From positions 1-64,000 of the forward strand of contig NW_026857312.1 in the NCBI RefSeq assembly GCF_026571515.1: a DNA stretch of 64,000 nucleotides, in the 5' to 3' direction. Position 1 is the stretch's first letter; every line of letters begins with the position of its first letter. This DNA is from Ruditapes philippinarum (taxonomy: Eukaryota). The notes below the pieces were generated by a model that was given only the letters and a program-made list of their open reading frames with translations, did no database searches and was not told the origin of the DNA. Positions 1 through 64,000 of the stretch are shown here, piece by piece. Made by a program: the position numbers and the translations under genes.

Positions 1-61
1 AAAATTACCATTATTATTAATTTTTATAGATGAAAATTAAAATATTTTTTTTACTGACTCA

Positions 62-862
62 TTAGTGAACAGTGAAGACCATGAAAGACTCAGTCGCCAA
101 AATTAGCTGAACAGTGAAGACCATGAAAGACTCAGTCGCCCAAACTGGCAGAACAGTGAAGACCATGAAAGACTCAGTCGCCCAAACTAGCTGAACAGTG
201 AAGACCATGAAAGACTCAGTCGCCCAAACTAGCTGAACAGTGAAGACCATGAAAGACTCAGTTGCCCAAACTAGCTGAACAGTGAAGACCATGAAAGACT
301 CAGTCGCCCAAACTAGCTGAACAGTGAAGACCATGAAAGACTCAGTTGCCCAAAATAGCTGAACAGTGAAGACCATGAAAGACTCAGTCGCCCAAACTAG
401 CTGAACAGTGAAGACCATGAAAGACGCAGTTGCCCAAACTAGCTGAACAGTGAAGACCATGAAAGACTCAGTCGCCCAAACTAGCTGAACAGTGAAGACC
501 ATGAAAGACTCAGTTGCCCAAAATAGGTGAACAGTGAAGACTATGAAAGACTCAGTCGACCAAACTGGCAAAACAGTGAAACCATGAAAGACTCAGTTGT
601 CCAAACTAGCTGAACAGTGAAGACCATGAAAGACTCAGTTGCCCAAAATAGCTGAACAGTGAAGACCATGACAGACTCAGTCGCCCAAACTAGCTGAACA
701 GTGAAGACCATGAAAGACTCAGTCCACCAAACTGGCAGAACAGTGAAGACCATGAAAGACTCAGTCGCCCAAACTAGCTGAACAGTGAAGACCATGAAAG
801 ACTCAGTTGCCCAAAATAGCTGAACAGTGAAGACCATGAAAGACTCAGTCGCCCAAACTAGC
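62..862. repeat. 42-bp minisatellite, about 19 copies (ctgaacagtgaagaccatgaaagactcagtcgcccaaactag), just downstream of ZFYVE21 exon 6
   Basis: Tandem unit is directly visible; it explains the 14-aa periodic ORFs 62..571 and 541..837. Confidence 0.95.
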
Positions 863-942
863 TTAGAGTTAAATGCTAAATTCTAGTCCTTTTTTACAAA
901 TTCAAAGAGATCAGAGATTACATATCAACAGAAATGTAGTAC

Positions 943-1070
943 CTTCTGCATACTGGCCACCCAGCATTGTCCCTGCCGCTTGTTCTGACCAGCTACAACC
1001 ATCTTGACTAGCTGCATTTCTCCACAACTGTCCTTATATTTCATAGCAAGACCACTGGCCAGTGGGTTAC
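943..1070 (-). CDS. ZFYVE21: ZFYVE21 coding exon 6 (GNPLASGLAMKYKDSCGEMQLVKMVVAGQNKRQGQCWVASMQK), end of PH-like domain
   Basis: AG acceptor at 1072-1071, GT donor at 942-941, phase-compatible with exon 5; resembles the vertebrate ZFYVE21 segment GNARATGMFLQY...QAVAWLVAMHK. The terminal exon is not in the window (or read-through gives VLHFC*). Confidence 0.88.
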
Positions 1071-2683
1071 CTATACATAATGTAAAAAATTTATGTGAGC
1101 TAATACAATACAAGATTATCTTTTAATTAAATAATATTTTCATGGTACATGTATAATTTGATGAAATCTCAAATTTGGACACGGATGCCCCAACTATATA
1201 ATATGGCACAAATGTTGTGTGACGGACATTATATTGTATGTCAATGCATTGAAAATTTACCGAACTTGAACTTCAGTCAGGGCCAAAAAACCCTTCTTTG
1301 TAGAGGCTGAATATAGGCTGCTTCCCCAACCAAACTAGCCTTTTTTTCCCCAGTTTGGTCCTCAAAATTCCCCAGTCTTTTGAAATTTCCCATAGAATTT
1401 AGAACAAAATTAAATGATGGTGTTGAACTAAGGTCTTTTACTGCCTTATTAGTATTTCCCAGTGCTTTTTGCTTTTCTATCTTAAAGAACTCAATGTTAA
1501 AATTTTGTGTTAAATTTGAGACCCCTTTTCCCAAAGTATGCCAAAATCACGCATATTTTCCCCAAGAAAAAGGCTGACGCCCCTTCCCCAAAAATGGTGT
1601 TTTGTGTCATTATACAAGTTTAGGAATCACCTACCCTTTAAACTATCGAATATGAAAACATGTAATATTTACACATTTTCGCAAAATTAAAAGGCCTTAC
1701 TATATAAAATTCAAAGAATGTTGTGTTTTCTTTTTTGAAGTATAGGTAAGTGTTTCTTAGAAAGCGTATTCAAAATTTAATTGGTCAAGAACTGTGCAGC
1801 CATTTGACCAATTTAAAATATCAAATGTTAACTAATATATTAAACACTAACCAATAAGTATTTGAAATTATTTTTTTTTTAAACGGACTATTAACTAGGC
1901 TAATTAAATTTAACCAAATTATCAAAGTAAATGTGTAATGATTTACTTTAAACACTGCAATTCTATTGGACAAAAAATAATTTTAAACACTGATGATATT
2001 TATATACATTTACTTGTAAAACCCTTTCCATTCTTTTATAAAAAAAAAAAACCAACTAATTTCAAAATGTTTCCACTGAATTCACACAAACAATTTAAAA
2101 TTTTACAAAATCCTATCAATATATTACAATTATCTAAACTTTTATAAACAATGGGAAACAAACATAGGTAAAAAGAAAACCATCTTGCTTATGTCAGCAT
2201 GCAACAAGTGGTAATTGAACAATCAGTGGAAATAATTACACAACACAAGGTAAGCGAGAGAAAAAAAAATCTTATTATTTCCTATGTTTATTCAGAATGT
2301 CGAAAATACAAATTATTTATACTACAGTGTCCTGTTTTTCTATAAAAAGGTTTTAAACTGATTATCGGCAGTAAATTTGTAAATTTTTGATAACAGTTAA
2401 ACAAATTCTCTCAGTTCTTGAAAGTAAAACAAGAGCCTGGATAACGTTGAATTTTTAAGTGTGAAAGTTTAAAAAGGGCCATAATTCTGTCAAAATTAAT
2501 GTTAGAGTTATGGGTTTTGATCAGTGACTTCCAATTATAAATGTGAGAAGTTTCATCCCATTCTCCTCAGTAGTTTTTGATATACCAACTTGTACACACA
2601 AACTTAACCATAGTGAGACAGAGAGTACATAATGAGTGCAATACATGTAACTTGCCTGTTTCTTTGAAAAAGATGAACTATAT

Positions 2684-4118
2684 AACAAGAGGGCCATGAT
2701 GGCCCTGAGGTCGCTCACCTGTATATAGGCCCCCACCCCCCCCCCCACAACGTTGCAGGGCCAATTTTAACCCAAGGGCTTTTATTTGCACAAACTTGGT
2801 AGACACCCATAAGAAGATGTTTCATGCTAAACATCTAAGCTCTAGCTCATTGGGCTTTTTAAAAGAAGATTTTTTCTTAAGTTTTTACTATACACATATA
2901 GTTAAAAACAATGACACACCTGGGGCGGGGCCAATTTTTGACCCCAGGCTTTTATTTGAACAAACTTGGTAGACACTTATTAGAACATGTTTCATGCTAA
3001 ATATCTTAGCTCTAGCTCTTTGGGTACTTTAAAAGAAGACTTTTTTAAGTTTTTACTATATGCATATAGGGAAAATCAATGACCCCCGGGGCGGGGCCAA
3101 TTTCGACCCCAGGGCTTTTATTTGAACAAACTTGGTAGACACCCATTAGAACATGTTTCATGCTAAATATCTTGGCTCTAGCTTTTTGGGTTTTTTAAAA
3201 GAAGACTTTTTAAGTTTTTACTATATGCATATAGGTAAAATCAATGACCCCCTGGGGCGGGGCCAATTTTGACCCCAGGGCTTTTATTTGAACAAACTTG
3301 GTAGACACTTATTAGAACATGTTTCATGCTAAATATCTTTGCTCTAACTCTTTGGGTTCTTTAAAAGAAGACTTTTTAAGTTTTTACTATATGCATATAG
3401 GGAAAATCAATGACCCCCTGGGGCGGGGCCAATTTTGACCCCAGGGCTTTTATTTGAACAAATTTGGTAGACACCTATTAGAACATGTTTGATGCTCAAT
3501 ATCTTAGCAATAGCTCTTTGAGTTCTTTAAAAGAAGATTTTTTAAGTTTTTACTATATGCATATAGGGAAAATCAATGACCCCCCCGGGCGGGGCCAATT
3601 TTGACCCCAGGGCTTTTATTTGAACAAACTTGGTAGACACCCATTAGAACATGTTTCATGCTAAATATCTTAGCTCTAGCTCTTTGGGTTCTTTAAAAGA
3701 AGATTTTTTTAGTTTTTACTATATGCATATAGGGAAAATCAATGACCCCCTGGGGCGGGGCCAATTTTGACCCCAGGGCTTTTATTTGAACAAACTTGGT
3801 AGACACTCACTAGAAGATGTTTCATGCCAAATATCTAAGCTCTAGCTCTTATGGTTTTTTAAAAGAAGATATTTAAAGTTTTTTCTTTCGGTTGCCATGG
3901 CAACCAGAGTTCTGCATGGAATTAAATTCTTTGAACAATTTTTAAAGGTGACTACCAAAGGAACATTCCTGTGAAGTTTGGATGAAATTGGCTTAGTGGT
4001 TTATGAGGAGATGTCATTTAAAGTAAAAGTTTACGGACGGACGACGGACGGACGGATGGACGCCGGACGAAAAGCGATCACAAAAGCTCACCCTGTCACT
4101 TTGTGACAGGTGAGCTAA
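2684..4118 (-). mobile_element. Non-autonomous Helentron-like element (HINE/pearl type) with about 7 internal 166-bp tandem repeats
   Basis: SubTIR gctcacctg/caggtgagc, terminal palindrome agagggccatgatggccct, hairpin gctcaccctgtcac-ttt-gtgacaggtgagc, (GACG)n microsatellite, and an exact 166-bp period (ccaattt at 2931, 3097, 3263, 3429, 3595, 3761). Confidence 0.85.
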
Positions 4119-4635
4119 AAATCATGCTAAAATCGACAACAAATTCTTACTGCCTAAAGTGAAAGAGAACTTCAAATTCAAACAACTTAAAAAGTGCACA
4201 GCATCTACAGTACATTATATGCTTGGAATTCTATAAACTTAGGTCTGGCCCAATTAAAATCAGTTTGAAATATTTGATCAATTTAGGCATGGCTATTTCA
4301 ATCTTAGCTACAATAAGACTGAATAACCATTAACTTACGCACAACTAAATTATAATAATTTTAAAATTCAATAGACTTGCAAATAAAGGTTTAAATAATC
4401 TAATTTTTACTATGAAAATGAACTTGATACAAGATAATTAGGCATAGTCCAGCAATATTTTAATTCCAAAAATAATGTTGGAAAAAAACGCTAAAATACC
4501 TATATTTGTTTTGAAATACAATTAACTTAACATACTTAAATACTATCATTTTAGACATGGCCATTTCAATCTTTGTATTAATCCAATGAATGGTAACATG
4601 AACTTGAAATATATCCATCAACTTTGAACATGTCT

Positions 4636-4745
4636 ACCATTGTTTCCTTGAGCAAGAAACCTTATGCTCATTGCTTAGTACTGGTTGGTTCCAGGAAATG
4701 ATTTCAGAGTGTTTCAATAAGTTTATAGCTTCCAATTAACACTAT
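4636..4745 (+). mobile_element. SINE fragment with CORE-like central domain
   Basis: ttgtttccttgagcaagaaacc...cattgcttagtactggttggttccaggaa matches the longer copy at 9350-9545. Confidence 0.55.
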
Positions 4746-7700
4746 GGAAATAACACAAATTCATATGAACTAACTAAAACAAATTCTAATACTTTTAAAA
4801 TTGTAATGGCTAGAAAAAAGGTTGAAGAATTACCAACTGCAACTACAAATTGTATAGAATTCAGGTAATCAAAAACTGGTATCAGTCATTCATGACTGAC
4901 AAATTTCCTACAATGCATTGCTTCATTATATAATGCTTTTATTAAATTATTTAACTTTAAAAATCACAACATCCATATACATGTAATACTGGAAAGAAAA
5001 CAACAGAAGTAGGGTGCACACACACACAAACTACAATATACAGGAAGATGAAAACACAACAAAATTATACCATCTATTTTATCAGCATTACATTTCAATT
5101 ACCAAACCTGTTTTTTCTCACTGATGATAATATTTAATGATGATAATCTTTTTAAATAAATCTTTAAATCCCTTTTTGCTTTAATGAGATAAATGTGTCG
5201 GTGTTAATTGAAATTTAATGCTGATTACATAAACAACATAAGGGCTTATCATGCAAAACTGTTGTATTTCAGTTAGAACTTCAAGCAGAAATACAGCAGT
5301 GTTGCCATGAGCCCTCGTAATGTACTATGTGAACTATAAAAGTCCTACTTGGAGATATGATAATCATGTCATCCAAATCCTCTGTGTAAGGCAAGTTTTA
5401 AACAAGAGAAAAAAAGATAAAGTACATGACATAATGCTTATTTTTTCATTGTCAAGTTGAGCTGAATTTACTATACATTTCAAATGATTGACTATTATAA
5501 TGGTGTTTGACCAACAGTTGTTGGAAAATGTTAAGGATAAAATATAATATGCTTAAAATATAAATAGACTCTTTTTTTTATAAATTTAATGTTACAGGTA
5601 ATTTTCGATGGATATTTTTAGAATGTTCCTTAGGCCATGCGAGTTATTCATCCTTCATGCGAAATAAATTATAAAATTGAAAGGAATAATGGCAACATCA
5701 TGTAAACTTATTTTGACTTTCACCACTTCACTCACTATAAACCCTTGGTTGGGCATAATGTCACTTTTAGATGCAAATACCATATTTTCATATACAAAAT
5801 ACTTTACAAATTAAAGATCTGTAACACATTTCATGCAAAAACTGGCAGCTACATGTATATATTTGTAAATACAAACTATATAATATTATACATTAAATAA
5901 AGTTATTATCTCTATTTCTTCTGAACCCTTAGTCTGCTGGCTGCAAGTCATGTGCGACCCTGGTCCTCCACTCTCACCTTCTGACTGGATGTGATAGTTT
6001 TATTTTTTTCTATCAACAACCACAAACAGTATCCTAAGTCATAGTGAATTTGGCAAGAAAATTACCATGTAAATGGGATTGGCTGCTCTAAAGATCAAAG
6101 TTCCCAATTTGGGTTGAGGCCTTAAATTGTAAATAACTTATACAATAATGCTCTTTTAAAACATTATAAGGTATTGTTGATCCCTCTCAAAAAATTATGA
6201 ACTTTAAACCAGCAAAATAAAAAGATAGAAATTCGTCACATCTTTAATCATTTTATTTCATTAGTCTTACGCTGCTGTATGCTGAATAAAAAACTTAAAC
6301 TGCTTGCAAATAACCAAACAATTAATTCTAGAAATTTGATAGTATCAACAAAACAATCTGTAATGCTATTTATTTAATAATATTTCCATCAATTAACCAA
6401 ACACTGCAATCATCATCATCATATAGTATTACATCGGAACAATAAGTGCCAATTCAACAAGCTGCATTATTTCAAACTATAATTGCCGATTCAACAAACT
6501 GCATTATTTCAAACAAGACAATCAGCAATGCAAATACAGACTGTACAAACAAAATGTCTAGAAAATATAGGAAAAATATACCACAGTCTGCTCACACATG
6601 AGACATTAACCTATAAACCAAACAAATACATTTCGTAGAAGAACGTCGGAAGAATCTAATTTCTCCACAAACATTGTCAAACGGTACTAGCACTTAACCA
6701 ACTATATTATGTCTAAATAAAATAAAGATTTCCCAAATGAATTGGCTAATAGAATGAAAACTGTACGCAGAAAATTGTAGTATTGATCGGGGATCACGGC
6801 CGACTGCTAAAGGCGGGACAGAGGGATAAATTCTATTTACTGTCAATTACCCAATGTGTGAGCAATGGAACTGTCAAGTTGACAAGAAAATACTGAACAG
6901 TTTTAAATGAAAACTATTTAAAGGACAATAAGTGAGCCGAAAAAAATCAATAACAGCTTAAATATCAATTTAGATTATTAAACGTTTTGTATAAAGCTGG
7001 ATAAATTATATAAAAACATTAACATCAAATTGAAATTTCATCCCGCACAGATTTCATAAACATCGTGCAATATTAATTGTTAATTGCCGCAAAATCAATT
7101 AAAAACAAATAACTCAAAAATGAAAAGATCTTATTATTTTTCGTCATCATCAGATTGTATTGTTTAATCAAAATGCACTTTCAAACTATAGTCATTATTT
7201 ATCATCAAGATTTGAAAATTTAAGAAACAAATCATTTTGATTTAATGCTGTCTTTTTTTCAAACTAATTAACACATATACCATTTCTGTTTCAAATCTAG
7301 AATCTGCATCTAACTTTCCAAATATCTATTATTTGAACATCATAACTTAAACTTGTTAAAACATAATAATTTATCCTTATATCATTTGATATCAAGAAAT
7401 CCTTGCAAATTGCTTATTTTGTAAGTCTGTTTACAAATTAATTTGCTTATTTTCTTGACAAATATGTTTTATTTCTGCACATTAAATAATTAGATTTAAT
7501 AGTAACAAGTGTTAAAATCTAAAAATAGCACTTTACAGAAAGTTTTCATTGCTGGCAGTATTTCTACGCCAAGTTGGACAAGAAAACTGCTGGGTAAAAA
7601 CGTATTTTATTCATTCATCAATTTTGCTAAGCTGCAAACTTTTAATGTCCAACAGATCTTAATTAAAGAACGTTTTTATGAAAAATGCTGCTTGTGCTAC

Positions 7701-7844
7701 CTATAGTCTGGTGAAATGGACTGGTCCAACGGAATTGTCCATTATAAAAATGTCGGGGATATCAAGTTTAAGTCAGGCATTGGTAAAAGAGTCTGGTGTG
7801 CAGCATAGCCTGATTCTATACTGGTTGTAAAGGCTTATATGTTG

Positions 7845-8108
7845 TTTTTTTGGTTGGGTTTTAAGACACACCAACACAGTATAGGTCATATGGCAACTTT
7901 CCAGCAATACTGAATGGAGGAAGACTTAAAGAGCCATTCCAAATATTATTTCAGGCATAATCGTTAACCTGAGTAGAATCACCAACGTTCTGTAAGCGTA
8001 AGCTGGATAGCTTCCTAAGATGAAAGACTCCAAATTCCTTGTGGGGATTCAGATCCATAGAGGTGAGGTGCAAGTGGTTAGAAATCAATGACATAAACAT
8101 TTCGGCCT
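7845..8108 (-). mobile_element. Degenerate tRNA-derived SINE
   Basis: Reverse strand starts ggccgaaatg (A-box-like) with a later gatctgaatccc (B-box-like) and ends in an (AAAC)-like tail; the body resembles the fragments at 45565, 49025 and 56895. Confidence 0.55.
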
Positions 8109-9349
8109 CTGACACAAAGGCTTAAATCATGTTTAGTACTAACAGATTAGCAGTTAATTAAATATGATGTCACTTAATAATAATACTTTATCAAGAAAAT
8201 CCCAAAACCTATTATTAACAAATTATTACAGGAAAATGAAAAGAAAATAAAACTGTTATTCATTCTCTTTCAACAATGTTTTCATTTTCTCTTGCCTGCA
8301 GAATGATGCAACAAAATTCACAAGTCAAATATTCCCCCAATAGTCCCATTTTGTTTTTTCAATTATTGAGCCAGACTATTTAGTCAAGTATTCTATTTAA
8401 ATGTATAGCTACAACTTGTCAAGTAAAACAAATCAACTTGAGGTTTATAATTTGACTAGACAAATAAATTTAGCAGAAAATAATAAAAGAAACGATCTCA
8501 TTTATTTTAAATTTTCAATATGCAAGATATTTTCTGGCATGGAAATTTAATTTATTCTCCCAAATGCAATAGCAGAATGCATTTGTTACAACAGTATGGA
8601 TGTTTCGATCACTACATACAGAAGTACAAATATTTTATACTAAATCTCAAATGTTTTATTGCATATGGCTGTTGTCCCGACAATGTAATGCCGAGAGTAA
8701 GACCTATTTAATGTAAAGTTAAAACAAAGAAAGAGGAATGATGATGTTGCCCTCATTGGCCACTGTAAAATGACCTACCTTAAAGCTTAAAATCGTTCCC
8801 TTTTACTTGAAATTGAATAAAAGTGTTTTTTTTTTATTTTTGGGGGGAGGTGGGCTCGAAGAAATTTCCATTTGAATATAAAGTTCTTAAACATGTTACA
8901 TTAAATGAGAACTACTCCTATAATTATGTATTACAGGGTTGATGAATAAGCAATTGTTACATATTCAACTTATATTGAATTTCATATGCTTAAAACTAGA
9001 TATAAATTCAAGCTTAAATAGTTAAAATACCAACCATAACAAGGCTTAGAATGCATTATAAATTGTACAAATATAAACAATATAATAAAGGGAGACAATA
9101 AAATATATGTCCATGATTATCCCCCTCTTAACCCTTTACTTGCTGACTTTATGAAATGGTTTTTTCCAGTTTTGAATTTGGAACATTTCCTTCAAGTTTG
9201 AAATGATTTCAACATGAGCATTTTTTTTGTTTTTTGTTAAGTTTTACGGTGCACTAACACAGTTAAGGTCACATGGCACCAGATCAGGAAAGATGAATTG
9301 GGTTAACTTTGGGTGTTTCACACTTAAAGCATCAACACAGGTCAATACC

Positions 9350-9545
9350 ACAGCGTGGCTAAGTGGTTAACGTGTCAGACTAATCTAAGAATGATTGGTG
9401 GTGTAGGTTTAAATCCTGTCAGGGACAAGCTGTTGTTTCTGTTGAGCAAAAAACATTACACTCATTGCTTATTACGGGTTGGTTCCAGGAACGGAATTGA
9501 GAGTGTTTCAATAAGCTAATAGCTTCCTATACAATCAAACTAAAA
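9350..9545 (+). mobile_element. tRNA-derived SINE with CORE-like domain
   Basis: A-box gtggctaagtgg and B-box ggtttaaatcc, followed by gttgagcaaaaaacattacactcattgctta...ggttggttccaggaacgg. Confidence 0.6.
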
Positions 9546-11815
9546 TCAATTACTAATGCATAAACAAAAACAACCTAATCTGCTGGAGCTAATAGATACA
9601 ATGTACATAGACTTCAGTGATTCAAACCCATTTAGAACTTTGACTCTTACGATCATGCAGGGATAAATGGTGGCTGCAATTCTGATGCCTCAACCCTTAA
9701 AAGCAACCCCTTAGCCAGAAGGGGATAAACATGATCACCAAAATACAAAAATTAAGCTACCTATAGTATAAAGCCTGATGATGCCAGACTGCAGGGGTGA
9801 GCAGGCTGACCTGGCTAAATACTGGTGGCAAATGTTAATGTCTTTCCGTTCCTGCAGATTAAAGCTTAAGCTTTACCTAACATGCTCTGGCAACGTCTAT
9901 AATTACATACATATACATCGATATAAATCTGAAGGCAAATTGGGACTCGGATTTCACAGTTTTGCTTGTAATTAAGACAGTGAGCCGCTTATTTCAGACT
10001 TAATTCATAATAAATTGTGTTGTGGCATAAAATAGTGTCGCATATGATAGGGAGTCGTTTAATTCGGGGGTCATTAAGGTACTCTCCACATGTACATGGA
10101 TATTAATCTGATTTTCCATATAACATGCTGCTAATAATGTTCCATAACTTATTACAACTCTGTTTACACTCTGTATAAACATATGAATGGGGGAGGGAGG
10201 GAGGGGGGGGGGGGGGGGAGAAGAGTTGTTTGTAATACCAATTCTTCACCACCCATCAAAGTTTTTAACAGATTTGATTAATTAGTGAACACTTCATTCA
10301 AAGAATATGGTAATGATATTGAAAGGGAATTTACACTGCACAAAATCAAAAAGATGGTTGCTACTTGGTCTTAATGATAACTTACATATCAAAAGTAAAT
10401 CTCCTTAGAAAAATCCTCAAATAAGAGCATTAACACATTAAGTATAACTAATTCATAACAATACAAAGCCAATTTTCTAAAAGAAAGTAGTGGAAAAAAA
10501 ACAGCCTCTATAAAAATCAGGCAGCTATGACACCTTTGAAATTCACTGAACCCGAACACACACTATGGACATCTTCACTTAATACTAAATAGAGACTAAT
10601 ACTAACAAGTTCTACGACACTCCCATCAAAATCTGTTCCATAGAAATCCTAAAAAACAATATACATATCATTTCTTCTCAGAATATGCATGTCTAAAGAT
10701 GGCATGGGGCAGTTTAAGACACTAAAGGTGGATAAACAATGACTTCCAACTTCTATGTAACACTTTTTATGACCTCCAACACTCCATCATTTTTTATCAT
10801 TCTGAAGATCTATTTTTTGTTGTGATTTTTAACATGTTCACAGGTCATCACTCACATACATTTGTAGCATTGTGCTATTTAAAGGGGGTGTAGGGCTAGG
10901 GGGTGTTAGTAACTCAAAAGAACGGATATAGATCGTAAGCAGGACCTTATTGTTACAGGCTATGATGACGTAATGATATCCTATAGATCCTATAGACAGC
11001 TTATGGTGTGTTGTCACTTATGTTTGTTTACTATCAATTATGTTTATGTGTTCTTGAGGCAAAATTAAGTGTATGCAGAATCCCAGCCTAAAAATCGACG
11101 TGTCCAGCAGCAATAAAACATGCATACCAGAACATGGAACATGCCTCACCAAGAAACCCTGGCAGGTTGTTCAACACCAACCTGTAATTCACATACAGTG
11201 ATTTTTTTACAATCTCATTAGTGTGGGTCCTAGGACTCGCTGGGCTATAAATCTATGAGTCCCAAAATTTAGCCAAGTTACAAGGCTTAATATTGCTTTA
11301 GTGATATGAAATGTATAATTATTAACAATAGAAAGGAGAAAAAAATGAATTTGATTTCTACATTAACAAGCATTTGATAGTATTGCGGGCAATACAGTAG
11401 TCCCCTACCGGTCCCTCAAAAAGTTCTTTAATTGTCATACACTCCTGTGTATTGCCATTTATAATGAATTTGAGGATGAAGTCAGTCTGTATTTGAAAAT
11501 ATCAACCACAAAACATAATAAAATAAGTTTGTCTATATCACAGTAATGTGTTAAGTTTCCATGCTTAGTAAGGAAATTATGTTTATACAACCTTGTCATA
11601 TTATTACGATGTGGGATTTTAAAGTAAATCCTATAAGGAATGAAGAAGTTGGAGTGAAAATACCAGTTTCTCGAAAAAAATCTAAGTTCAAGGGGGACAT
11701 AATTCTGGAAATAGTCTTGCTAGAGTATTTAACCTTCTCAAAAATGTCGAGTGATAATAAGAAACATATATATGAAGTTTGAAGTAGATACATTAGGAAA
11801 TAAAGAAGTTATTTA

Positions 11816-13858
11816 AACAAGAGCTGTCCGTAAGACAGCGCGCTCGACTTTTTTATTGCTTGCCAATAAAAAAAGTTTTTGCAGTAAAAGGCAATACAAG
11901 AATCTCTGTATTTTTAAAGTGAACAATGGCCATGAGCATTAAGATATTTAGTGAAGAATTATTTTACTGAATTGTGTGATACCCTTGAACACTGCAGCAA
12001 AGTTTGAAATGTTTAAGTCAAAAGAGGGCTGGTAAGAAAGAAAAAAAAACTGAGTTGAGCCTTAAATAAATTTAATACAGTCGACTCTCGTTATCTCGAA
12101 GTCATTGGGACCGTCCAAAAAATATCGAGATAACGAAATGTCGAGATAAACATATTAGGGTTAGAAGAAGGCGAAACTGATTTTTACATAAGACATGTGC
12201 ATACCTTATGTCAAATAAACTATAGTATCCCAATGTCTTGTTTTCATAGGCCTAGTCAATATTTAACAAAGTAACATAAGCGGATGTTTACCAGCGGAAA
12301 TACGGGTGTCTGTGTTAAAAACACATAGTGAGGTTTACTCAATAATACACCAATATAGTGAATAGGATATCGGATATGGTTGGCCCGGATATCTTCCCGG
12401 GTTATTTATCGGGTCTTTCTCGAGATTGTTCCAACGCTGATTGATTTGGTGGTGATGTTGTGAAACAATATTGCAACGATAGCGTTTCTATACTTGAACT
12501 ATTTCATTTACATTTAAAGTCATAATGAATTGATACAGTTTTCGAATATTTAAAAAGAATGTAAAATTCACTCATTTTGGACATAACTCAATCAACACGC
12601 TAAATATATTAACTTTTATAAAAAACAGCTAAACTTGTTACAAACATAATCGTCATTATGACGCGCGCTATTAATTGGGCAATTATTGTCTAGATTGCGT
12701 TTTTCACACGTCTGAAAGGAACAGACGAAGTCGAGATAAACAAAGGATAATAGTGTGAAAATAACTGTTGGGGCTGAAGTTTTACATCGAGATACTGAAA
12801 ATATCGAAATGAAAATATCGAGATAAACAAATATTTCCAATATAGATAAAGAAGGAAGAATATCGGGACTTTCAAAATTTCATCGAGATAACGAAATATC
12901 GAGAAAAGCGATGTCGAGATAACGATAGTTGACTGTAGTATTAAACCCACTTTGAGAGAATAAGGTATTTTTACGTCACTCAGAACACCTTGGTAAATGA
13001 CATAATAACATAATTTTTCAAGAAATCTATGCCAAGGAAGCAGTATATTTTTGTACAATCAGCATAATATATAGATTTGAATTTTTTTAGATTTTTTAAG
13101 TTTTTTAGTGCTTGCCTATAATACAAAACATTGACAGTTAAGGGCCATAATTCAAATAAAATCTTTGACAGAATTACCTTCTCCTGGACATGTTTGGGAA
13201 TCATGATTGTAAACAAGTATTCCAACTTTCAAATTAATATCTCAAACAGTTCAGTCAAAAAGTGGACTGGTACTAAAAACTTAACCAAGATTCTAAGTCG
13301 ATAAAAGGCCTTAATTTTTTAAAACAAATCCTTGACAGAGTTACCTTCTCTTGCGTACAGATGGGGGTAATGATGTGAAATAGCATTAAAAGTTTCAAAG
13401 CAATATCTCAAAGGGTTAAGGCAATAAGTGGATTTTACCCATATTCAATGTATTTTCTAAGTCAAAAAGGGGCATAATTCTGTCAAAAACCTTGACAGAG
13501 TTATGTCCTCTTGTCTGTTGATGAAGGTCGTGATGGTAAACAAGTATGGTCAGTTTCGAAGCAATACCTCCAATGGTTTTGAAATAAAGTGAGGTGGTAC
13601 AAAAAACTTAACCAAGCTCAATACACTTTCTAAGTCAAAAAAGGGCCATAATTCTGTCAAAAACCTTGACAGAGTTATGTACTCTTGTCTGTAGATGGAG
13701 GTTATGATGGTGAACAAGTATGGTAAGTTTCAAAGCCATACTTGTAATACTTCTGAAATAAAGTGGGGTGGTACGAAAAACTTAACCAAGGTGTGACGCC
13801 GACGCCGACGCCGGGGCGAGTAGGATAGCTCCCCTTTTCATAGAAAAGTCGAGCTAAA
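11816..13858 (-). mobile_element. Second Helentron-like element nested inside the first
   Basis: Starts aacaagagctgtccgtaagacagcgcgctcgact and ends gacgccgacgcc...aaaagtcgagctaaaa; the outer element's repeat unit continues across the insertion point. Confidence 0.75.
12078..12935. mobile_element. Tc1/mariner (pogo-like) MITE, 858 bp
   Basis: TIR cagtcgactctcgttatctcga vs tcgagataacgatagttgactg (20/22 match), TA at both flanks, repeated tcgagataa subterminal motifs. Confidence 0.85.
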
Positions 13859-14917
13859 AAGACAACATTTTTTCCCCTAAAAAATCTAAGTTCAAGGGAG
13901 GTAATACTGATATTTTTTGTGCTAGAGTTATAAACCTTGTCACATATGATGTGGTTGATGACCAGAAACTTAAATTTAAAGTTTGAAGTAAACACCTTAA
14001 GAAATAAAGAACATATAGTGAAAAAGCTGAAAAATTTAAATCAGAAATCTTGAAATTCAGGCTATTTGTTGCCATAGCAACCAGAATTTTCAACATAGGA
14101 AGAAAAGAAAAAGATGTGCATAATCTCCAGACTGCCATCTACCCATATTTCAAGTTTCATAAAAATATTTTCAGTACTTTTTGAGTTATCACTGGATCCA
14201 GTTTATGTGTTAAATTTGCCATATTTTCAGACTATTTGTTGCCATAGCAACCAGAATTTTCAACATAGGAAGAAAAAAAAAAGACGTGCATAATCTCCAT
14301 ACTGCCATCTATCCATATATCAAGTTTCATAAAAATATTTTCAGTACTTTTTGCGTTATCGCGGGATCCAGTTTTGTGGACGGACGGACTGACGGACTGA
14401 CAGACTGACAGACAGACAGACAGACGGACAGACAGACGGACAGACGGACAGACGGACGGAGGGTAAACCTAAAGTCCCCTCCGGTTAAACCGGTAGGGGA
14501 CTAATTACAATGCTTCTGATACTGAAATTATTTAAAACTGTCAAATAATTTAATAAGTTTATTTCCATTAATTTAGTTTGATATCAATCAAAACTTCATT
14601 TTCCTTGATATTTTTATGCTTATCTATAGTATAGCACATAATTATTTCTGTAGAAGAGTTGTAGACCTAGAATATGATTGGCATAACTTGAACACAATTT
14701 GATATTTATTACCAAGTTCCTGTCAGACAGGACTCACTACTTAGAAAAAGTATGCATCCAAAAGATGCACATTATTTGAAACTTTGCATCCACAGCAAAT
14801 TCATTGAGTTCTGGACTCGGGATGCAGAGGTAAAAAAATCACTGACATATATCTTATATCTAGCCATTTCATATGATGTTATCTGGCTAAATATGTTAAA
14901 ATTCCAGTACCACATAC

Positions 14918-15015
14918 CATCAGAGTCGTTTTCCTCAGTCCAGATCTGTACAGCATCAATGTCTGTCATACTGATGTCATCTAGTCTCCTGTTGGCATTC
15001 TCAAAGTGTAAATGT
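14918..15015 (-). CDS. ZFYVE21: ZFYVE21 coding exon 5 (HLHFENANRRLDDISMTDIDAVQIWTEENDSD)
   Basis: tttcag acceptor, gtatgt donor, 98 nt; phases fit exons 4 and 6; similar to vertebrate EIEIVHISTVQILTE. Confidence 0.88.
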
Positions 15016-15054
15016 CTGAAATATGAAAAATTTGATAAATATGATATATATTTA

Positions 15055-15280
15055 CTGCTAAATCATTATTATTTGTGGGATACTAATTTTTGTGGTATTC
15101 ATGGATAGGTCCATGAATTTAAGAACCAACAAAATTTCATTTCTTCTGATGTAAGATTATTTTGCATCACATTATTTATATTTCACTTTTTGAATAACAG
15201 TCCACGAATTTAAGTACCCCAGAAATGGTCTGTGACAAAACCACAAAATTTTGTGTCCACAAAAATAGGTGAATTCACAG
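15055..15280. mobile_element. Short mariner-type MITE
   Basis: Imperfect TIRs ctgctaaatcattattatttgtgg / ccacaaaaataggtgaattcacag with TA flanks. Confidence 0.5.
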
Positions 15281-15733
15281 TACAGTACAATCCCTACTTA
15301 AGACCACCCTGGCAGAATTAAGACCACCCCACTATTAAGACCAAGATCAGCTTAAAACATGTGTGAAGTGTGACAAAATCTGTAAACAGTTGATCAAACC
15401 CTGACTTCCCTAAAAGTAACACTGGACAAGGCTGCATTCCTCATTCCAAGCGGCAAGCCAGATGAGTCCATCATATGATGTAGGAAGAGTACAATGAAGG
15501 TATTAAAATTGCTAAGCTTGAATGTATACAAATACTTAAATGAAAGAGGAATTTATTGTATTTCACAAAATAAAATGAATGAGGGTTTTTTTTTCTCGTT
15601 TTTTTTTTCTTCATTTAAATAAATGAAAGTCCCATAAGACATAAATTTTGGTATTTTTTTTATCCTATAAATAACATAGAAAATTCAAAATCACAAATCT
15701 ATAAAAACTGAATGAAGCAACAAATGTTCAAAC

Positions 15734-15815
15734 CTGTGATCAGGAGAAAGTTTGCATACAAACACAGTGTCATTGTCATTTGTCTCCCCTGACTGATTTA
15801 CATGGAATGACCCAC
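15734..15815 (-). CDS. ZFYVE21: ZFYVE21 coding exon 4 (GSFHVNQSGETNDNDTVFVCKLSPDHR)
   Basis: tttttacag acceptor, GT donor, 82 nt, phase-compatible; similar to vertebrate GATFLV...MTCRLSNNQR. Confidence 0.88.
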
Positions 15816-16371
15816 CTGTAAAAAATATGTACATTGAATTTGAAACATGATTTATATTACATAATTATAATTATTTTAATAATATGTATATCACACAATG
15901 TATGAATAGTTGAAAACTTACAATCTTTTACAGCTTTTTATCACACTAAATTGCTTAATCATCCAGAGTAACGTCAGGCCAGATTGCAGATATATACATG
16001 TAGAGGATATTGAATGAAAGTAAGTTTAATACTGAACTTAATAAACAAGTAGATGTGCAGAATAATATCCATTTATATACACATTTAAAGTACCAAAAAT
16101 TTGGCAAGTGTCTATGAACATTAAATTAGTCTTTGAGACCTTCTACCCCTAACATGCTGAATTTCGTTAATGTACTTAGCGTTTGCCATCTATTGAATTT
16201 GGATCATTTCATTGGAAATTTAAAAAAATTTCAATAACAAAATACAAAATTGTGGTTCCAACAGTATAAAGCCTGGTCAAACTTTATGGATGTGCACGCT
16301 GGCCTGGCTCTATACTAGTTGCAGCAAAGATCAATCGCTTTCCATTGAAGCAGGTTAAGGTACCTTGGTTA

Positions 16372-16605
<234 letters not shown>

Positions 16606-17008
16606 TTACCTCATTGAAAAATTAGTAACAAAGTACTTGGTAAAGTACCAAAAAAATCTATTTTAAGCCTCAACGACCTTGAAACCAGCACATCAAAATT
16701 TAATATCTTAGATGTTAAAATCCTATTGAAGAATATAATTATATCACTTCCTATCCTTGCAAAACTAAAAATAAATATAAGATCCCTTTAAATTTATTGT
16801 GTGCATGAACATTTGCACCTTATTGTAGCTGCATATCATATGTTCAGATACCTTAGCATACAAAGAAGTAAATTAACTTTTAATTACATGTAAGCTCAGC
16901 CAAAAATATGCATTAAACAATCAGTCCAACAAATAATTCTTCATGAAAATATATTGTACATGTACATGCAAATAAGAATTTCAAAGTCAATATAGGAAAT
17001 TTTCTTAC

Positions 17009-17059
17009 CCTTCTGTTCAGGAAGTCAAACTTTCCCTGGCACTGAATGCAACTCTGACA
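17009..17059 (-). CDS. ZFYVE21: ZFYVE21 coding exon 2 (CQSCIQCQGKFDFLNRR)
   Basis: 51 nt, strong polypyrimidine tract plus acag acceptor, gtaaga donor; first FYVE CxxC. Confidence 0.92.
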
Positions 17060-17169
17060 CTGTAAAAATAAAAAAAAATAAAAATATCAAAATACTGTTA
17101 AGGTATTAAAGCAGAAAATGGTTTTCAAGTTAAAACACCAGAATTTATGGTTTAACTGGATCAAAGTCT

Positions 17170-17420
17170 GGGGCCTCCCTGGCCTTTAGTTTATGGTACA
17201 TTGTAGCTGACTTTGTATCACTAGTCCTTGTACAGCCATGGGTAAGATTCCCACTTGGACTATCCACTGTCCAACTAGATTATTGAAGGTCAGTGGTTTC
17301 ATAAATGTGAGTGCACCTACCCAAAATAACTATCTAGAGGGCACTTAAGATCTTTCTTAACTAGAAAAAGTGAAATGTTACTACATAACATTTGACATTT
17401 AAAACAAAAATGTTTGTTGT
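17170..17420 (+). mobile_element. Degenerate tRNA-derived SINE
   Basis: gggcctccctggcc head, B-box-like ggtaagattccc, body gaaggtcagtggtttc similar to the copy at 60590-60860. Confidence 0.4.
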
Positions 17421-18214
17421 TTCAAAGATCATAATAGTAAATAAAACAATTTAATGTACAGGTATGCTATTGCAGAAGGCCAGAATCTCCTTATAATCTA
17501 AACATGAAATAAAAGCACTGACAGATACTGTCATAACATATAAATAATTTATTATTAACAAATGTTGTGTGTATCTAAATATGTAACAAATAGTCTCTAA
17601 TTATAGAATCAAATTAATTTCCTCATATTTTTATACATGTATATTTAAAACAAAGGAGTGACAATATCTTATTCTTTACTTTGTGAATGAAGCATATATT
17701 ATGACCATTAAAATACTTTTTAGAACTTTAAATTAGAATTTACAGTGTTTTTTGATAAAATACTTTTCAATATACAAAGTTCATGTTTTTGATATTGTTG
17801 TATATCATACGTATATCATGTGTTCATATATTAATTTTTATTTCTTTACTATTTTGTTTTTTAAAAGGGGAGCGGGAGGGGAGAATGGGAAATAAAGGGT
17901 GCTTGTACTATATTTTGACTTCCCCCCACCCCTCTCACTCACTTATATATTAATTTATTTATTTATTCCAACTAACATTTTCAGCTTTCATGAAGTTATT
18001 ATCTTGACAATCTTGCATTTTGAGTAATTTATATCTAGAGTGTAAAGTATATTATCAAAGAAACTTGAGTTTTGTTCCCTCTCCAAAAGTAACTTGCCCG
18101 TATCCCCTTAAAAGGTCATTGAAAATTAGATCATATCACTATATTTTCCTTGATAATCAAAATTTAATATTGTTACATGATATTTCCATACCAAAATACA
18201 GTGTATACAGAATA

Positions 18215-20240
18215 AACTAGAACTATCGCTGAATGCGATTCATACCCCCACCAATGTCCTTGACAGAAGACCACTTGGAAAGGTGGTTAAGGGAATAATT
18301 TATGTGGCACAAATACATAAAAAGAAATTATCTCTGGTGAAAAAAAGACTAATTGTACAGGTAATAGTATAAATATATATTATCAAAACTGTTCGAAACA
18401 GTTACAAATAACCTTTTCATTTTCCCAATGCATTAAACATTTTATTTATAAGTCAATTTTTGACCTTCAAGTGTGGCCTTGACCTTAATCTGGCACAAGG
18501 GTAAGATGGGTTTTGCACATCACCCATTTTGGGTGAACATTTGAGTAAAGTTTGAAGAAAATCCTTCCATCAGTATAGAATTTATAGAGTAGACACAATA
18601 TATTGTTCTAGTATTGGTTGCATGTAAATTTGAAGACTTAAAAAGGGGATAACTTTGTCAAAATGCAATACAGAGTAATGAAACTTGACCTGCATATCTT
18701 ATTTGCCACATCTCATATATCTTTTAAGTTTCAAGCAAATGCCTGAGCTAGTTTCAGAATTATTCAAGTACATGTTAAAATTTAAGAACATTTTCTAAGT
18801 CAATTTTTGACCTTCAAGTGTGACCTTGACCTTTAGCCGGTACAAAGGTGACATGGATTCTGCACATAACCTTGTTGAGGTGAACATTTGAGTAAAGTTT
18901 GAAGGAAATTCTTCCATTGGTATAGGATTTATAGAGCGGACACAACATATTGTCTAATATTTGATTGTATGTAAATTTGAAGGCATAAAAAGGGGCATAA
19001 CTTTGTTTAAATGCAATACAGAATTATGAAACTTGAAACAGCATATCGTTTTTGTGACCCTTCAAAAATATTTTAAGTATCAAGCAAATACCTTTTCTAT
19101 ATTTAGAATATTTCAAATAAATGTTAAAATTTAAGAATTTTTTCTAAGTCAAGTTTTGACCTTCAAGTGTGACCTTGACCTTAAGCCAGCAAAAGAGTGA
19201 CATAAGTTTTTCACATCCCCTGGTTGAGATGAACATTTGAGCCAAGATTGAAGAAAATCTTTCAAGTAGTGTTGGACTTACAGAGCAGACATGACATAAT
19301 GTGTAATATTAGATTGTTTGATATTTGACCTTCAATTGTGACCTTGACCTTGAGCTGACACATGGGCAACATGGGTTCTGCACATCCCCTTGTTGAAGGG
19401 AATATTTGAGCCAAGTTTGAAAAAAATCTTTCAATTAGTGTAGGACTTACAGAGCGGACACAACATACTGTGTAATATTTGATTGTTTGATATTTGACCT
19501 TCAATTATGACCTTGACCTTGAGCTGGCACATGGGCAACAATGGGTTCTGCACATCCCTTGTTGAGGTGAACATTTGAGCCAAGTTTAAAGAAAATATTT
19601 CAAGTAGTGTAGGACTTACAGAGCGGACACGACATACTGTGTAATATTTAATCGTTTGATATTTGTCCTTCAATTGTGACCTTGACCTTGAGCTGACATA
19701 TGGGCAACATGGGTTCTGCACATCCCCTTGTTGAGGGGAATATTTGAGCCAAGTTTGAAGAAAATCTTTCTAGTAGTGTAGGACTTACAGAGCGGACACG
19801 ACATACTGTGTAATATTTAATTGTTTGATAATTGACCTTCAATTGTGACCTTGACCTTGAGCTGACACATGGGCGACATGGGTTCTGCACATCCCCTGGT
19901 TGAGGTGAACATTTGAGCCAAGTTTGAAGAAAATCTTTCAAGTAGTGTAGGACTTACAGAGCGGACACGACATACTGTGTAATATTTGATAGTGTTTGAT
20001 ATTTGACCTTGAATTGTGACCTTGACCTTGAGCTGACACATGGGCAACATGGGTTCTTGCACATCCCCTTGTTGAGATGAACATTTGAGCCAAGTTTGAA
20101 GAAAATCCTTCAATTGGTATAGGAGTTATAGAGCGGACACGAAAATGGAGACGGACCGACCGACTGACGGACAGACGAGCCCGACCGACGCGACAAAGCG
20201 AACCATTATAGCCCCCCCACATTTTGTGGTGGGGGTATAA
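18215..20240 (-). mobile_element. Helentron-like element with ~169-bp internal tandem repeats
   Basis: SubTIR atacccccacc/ggtgggggtat, terminal hairpin near 20210-20240, (GACC/GACG) microsatellite; repeats carrying tgaccttgaccttg produce the spurious ORFs at 19262-20222. Confidence 0.85.
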
Positions 20241-20344
20241 TTAAAATATTTATAGGGAGGAACAACACATCAAAAACACATGGTTAGTTTATATATTTGA
20301 TAAACTACCCATTTTGGGTATAATGTACCCTTCATCAAGCTACA

Positions 20345-20910
20345 ACAAGAGCTGTCAGTAGGACAGCACGCTCTACTATTCTAAGTGCTTGATAGTTAAA
20401 GTTCACAAAAAGGCCATCTTTTTTTCAAATCCATGTTACAGTTATAGGCCTTGGAGAAAGTCCTGTTATGCCCTCAAAAAAAGTGTATAAAATTTTAACA
20501 AATGTTACAAAGCAAGATGTCAATGAAGTATGAAAATATCTGAGGTGGTACGCAAACTTTAACATAAATTTTAAGTTGAAACAGGGACCTAATTTTGTCA
20601 AAATGCCCGATAGAGTTACCTCATTCTTTCAACATGGTGAACAAGTGTTTGAAGTTTCAAGTCTTATGTCAATGGAATTTGAAAATAGTTGAGGTGGTAC
20701 GAAAATTTAACCGTAGTACGAAAATTAAACATAAATACAAAGTCAAAAATGGGCATTATTCTATCAAAATTCTTGTTAGAGTTACCTTCTCCTGTCTACT
20801 GGTTGGGGGTCATTATGGTGAACAAATGTGCAAACTTTTAAAGCCATATGTCAATGGACTTTGAAAATATTTGAGGTGGTATGCTAACTTTAATATAAAT
20901 ACTAAGACGA
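20345..20910 (-). mobile_element. Truncated copy of the family at 11816-13858
   Basis: Same terminus aacaagagctgtcagtaggacagcacgctctact and similar gaggtggtac..aaactt repeats. Confidence 0.6.
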
Positions 20911-21339
20911 AAAGGCGAAATGGGTTCAGGTATGTCAAGTACATAGATGTTTTCTTCTGTAGTTACTTCTGGTTTCTGTAGCCATTTCTTGGTTCCTGGT
21001 GTGATTCTGATCTTGGGAGTTGTTGTTGAGTAAGTCTTCTTTGGAAAGTCTATAATTAGATGTCCTTTTTTGCTTCTGTCTTAGACTGTCTTTATTGGCA
21101 TATAACTTATGGCACCAAGTATATAAATTTGTATTTTGTAGTTGTACTGTCATGACTCTTCCTGTGTTTGTAGTAGGAGGACCTCAGGTGTAGTTTGTTG
21201 ATAGAAGGCCACAAATCTCACATAGTCTGCTAAATTTAACACCAGTATGTTTTTTGTTGTTTCTTGTTGATTGGTTATTTATTCGTATAATTTTTGCCAT
21301 AATTACATCGGGTGTTACCTTATGTGCTGTAAATTCTGG

Positions 21340-21520
21340 TTGATTATTCATTATTGTATTAGTTAATCCAGTAGGTGATCTAGTTTTTAGTTTTCTAATC
21401 TATGTTTCTTCAGTTCGTCGTTGTGTTGACTGAATGATAACAATTTTTACATCGTTTCCCCCCCCCCCTCCCCGGTGAAAAATGGGCTTGTTATCTTGAT
21501 ATCTTTTTGTGCGCAATAGC
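21340..21520 (-). mobile_element. Possible Penelope-like retroelement relic (GIY-YIG endonuclease C-terminus)
   Basis: Reverse strand reads roughly AHF..PG...DVKIVIIQST..RRTEET*IRKLKTRSPTGL, resembling the HF..PGH...E..WI..L.T..P.GLN end motif; interrupted by stops and frameshifts. Confidence 0.4.
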
Positions 21521-24500
21521 CTTCGATCTGAAGGTAACACTGTTCTAAAAATAGATTTTACCTTTAAATATCACCACTACATCACCTGTACTGACTTTCG
21601 GACAAGGGATTAGGGAGTACACATTATACATGGTGTTAATCAGCGTACATTTACTTTGTTTACATGCAATATTTTATAAGATATTTAATACCATTGTAGA
21701 AAGCAAACAAGTTGGAAATGGAATTTAGTGTGAAAAGAAAAGGGACACTACACACTGTACTTTTTTAAGTTAAATTTAAACATAATCTGCTCTGACCTCT
21801 ATATATACATCTTTACACCTTGTCAATAAAATTGCACAAGTAATTGGCGATGATTTTAACAACAAATATTTTTTGTGAGACATAAAATAAAAAACAAATA
21901 TATTTTATTGTCTATACGTAAACAGTGTACGTTAAATCACGGATTCAGTTTAAATATACATGCTAGCATGCATGTACGTATACATTATTTCTGATTAAAT
22001 AAATACTAGAATCGGCATTTTTTATAAGGTAAAATAGGAAAAATGCAGAGTTTTGCTTATTCGAAAATTATTAAAGAATTAAGATATTAATCATTAATCT
22101 AATACTCGTAGCATGTTGGTGCATAGATTCATGACATCTCCAATCTACGTATTTATATAAACACAATTGTGTACGGTATATCTGGGACAGAAAGATACTC
22201 TTTCATTTTTAGTCCCAATTTCTTAAAATCATACCATATCATATCACCATTTCTAATTTTGATAAACAGTGAAACAAAAACAAATTGCCAAGCGCCGGCA
22301 TTTTTCTCAAATTGACATGCTGGGAAAGTATTGCCCCGAAAGTTATTTCTTTTTCACCATATCATCTTTATTTTCCTGATGGTTTTAAGCCATCTCAATC
22401 ATGCTTTACGCATGTTTAACTCAAGGAACATCATTTCCATTGAGAGAAATGTGAATAAAAGTATTCGTAACCATTATGTTGTATAATCTACATGTAGATT
22501 AAAGGGAAAGACAAGGTTAGAATAAAAACTTTATTTCAGAAAAAGAATACTATAAATAATAAATCTGCAAATTTTCTGCTGCCAAATAATAATATTAAAC
22601 GAATGGTAACAAAATTTAAATCGCTAAATCACAGATTTCTACAAATCAGTAGGCGCGGCCTTGTCTGTGTATTGGCTGTGTAAAAACAGGTGCATGTGAT
22701 GTCATTTCCCCACATCTTTAGATTTATGATAAATCTAGTTGAATCGTAGCGAAATATTAATATAATAAAGTATTGACCAGACAATTTAATTTTCACAGGA
22801 GGTGTAGAGGAGATTTTTTTATGGTTCAAAAAACGTAACAATATCAGAAAAAATAAATAAATAAAGAAACAAATAAAAAATCAACGTCTACCGGTTGCAC
22901 CACTTCAGTGATGCCCGTTACTCAAAACAATGCTAGGTTCATTAAAGTCTCATCTTAGTGTAATTAAACAATATTTCACAGATTTAATAAATACACATGT
23001 AATAAATTATTTAACAGTTTCACAATCAATAATGCAATTAAATAAACAAACGCACCAACGAATAATTGGCTGTTAATTATTGAACGGCGATAATTATCAT
23101 TATTATAAAAATCCTACTAAAACGTGTTCTTAATAGTACATGTAATTAAATTTTTGCAGTTTGATTCTGACTTTCAAATTAAAAGGTGTGAACATATGTT
23201 ATAATTGATGTACACATTTCAAAAATATAAGCAACTTTTTTGAAAAGTAAATTGTTAACATGTCTGTCAACGTATGATGCTGCGCATCGTAATCGTAGCC
23301 TAATATTAACTGCAGGCAAAACATTTTTATTGGCTGCTCAAAAATCTAATTTGCATAATTTATTCACACAATTGCTGGTTCTTACTACTTATGTCTAATA
23401 CTTTGCATTGTCCATTTTAATTGTTCCTAATTTGCACCAAATGTTCCTGTCACACTGTGTACTGACTATTTTTATTGCTCCTTGTATGCTTCTGTGCCGA
23501 CAGACCTTTTGATCATGCACAATGTTGCCCTGATTGGTTAATCACCCTTGTCAAATATTCTAATGACGAAATAGACATCTATTTTTTTACGCTTCATCAG
23601 TGAACTGAATGACCTTAGGGGAAATTAAGTTCCACACCTGTCTGTAAATTACAGCATTTCATAAAATAGCAACACATTTTCTTTTTCAGTTACCAATAAT
23701 CATTTATTAAATATTAAGTAGATTTATGATTTTTTGTTTTATTGGATTAAATTTACGGTAGGAGAAATGCGTATCTGTGTGGGAAAGGGATTGGGTAAGT
23801 AGATAACGTGGAAAAAGGTATAGGGAACTGGATAAACCCGAGAATATGCATAATAACAGGGGAATGGGCAACCTGTTGCTGTTGGTACCAGTTTTGTCTG
23901 GGTGCCTAAATAAACCTAACGGACAGTTTTGTTTTCATACGATATTAGTCTGGCTGCCGATTATCCTGCGCCATTCTCATTTTTGCGTCAATGGCGAAAA
24001 ATCGCCTCCCCAGCAAATCTCTGCATATACAAAAAGTAAACGTAACCCAGAAATTTTGTGATATTTTTCCTTTAAAAAAAAAATACCAAAGAGCCATTTT
24101 TACCCATTCGGAAAAGGGGTTTTAGCGAAAATTAAGACAAAAAAAATAGGGAAAATCGGGGCAATTTGGGAAAAAGTTTTTATTATACCCCAAATTTTAA
24201 ATTAAAGGGGTTTTTTCTTTGAAAATTTTTAAACAATCTTTTCCTTTAAAACATGTGGTGGGAAACATCAGCAAACTTGAAAAACGGGGCAAATTTATAA
24301 TTTAATTTGGGATCTTCAATTTAAATTTAAACAAAAAAATTTGTTCCCTATGATGTTTTCATAAATAATATATAATGTACGCAATAAGATTAATAAGTTC
24401 TTCATCAAGATATATTTCAGTTGTACCAGCGTGTACACCTATACCGGAAGTGGGTGTAAGTGTAACACGTCACAATCTCTGTCTCGTCTGTCTCGCGAGA

Positions 24501-25762
24501 ATGACAGAACGCCAAAATGGCGGCGCCCATGAACTTATTTCTCAAGTAAAAAATAGTGTCTTAAAACACGAATTTCTCACTTATAGGGTTGATGTCAACA
24601 GAAAAACTGTCACGGTACCTCTTTTTAAATGATGAATATTTATATTAGACAAACATCAATCCATCCATTCCTATTCCTTTAACCAGTTTCCTTGTTCGAA
24701 ACTTATCGCTATGTGGCTATTTTTAGAACAGGTCTCTTATCAGTGACGTATACGATGCTTATCTCAGATCGTTTCCTATTATCTGCTAGATGGCCATAAT
24801 TTCTTTCCCATGGTGAGTCTGGTTTGTCCTTTGTATTGATTGATGCATTTCTTGCAAGTGATTAGATATACAATGCTTATGCTTCTACAGGTGTAACTTC
24901 CATTAATCTTATATTGCTTACCCATTGCTGTACTTTGAGCATTGAGTTGTATTACTTTAACAGTTTTAGTTTAAGATTTTCACTAAGTTACATATATATA
25001 TGTATTTGTTGGTGGCATTAAAACCTATTATGTTCCCTAAAACTCTCTGCGGCAGTGGTGACTGACCAGTACATTTCATGAATTTCCTTGGAGAAATAAG
25101 ACTCACTGTCACTGATCAGGGTCCTTGAAGTTCCTTAAACGTTGATAGCAGACAAAGCACAAACAGTGAACATTCTGCACTGTACCTGTTTTACTTAGTC
25201 TCAATATTTTGACTGCACGACCAACCCAATATTTTACAAACTGATATTACAAAGATGTCAGCCTTCTAAGGGCCACCATCGTCTATATAAAAAAAGCCCT
25301 GGTGCACTATTTGTTGGGCTACTGGTTTACTCTGATCAATGCCTTTCAACTCTAAAATAGCAGTATGTTCTACAAATGACTTGACATGTCAGGACTTCCT
25401 TGGTAATGCTATGTATATTTTTTGTCTTTCTAGATTCCAACATCATAGTAGATAATGTCAAAAATCATAAAAGCGTGTATAACATAAAAACATGTAAAGT
25501 TATGAAGCTATGGAAGCCTAAGCTAAGGAGTAAGGCCATGCTCCATAAACTCCAAGCCACGACATGTATCATTATCTATGTCTACAAGCCGAGCACAATT
25601 CACAATTCAGATTAATCCTTAACAAAATAATTGAAAAAAAAACATCAAATAGAATCTAGTTGGTTATCATAATTCATTGCACTTGTGTGAAAAAAATTAT
25701 GGAAACTAAAAAAATGATAGAATATACATGACAGAGTGATTTCATAAGTTAATAACATGTAC

Positions 25763-25882
25763 CTGTGCATCTGGTATCCAGAACGGTTCAGGCAAGGTAA
25801 ATGGACTGGCAGATGATTCATTTACTGGAACCATTCGCATTCCACCTTTCCCCTTCTGCAACATTTTTCCTTTTTCTGCCAT
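25763..25882 (-). CDS. ZFYVE21: ZFYVE21 coding exon 1 (MAEKGKMLQKGKGGMRMVPVNESSASPFTLPEPFWIPDAQ)
   Basis: ATG at 25882, CAG|gtacat donor, 120 nt; contains the FYVE WxxD motif and resembles vertebrate GLRMVP...SPFGLEEPQWVPD. Confidence 0.92.
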
Positions 25883-28651
25883 TTTGGATTTTCGGACTTT
25901 ATTCCGAAACGTAATTTACCGGACAGATTAGAATAAAGTCTGGATTCGGCATCCGGTTATGATTTGTGAACTTTTTACATTTCCGTTCGCGGTATGGCCA
26001 GTTATGTGTCTATGTGCCGTTTAACCCAAACAAACAAATACATTTCTGTTTGCCAATTGAAAAATATAAAATGAAGTATAAAATGCCAGATGAAGAAAGT
26101 TATTTTTGTTAGATTGAAAAATGTAGATAAACAGTTCTTTTAAGTTAAGCATATTGAAATTAAAGTCATAATACATATGTATCCCGTGATAACATTAAAA
26201 TGAAAGGTATAGAAAAAGCATATTGTAATAGTTGGAACCGGTTGGAACATTGTATTTAATGTTATGAAACATTCTGCAAGTACAATATTTTGATCATTTT
26301 AATGAAATGCTTTACAAAAAGTTTGATACCACACGGCTTTAAATAATCACGGCTTTAAAAATAATTAATTTAAGCCGTGGTATAAATGACTGAAAATAAA
26401 CTAGGTGTTCCAAAGGACCATAAAGCATGTTCAAATATAACAGATTCTTGAAAGACCCTGATTCCATATATTATAAGTAACTTTTTGTTTGCTGTTTACT
26501 GATTGTATTGCTTAAATATAGATTATGATAGTTTATAAATTTCTTTACCATAAAGTAACATGGACGACTTGGGATAGGTTGAGCCTGTACATATTTGGCA
26601 GTTTTTGTGACGGTAGCTCAGCCTGCCCGTAATCTTTGTAAATAGTAATGAATTTTATACTGATATATGTATTATACACATAACAAATCTTATAAGCGTG
26701 CATGTATAAAAAGTCTCTTATTTGTACCAAAATTGGCCCGATCATGCTGAAAATTACAAAAGATATTGGTAGCATATGTCAGTGAAAATATCTCATTCGA
26801 AACTACCTGGTATAAAGTAGAAGTCGGATTATCTAGATTACCGTTAATGAACACGATTTTACCCTCACAATTTTATCTAAATTGTCTGGTTCAGTACCAA
26901 AACATGCGCGACGATTGTTTAAGAGTGGGCAAATCTACCTGTCACATCTGTGCAAGAACGCTACCAGTCTGTGATGGACATACACGGTGTTTTATGAACT
27001 ATCACTTACATCGTCATTTTGAAACATTACGTTTTCACGCACTTTTGCATTTATTGCGCACGTGCGTTGATTTTTTTATTGTGAAATCATCACACTATTC
27101 CTCGCTATCTTTTGAATTTTGATCGGCCAAATACTGAGCCACATATGACAAATTTTATACATGCACGTTTATTTGATTTGTTAAGTGTAGATCTAATTTA
27201 TTATAAAAAAAATCTACATAGATCTGCCTCCTTTTTCATGCAATAAGATGACACACCTGTACAGGCCGGCGTATATCTGTATCTCAGCCTTGTTTTGTAC
27301 ATGAAAAGGCTTTGAAATAGTTGTAATTATAAAACAAAATGTGAGGTCAGTTTCCTCTGAAATTTATATTGACAGAATGACTTTCACTCACTTTTTTTAC
27401 CAGGTTGTTTTCAATTTTGAAAATCCTTGTTATTAGATTTGGGTAAAGCAGGCTATTGGCGGACGGTGTCGAACGAGATAGTTTCCTCTAAATAACTAGT
27501 GCAGATTGACTTATCTTAATCAAACTGGTTAATAGCTAGCTTATGTAAAGACCTTGCTTGGCATTGGTTATGGGGAGTAAGTCAATGTCAAGGGCACTGT
27601 TACTCAAAATAGAAAATCGGTTTCCTGTCAATAACTAGTCTAAGGGTTTGGAATGAGATATTTCAATGAAATTTAGTGTATAACAAGCTTATGTGAATGT
27701 TTCGCTTCCAATGGATCGAGTTTGGGCCAAACGCACTGTAAGTTAAAATAGAAAATCAGTTTCCGGTCAATAACTAGACTTTGGAATGAGATATTTTAAT
27801 GAAACTTAAGTATAACAAGCTTATTTGAAGACTTCGCTTGGGATTACCTTTTGTCCCTTTAGGGTCAATGTCACTGTTACTAAAATAGAAAATTGTATCA
27901 GGTTGATAAGTATATATAGAGTCAGGAGTGAGATATTAAAAAGAAACAACCTTAATTGGCGTATAGCACACTTATGTGAAGACCTCACCTGAGCTTTATT
28001 CGGCCCCCACCTTTCAGGATATCATATTAATTTTCCCATCTGCTGTAATTACAAACAAAATAGTTGCTTTATTCTTTTGTGTCTTTATTATTTATCATTT
28101 ACATTGAACATAGTAACATTGTACTTTCCGTGTATTTGCATTCCGTTCAGAATAAACCTTCTACAATAGTGATAATTGAAAATCTGTTTTTCTGATTACG
28201 AGATTTTAATAGATGTGATAGAAATGAAAAGCTGAATCATGTCTGAAAATATAAACGTTTAATTTCCTAATTTAAGACAAATATTTACATATAATGCATG
28301 CATCTGGTTTAAATTTATTTATAGCATCCGAGGAAAAAAATACATTCAACCCCGATATCTCCAGTTGATACAGAATACAGGATAGACTCAATCATCACAA
28401 CTTGAGACATATATAACATAAATACATTGTACACAGCTTCAAACCATTTATACTTATGTGCATGAATATCGGCGTATCCCAAACGTACTTAATCTGACAA
28501 TATAGGTCATTATGATAACTCTCTAAGGCCACAAATATATACATGTACATGTAAAACTAGGTGCAAATGTCTCTACAGTGACGTTTCCACAGATAAAATC
28601 CCCTAAAATAATTTCAGAGATCATTAACGAAATTGGTTTGCCTCAAGAGAA

Positions 28652-29392
28652 ATGCTTGCCAAGTTATTCCAGATTTTAGCTTTTATATTTCTAGAAAGTT
28701 TGAGTCTTTCTGAGGGCGTAAACATCGTTAATGAAGAACATATCACGGAGCTTATAGAGAAAATAGTTGCTGATAAAACATTGGAATTGAAAATTCAAGT
28801 TCAAAAGCTAGAAAACGTCGTTGAAAACCAACAGTCGCGAATAAACAATCTAGAAAAGGAGGGAAGACGTAATGAAAGAATTATAAGCTATGTACAGAAA
28901 TTGTGGGCTGACATGTATCACGAGCTGAAATCAAATAGCTGGACAACTCCTGATGAAGATTTACCGGATACTGTTAAAGATAACTTTGATGTATCTGCTA
29001 ACAATACTGAGGACAGTTTAATTGGCAAAGACAGAAACGCTTCAATTGATTTAGAACAAAAGCTGGCTACAAGTAGACCAAATTCTAATCGGAGAGACAA
29101 AAGAGTAATGAAATACAGACAGAGGCGTGTTCCGGAGGTTGTCGCATTCACAGCGTATCTGAGTCATAACATTGACCATATGGGACTTGGCCATCATATC
29201 GTATACGATCGAGTTATTACAAATGAAGGGGCAGGATACAATGTTCACACGGGCATATTTACTGCGCCTTTGACCGGACTATACTTATTTACGTACTCAG
29301 CGAATTCCCATTATGTACGAAGCATGTTGGAGCTGGTGGTTGACGGCAATAACATCGTTGATATCATTATTGACCCAGTCTCTAATATAGAG
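28652..29392 (+). CDS. C1qDC copy 1, coding exon 1 (signal peptide, coiled coil, RQRR, N-terminal gC1q)
   Basis: gC1q motifs VAFTA, IVYDRVITNEGAGYN..TGIFTAPLTGLYLF; donor GAG|gtatgt, phase 0. Confidence 0.93.
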
Positions 29393-30214
29393 GTATGTTT
29401 CACGAAATAAAAAAGAGCCCAAAGGCAAATTAAGATATAAAGTAATTTCATTCGCCTTAATTGATAAAACAATATGCATGCAATCAGATTTTAAGTACCC
29501 AAGATATAGCTAGAACTTGTTACTGGTAGGTAACTGGTAGATCGTGGTCAAGATGCGACTCCATGCTTGTCAAAAATGAATTAATCTATAACATGAAAAC
29601 ATATTTATTACTGAATAAAATCTGTGAGAGTTAATGTAATATGCCGACAGTCTAATAAATAGGCTAATTATGTAAAAGCATATACTTATTTCTTTAGCTA
29701 AAAAAGGGTATGTTAATATTAAAGACCGTTTGTTTGTAGACAGGCCACCGGTAATAACCAAACAGGCTAGAATATGTGCGCACTTGATTTCGTACGATGT
29801 TCGTACCTTTACCAGCGACGATTTGTCATGCTATTATTCTTTACCATTTTGGTCGTTCGTTGGTGGTTGTAGGAGACGACCACAACTGCGGCCAGAGCAT
29901 TTCTTTCTAACAAAGTGACACTCTGTGTGGCCACATCCTACCGTGTTAGTCACGACTGGTCATCAAATCATCCCTGGCACTTAGGATGATTTGATCTGCC
30001 GCGTGCTTTCTCCGCGAGCTGAACATCTCCGAAAGAATTCTGTTACGCTTGGTTGTATTATATCGTCACGGGTCTCAAAATATCGGGTCTAATGCATGAC
30101 AATTGAATTACAAAATTAAAACATCTGGACCTTAAATGGTTGAAATATAGATTTGTTCGCATTTTTAGGGTAGATATGCATTATCTAAATCAAGACTTTA
30201 CTGTAGTAAATAGC

Positions 30215-30215
<1 letters not shown>

Positions 30216-30281
<66 letters not shown>

Positions 30282-30298
30282 CGTGTGTGTGTGCGTGT
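30216..30298. repeat. (GT)n microsatellite in the copy 1 intron
   Basis: Directly visible. Confidence 0.95.
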
Positions 30299-30339
30299 TT
30301 TTATAAGCGAAAAATATTGTTGTTATTTTGTATTTGTAG

Positions 30340-30480
30340 ACGATGAGCTCTAACACGGCGATAATTCGCGTAACAAAAGGACAGTCTGTATGGGTTCAAG
30401 AATACAACATACATGAGGGTTCCATTTTTTCAGATAATGTCTGGAGATATTGCACATTTTCTGGAGTGTTTTTATACTGA
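30340..30480 (+). CDS. C1qDC copy 1, coding exon 2 (TMSSNTAIIRVTKGQSVWV...YCTFSGVFLY*); full protein 293 aa
   Basis: ttgtag acceptor, 141 nt including stop, canonical gC1q C-terminal GxxVWV and TFSG motifs. Confidence 0.93.
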   Translation, partial: TMSSNTAIIRVTKGQSVWVQEYNIHEGSIFSDNVWRYCTFSGVFLY

Positions 30481-30894
30481 TTTTAGAAGACTTTATTAAA
30501 ATATCCATACAACAATATACTTGTACTTCAATTATTTTGTCCCTTTTGTAAGTTTCTTTGCGACAAAACATTAAAATATACATGCACGCTTTTAAAGCTT
30601 GGTTCTTACAGAATGAGCATTTTTTTTATCTAACATTGAATTATCATCTCTGTTTAAGATTTATACGAAGTTACGCAACACAAAAGTAATACACAAATTC
30701 ATACACGTAATAGTTATAGTATATAAAACAAGTTAGTTATGAGGATATAACACTGGCTGGGACGATATCGAAGGATGTTTCTGCAAAACAAATGTCAAGG
30801 CCGTTAGGCCGAAACATCCTGAGACGTCAGCCAGTGTTATACCCACGTTAACTAAAGAGTTTCATATATTATAACTGTTGAATCGCAATTCATA

Positions 30895-31670
30895 TTTTTA
30901 CCCCCCCCCCGAAGGGTGGCATATTAAAATCGCAGGATCCGTCCGTCTGTCTGTCTGTCTGTCTGTACGTCCCCACTTGATTCGTGTGCGGACTGTAACT
31001 TTGTTATACATTGAAGGATTTTGAAATAGCGTTGCACAAATGTCTATCACATCAAAAACACCAAAACGATGTGTCGCGTCCAAGAACCACCTCCCTACCT
31101 CAAAGGTGTAGGTCACACAAACATTTTGAAGTTTCACATTATCACAATAAGAGTTAATAGGTACACACATTCGTGTCCGGACTGTAGCTTTGGATACATC
31201 AAATGAGTTTATAATAACTTGGCATTTATGTCTACCACATCAAGACGATGTCTCGCATCCAAGAATCATGTCCCTACCTCGATGGTCAAGGTCACACTAA
31301 CATTTTGAAGTTTCATTATATCACAATTAGAGTTAATAGGTACACGTCTGTGTCCAGACTGAAACTTTGTCATGCATCGAAGGATTATAATATAACTTGG
31401 CATTTATGTCTACCACATCAAAAATATGTGTCGCGTTCAAGAATCATGCCCTACCTTAAAAGTCAAGGTCACACTGACATTTTGAAGTTTCATTATATCA
31501 CAAACAGAGTTTATAGAAACACATACTCGTGTCCGGACTGCCAAGGCTCATGTCCGTCTGACTGTCCGTGCATCCCCACTTACACAACAATCGTGTCCAG
31601 ACTTCAATTTTGTCATGCACTGAGGGGATTTGAAATATGCGCTTCGGGCCATATACCTTCTGAGGTCTGA
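30895..31670 (+). mobile_element. Helentron-like element with ~178-bp repeats
   Basis: 5' hairpin cccccgaagggtggcata, (GTCT)n microsatellite, repeated acattttgaagtttca at about 31121, 31300 and 31477. Confidence 0.65.
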
Positions 31671-31732
31671 CCAATTAGTCCGTAAACTTGCATATTGCCC
31701 TCAAGGTCATGTTTTATTTGTTAAATATTTAT

Positions 31733-31805
31733 AGTTACTAGTATGCCATTCATGAGGGTTCAATATTTCAAAATATATCGGAAAATATTGTACAATTTCT
31801 TTTTC
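31733..31805 (+). pseudogene. Relic of a copy-1-type C1qDC exon 2
   Basis: tatgccattcatgagggttcaatattt...ggaaaatattgtacaattt matches exon 2 (YxIHEGSIF...YC). Confidence 0.6.
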
Positions 31806-32403
31806 GGATCTTGTAAACAAATTATTTATTAAGATATTTGCTATTTCCTTTAAAGTATTTCTCGAACTATCATAAAAAGTGATATAGAGGAAAAGTCATG
31901 CAAAAATGGGTCTAAGAGATATGGGGTCTAAAAGTCATCATAACTCGTATACTATGTTTAATATACTAACTAAGTCTTCGAGAAGTCATTTTCAGTTTCA
32001 GTTTTTATTTAATCAAGGCATGTAATATGCAACTGGTTATAACAAACAAATGAATAAAAAATAACAGTCAAAACTCAACTAATATCACAAAAAGAAAACA
32101 ATTATAATTAGCTAAATAAACAAAAAAAAAGGAAATCATGCAGTCAAGGGGTCTATGTGTCTTATTTGCGTGCATTATCCCATTGAATGCAAATAAATCC
32201 CTACTTTTTTGTATTTGTTTAAATCATGACTTGAACATACCGATTCATTTAATAATAATAACAAGTACAGAAACACAAATATGATTCAACAGTTCATTTG
32301 TTCTTATCTTAGACAACGTCAGGTTTCACACGAAGAGATTGTCGGCATTGTGACGCATCAGATTTGTTTTTACACTCACTGCAGGAGATATAACTGGTCA
32401 ACA

Positions 32404-33129
32404 ATGTTAGTCAAAAATCTTAATATCATCGTGTTTCTTTTTGTTGAGACTTTTATTTTGTCTGCAAGTGTTGAGATAGAAAATGAGGTACAGATTACTA
32501 AGCTTGTTGAGCAGATGATAGCAGAAAGGACTTCGGAACTGGCCACCAAAGTTCAGAGTCTAGAAAGAATCGTTACAAATCAGCAGTCACGAATTGAGCG
32601 TCTAGAAAAAAAGGGACAGCGGAGAGGGAGGACAATAATATACATGATAAAATCATTAACAGACTTAAGACAAGAAATGATGTCAAAGAAATTAAAATTT
32701 GTGAAAGAAGACGCCAACACTGACAATGATAATACGGACAGTCACTTCGGAGTGGAAAACGTTACTAGGACCAATGTATCTGTCGACGCAAGAAAAATGT
32801 CGTCAGCTATTCAACCGGGTAAACATAAGGATAATGAAATAATTGGTAAATCAAGACGAAGGCGTGCAATAGAAGTCGTGGCCTTCTCAGTTTACCTTAG
32901 TCACGATATTAATCATATGGGTATTGGACACCATATTGTTTTTGACAAAGCCATTACGAACGATGGAGCTGGATATAACGTTTATACAGGAATATTTACA
33001 GCTCCTGTGTCCGGACTCTACCTATTTACGTTCAGCATGAATGACCGCGACCATACTAGTAATCTACAATTGGTTATGAATGGGTCAAACTTGGTTGACA
33101 TTGTAGACAGTCCTGTTAATAATGAAGAG
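32404..33129 (+). CDS. C1qDC copy 2, coding exon 1 (242 aa, intact frame)
   Basis: MLVKNLNIIVFLFVETFILSA signal peptide, coiled coil, SRRRR, gC1q motifs; donor GAG|gtaagt. Confidence 0.85.
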
Positions 33130-33408
33130 GTAAGTTAGTGTAAATAAATCAAGCTTATTCAAATGCTATTCCAATAGAGGCGCAAGTACTCCCCTGCGCA
33201 TCGGTTGAAAGTTCCACTGCCGTTCACTTAGTTAACGTTTGAAGTAACGGTACTATTTCAATTAGCTGTAAAGAGAACCTTACACACATGGACCTTTCGA
33301 AAACAATAAAATCGAATCTTTCATTTTGTTCTTTAATCTGTGTTTCTATAAAACTACACATATGCGTCTAAAAGAAATACAAAAAAGGGGTCTAAGAGAC
33401 ATGGGGCG

Positions 33409-33945
33409 CGAATTGAACGTCTAGAAAAGCAGGAAAAGCGGAAAGAAAAGGACAATTATGGAGATGATAAAATCATTAACAGACTTAAGACAAGAAATAA
33501 AGTCAAAGAATATAGTATCTGTGAAGGAAGAAGCCATCACTGTCAACTATAATACGGACAGACACTTCGAAGTGGAAAACGTGACTGGGCTCAATGTTGA
33601 CACGAGAAAAAAGGCTTCAGCTATTCGACCTGGTAAACAAAAGGATAATGAAATAATTGGTAAACCAAGGCGGAGGCGTCAGGTGGAAATTGTGGCCTTC
33701 TCAGTTTACCTTAGTCACGATATTAATCATATATGGGGAGTGGACACCATATTGTTTTTGACAAGGCCATTACGAACGACGGAGCTGGATATAACACCTA
33801 TACAGGAATATTTACAGCTCCAGTGACCGGACTCTACCTATTTACTTTCAGCGTGGTTGACGGCGGCCATATAAGTGTTCTACAATTAGTTAAGGATGGG
33901 TCTAATTTGGTTGACATGGTAGTGAGTCCTGTCAATGATGAAGAG
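33409..33945 (+). pseudogene. C1qDC copy 3, 5'-truncated and frameshifted exon 1
   Basis: Begins mid coiled-coil (cgaattgaacgtctagaa); frameshifts near 33445 and 33731 (split ORFs 33458 and 33733); donor retained. Confidence 0.85.
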
Positions 33946-34420
33946 GTAAATGCATGTTAAGTGTTAATAAATCAAGCTTATTCAAATGCTTTGGCACAAT
34001 AAAAGACTCAATAGAGGCGCAAGTACTCCCCTGCACATCGGTTGAAAGTTCCACTGCCGTTCACTTAGTTAACGTTTGAAGTAACACTGGTATTTCAATT
34101 ACATGTAGCTGTAAAGAGAACGTAAACACACGGACCTTTCAAAAACAATAAAATTGAATCTTTTATCTGTGTCTCACACGTGTCAAATGTGTTTCTACAA
34201 ATTTGCAACGAAAACAAGTATATTATAACCAATAAATGTGCTTTCCGACAAACAACTTTTTGTCCCGTCCCAGACAATAATTATAAAAGATGATAAAATA
34301 TATAAAAAAAAAATGCATTCATTTATAGAGTTTTGCAGAATATTAATTTGTAAAAAATAGCAAAGTTTAGTAATCAATATGATTATAATGTTGTATATAG
34401 CAATGGTCATTATATTGTAG

Positions 34421-34561
34421 TCTATGAGCAGCAACACGGTGATAGTTCATGTAAACAGAGGACAGTCAGTGTGGATTCAGGAGTATACACATAACGATGG
34501 GTCAATACGTTCGCGTGAACATTGGCGTTACTGTACATTTTCTGGATTTCTTGTGTATTAA
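34421..34561 (+). CDS. Intact C1qDC exon 2 (SMSSNTVIVHVNRGQSVWIQEYTHNDGSIRSREHWRYCTFSGFLVY*), the only one available to copy 2
   Basis: ttgtag acceptor, open 141 nt, AATAAA just downstream. Confidence 0.85.
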   Translation, partial: SMSSNTVIVHVNRGQSVWIQEYTHNDGSIRSREHWRYCTFSGFLVY

Positions 34562-34759
34562 ATAAGCTCAGGAAATAAATCAGTAGTTAGAAATCATATT
34601 CAGAAGTCCAAATACTTTTTAATACTTACTTAACTGTTGACAAGTTGTCATATACATATATATTTGTATCGAAAATATAATAAAATTACAATTTTACACA
34701 AAGGAAGTGGGTTTTTGCTCTAGAAATAACTCGCGAATGTTCCATAAATAATAACACAT

Positions 34760-37015
34760 GATTCTGTATTTTTGTAAAATAATCTAATCCAAGACTTTAT
34801 TGAGGGACCAAAATTAAAAAAACTCTATAACCTTGTGCTTAAAATTCCATGACACAGTATCAAATGCAGCTGCAAAAGCAATTAAAAGCAATAACCCTGG
34901 AATGTTATGCTTTTCAGAGTGAAATAATAAATCATAAAGCATTCTTATGTTGAAAACCATTAGCCTGCCTGGCAAAAACCCAGTTTGATCTTCATTTATA
35001 ATATCTTTTAATTTATTTTTCAGTCTAAAAGCTATTGATAATGCAATCTTGTACGAGACATTTAGTAAAAAGATACGTCTCCATTTTTTTCAAAATTTTA
35101 TACAATTTACCTTTGTTTCCTTTAGGAATACAAGTTATAACTCCTTGTCTTTGAGTAATTGAGTAACTGAAAGTTTTCCTATATAATATGCATAATTAAC
35201 TGATCTAACAAGTAAAAGTCCAATATCACTCCAGTAAAAATTATAAAATTCAACAGTAAAACCATCATTTCCTGGGTTTGTATTGTTTGACATTCGTTTT
35301 AAAGAATCTAACATTTCATTATAATGTTAATTCTCCCTCAGTTGATAGCTTACTATTTTCTGACAATTTAGGTATGTTAGACCCTCCAAGAAGTTTTACT
35401 AAGGATATGTTATCTATTTCCCTTTCTTTGTATAAATTCTACTTCACTTCAACCAAAATTTCTTCTTGAGTTCTTAAAATCTGACCATTTTCTGAGATTA
35501 GTGAATTCATTAATTTTGAAACATAGTTTCTGTTTTCAAGATTGCAAAAATACTTTGTGGGTTTCTCTCCTTCAAGTATCCATTTAGCTTTGGATCTTAT
35601 AAAATTACCTTCCATTTTTTTTTCTCAAATTTAAAAGCTCTGATTTTTTGGCGTCCAGCAATTCATAATTAATAATTTGTTCTTTTTTCAATGTTCTCTA
35701 TTTCTTGAGTGAGACTCTTTTCTTTATCTACCTCTAGTTTTTTCTTATGTGAGGAATAGCTTATAGTCATTATTAATAATGTCTCAAAAATAATTGGTCA
35801 TTAATATCAAATCAGAGGAATATCATTAATATTATTATTTTCTGGTATATTTGTTGCATATTGGGTTTTTGTATCAAAAATAACCGTTTTTACTTTATTT
35901 ACATAAATATCATCTCGAAGAAGGGAATTGTTAAATTTCCAATATGAATTACCTTTTTGAAATTTTCCGAACTCTAATGACGTAAAAATTAAAGAATGAT
36001 CTGTACGATATCCAGGTAAAATCTTAGTATTGTCAAGATCAGTATAGAGATAGTCTGAAATTTAAAAAAAATCAAGACCCGCCTCAGCACCTCTAATTTG
36101 AGCAATCTTTGTACAAATTTACAAATTATTACTATATTGCCATCTTTCTGGTAGTTTCCAATTCTATGAGCTATGTCTAAATCTGGTCTGTTAATTTTGA
36201 TCATCAGTTTATCGTCCATAATTTTCATCACCTTCTTACATGTTTGTTCTTCTGTTTCCTCTAGATTGTCTGGAACACCGTACAAGCGGGGACTGTTTCG
36301 ACGAGTATACTGCTCAATATTATTATTTCTAATCTCACCTGATTTTATTCTTATATCTTGTGCCTCCACTTTTTCTTCCAATTCTACTTTATCACTCCTC
36401 AATCTATTATTCTCAGATTCAATAACATCCAATTTCCTCTCCAAATCTGAGATTTGGTTCCTCATTTCTTCAACATTGGATTCCACCGTTGAAATTCGTG
36501 TTACTTATATCGTCACTTCCTCTCTAACACTGTTGATCTCTTTCTGAACATCTGCTCTTATTGAGTGTTTTAAATCATCAAGTTTCTTAGTGAGTATTGA
36601 TTTTGTTATCATTTCTTTTATTTTTGTTTCAATGAATTCCTGTGAGGCAAGTTTGTCCAACCTGTCCTGCATGTTCTTTAGTAAGTCGCTCATATCATCA
36701 GAGGTAGTATATGATTTTAAATGTTCATTCAGAGTAGGTTGTGTTAAAACATCACTATGTTTATCATTTTGTTTGCCTGTTTTCTGTGTGTGTCTTAAGC
36801 AGTGCTACTGGGCTAGCTGGAAGAGATGTATCAGCCTCTGAATTCTCGTCTAATTGTTTCACTCGACCTTGCCCTCGCACCAGTTGCAGTATCCTTATCT
36901 TTTGCCATTTTGCAATATTATTGCAATGTTTATCTGTTAATACACACCGTTATATGTAGAGAAATAAGCACACACTGTAACTGTCGACAAAAAACGCTCA
37001 GCTAAGCTACGTGTT
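34760..37015 (-). mobile_element. Decayed L1/Tx1-clade non-LTR retrotransposon with internal deletion
   Basis: ORF1-like coiled coil with EQYTRRNS.RLYGVPD and DIAHRIG (35989-36693). ORF2 fragments ILPGYRTDHSL, YWKFNNSLL, RSKAKWILEGEKPTKYFCNLE, PGNDGFTVEFY and AFDTVSW, with stops and frameshifts. Confidence 0.88.
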
Positions 37016-37249
37016 ACACGTGAAAATCGTGCGATTTCTCATAAACTATTGTTTACCTTTCTTATTCAATTAATCATCTTTTTCCATATTAAAAGCCTAA
37101 ACCGTTCACAGATTCATAATCTGCATTAATTTCCATTCAGATACATATTTTTCAAAACGTTTAAATATCCAATATTACACTTTTAAACCAAGTTTTGCCT
37201 GCTGTTTACGAAAAACACGTTTACTTCGTATAGCAACCTTGACCTTTTT

Positions 37250-37695
37250 TCCTCCATGGTAATAATTACACTTTCCATTATAGTGATTACAATTTCCATG
37301 GTAATGGTTTTACTTGCCATGATAGTGATAACAATTCCCAAGGCAATGATTACACTTGCCATAATAGTGATTATAATTCCCATGGTAATGATTACACTTG
37401 CCATGATAGTGATTACAATTTCCATGGTAATGATTACACTTGCCATGATAGTGATTACAAATTCCAAGACAATGATTACACTTGCCATGGTAGTGATTAT
37501 AATTTCCATGGTAATGATTACACTTGCAATGATAGTGATTATAATTTCCATGGTAATGATTACACTTGCCATTATAGCGATTACAATTTCCAAGGCAATG
37601 ATTACACTTCCATTAAAGTGATTATAATTTCCATGGTAATGATTACACTTGCCATGATAGTGATTATAATTTCCATGGTAGTGGTTACTTTCCAT
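37250..37695. repeat. 42-bp (2x21) minisatellite, about 10 copies (ccatggtaatgattacacttgccatgatagtgattacaattt)
   Basis: Directly visible; produces low-complexity ORFs on both strands. Confidence 0.9.
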
Positions 37696-39660
37696 AAAAT
37701 ATAAAACAATATGAAAATTATACAAATTTATTTAGTTGTTCTTATAACTAGTTCCATTGCTGTTATAGTGTTATGATAATAAATAATAATAAATAATTAC
37801 TATGTGAAGTCAAGTATTGTTTTCTGAATTTATTAAACTTCGATCAGATAATTCACATTCTTGACAATTGTTAGACAATGTATTATTGATTATGCTTTTA
37901 TCAAATAAAATAAACTATAAAGAATATGTATTTTTATCATTTACTGATATAAGAATGTTCACTTGGGACTAAGTTAATTACTTTGTTAAACATCAAAGTT
38001 AAAAGTTAACTGCGAAATTGTCTTGGAATTGTCATGAAGATTTCAGTAACTAAATGCTTATTGTCACCAACAACATCATGCTATGTTCTCCAATACGAAA
38101 TTCATAGATATGATTTTCATTTCCTCGAAACTGATATTTGAGCCATTTAGTATGTTATTTAAGATACGGGTAAAAAAAAGGTCAATGACACGTATAAGGA
38201 CGTTGTGGTCCGAAGCCACGCTCTGTTGCATCATTGTTTGCGAATCCTTTTATGAGTTTTCGAAGTATTTATCCTATATACGCACCGGACCTCTACGATG
38301 ATCACAGATAATGCCTGTTTATATGGCAATGAAATAGGAATTACTGTATGTCTGTTTTTTAATTTGCATTTTCATCTTATACTATGTGTTTAAGGATTAA
38401 CTCTTCTTTTGGTATTCAAAAGTGCCCCTTTATGTTAATTTTGATACGTTTATAAATAAACAAAACCTCTTTAAGCTTTAATAAAATCAAATTGAGTTTA
38501 TAACAAATTATAATCATGGTTTTATGTGTTTCAAATAAACTTTTTAAAATCAATCTATATTTAGATTTTCGCAAAATGTAGTGTATGTCTTATCACCGGG
38601 CATATCCAGTAACGCAGGAATGTGCAAATACCGTAAAAGTAACTGAATCTGTGCAACGCTTTTGCCATACGATAACACAGTAAGTAAACAAACCAAAATA
38701 TTTTATTCTAAATCAAATAAAAGGAAACGATTAAGCACATACACGTGCTTTCCACTTGAATGATTTTTGGCTAAGTTTTGGTCCTTGTTTGAATGAAAAG
38801 GGTATTAATAAAGTTTGTCCGGAGTATTCCTCTTATACCACTAGTTAATGCAATTTCTATGGCACTTTACATGATTGATTAGTAGATCAAGTATGTGTTT
38901 ATTATACACTATATTAATATGTTTGTCTATATATTATCTTATTTTTATATACAGTATAGAAATAATGCATGCTAAAATAACCCAAGAAAGCGACTACGAA
39001 AATAAGATTTGTAAACATGGTTCATATTTAAAAGTTAATAACAACAAAAATACGATTTTAATACATTATATCTATTTCGTAGACCCCATCTTATTTTTCG
39101 CTTTACGTATTTTCGTGCGTATATATTTTCGGCTTAAACTGCACTTTTTTTAGATATTTCTTTTTTATTCTGAAATTTTGATTTGCTGTAAAATCATTCA
39201 AAGAATGCATAAATATATTATTAACATAATTATTTAAAACAGATAAATGCACTATTTCAAACATAAATAGCTTACACGTGTGGTTTAAACACCTATAAAA
39301 GGGTATTAGGGTTTAAAAAATTACCAAAATCCACCTAGCCTACAGTGTCAAGAAATACTCCCCGACTGACCGAGGCATAATTAAATGATTGTATACTAAA
39401 TTTAAGATTTTCAATTCAACCCCTATTTATCATTTTCAAAATGTAAGTTTACACTTATCCGTGTTTGTACTGTATTTATTTTTTGTTATAAATTATGACT
39501 TGAACACACTGATACATTTAATATAATAATAACAAGTACAGAAAGAAAAATTATGATTCAACACGATATGTTCTTATCTCAGATAACGTTAGGTTTCACA
39601 CGAACAGATTGTCGACATTGTGACGAGTCAGTTTTCTTTTACATTCACTGTATGAGATAC

Positions 39661-41062
39661 AAGTAGAGATTTTGATGCTAAAGCATCAAGTCGCCGGATA
39701 GAAAAATGATTGTATGATCATAAATTTAAGAAAATATCAGTTTAATGGTTCAAGTATAAAGAAAAGAGGAACAATATGTTGAGTAATGTTTGCCACCGAG
39801 GCTTGTAAGGCAAGTGATATGCTGGTAATTCTACTTGTAATTCTACTTTATACATATACTGTTTTACTATACATTCCATATGGGTTACTAGTTCAGAACC
39901 CGATAATTACCGACAAATAATTACCGATCATCGAATATTTGCAAAGTGACTATGAAAATATATATGTTTAATTATTGCAAGAAACAATGCAATTCTACTG
40001 TAAAAGTGTTGTCCATCATTATTATGCGCTATCTAAAAAATATTCAATTTAGTTGAAATCAATACATGTATTCCCATCGTAACATACGATATAATTAACG
40101 TTTAATTGCCTTTCAGTGCGATAAAATATCAACACAAAGATTTTTCTATGTATCTAATACGATTCCGGACCCCTACTGTCATACCGTTTTGGAAACCTGT
40201 GCGACGGAACCGACGGAATATAACGAAATCAACAATTACCATTATATATTTCAATAATGTGCCTCTTCAGCATAAAATTATTTTGTAATTTTTAACCTTA
40301 ACAAAACTATTGAACATTCTTGTCAAAAGATTGACAGAAAGGGCCAAGTTTAACCCTTTACCAAGAAAAAAGCAAAAGGTTTTGAAAATCTATTTCTAAT
40401 GTGTAAAATATGAGTTTACAGGTTTTTATAATGATATAAAATATGAAACTGATTAATGAAAAATAACTTTGTAATTATTTATACAAAATTACAATGATTT
40501 GCATATTATCAACCGCCATACCTTTTGCCAACCATTAACAAGTTACCTGTATGTCTTATCATCAATCTATTACTATTAATAGATTTTATAACATAACATA
40601 CAACGTGTAGTCACGTAATTCTTACGAAAGATCAGGGAGAATTTGTTTATAATTAGATAAAATAATGAAATATAACAGGTCTCATAAAATATAAACAACC
40701 AAATAATTTAAAAGTGTCATTTCAAATAGCATTCATGCTTTATATATCATAAAATAGCAACGCTTGACACATTGAAAAAAGTAAAAGTATCCCTAAATTT
40801 AATGACTGATCCTTAGGGATACATTATTGATTCATTTTATGAAAATTGTTATGTTGCTTTTTAAATTGTCAATATGTGTATATTTCATTTCTTGAGCAAA
40901 GTTATCATATGTTTGAATTTTTGAGATTACTGAAAAATAATTGTGATCTTCAATTGTTCAATAATTGATATGCTTTTATTTTCAGATTTTAAGGGCTTCT
41001 CCTACCATAGGTATAATATTAAACTGTTACAAATATAGTCGCCGGTTTCTACCGGCGACTAA
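39661..41062 (-). mobile_element. Helentron-like element inserted about 14 nt upstream of the copy 4 ATG
   Basis: Palindrome ttgatgctaaagcatcaa plus subTIR agtcgccgg at the left end, hairpin agtcgccggtttctaccggcgact at the right end; splits the paralog sequence gagata|taactggtcaacaatg. Confidence 0.8.
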
Positions 41063-41075
41063 TAACTGGTCAACA

Positions 41076-43557
41076 ATGTTAGTCAAAATACTTAATATCA
41101 TAGTGCTTCTTTTTGTCGAGACTTTTATTTTATCTGCAAGTGTTGCGAACAGATTACTAAGCTTATTGAGCAGATGATAGCAGAAAGGATTTCGGAACTG
41201 GCCGACAAAGTTCAGAATCTAGAAAGAATCGTTACCAATCAGTAGGCACGAATTGAACGTCTAGAAAAGCAGGAAAAGCAGAGAGAGAGGACAATAATGG
41301 ACATGTTAAAATCATTAACAGACTTAAGACAAGAAATAAAGTCAAAGAATATAGTTTCTCTGAAAGAAGAAGCCATCACTGTCAACTATAATACGGACAG
41401 ACACTTCGAAGTGGAAAACGTGACTAGGCTAAATGTATCTGTTGACACAAGAAAAAAGGCTTCAGTTATTTGACAGGGTAAACAAAAGGATAATGAAATC
41501 ATTGGTAAAGCAAGACGAAGGCGTGAGACGGAAGTCGCGATAACTTGAAAAGTACTGAAAATATTTTTATGAAACTTGATATATGGATAGATGGCAGTAT
41601 GGAGATTATGCACGTCTTTTTCTTTTCTTCCTATGTTGAAACATTTGGTCGTTATGGCAACAAATAGACTTAAAATATGGCAAATTTAAGAAAATGGATC
41701 CCGTAATAACACAAAAAGTACTGAATGTTTTTTATGAAACTTGAAATATGGGTAGATGGCAGTCTGGAGATTATGCACGTCTTTTTCTTTTCTTCCTATG
41801 TTGAAAATTCTGGTTGCTATGGCAACAAATAGACTGAAAATATGCCAAATTTTACACATAAACTGGATCCTGTGTTAACGCAAAAAGTAATAGAAATATT
41901 TTTATGAAACTTGTAATATGGGTAGATGGCAGTCTGGAGATTATGCACGTTTTTTTCTTTTCTTCCTATGCTGAAAATTCTGGTTGCTATGGCAACAAAT
42001 AGACTGAAAATATGGCAAATTTTACACATAAACTGGATCCAGTGTTAACGCAAAAAGTAATAGAAATATTTTTATGAAACTTGACATATGGGTAGATGGC
42101 AGTCTTGAGATTATGCATGTCTTATCTGTTCTTCCTATTTTGAAAAAATATTGGTTGCCTTGGCAACAAATAGGCTTAAAACATGGCAAATATAACAATA
42201 TTTGTGATTAGTCAAAAAGAGCTGAAATTTTTTATGAAATTGCATCTTTAATTCAAGAGTTATCTCCTCTTTAAGAATTTTGCTTTTAAAAATGTTATAT
42301 TTTGGTAACAGGGATGTTTCAAATATTAACTTTAGAGTGTCCTTTAGTCCGTCTGTCTGTCTGTTCATAAAAACTGTTTCCTGTGATCATTTGATAACTC
42401 AAAAAGTACTGGAAATATTTTTATGAAACTTGATATATGGGTAGATGGCAGTCTTGAGATTATGCATGTCTTATCTGTTCTCCCTATTTTGAAAAAATAT
42501 TGGTTGCCTTGGCAACAAATAGGCTTAAAACATGGCAAATATAACATTGTTTGTGATAAGTCAAAAAGAGCTGAATTTTTTTTATGAAATTGCATCTTTA
42601 ATTCAAGAGTTATCTCCTCTTTAAGCATTTTGCTTTTAAAAATGTTATATTTTGGTAACAGGGATGTTTCAAATATTAACTTTAGAGTGTCCTTCAGTCC
42701 GTCTGTCTGTCTGTTCATAAAAACTGTTTCCTGTGATCACTTTTAAAGAACTTTTCCAACAAATTTACTTAAAATATAGAAAAATTGACGTATTAGTGAA
42801 TGGCCATTGGCCCTTCAGAATGTTGATGGGGTTCTAACCGGTAGGGGACTTATGGATTGCTTGCAATACTATGATAATTGCTTGTTGACAAAGCCATTTC
42901 TAACGATGGAGCTGGATATAACGTTAATACAGGAATATTTACAGCTCCTGTAACAGGACTCTACCTATTTACTTTCAGCGTGAATGACGGCGTCCATATA
43001 AATGTTCTACAATTGGTTATGGATGGGTCTAATTTGGTTGACATTATAGACAGTCCTGTCAATAATGCACAGGTAAATGCATTGTTTAGTGTAAAACAAT
43101 CAAGCTTATACAAAGGCTATTACACATTAAAGGGCGTAATAGACACGCAGCGACTTTTCATAAAACGATAAAATCGAGCCTTTCATTTGTTCATAAACCT
43201 GTGTTTCTGTAAGTCTAAAATATGTCAAATGTGCGATTAAAGAAATGGTATCTGTGTCTTCCAATAAACAATAACAGGAAAAGATAATAACGTTAAAAAC
43301 TTATGCATTCATTTAAAAAAATTGCAGAATATTCTTTGTAAAAAGGATAAGAAAGTTTAGATCAGAATAATCAATATAATAATATTTTATATAATAAGTG
43401 TCATTATCTTGTAGACTATGAGTAGCAACACAGGGTGATAGTTCATGTAAACAAAGGACAGTCGGTATGGATTCAGGAGTATGCACTAAACGATGCATCA
43501 ATACTTTCGCGAGAAATTTACCGTTACTGCACATTTTCTGGAATTCTTCTGTATTAA
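41076..43557 (+). pseudogene. C1qDC copy 4 pseudogene (exon 1 41076-41537 and 42887-43072; exon 2 43415-43557)
   Basis: Net 13-nt deletion near 41145, in-frame TAG and TGA, transposon insertion, 2-nt insertion in exon 2. Confidence 0.92.
41538..42886 (+). mobile_element. Helentron-like element inside the gC1q-coding exon of copy 4, 5' end deleted
   Basis: Reverse complement of the 14040-14365 repeats and of the 11366-11411 terminus (accggtaggggact...gcaatactat...gcttgtt). Confidence 0.88.
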
Positions 43558-43919
43558 ATATGTTCAGAAAATAAATCAGTGGTAAGAAATCATATTCAGA
43601 AGTCCAAATACTTTTTAATAATTACTAAAATGTTGAAAAGTTGTCATATACATATATATTTGTATTGAAAATATAACAAAATTGCAATTTTACACAAAGG
43701 AAGTGGGTTTTTGCTCTAGAAATAATTCGCGAATGGACTACCATTTCACTTAGATTTGACGACATTTTTTTATTTTATTATTTTTAAACATTTTCAGGCA
43801 TGTGGCGGGAAATAAATCAGTTATTTATATTTGTTTAAATTAGCATACTTGAAGTAATAAGATTAAATGTTTATTTTGATATCATTGTGAAACTATAAAT
43901 ATTTTTCAATCCTAATGAA

Positions 43920-44440
43920 TACAAGAGGGCCATGATGGCCCTTTTATTGTCAACTTATTGAAGTATACCTTATTTGTTATGGAAAGTTAATGATTGCTAT
44001 GGAAGTCACTGATTGCAATAGAAAGTCAATGGTTGCTATGGAAGTCATTGGTTGCTATGGAAAGTCAATGGTTACTTTGAAAAGTCATTTATTGCTATTG
44101 AAATCACTGGTTGCTATGGGAAGTCAACATGGATTTTATGGAAGTCAGTGGTTGCAATGAAAAATCAACGGTTGCTATGGAAAGTCAATGGTTGTAATAG
44201 AAGCCGCTGGTTGCAATTAAAAGTCAAAAGTCACTATGTAAAGATAATTGTTGAATGGAAGTCAATGTTTGCTAGGACACTGATTGCTATGAAAGTCACC
44301 GGTAGCTATGGTCAATGATTGTTTTAGAAGTCAATGGTTGCTGTGGAAGGCACTGGTTAATATATATATTTAGGTTATTAGGTTATTATTATAAGGTTAT
44401 TCCATGATCCTTTTCACCTCATGGATGGTAACAATTTAGA
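43920..44440 (-). mobile_element. Helentron-like fragment with degenerate ~20-bp repeats (ggaagtcaatggttgctat)
   Basis: Terminus acaagagggccatgatggccct shared with the element at 2684; paralogous copy at 52448. Confidence 0.6.
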
Positions 44441-46051
44441 CTAAGCACTATAAGTTAAGCTGCGGTCTCACTTACTCCCGGCAGAGCCCAGGACCATTCC
44501 GGTAAGTTACCGGGATGATCCGGGAGATCCGGGGTAAAATAATTGTTGCAGTCACACTAACCCCGGCAGCACTACGGTAATTCCCAACTTACCACCCAGG
44601 ATGCGCTCCGGATCATCAAAGCAGAGCCCAGGTGAAGCTACGGTTCATGCCGGTGCTTCCCCGGTCATTCCCGGATGACGCCGGAAGAACCCCGGTTAAC
44701 CCAGGCAGAAAAATCATGCAAATACAAAAATATATCATAGCCATCAACAATAAAAAAACATCATTAAAATTGTAAACATGCATTTTTCAATAAAGGCATG
44801 AAATAATCGATAATTTATCGATGACACCGAGAACAGGTGGTCAATTCCCGGGATTACTATATATGTTTAATACGATCCCGGATCCCCGCTTTTCTAAAGG
44901 CGATCCCGGGATTTCCCCCCACCCCCCACCTGAAGAGAGTTAAACTGGCACACAAAAGAAGCGCTTCAATTCATTTTGAGCACTAAACTGGTCATGTGTC
45001 CATTAATTACGAATGTTCTCGTTCTTAAAGCTTAAAACTGGCAAAATTATTTTTTAGAAACAAGAAAGTCTTCACGGAAAAGGGACATAATATTGAGAAA
45101 TAACTAAATTACTGTATATGTACCTGAAATTTTATAAAAAATACTTTTGATAGTTTAAATTTGTGAGAAATAAACTTAAACCAAATATTAACCTGTGGAA
45201 AAAACCGAGCGCAGGAAAGGCATTATCATAAAATAATCTCCAGTCGATCATCAAGAACACAGAAAGCATTTTGCTCAAGCTTTTGTGGGTTTCAAGTCAA
45301 TCTCATCATCTCGGTCCTCGGGCAGTATTTTTTTTTAAAGAAAAGACCAACTTTACTTGACCTGAAATAGGGAACGCAGCTTCCCATACATAGTTTATTC
45401 ATTCTTTTACTCAAATTAGACATATTCAGTAAGAATTTCATAGTCTGTGATTGAAATATTTTTTTAAAAGATGAGCATAGTATATCTTTAGTCATGACTG
45501 AATATACTTGACAGAAAGTGCGTGCAGCCATGTATATTACAATCTAAAATAAGATAAAGATTGGTTGGGTTGGATTTAAAGTCAAAATGGCAATATGAAT
45601 GACTTTCCAGCATCCCAATACATTATTCACAGCAATAGCGAGCCCTCGAGAAGAACCACTGAATTTCCGTAACCAACAGAGTAGCTTCCTCATCCAATCT
45701 GCGATAATGCAATCTGCAGATATACATGTATGTGTCCAATATAAATATTTTCTATCAATGAATTTGCTACACAGCCCTCGCAGCTCGCTGAATACATTCA
45801 CGTTACTTTAGACAGTGTGCGAGGGTGAAACATTCGACCGATGCGCAGGAGAGAATGAATTTCAGTATACAAAAAAATAAATAAATGTTTATGTGATAGA
45901 TAGAAGTTATGAATATGAAGAAAACACTTAACGGGCAGAGTGACTTCAAAGTTTTTCTTGTAAGCGTCTAACGGACTTCATCTTTGACTACTTTTTAAAT
46001 TATTAAATGGTTAGATGAACGCGTGTGGGTTATAGGTAATAAACACATTTA

Positions 46052-46400
46052 TCACACACGTGCCGATTTTGCGACTCCGTAAATATGGTATTGCACGGGC
46101 GTGCATATATTTTGACGTGACGTCATTAGCGTTGTACAAACATAGTGTAAAGACGCGCTAAATATTAGCGTTATACTATAGGCGCATCAATGAAAAATGA
46201 CCTTTATTTCACTTTAAACGTCTTTATTTTGGGTATGTGATAAATAGAATAATAAATTCGTGTAAGTTCATCACTGAATTTATTGCACTCGTTGAATAAA
46301 GTAATATTATGCTCGCCACTGGCTCGCATAATATCATTTTTTTCAGCTCGTGCAATAAATTCAGTATTGAAGTTACACTCATTCAATATCCTCTATTTAA
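46052..46400. mobile_element. About 350-bp Crypton-like non-autonomous insertion with a long terminal hairpin
   Basis: Absent from paralogous sites (about 49545 and 57238), flanked by attta direct repeats, no TIRs; hairpin actgaatttattgcac...gtgcaataaattcagt. Confidence 0.6.
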
Positions 46401-46511
46401 GGCGTCTCATATAACGATAAAAGTTGGACAAAAACTAAAAGATTTTAATGCAATGTTTTGTTTTCTTTTGTTCGATTATCGAAATATTTATTGTTTCGTA
46501 TTTAATTATTG

Positions 46512-46632
46512 ACAATAAACTCCACTACTGCGATAATTCATGTGACTAAGGGATCGTCTGTATTGGTTAAAGAATATGCCATTCATGAGGGTTCAATATT
46601 TTCAAATAATATCGGAAAATATTGTAAATTGT
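46512..46632 (+). pseudogene. Orphan copy-1-type exon 2 relic (TINSTTAIIHVTKGSSVLVKEYAIHEGSIF)
   Basis: Aligns to exon 30340-30480; acceptor AG mutated to TG. Confidence 0.75.
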
Positions 46633-46713
46633 TCATATAAGTGTACATGCATTTCAATCATTTTCTCATTTTTGAAAGTTACCTTGTCACTAAAACATTG
46701 AGAACATTGAACG

Positions 46714-46854
46714 NNNNNNNNNNNNNNNNNNNNNNNNNNNNNNNNNNNNNNNNNNNNNNNNNNNNNNNNNNNNNNNNNNNNNNNNNNNNNNNNNNNNNNN
46801 NNNNNNNNNNNNNNNNNNNNNNNNNNNNNNNNNNNNNNNNNNNNNNNNNNNNNN
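46714..46854. other. Assembly gap (141 N)
   Basis: Run of N; paralogous positions (49900, 57576) hold an (ATC/ATT)n microsatellite. Confidence 0.99.
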
Positions 46855-47163
46855 TGGGTCTTCAAGTTCGAACTAAAATGTCATACACTACATTAAGATT
46901 GTAAGACTGTTTTACTTGGAGAAATATGACAGTATTTAAAATAGCTGATATTCGAAAACAAAATTAATCTTATTTTATTTTATTGAAAAAAAAAGACTCG
47001 TTTGGTTATCAAGTTTTTCGCGAAACGCTATATTTGAGATGCACAACAGTTTAACATACAAATATTCCTATGCAGTACAAGAATATAACAGGTTCAAGCG
47101 GTCTGTCATAAAAATAAACTTAATTAAACGTGTGAAATTGAGTTGTTTATTTATTTACTTATT

Positions 47164-47218
<55 letters not shown>

Positions 47219-47383
47219 TTTTGGACAGTTGTGCATGCGTGTGGCAGCACAATATCTCCATCGAGTACAAAAAAATCTTTACTTGTTTGTATTTATATAT
47301 TTATGTAATAAATTTTGACTTGAACACATTGATCCATTTAATAATAATAATAACAAGTACATTATTCAACACGATATGTTCTT

Positions 47384-48573
47384 GGTAAATCAAGACGAAG
47401 GCGTGAGACGGAAGTTGTGGCCTTCTCAGTTTACATTAGTCACAATATTAATCATATGGGGATTGGACACCATATTGTTTTTGACAAAGCCATTACAAAC
47501 GACGGAGCTGGATATAACGTTTATACAGGAATATTTACAGTTCCAGTGACCGGACTCTACCTATTTACGTTCAGCGTGAGTGACCGCGACCGTTTAACTG
47601 TTCTACAATTGGTTATAGACGGGTTTAACTTGGTTGACATTAAAGACAGACCTGTCAATAATGCACAGGTAAATTCATGTTTATTGTAAAACAATCAAGC
47701 TTATGCAAAGGCTATTGCAACATTAAAGGGCGCGGGGACCTTTCATTAAACTTTCATTTGTTCATTAGCCTGTGTTTCTATAAGACTTAAGGTGATTCCG
47801 CTTTGTCAGCGATGTTTGATTTCACCAAGTCTGTCCAAAGTGAATTCATATATTAACAAAAAAGATTACAATGTAAAATGATGACCCATTTGAAAGTACA
47901 CATCCAGGTCTATGTTTTAAAGACTATTAAAAACAAAAATAAAAATGATAACAATAAGAATATTTACTTTGAATGTGCTACATTTATGAAGACCAAATAC
48001 AATCTGTTGTCAAGTTGTATGCACATTTTATGAATGGCAAAATCCAGTTTAAAGTCTGTTTTAGTGCAGACAAATGCTAATTTTTGCAGCAAATACATTG
48101 TGAGCTTTTTTGTTATATGAATTTTGGCCAACTTTCACTTTGGACAGACTTGGTGAAAACAAACATGGTTGACAAAGCAGATCGAATCACCTTAAATGTG
48201 CCAAATGTGTTACTACAAACATGCACCGATTAAATAATTGGTATCTTTCAAACAATAAATGTGTCTTTCAATACACAATAATAAGAAAATATAATAACAT
48301 TTAAAAGTTATGCATTAAATTCATTTAAAGAGTTTTGCGGAATATTGTTTGTAAAAATATATATCAAAGTTTAGATCAGAATATTCCATATAATAATATC
48401 TTATATACTAATTAAGTGTTATTATCTTGTAGACCATGAGCAGCAACACGGTGATAGTCCATGTAAACAAAGGACAATCGGTATGGATCCAGGACTATGC
48501 ATTAAACGATGCGTCAATACTTTCGCGTGAAATTTACCGTTACTGCACATTTTCTGGAATTCGTCTGTATTAA
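47384..48573 (+). pseudogene. C1qDC copy 5, head-only remnant (exon 1 part 47384-47668; exon 2 48433-48573)
   Basis: 5' flank acacgatatgttctt is joined directly to ggtaaatcaagacgaagg; ATG, signal peptide and coiled coil are deleted, while the gC1q frame and splice sites remain open. Confidence 0.82.
47791..48191. mobile_element. 401-bp MITE with TTAA TSD, Kolobok-like
   Basis: ttaa|ggtgattc...gaatcacc|ttaa, ~60-bp imperfect TIRs (ttcaccaagtctgtccaaagtgaa); empty site gtcttaaatgtg near 51320. Confidence 0.85.
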
Positions 48574-49659
48574 ATATGCTCAGAAAATAAATCAGTAGTT
48601 CAGAAGTCCAAATACATTTTAAGAATTAATTAATTGTTGACAAATTGTCATATACGTATGTATTTGTATTGAACATGTTTTTCATCAAAACTATATGTAC
48701 GCAAAGGAAGTGGGTATTGCTCAAGAAATAACTCGCAAATGGTCGACCATTAATAAATACACTGCAGAGTTAACGACATTTTTTTTATTTCATTTGTTTT
48801 TAAACATTTTAGCGTGTGGCAGCAAATAAATCAGATAGTTATATTTGTTCAAATAATCAAGCTTAAGTGATAAGTTTGAATGATTACTTTAATATCATTC
48901 TGAAATAAAATACATAAAATAATAATAATAATAATAATAAAAAATATATATGAGCATAGTATATCTTTAGTTATGACTGAATATATGTGTGCAGCATAAT
49001 AATCTAAAATAAGATAAAGATTGCTTGGGTTTGATTAAAAGTCAAAATGGCAATATGAATGACTTTCCAGCACCCAAATACATTATTCACAGCAATAGCG
49101 AACCCCCGACAAGAACCACTGAATTTCCGCAACCAACTGAGTAGCTTCCTCATCCAATCTGAGATAATGCAATCTGCAGATATACATGTATGTGTCCAAT
49201 ATAAATATTTTCTATCAATGAATTTGCTACACAGCCCTCGCAGCTCGCTGAATACACTCACGTTACTTCAGACAGTGTGCGAGGGTGAAACATTCGACTG
49301 ATGCGCAGAAGAGTATTAATTTGTGAAGGTTTACGGGGTACAAAAAATAAATAAATGTTTATGTGATAGATAGACGTTACGACTATGAAGAAAACACTTA
49401 ACGGGCAGAGCGACTTCAACGTTTTTCTTGTAAGCGTCTAACGGACTTCATCTTTGACTACTTTTCGTATGCCCAAACTGATGCGAGTTTTAAATTATTA
49501 AATGATTAGATAAACGCATGTGTGTTATAGGTAATAAACACATTTAGGGCGTCTCATATAACGATAAAAGTTGGACAAAAACTAAAAGATTTTAATGCAA
49601 AGTTTTGTTTTCTTTTGTTCGATTATCGAAATATTTATTGTTTCGTATTTTAATTGTTG

Positions 49660-49800
49660 ACAATAAACTCCACTACTGCGATAATTCATGTGACAAAGGG
49701 ATCGTCTGTATTGGTTAAAGAATATGCCATTCATGAGGGTTCAATATTTTCAAATAATATCGGAAAATATTGTAAATTTTGTGTTGTATCTTTTCATATA
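49660..49800 (+). pseudogene. Orphan copy-1-type exon 2 relic
   Basis: ORF 49654..49836 TINSTTAIIHVTKGSSVLVKEYAIHEGSIFSNNIGKYCKF; no AG acceptor. Confidence 0.75.
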
Positions 49801-49898
49801 AGTGTACATGCATTTCAATCATTTTCTCATTTTTGAAAGTTTCCTTGTCACTATAAAACATTGAGAACATTGAACCTTTTATATGTAGGGTACGAGTT

Positions 49899-49943
49899 TC
49901 ATCATCATCATCATCATTATTATTATCATTATTATTATTATTA

Positions 49944-49992
<49 letters not shown>
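49899..49992. repeat. (ATC)n/(ATT)n microsatellite
   Basis: Directly visible; gives the poly-N/D ORF 49715..50020. Confidence 0.95.
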
Positions 49993-50455
49993 CTATGATA
50001 CATCTTGACTGGGTCTTCAAGTTCGAACTAAAATGTCATACACTACATTAAGATTGTAAGACTGTTTTACTTGGAGAAATATGACAGTATTTAAAATAGC
50101 TGATATTCGAAAACAAAATTAATCTTATTTTATTTTATTGAAAAAAAAAGACTCGTTTCTATTTATTTATTTCTTTATTTTTGGACAGTTGTGCATGCAT
50201 ATATATTGACAGCACAATATCTCCATCGAGTACAAAAAAATCTTTACTTGTTTGTATTTATTTATTTATGTTCTAAATTTTGACTTGAACACACTGATCC
50301 ATTTAATAATAATAACAAGTACAGAAACACATGTTATGATTCAACAACATATGTTCTTATCTAAGATAACAAAAAGTTTCACACGAAGAGATTGTCGGCA
50401 TTGTTACGTGTCAGTTTTCTTTTACATTCACTGCAGGAGATATAACTGGTCAACA

Positions 50456-52052
50456 ATGTTAGTCAAAATTCTTAATATCATAGTGTTTCTTTTTGTTGAG
50501 ACTTTTATTTTATCTGCAAGTGTTGAGATAGAAAATGAGGTACAAATTACTAAGCTTATTGAGCAGATGATAGCAGAAAGGACTTCGGAGCTGACGAACA
50601 AAGTTCAGAGTCTAGAAAGAATCGTTACAAATCAGCAGACACGAATTCAGCGTCTAGAAAAACAGGAAAAGCGGAGAGAGAGGCAATAATTGACATGGTA
50701 AAATCATTAACAGACTTAAGACAAGAAATAAGTCAAAGAAATTAGAATCTGTGAAAGAGAATGCCAACACTGTCAACTATAATAAGAACAGTCACGTCGG
50801 AGTGGAAAACGAGACTAGGCTCAATGTATCTGTTGACGCAAGAAAAAAGGCTTCAGCTATTCGACAGGGTAAACAAGAGGATAATGAAATCATTGGTAAA
50901 TCAAGACGAAGACGTGAGACGGAAGTTGTGGCCTTCTCAGTTTACCTTAGTCACGATATTGATCATATGGGGATTGGACACCATATTGTTTTTGACAAGG
51001 CCATTACGAACGAAGGAGCTGGATATAACGTCAATACAGGAATATTTACAGCTCCAGTGACCGGACTCTACCTATTTACTTTCAGCATGAGTGACGGCGA
51101 CCAAACAAGTGTTCTTCAATTGGTTATGGATGGGTCTAATTTGGTTGACATTATAGACAATCCTGTCAATAATGAATTGGTAAATGCATTGTTTAATGTA
51201 AAACAATTAAGCTTATGCAAAGGCTATTGCACATTCAAGGGCGTAATGGACACGCAGGGACCTTTTATAAAACGATAAAATCGAGCCTTTGATTTGTTCA
51301 TTAACCAGTGTTTCTGTAAGTCTTAAATGTGTCAAATGTGCGATTAAATAAATGGTATCTTTCAAACCATAAATATGTCTTCCAATACACAATAATAAGT
51401 AAATATAATAACATTAAAAACTTATGCATTCATTTAAAGATCCTGTAACACATTTTTTTCATGGCTTTATTTCATAAATATGACGCTCAAATTAAGATTT
51501 GTCAATCTTGTAAGTTCAAATAAGCATTATCTATAAAGATATTACCCAATTTAACATTTTGCGTAAATAAAGGGAGGTAATTAGAAATTTATTTTCTATA
51601 AATTCCAAGTCAAATTTTCCAATAAGAAATGAATGCATGTAACTTATTGATTAAATATAATGTGCACAAATATTTGCAGTACACATTTTACATATTCTTG
51701 GATGTTTGAAAATTGTTTTATTTGCATAATTATATACATATATAATATTTTGCAAGTGTGTGATACATACAGTAACAATATCAATCACAAAACATACAGG
51801 ATCTTTAAAGATTTTTGCAGAATATACTTTGTAAAAAGATTAGCAAAGTTTAGATCTGTACAACCAATATAATAATATTTTATATACTAATTTAGTGTTA
51901 TTATCTTGTAGACCATGAGCAGCAACACGGTGATAGTTCATGTAAACAAAGGACAGTCGGTATGGATCCAGGAGTATGCATTTAACGATGCGTCAATACT
52001 TTCGCGAGAAATTTACCGTTACTGCACATTTTCTGGAATTCTTGTGTATTAA
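50456..52052 (+). pseudogene. C1qDC copy 6 (exon 1 50456-51179; exon 2 51912-52052) with two 1-nt deletions; young pseudogene or assembly error
   Basis: Exon 1 is 724 nt versus 726 nt in copy 7: gagagg[a]caata near 50683 and gaaata[a]agtc near 50730. Exon 2 is intact. Confidence 0.75.
51438..51804. mobile_element. 367-bp MITE with TTAA TSD, Kolobok-like
   Basis: ttaa|agatcctgta...tacaggatct|ttaa; absent from paralogous introns. Confidence 0.8.
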
Positions 52053-52447
52053 ATATGTTCAGAAAATAAAACAGTAGTGAGAAATCATGTTCAGAAGTTC
52101 AAATACTTTTTAATAATTAATTAATTGTTAATACGTTATCATATACAATGTACATGTATATTTGTATTGAATATGTTTTTCATCGAAACTATAACTGGAT
52201 TACAATTTCACACAAAGGAAGTGGGTTTTTCCTCTAGAAACAACTCGCAAATGTTCGACCATTTATAAATTCACTTCAAAATTAACGACTTTTTTGGATT
52301 TCATTTGTTTTTAAACATTTTCAGGCATTTAGCAGCAAATAAATCATTTATGTATATTTGTTCACTATCATACTTAAGTGATAAGATTAAAAGTTTATTT
52401 TGATATCATTGTGAAATAAAATACCCACACTGTAAATATTTTTGAAT

Positions 52448-53600
52448 ACAAGAGGGCCATGATGACCCTTTTTATTGCTCACCTAACTGAAGTATACATG
52501 TAAACTATTTCTTACGGAAAGTTAATTATTGCTATGGAAGTCACTAATTGCAAAAGATAGTCAATGGTTGCTATGGAAGCGACTGGTTGCTATGGAAAGT
52601 CAGTGGTTACTTAGAAAAGGCAATGATTGCTATTGAAGTCAGTAATTGCTATTGAAGTCACTGGTTGCTATGAGGAGTCAATGGTTAGTTACTATAGGAA
52701 GTCAATGATTTTTATGGAAGTCACTGGTTGCAATGAAAAATCAACGGTTGCTATAGAATGTCAATGGTTGTAACAGAAGCCACTGGTTGCTATGGAAAGT
52801 CAAAAGTCATTATGGAATGTTAATTGTTGATATGGAGGTCAATGTTTGCTAGGACACTGGTTGCTATGTTAGTCACCGGTAGCTATGGAAAGTCAATGAT
52901 TGTTTTGGAAGTCAATGGTTGCTATAGAAGGCATTAGTTAATATATATTTAAGAAAAATCAATGACCCTTTACACCTCATGGGTGGTACCAATTTAGACT
53001 CAGGGCTTTAAGTTGATCAAACTTAGTACAGGTCACCAACATAATGTTTCATGCGAAATATCTAATATCTAGCTCTTGTAAATTTTTACTATCTATATAT
53101 TTAGAATATTTATGACATTCCGGGGATGGAGCAAATTTAGACCCAAACGTTATAATCTGAATAAACTTGGTAATGGTCCACTGGACAATATTCATTCAAA
53201 TATATAATCTTTAGCCAAAAAGGTTTAAGAGGAGAACTTTTAACGTTTAAATTTTTACATATAAGGAAATCTAGGACGACTACCCAGAGTTTGGATGCCA
53301 AACATAAGCTTACCTCTTGATCTTTAAGAGAAGAGGAACTGTTTTTAGTTTCAATTTTATACAAATAAGGAAAATCCATGACCGTTGAGGGTTATTATTT
53401 GAACAGACTCAGCAGAGTAGAGCAGAGGTTTACAAGGCAATGTTTCATGCTAATTATCTAAGTTTTTGCCCTCTTGGTTATAAAGGGGTGGTTATTACTA
53501 CAATGTACATGTAAGGAAAATCCATGACTCATTGGCTATATTTAAACAAACTTTGCAGAGGTTCACTATACAGTGTTTTATGCCAAATATTTAAGGTTAT
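52448..53600 (-). mobile_element. Degenerate Helentron-like element with ~20-bp and ~165-bp repeats
   Basis: Terminus acaagagggccatgatg..gctcacct; paralogous to the fragment at 43920. Confidence 0.6.
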
Positions 53601-53653
53601 AAATGGGACAGAATAATTAAAATCATAATGATTAATAAATTATTACCATGTAG

Positions 53654-53794
53654 TCTATGAGCAGCAACATGGTAATATTCTATGTATACAACGGTCAGTC
53701 CGTATGGATTCAAAGGTATGTAGTCAACAATGCCTCAATCTTTTTGGATGATAATTATCGGTATTTTCTAGGGTTTTTGTTTAGTCTCATGTGA
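53654..53794 (+). pseudogene. Divergent orphan C1qDC exon 2 with open frame and AG acceptor (SMSSNMVIFYVYNGQSVWIQRYVVNNASIFLDDNYRYFLGFLFSLM*)
   Basis: catgtag|TCTATGAGCAGCAAC; aligns to the other exon 2 copies but lacks the CT of YCTFSG; has no exon 1 of its own. Confidence 0.7.
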
Positions 53795-55157
53795 ACGATT
53801 TTCGATATGCCTCAAACTTTTCCTGACCTGTTTACCTGTAATATCTTTTTGTGACAATCTAGTCAAAAATGATAACAATTTAAAGATACTAAGGGACAAA
53901 TATATACATGTAAAAGGTTATTCAGTTGTCCGTAAATTGTGCAAGAAATGCTTGTATTTTCCCCAGATTTTAGCCTTTACTTTCTTTTATCTTAAAGCCT
54001 TAACATTATCAGTGATCACCAGGCTTGTACAGAATAAAACAGGCTTGTACAGAATAAAATACAGAAAATACTTAAGGGATATGAATTGAGATATGAAGTC
54101 AAAAATTCCATTGCAAATAAAAATGACATACATGTATAAAAACACAGAAAAGGCGTTATAAAAGGGTTACGAGCATTATTAAGAAAACAATGGCCGACAT
54201 ATAAAAAAATATAAAAATCTGAGTCCCTAACGAACATCTTAAACGGCAAAAATGAAAATGTTGCAATCCTGTAAGAGTCGGTAAGTGGTAAATGCACACT
54301 ACATAGAACCGGCTTAAGCAGTATTAAATATTACCACAAAAACAACAATAACGTCGTACAGAACGATATTTTAGGATTAAAAATATAACATCTGTTATTG
54401 AATATACGGGACAACTTTTAAGGCTTCCATTCTTCACAAAAAAACGCTGATGTGGCAATAAAATATCTAAAACACGAACGAATGACAAGAGCTCGTCAAA
54501 TTCTGTTGAAGTTGTAGTAGACGCCGTTAACGACAACATTGATATAACTGCTGTCGACACTGAAGACAATTGAATTGGCACACTAAAGAAGCGCTTTAAT
54601 TTATTTTGAGCACTAAACTGGTCATGTGTCCATAAATTACGGATGCTCTCGTTCTTAGAGCTTTAAATTGGCAAAATATTGAAATAAGTTTAAGAAACAA
54701 GAAAGTCTTACGCGGAACAAGGACATTACTGAGAAATTACTGAATTATATGTACCTGAAAGTTTATACTAAATACTTTTGATAGTAAAACTTTGTGAGAA
54801 ATAAACTTAAACCAAATATTAAGTTATGGAAAAAACCGAGCGCAGAAAAGGCATTATCATAAAATAATTTCCAGTTGATCATCAAGAACACGGGAAGCAT
54901 TTTCCTCAAGCTTAAAGGTTTTAAGTCAATCTCATCATCTCGGTCCTCGAGCAGTTTTTTTTAAAGAAAAGACCAACTTTACTTGACCTGTTATTGGGAA
55001 CGCAGCTTCCCATACATAGCTTATTCATTCTTTTACTCACATTAGACATATTCAGTAAGAATTTCATAGATTTAAATAAATTTCTGTGATTGAAATATTT
55101 TACTCAAAGATGAGCATAGTATATCTTTGGTCATGACTGACTATATCTGTGCAGCAT

Positions 55158-56864
55158 TGTAACACCGCACTTTGGGGTCAAACGTACTTTGGGGTCCGAC
55201 CCCAAAGTGCGTTACACTTCGCATCGCACTTTGGGGTTCAACGCACTTTGGGGTCAAAATCGAGAAATTGACCCCAAAGTGCGTTAATATGCTACATATC
55301 AACGCACTTTAGGTTCAAAAGTTGTGAGCGTGTCAACTGACTTCTGCTTAAATACTGAGTTCTGAATTATTTTCGATCTGCGACATTGAAATATTTGAGG
55401 TGAAGTTCAAGATGGCGGTTTGATGCTTAAGCTTAATTTTACCACTTGAAATATCTAAAAATTGTGTCCATATAACAAAGTACTCTAGTACATAAATTGT
55501 GGATATATTTCTAGAATTAAAAGATGCTGCGCAAAATATCCTGTTCTGTCAGTCATTTACTTGATAACTTTTGGTGCCATATTGAGCTCCATTTTAAATA
55601 TGATGAGGATTAAATAATATGAAGTTAATATTTTTTCCAAAGAACTATAATATAATACTCTATTGCAATGTTCTTGTGAAATATCCAGTTATAAATAGTG
55701 ATTTTTACAAATACATTATAATTTAAAGCTTATCGACAAACTTAAAGTTTTTGTAAGCTTCGTAACAGCCGTTCGCCAGAGGCTTTTTAATGGGGAATCT
55801 TACATACTTCTTTAGAAAGGGCAAATATGAATTTGTAATGTTTAAATAATAGTATTAGAGAAATATAAGAAACTTGTTACCCCTGAATAAAGTGGCGATA
55901 AATGTGAAAAAATTGAAAGTAGCAAAATGTAAACAATGTAGTATTTGACTTCCATATAAAATACTAATTCACTATAACTGTACTCATTGCCAAAAAGCAA
56001 CAGATGAAAAAGATGGTTCAGGTAATTGGCCAATGAATAACTTTTTGGATACTATTGAAGTGCACTAAAATTTAAAAAAAGCTTTTTAAGAAATACAAAT
56101 AAAAGCACAATGGACCTTTATAATACCGGGGGATCGAGACCCCATCATCCCCTCAGAACTCCCTCAGTGAGAACTTTACATCATTATGAATGTGTGACTA
56201 CTTAAATAGTTTATGATACTTTTGTGTACTGCCTGTACGGACTACTACTTAAGGCCGCATCTACACCAAGTTCCTTAAATGTCACATTTAGATAAGCTAA
56301 ATGAATGGTCATTTCAACATATAATCAGGCACATATTTTACTGAATGTTTTATTAAGATTTCCCAGAATTTATACTTTTGTCTATGCTGAGACTATTATA
56401 TTTCTATCAAATGTGTAAATAATAATAAACGGGAAAATGATGCAATTAGCTAAAAACAATGGAGTTAATGAAAGGCGTACATTATTTTGAAATAAATGGA
56501 AAATGTGAGAGAAAATATATTTTGACCTTATTAATTGATACAAATTCTTTATTTGATGAAAGTTCTTCACTATAATTGATCAAGATAATTTAAAATCCCT
56601 ATTGATTCCACTATAATTCAGGTCAGATGTTTTGCCTCTATTTAATATCTTGATTTTTGTTTACCATTGGTTTTGACAACAATATATTATTTAAAACATC
56701 ATGAAAAATCATTTTATTGATTGAATTTTTGTGACCTCAAAGTGCGGTCGTTTGTCTGATGTTAAAAAATGCATATGTACCTTGTTTAACGCACTTTGGG
56801 GTCCAAATTGGACCCCAAAGTGCGTAACGCACTCTGGGGTCGGACCCCACAGTGCAGTGTTACA
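55158..56864. mobile_element. 1.7-kb non-autonomous DNA transposon with TGT..ACA ends (Ginger-like) and subterminal gcactttggggtc repeats
   Basis: TIR tgtaacaccgcactttggggtc / gaccccacagtgcagtgttaca; flanks cagcat and tagcat; empty site gtgcagcataataatc near 48990. Confidence 0.8.
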
Positions 56865-57344
56865 TAGCATAATAATCTAAAATAAGATAAAAATTGATTG
56901 GGTTGGATTTAAAGTCAAAATGGCAATATGAAGGACTTTCCAGCACCCAAATACATTATTCACAGCATTAGCGAGCCCCGAGAAGAACCACTGAATTCCC
57001 GTAACCAACTGAGTAGCTTCCTCATCCAATCTGCGATAATGCAATCTGCAGATATACATGTATGTGTCCAATATAAATATTTTCTATCAATGAATTTGCT
57101 ACACAGCCCTCGCAGCTCGCTGAATACACTCACGTTACTTCAGACAGTGTGCGAGGGCGAAACATGCTCAAACAGATGCGAGTTTTAAATTATTAAATGG
57201 TTAGATGAACGCGTGCGGGTTATAGGAAATAAACACATTCAAGGCGTCTCATATAACGATAAAAGTTGGGCAAAAACTAAAAGATTTTAAAGCAAAGTTT
57301 TGTTCGATTATCGAAATGTTTATTGTTTCGTATTTTAATTGTTG

Positions 57345-57485
57345 ACAATAAACTCCACTACTGCGATAATTCATGTGACTAAGGGATCGTCTGTATTGGT
57401 TAAAGAATATGCCATTCATGAGGGTTCAATATTTTCAAATAATATCGGAAAATATTGTAAATTTTGTGTTGTATCTTTTCATATA
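57345..57485 (+). pseudogene. Orphan copy-1-type exon 2 relic
   Basis: ORF 57339..57521 has the same translation as 49654..49836; no AG acceptor. Confidence 0.75.
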
Positions 57486-57586
57486 AGTGTACATGCATTT
57501 CAATCATTTTCTCATTTTTGAAAGTTTCCTTGTCACTAAAACATTGAGAACATTGAACCTTTTATGTGTAGGGAACATCATCATCA

Positions 57587-57617
<31 letters not shown>

Positions 57618-58062
57618 CTATGATTCATCTTGACTGGGTCTTCAAGTTCGAACTAAAATGTCATACACTACATTAAGATTGTAAGACTGTTTTACTTGGA
57701 GAAATATGACAGTATTTAAAATAGCTGATATTCGAAAACAAAATTAATCTTATTTTATTTTATTGAAAAAAAGACTCGTTTCTATTTATTTATTTATTTA
57801 TTTATTTATTTTTGGACAGTTGTGCATGCATATTGACAGCACAATATCTCCATCGACTTTACTTGTTTGTATTTATTTATTTACATGTATGTTATAAATT
57901 TTGACTTGACCCATTTAATAATAATAACAAGTACAGAAACACATGTTATGATTCAACAACATATGTTCTTATCTAAGATAACGTAAAGTTTCACACGAAG
58001 AGATTGTCGGCATTGTGACGTATCAGTTTTCTTTTACATGAGATATAAGTAACTGGTCAACA

Positions 58063-58788
58063 ATGTTAGTCAAAATTCTTAATATCATAGTGTTTCTTTT
58101 TGTTGAGACTTTTATTTTTTCTGCAAGTGTTGAGATAGAAAATGAGGTACAAATTACTAAGCTTGTTGAGCAGATGATAGCAGAAAGGACTTCGGAGCTG
58201 ACGAACAAAGTTCAGAGTCTAGAAAGAATCGTTACAAATCAGCAGACACGAATTCAGCGTCTAGAAAAACAGGAAAAGCGGAGAGAGAGGACAATAATGG
58301 ACATGGTTAAATCATTAACAGACTTAAGACAAGAAATAAAGTCAAAGAAATTAGAATCTGTGAAAGAGAATGCCAACACTGTCAACTATAATAAAAACAG
58401 TCACGTCGGAGTGGAAAACGAGACTAGGCTCAATGTATCTGTTGACGCAAGAAAAAAGGCTTCAGCTATTCGACAGGGTAAACAAGAGGATAATGAAATC
58501 ATTGGTAAATCAAGACGAAGGCGTCAGACGGAAGTTGTGGCCTTCTCTGTTTACCTTAGTCACGATATTGATCATATGGGGATTGGACACCATATTGTTT
58601 TTGACAAGGCCATTACGAACGACGGAGCTGGATATAACGTCCATACAGGAATATTTACAGTTCCAGTGACCGGACTCTACCTATTTACGTTCAGCGTGGG
58701 TGACGGCGGTCATTATAATGTTCTACAATTGGTTTTGGATGGGTCAAACTTGGTTGACATTGTAGACAGTCCTGTTAATAATGCACAG
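58063..58788 (+). CDS. C1qDC copy 7, coding exon 1 (242 aa, intact)
   Basis: Signal peptide, coiled coil, SRRRR, gC1q motifs; donor CAG|gtacat, phase 0. Confidence 0.92.
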
Positions 58789-59129
58789 GTACATGCATGT
58801 TTATTATAAATAAATTACAAGCTAATGCGAAGGCTATTGTATATTAATTAAAGGGCTCAATAGACACGCAGGGACCTAAAAAACACAATAAAATTTAGTC
58901 TTTCTTTTTGTTCGTTAACCTGTATTACTATTAGACTTAAATGTGTCAAATGTGTTACAACAAACATGGACGGTATCTTACAAACCAAATAAGAAAAGAT
59001 AAGATTAAAAAAGTTATGCATTCATTTAGATATTTGCTGAATATTATTTGTAAAAATATAGCAAATTTTAGATCAGAATAATCAATATAATAATATTTTA
59101 TATACCAATTAAGTGTTATTATCTTGTAG

Positions 59130-59270
59130 ACCATGAGCAGCAACACGGTGATAGTTCATGTAAACAAAGGACAGTCGGTATGGATTCAGGAGTATGCACT
59201 AAACGATGCGTCAATACTTTCGCGTGAAATTTACCGTTATTGCACATTTTCTGGAATTCTTCTGTATTAA
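59130..59270 (+). CDS. C1qDC copy 7, coding exon 2 (TMSSNTVIVHVNKGQSVWIQEYALNDASILSREIYRYCTFSGILLY*); full protein 288 aa
   Basis: cttgtag acceptor, open 141 nt, AATAAA near 59283. Confidence 0.92.
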   Translation, partial: TMSSNTVIVHVNKGQSVWIQEYALNDASILSREIYRYCTFSGILLY

Positions 59271-59666
59271 ATATGTTCGGAAAATAAATCAGTAGTAAGA
59301 AATCATGTTCAGAAGTCCCAATACTTTTTAATAATTAATAAATTGTCAATAGCTAGGTTGTCATATACATGTATATTTGTATTGGATATGTTTTAACATC
59401 AAAACTATAACTGGATTACAATTTTACACAAAGGAAGTGGGTTTTTGCTCTAGAAATAACTCGTAAATGGTCGACCATTAATAAATACACTGCAGAGTTA
59501 ACGACATTTTTTTATTTCATTTGTTTTTAAACATTTTCAGGCATGACGAAGCAATTAAATCAGTTATTTATATTTGTTTAAATGAGCATCAAAATGGTTA
59601 CATGTAAATAAAGAAAAGCTATTAAGAAAACGAAATTAGATAACCCTGGAGATAATTGACAATTTA

Positions 59667-62175
59667 CACCGTAGGTATCGCGTTTTCCGGTTACAGTATA
59701 GAATTTTCAAGATGGAGGATTATTTGTTGGGGTCCATACTACAAGTAGTTTAAGTTCTAAAACATGTTTTTGTGCTTTGCTTGTAAGGAACAGAATCCGG
59801 TATCTAGTCATATATTTCTTTAGACCCTACACCGCATATTTATCACTATATTGTCTCATAAATATGCAGATTTGACAGTTTGAAAATTTGAATCGAGAGA
59901 CCAACGCATTTTCCTCCAATTTCGAAATTATTATGCATGCCTAGAAAAAGTAAATCTGCAAAACGTTAGTCCTTTATGTTTAGGAAACGTTTATAAAAGT
60001 AAATGACCAGTTGAACCTATTTTCCTGTTCGTTAAATGCGTTTGAAAAAATAAACAATGTTTACAGTATAGAGCGAAGTGATTTGTGCAGGGTCTACAGC
60101 ATATAGACCTAGCGATTTTTATCCGATTTTGTTACAGTTTATACCCAGAGTTCGGTTGAACAGTTTAGACTTCGATATTTTCTATAATATACTAGGTTAA
60201 AATGTATGAAAGTTAACATAGACTTTTAAATCTCTGTGAGCTTATTGGGCCCGAATGGCCCTATTCGTCCGTCTGTCGCCTACCAATTAAGTTGTTTAAA
60301 TGTTTCGGTTGCAATCGGGGATACGAAAACCCGAAACATAGATTTTGAAAAAAGGCAGTGTTGAAAGACCCTTCTCATCTCGAACCAAAAGCATTCAAAT
60401 CAAATCATGATCATGGCGTTATTTCGAATGCTTCTTTGTTGAAGTTACGATTATTTTGTCATTGTTAAATTAAAAGTCGATTTTTTTTTTATTTCAGACA
60501 TCCTGTATAGCAGTTTTCATGATAACATTGAAAGTTATAGAGTATAAATTAAGGTCAGACAATTACAATATCTTCTCTAGTGAGCCTGATGGAGGTACAT
60601 AATAGTGGCATAGTCGGGATAAGGCCGTCGACTTCAATACTGCTGTAGTAGTTGAAATCCAATCATGACTTTGGATTCTTTGTATGTGAGGAATCTATCA
60701 AGCTAATTTACGGAAGGTCGGTGGTTCTAGTCAGGTGCCCGCTCGTGTCTGAAATGTTTCACAAAGGGGTATCTGAGGTCTTTCTTTACACTAAAGCAGG
60801 AATGTTTTCACATGACCTCAGTGTCGTTGAAACTTAAAATCCAAGAAAGCCAAACGTAACAAACCCTTTTTAAATACTTACAAAATACAATATAGTAGAT
60901 GGAAATTCCAACTTAAAAATAAAATTTAAGGTTGCAGTATTGCTCACTTAAATACTGTTTAATCATTCTTAGGGTATTGCCTGCTTGTTAATTGTGTCTT
61001 TGGACAGGTATACTATGGTATGCAGGCTTCATTACCTCCGATCCGCTCTCAAAATTTTTATTTTATTTAGTTTCACTAATTGTATTCTCGTTTAGGGCAC
61101 ACGCAATTTTTAACCTGGGGGTAATATAGCCCTTTTCATAGAATGGCAATAACGTGTCACATTGAAGGTTCCATGATAACCGCCATATGAACACATCCAC
61201 AGATGTTAAAAAATCTGAAGTGTACCAGTTCATGTTTAATGTGAATTCTGCTGAAGCCGGTGCTAGGAGGCGTGGACGGTAGCTTGCAGTTACCACTACC
61301 GTCCATGAACAGGTTTAATCAAACTGAGCCTGGCAACATGTTCATGTTTTCCGTGTCGGACTTCTGTTAAGGATTCTTTTTTCTCTACTTTATTACTAAT
61401 AGGCATTATTATAATGTGTAATGAAATCAAGCAATAATCTTTCTTCTCTCAAAACAATTACTAATTCTGCAAAAGTCTCAATCTGAAACTTAAAGTAAGA
61501 AAAAAAGCAAACTATAACTTTTCTGCTGAAGAAAATAAGTAATACAACCTTTCAAGAATGTATTAAATAGAAAGGTATGAGTTATTTCATAAAAATAATG
61601 GATACACGAACTTTGTTTGAAATTTGGCAAGTATCTAAACTGTAACCGAAATCTAGGTATAAACTGTAACAAAATTGGATCAAAGTCGCTAGGTCTATGC
61701 TGTAACCCTCCAAAATTAACCTCGCTCTAAACTGTAGCATTGTTTATTTTTTCAAACGCATTTTACCAACAGGAAAATAGTTTCAACTGGTCAATTACTT
61801 TTATAAACGTTTCTAAACAAAAAGGACTAACGTTTTGTAGATTTACTTTATCTAGGCATGCTTAAATATTGTCGGATTGGGAGAAAAATGCGTTGGTCTC
61901 TCGATTCAAATTTTTTAAACTGTCAAATCTGCACATTTATGAGACAATATAGATAAATATGCGGTGCAGGGTCTGAAGAAATATATGACTAGATACCGGA
62001 TTCTGTTCCTTACAAGCAATTAAAGCACAAAAACATCTTTTAGAAACTAAACTACTAGTAGTATGGACCTGAATAAAAATCACCTACCTCTCTTCCCATA
62101 AATAATCCTCCATCTTGAAAATTCTATACTGTAACCGGAAAACGCGATACTGTACGTAACACGTTCCCTACGGTG
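59667..62175. mobile_element. 2.5-kb foldback element: ~500-bp TIRs, CAC..GTG termini, 5-bp TSD attta (Transib-like signature)
   Basis: attta|caccgtagg...cctacggtg|attta; 59667 to about 60175 is the reverse complement of about 61630 to 62175. Confidence 0.8.
60590..60862 (+). mobile_element. Degenerate tRNA-derived SINE inside the foldback element
   Basis: gtggcatagtcgg A-box-like and gttgaaatcc B-box-like motifs, body ggaaggtcggtggttcta, (AAAC)-like tail. Confidence 0.55.
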
Positions 62176-64000
62176 ATTTATGTATGTAATTGAAACATAT
62201 ATTTTGCTGTTGAAATAAATTCTATATAATGTACTTTTTTTATTTTATTTTTGTATTGTAAATACTTTAAAGCTGATGTACACGTGTGTTATCAAAGCAG
62301 GATACTACATGCGATGTATTAAGACTGGGACATAAGATAACTTCTGTCCCAGATTAAGATGAGAATTTATAGCAAGCTAACTGAATTCATTTAATTTAAT
62401 ACTTCTTCCTACTTTCGACTTTGAATATACATGTATGATTTCAAAGACAGGTAGAGAGAAACAAGCATAATTAAATGAAAAAATTGACGAAATAGGACAG
62501 GCAATGAAATCGTTCGGCCATTGTACTCATTAAATTTGGTTCGACCATTGTACTCGTTTTCTTTAAAGATGCACAACTTCGTTATGCAACTTTACAAAGG
62601 ATGGAAATTGTTCATGACTGACAAACTTGCAATTGTGCACAAGATGTCATTGCTATTTTTGCTCAAAATGCGTTTCTTTTCCTGAAAGTACCTGTTCGTC
62701 CATTGTACTAATCACCCAAAACAACGTTTTCGACTTTCAGGCTTAAACAAAGAGAGCTACAAAGTAACCAGTAACAGAACAGTACGTGGTTTTTATTTGT
62801 TTGGGTCGTCAGATGGTAGCGAAATTTCAGACCCTGATGCTGTTAATTGCAAATGCCGAAAGTAATCCGCATTTTTTGAAGCGGTTATTTCCCTTTATAT
62901 ATACACTCACGCCGAAAAATTCAAGGGAGATCACTGCGTAAAGATTGTCAAATGACAGGCGCATTAATTTTCAAGCAAAATAGTTCCCGAATGGTCGAAG
63001 ATTTCTAAAATTGTTTTATTCTTTATAGATATACATGCTTATAATAAGCTCATGATTATTTACATCTATTTCAGCGTCGAAATAAGGAGTTACAAACCCT
63101 AACTTAGAATAATATGGGTTTCTACAGGCCGTTAGCATAATATCACCGTGGCCGAGAGGTTTGCCGCACGCTTAGGAATCGAGAGGTCTGGAGTTAAAAT
63201 CCCAGTTAAGGCAACTCATTTTTTAATTGTTTAAGTCAAATAAACATATTGAATTGAATATCAGTGTTGCGATTAGTCTTATAGCTAATTTACTACAGTT
63301 AAAACAATGGAAAGCATTGGTGGCACTATACAAAAACAAATTGGTTTATACAACCTTCACCTTTCTGACACTCTGAGACCCAAACAAATTCAGCGTCTTC
63401 TGTGCTTTGATTATACAGGGGTTCTGTGCGGCCTAGTTCTACAGTTAACTGTATGCTTACCTTTTACCGAGCGTTTTGAGCCCATTGTACGATTTTGGTC
63501 ACGTGATCATCCGCAGTGAGCATACTTGAAGTGATAAGATTAAATGTTTATTTTGATATTATTGTGAAATAAAATACAACTAGAACGGTTACTGTCACAA
63601 AAACATATGTCTCCCAAAACTATGGCAAGATTTTTTCTAATTTTAGCTCTGGTGGCCATTTTGTGCAACGAAGCTGAACATGCCTGTATTGTGCACAACC
63701 ACGGATTTATATTACAGGAATCGGACACTCCCAGTTAACCCTATATAAATGCTTAAATATCTTGTCGTGCGCCTGATAAAAGTACATCGATCGATAATTT
63801 ACCGGCGCTAAACGTAAATGCCCGTTCGCAACGGATACCTACTTTACAAAATACTATACAGCTTTTCCATTTATTATCCGATTTCGAAAATTTAAAGTTT
63901 ATTAAAGTTTATTTTGAAGAAAAATACTTGTTTAATTCAAATATCTAATTTATTTGTTGAAGGTACAGTTTATCTGTCCGCAACGACGATTAAAAAATTA

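What the first reader, a model, noticed from the sequence alone, without database searches (positions are those of the whole stretch)
58696..58719. Hypervariable loop in otherwise near-identical gC1q paralogs
Seen: the loop between YLFT(F/Y)S and L(Q/E)LV differs in every copy: ANSHYVRSM, MNDRDHTSN, VVDGGHISV, VNDGVHINV, VSDRDRLTV, MSDGDQTSV, VGDGGHYNV. Copy 6 (51087-51110) and copy 7 differ at 9 of 24 nt and 6 of 8 residues here, against roughly 7 substitutions by my count over the first ~470 coding nt. Further variable patches lie at the exon junction (DSPVNNEE, DRPVNNAQ, DNPVNNEL) and in exon 2 (EYTHNDGSIRSREHW vs EYALNDASILSREIY). Inference: diversifying selection or short-tract gene conversion at ligand-contacting loops, a CDR-like pattern in an invertebrate receptor.
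Basis: partly seen in the sequence, partly recalled or inferred. Interest (0 to 1): 0.72.

Follow-up and report, generated by a model that had tools for sequence, protein, structure and literature searches.

The report
Recombining clam C1q genes, fast-evolving loop
A tandem cluster of clam C1q-domain genes swaps pieces between copies, and one surface loop changes its amino acids about twice as fast as silent sites, likely tuning what the proteins bind; this is a clear case of a process already known in bivalves.

Summary
The seven loop sequences and the 9/24 versus 7/470 counts are correct. The locus is a tandem array of bivalve C1qDC genes (signal peptide, coiled coil, gC1q head); copy 7 is a Ruditapes philippinarum protein and its intron is spliced in transcript contigs.

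The framing needs three corrections. Only copies 1, 2 and 7 have intact frames. Copy 1 is a distant lineage whose loop is invariant in three alleles. The copy 6/7 contrast comes from a crossover: copy 6 is copy-7-like to CDS nt 604 and another lineage from nt 627 (p=5e-6). Other pairs differ 7-13% in the 5' half.

The loop (strand C-D hairpin) is still special. It has 20 replacement against 4 silent changes, omega about 2, P=0.005 against a neutral loop. Other clam C1qDC clusters give 0.30-0.86. Site models are weaker once recombination is allowed (p 0.03-0.13).

The three patches are the family's usual variable loops (CD, EF, GH), predicted to meet at the trimer apex. No somatic or CDR-like mechanism was seen, and no ligand is known. 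Tandem duplication plus episodic selection is published for oyster C1qDC.

The parts
28652..30480 (+). Copy 1: intact C1qDC gene of a distant lineage (exons 28652-29392, 30340-30480); loop 29300-29326 ANSHYVRSM
   Evidence: equals P0161
32404..34561 (+). Copy 2: intact frame (exons 32404-33129, 34421-34561; exon pairing inferred from similarity to h2); loop 33037-33063 MNDRDHTSN
33409..33945 (+). Copy 3: 5'-truncated, frameshifted exon-1 fragment inside the intron of copy 2; loop 33853-33879 VVDGGHISV
41076..43557 (+). Copy 4: broken (13-nt deletion, stops, about 1.3 kb repeat insertion near 41540-42880, 2-nt insertion in exon 2); loop 42980-43006 VNDGVHINV
47382..48573 (+). Copy 5: start codon, signal peptide and coiled coil deleted; head exons remain; loop 47576-47602 VSDRDRLTV
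50456..52052 (+). Copy 6: recombinant (copy-7-type 5' part, h3-type loop and intron); two 1-nt deletions after 50683 and 50729; loop 51087-51113 MSDGDQTSV
51057..51080 (+). Crossover interval of copy 6, in the conserved strand B-C region, 7-30 nt before the loop
   Evidence: 35 of 39 informative sites match copy 7 before it, 58 of 61 match h3 after it
58063..59270 (+). Copy 7: intact, spliced C1qDC gene, 288 aa (exons 58063-58788, 59130-59270); equals P0007
58696..58722 (+). The variable patch, residues 212-220 VGDGGHYNV: end of strand C, CD hairpin, start of strand D
   Evidence: strands 204-214 and 219-225
58762..58788 (+). EF loop, residues 234-242 (exon-junction patch)
59187..59237 (+). 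GH loop, residues 262-278 (exon-2 patch; two states)
58513..58524 (+). RRRR at residues 151-154, a furin-type basic motif (name recalled) just before the head
57345..57467 (+). Orphan relic of a copy-1-type exon 2, repeated at 46512-46625 and 49660-49782 (marks the duplicated unit); another degraded exon 2 at 53654-53782

Best explanation
This is a birth-and-death tandem array of clam C1qDC genes whose copies are recombinant mosaics, and whose CD loop has likely been under moderate diversifying selection (omega about 2) because it likely forms part of a binding surface at the predicted trimer apex.

SHOWN: seven copies, three with intact frames; exchange between copies; copy 6 joins a copy-7-type stalk to another lineage's loop and intron; replacement changes cluster in the loop; copy 7 is spliced.

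INFERRED: unequal crossover made copy 6 (a hybrid directly upstream of its 5' parent is the expected product); the excess of replacements reflects selection; the proteins are secreted trimers that act as pattern-recognition or lectin-like molecules; loop changes alter binding. The sharp copy 6/7 contrast is the crossover laid over this modest selection.
For: Recombination: PHI p<=0.0005 for exon 1 and 0.0035 for the head; 56 of 336 triplets reach p<=0.0005; copy 6 p=5e-6. Copy 6 vs h3 differ at 3 of 75 nt from the loop to the end of the h3 exon and at 10 of 260 in the intron.

Selection: loop has 20 replacement and 4 silent minimum changes; extra alleles by codon position are 7/11/4 in the loop against 22/14/29 elsewhere. 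A simulated neutral loop at matched silent depth gives a mean of 11.1 replacements, P(>=20)=0.005; omega 2 gives 19.0. Fixed-site omega is 1.9-2.9. The three intact type-B genes alone give 13 N and 2 S, ratio 2.2-2.7, p 0.004-0.025. Controls: 7 other clusters of the same genome give 0.30-0.86 and 16 pooled pairs 0.32, against 1.75 here. Copy-7-type transcripts in runs X8 and X9 carry G216H, 2 of 8 and 2 of 6 coding differences.

Structure: model pLDDT 85.5, best match collagen X gC1q. Trimer score 0.95, best of 3 controls 0.00, runs agree in at least 95% of contacts, pLDDT 90; the interface list includes 213, 218, 220, 229-239, 241-252, 272 and 276-279. That mark was reached by 21 of 30 solved pairs and 0 of 23 single chains (eukaryotes 17 of 29 and 0 of 30). 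gC1q trimers are solved, so the pass may be from memory.
Against: Site models are marginal. M1a/M2a p=0.042 and M8a/M8 p=0.013 with four partitions, with no site above 0.90. Head only: p=0.027 on one tree, 0.088 and 0.13 with partition trees. Loop-only N versus S is not significant (ratio 1.27, p=0.45); with the loop's own tree and rate p=0.089. A 1.5-fold deeper local genealogy raises P to 0.10. Copy 2 vs h2, both intact, give a ratio of 0.98. The loop was chosen after seeing it. Five of the 8 sequences analysed are broken. G216H may be one doublet event (P=0.20). No binding data exist, and several variable residues lie at the modelled subunit interface.
Confidence: 0.62

Rival explanations
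1. Relaxed constraint only. The CD loop is a tolerant surface hairpin drifting neutrally in redundant or dead copies, and recombination brings older loop lineages together.
For: CD is the least conserved region across 135 gC1q proteins (0.25 modal identity against 0.56-0.83 in strand regions). Loop replacement rate is 2.9-4.0 times the rest in 3 of 7 control clusters. Five of 8 sequences are broken. Partitioned site models give p 0.09-0.13. Copy 2 vs h2 ratio 0.98.
Against: A fully neutral loop at matched depth gives P=0.005, about 0.02 after allowing for four apical loops. The loop's 4 silent changes match that depth (3.9 expected). The excess persists in intact genes. Only 4 of 22 extra alleles are CpG-compatible.
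Confidence: 0.25
2. Donor-cassette system. Broken copies persist as germline donors whose loops are copied into intact genes, with breakpoints guided by the conserved strand B-C sequence just before the loop.
For: The copy 6 breakpoint lies 7-30 nt before the loop. 52% of informative site pairs in the head are incompatible. Contigs with copy-3 diagnostic letters and its intron start occur in 4 of 4 DNA runs. Transcript contigs show loop states in new combinations, read by hand from difference tables: H-I-S in X17, H-L-S in X12, an N-S-R type in both. P0047 has VDDNDRISA.
Against: Only one breakpoint is located. The copy 6 tract runs at least 300 nt, through the intron. No intact gene carries an exact loop of a broken copy. 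The spliced H-I-S contig has 10 other differences from copy 7, far fewer than copy 3 has, so it is not copy 3. Recurrent mutation explains the homoplasy equally well.
Confidence: 0.08
3. Copy 6, or its two deletions, is an assembly artefact (a chimeric join or single-base errors).
For: No contig in 4 of 4 DNA runs shows the deletion after 50683, and none shows the copy 6 letters at 51104 and 51106. One deletion lies in a short A run.
Against: Those runs lack the copy-6-type loop altogether, so they cannot test it, and contigs show presence only. The same loop lineage occurs on a second contig (h3). Copy 6 differs from both parents and has its own intron insertion. Mosaicism is seen in other copies as well. 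This bears on copy 6 only, not on the loop excess in intact genes.
Confidence: 0.1
4. The variable residues tune which subunits assemble together (homo- versus heterotrimers), not which ligand is bound.
For: Residues 213, 218, 220, 234-239, 241-244, 272 and 276-279 are in the modelled subunit interface.
Against: The best-supported contacts involve core residues 160-162, 184-185, 205-209, 247-251 and 281-285, which hardly vary. Residues 215-217 are not listed as interface. Apical inter-subunit grooves can also bind ligands (own knowledge).
Confidence: 0.08

Closest known systems
Bivalve C1qDC tandem clusters, secreted coiled-coil type (sC1q-like type 2), Crassostrea virginica (PMC6835236; search passages plus sections 2.4 and 3 read in full)
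   Same: Tandem duplication by unequal crossover, about 250-290 aa two-exon genes, episodic positive selection on a few head sites, purifying selection on the rest.
   Different: That paper places selected sites more often in the C-terminal part of the domain, has 0 occurrences of 'gene conversion' and 0 of 'loop', and did not map sites on a structure. Here the signal is in the CD loop, a within-exon crossover is located, and most copies are broken.
Vertebrate gC1q trimers: collagen X NC1 (1gr3), C1QL1-3, Caprin-2, cerebellins, C1q
   Same: Ten-stranded gC1q fold (Foldseek E 3e-13, TM 0.90 to 1gr3). An apical loop serves as the binding site in EMILIN1 (PMC3342094, passages).
   Different: 30% identity or less. 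The clam protein has a coiled-coil stalk and no collagen repeat, and its ligand is unknown.
Orthologous-type clam proteins: Mercenaria mercenaria P0004 (XP_053376348.1) and unnamed P0003
   Same: 65-74% identity over the aligned head; loops VNDHFDRSM and FNDHYRISV at the same place.
   Different: Not tested for tandem copies or selection.
Antibody CDRs and pseudogene-donor conversion systems such as chicken immunoglobulin genes (recalled, no call)
   Same: Variable loops grouped at one end of a beta-sandwich; broken copies next to intact ones.
   Different: No somatic diversification, no single expression site and no donor directionality are shown. Different fold.

Membership tests
C1qDC (gC1q domain) | C-terminal C1q domain PF00386 | tested here: met
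   47.3 bits against cut-off 23.7 for exon 1 of copy 7; copies 1 and 2 likewise; exon 2 matches profile positions 86-127
C1qDC (gC1q domain) | Jelly-roll beta-sandwich fold | tested here: met
   (predicted model; TM 0.90 to collagen X NC1)
C1qDC (gC1q domain) | Trimeric head | tested here: inconclusive
   score 0.95 against best control 0.00, but solved relatives exist, so it shows likeness rather than binding
Secreted coiled-coil C1qDC (type 2) | N-terminal signal peptide | tested here: inconclusive
   hydrophobic helix at residues 2-20; no signal-peptide predictor available
Secreted coiled-coil C1qDC (type 2) | Coiled-coil stalk, no collagen repeat | tested here: met
   helix 28-106, weak trimeric coiled-coil Pfam hit below cut-off, no Gly-X-Y run in the sequence
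Positively selected bivalve C1qDC clusters | Sites with dN/dS above 1 in the head | tested here: inconclusive
   p from 0.0002 to 0.13 by model; best estimate omega about 2
Lectin-like pattern-recognition C1qDC | Binds glycans or microbes | not testable with these tools
   needs recombinant protein
CDR-like somatic diversification | Variants generated within an individual | not testable with these tools
   only assembled contigs were served, no raw reads
Pseudogene-donor gene conversion | Short tracts from broken copies found in intact genes | tested here: inconclusive
   mosaicism shown, but no exact donor tract in copies 2, 7 or h2

The most novel reading that the evidence does not exclude
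The array is a germline loop-shuffling system. Crossovers in the conserved strands just before the CD loop put new apical loops on the same stalk, broken copies serve as a standing donor pool, and selection keeps new loops. If the two deletions in copy 6 are assembly errors, copy 6 is an intact product caught in the act.
Probability: 0.12. Interest if true: 0.65.

Novelty: new member of a known kind. Interest (0 to 1): 0.33.

Why it matters
PMC6835236 states that the sites used for microbe recognition in bivalve C1qDC proteins are practically unknown. This cluster offers natural near-isogenic variants that point to residues 213-219 as a testable specificity site in an aquaculture species. Copy-7-type transcripts differ by G216H, and copy 6 puts a different loop on the same stalk. 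It also shows that intragenic recombination must be modelled before reading selection in these clusters. The overall process is already known.

Tried and rejected
1. Loop-specific hypermutation as the cause of the copy 6/7 contrast: rejected. The divergence continues through the rest of exon 1 and the intron, and follows h3.
2. CpG hypermutability: the loop is CpG-rich (7.9 against 2.5 per 100 nt), but only 4 of 22 extra alleles are CpG-compatible.
3. Mutually exclusive splicing of head exons: no pyrimidine-tract acceptor found before the copy 3 or copy 5 pieces by a simple pattern. Transcript contigs showed only the canonical intron. This is a weak test.
4. More alleles: the metagenome scan gave 240 pattern hits and 0 confirmed. 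Protein searches gave 6, 10 and 4 hits.
5. Verifying the copy 6 deletions: undecided.
6. Controls: 80 loci were used from the 150 listed hits; 77 covered the loop. 32 loci in 7 clusters and 32 in 16 pairs entered the count; the other 13 had no partner under 25% divergence or were redundant.
7. Copy 1 and h1 were left out of all selection tests as too distant. Unreliable edge columns of copies 4, 5 and h3 were masked.
8. Papers naming gC1q loops at the apex: searches gave nothing usable except EMILIN passages.
9. No earlier findings of this scan.

Full report
IDENTITY. The window is G000:C5799:1-64000 of a 1.41-Gb assembly with a large C1q family (976 candidates, 150 scored). Copy 7 (58063-58788 plus 59130-59270) encodes 288 aa identical to P0007, a Ruditapes philippinarum record. 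It has a hydrophobic N-terminal helix, a long helix at 28-106, a disordered linker, RRRR at 151-154 and a gC1q head. Contigs of four runs from up to four studies join its two exons; two are on record as RNA, two are unlabelled but spliced.

OBSERVATION. The seven loops, the 9 of 24 nt, the 6 of 8 residues and the 7 substitutions in 470 nt are all correct. Replacement changes cluster there beyond chance (scan-corrected p=0.0009).

Only copies 1, 2 and 7 have open frames. Copy 3 is a truncated, frameshifted fragment in the intron of copy 2. Copy 4 has a 13-nt deletion, stops and a 1.3-kb insertion. Copy 5 lacks its 5' end. Copy 6 has two 1-nt deletions and stops at codon 78. Four DNA runs could not verify those deletions, because they do not show the copy-6-type loop at all. 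A second contig, C9720, holds three more copies: h1 (copy-1 type, frameshifted), h2 (intact, P0001, loop MNDIDHISN) and h3 (broken, loop MRDGGQTSV). Whether it is an allele or a paralogous segment is unresolved. Copy 1 is a distant lineage with the same loop in three versions. The exon-2 patch has two states.

RECOMBINATION. Copy 6 matches copy 7 at 35 of 39 informative sites up to CDS nt 604, and h3 at 58 of 61 from nt 627 through the first 200 intron columns (p=5e-6). The crossover lies at 51057-51080, just before the loop. Other pairs differ 7-13% in that half. Exchange is general: PHI p<=0.0005, and 56 of 336 triplets reach the permutation floor. A hybrid upstream of its 5' parent is what unequal crossover gives (inference). 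Repeated orphan exon-2 relics before copies 5, 6 and 7 mark the duplicated unit.

SELECTION, FOR. I used eight type-B sequences (copies 2-7, h2, h3). Tree-free minimum counts give 20 replacement and 4 silent changes in the loop, against 35 and 24 in the rest of head codons 157-236; the ratio to the silent rate is 1.75, p=0.04. Simulating a fully neutral loop at the flanks' silent depth gives P(N>=20)=0.005, and omega 2 fits. Fixed-site omega is 1.9-2.9. The three intact genes alone give 13 and 2, ratio 2.2-2.7. Seven other clusters and 16 pooled pairs from the same genome give 0.30-0.86, so this cluster stands out. Broken copies raise its ratio somewhat, and the window was chosen on this cluster. 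CpG mutation explains at most 4 of 22 alleles.

SELECTION, AGAINST. My own M1a/M2a and M7/M8/M8a fits (fixed nucleotide trees, scaled) give p 0.013-0.042 for the whole gene with no site above 0.90. For the head they give 0.027 on one tree but 0.088 and 0.13 when partitioned. Loop-only N/S is not significant. A deeper local genealogy weakens the simulation to 0.037 and 0.10. Copy 2 vs h2 looks neutral. I rate selection as likely, not proven.

POPULATION VARIATION. Copy 7's loop recurs unchanged in P0002 and in loose ends of runs X1 and X7. G216H occurs in X8 and X9, and an H-N-N form in X15. Further loop types appear in transcript contigs of X12 and X17 and in P0047. These were read by hand from truncated tables (54 and 106 rows not shown) and are qualitative. 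Only contigs were available, so somatic change was not testable.

STRUCTURE. The patches are the CD hairpin (212-220), the EF loop (234-243) and the GH loop (264-280); the strand letters are recalled gC1q nomenclature laid on the DSSP. They are the least conserved regions in 135 relatives: 0.25, 0.29 and 0.34 against 0.56-0.83. Strand alternation puts all three at the end opposite the stalk (inference from topology). The trimer model (0.95, best control 0.00; possibly from memory of solved gC1q trimers) lists residues of all three in the subunit interface.

MECHANISM. Likely a secreted trimer with an apical binding surface. Unequal crossover makes, breaks and shuffles copies, and selection favours new CD-loop residues. 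Ligand binding, secretion, trimer formation and cleavage are inferred, not shown.

KNOWN WORK. PMC6835236 (passages, and sections 2.4 and 3 in full) reports tandem duplication by unequal crossover and episodic positive selection at 4-11 sites per cluster in oyster C1qDC, and says the binding sites are unknown. From PMC10672478 I saw one passage, noting no invertebrate crystal structures. From PMC3342094 I saw passages on an apical binding loop in EMILIN1. Searches listed no paper on chimeric or converted bivalve C1qDC genes (listings only). The library omits most subscription papers, and I read no supplements or figures; the oyster site map in Figure 3b could overlap this loop.

VERDICT. A real feature and a clean example of a known process. 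New member of a known kind; interest 0.33.

Noticed in passing
window 58513-58524 (also copy 2; RDKR and RQRR in copy 1): A basic furin-type motif (name recalled) lies just before the gC1q head in all three intact copies, so the head may be released from the stalk.
   Followed up: no
window about 51433-51808: About 380-bp insertion in the copy 6 intron with short inverted ends and an apparent 8-9 bp target duplication, MITE-like; similar pieces lie at two places on C9720.
   Followed up: partly
window about 41540-42880: 1.3-kb insertion with 170-bp and about 350-bp tandem units splits exon 1 of copy 4 and replaces about 70 coding bases.
   Followed up: partly
window 35989-36504, minus strand: 171-aa stop-free frame with a coiled coil followed by a motif that recalls LINE ORF1 proteins (recalled, not searched).
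   Followed up: no
window 47382-48573 and 50967-52052: Public annotation lists copies 5 and 6 as 117-aa proteins starting at an internal Met (P0157, P0158). These lack the signal peptide and the first head strand.
   Followed up: partly
G000:C9720 about 28500-48600: Second cluster with three related genes; it aligns to the window only around the cluster, at about 80-89% identity. Allele or paralogue unresolved.
   Followed up: partly
window 66-863, 37253-37688, 2758-3883, 19155-20142: 42-bp and 166-169-bp tandem repeats; the 42-bp arrays give long repetitive open frames.
   Followed up: no
window 59242, run X8: A copy-7-type transcript changes Cys280 to Ser, a residue unchanged in the six exon-2 copies compared.
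   Followed up: no
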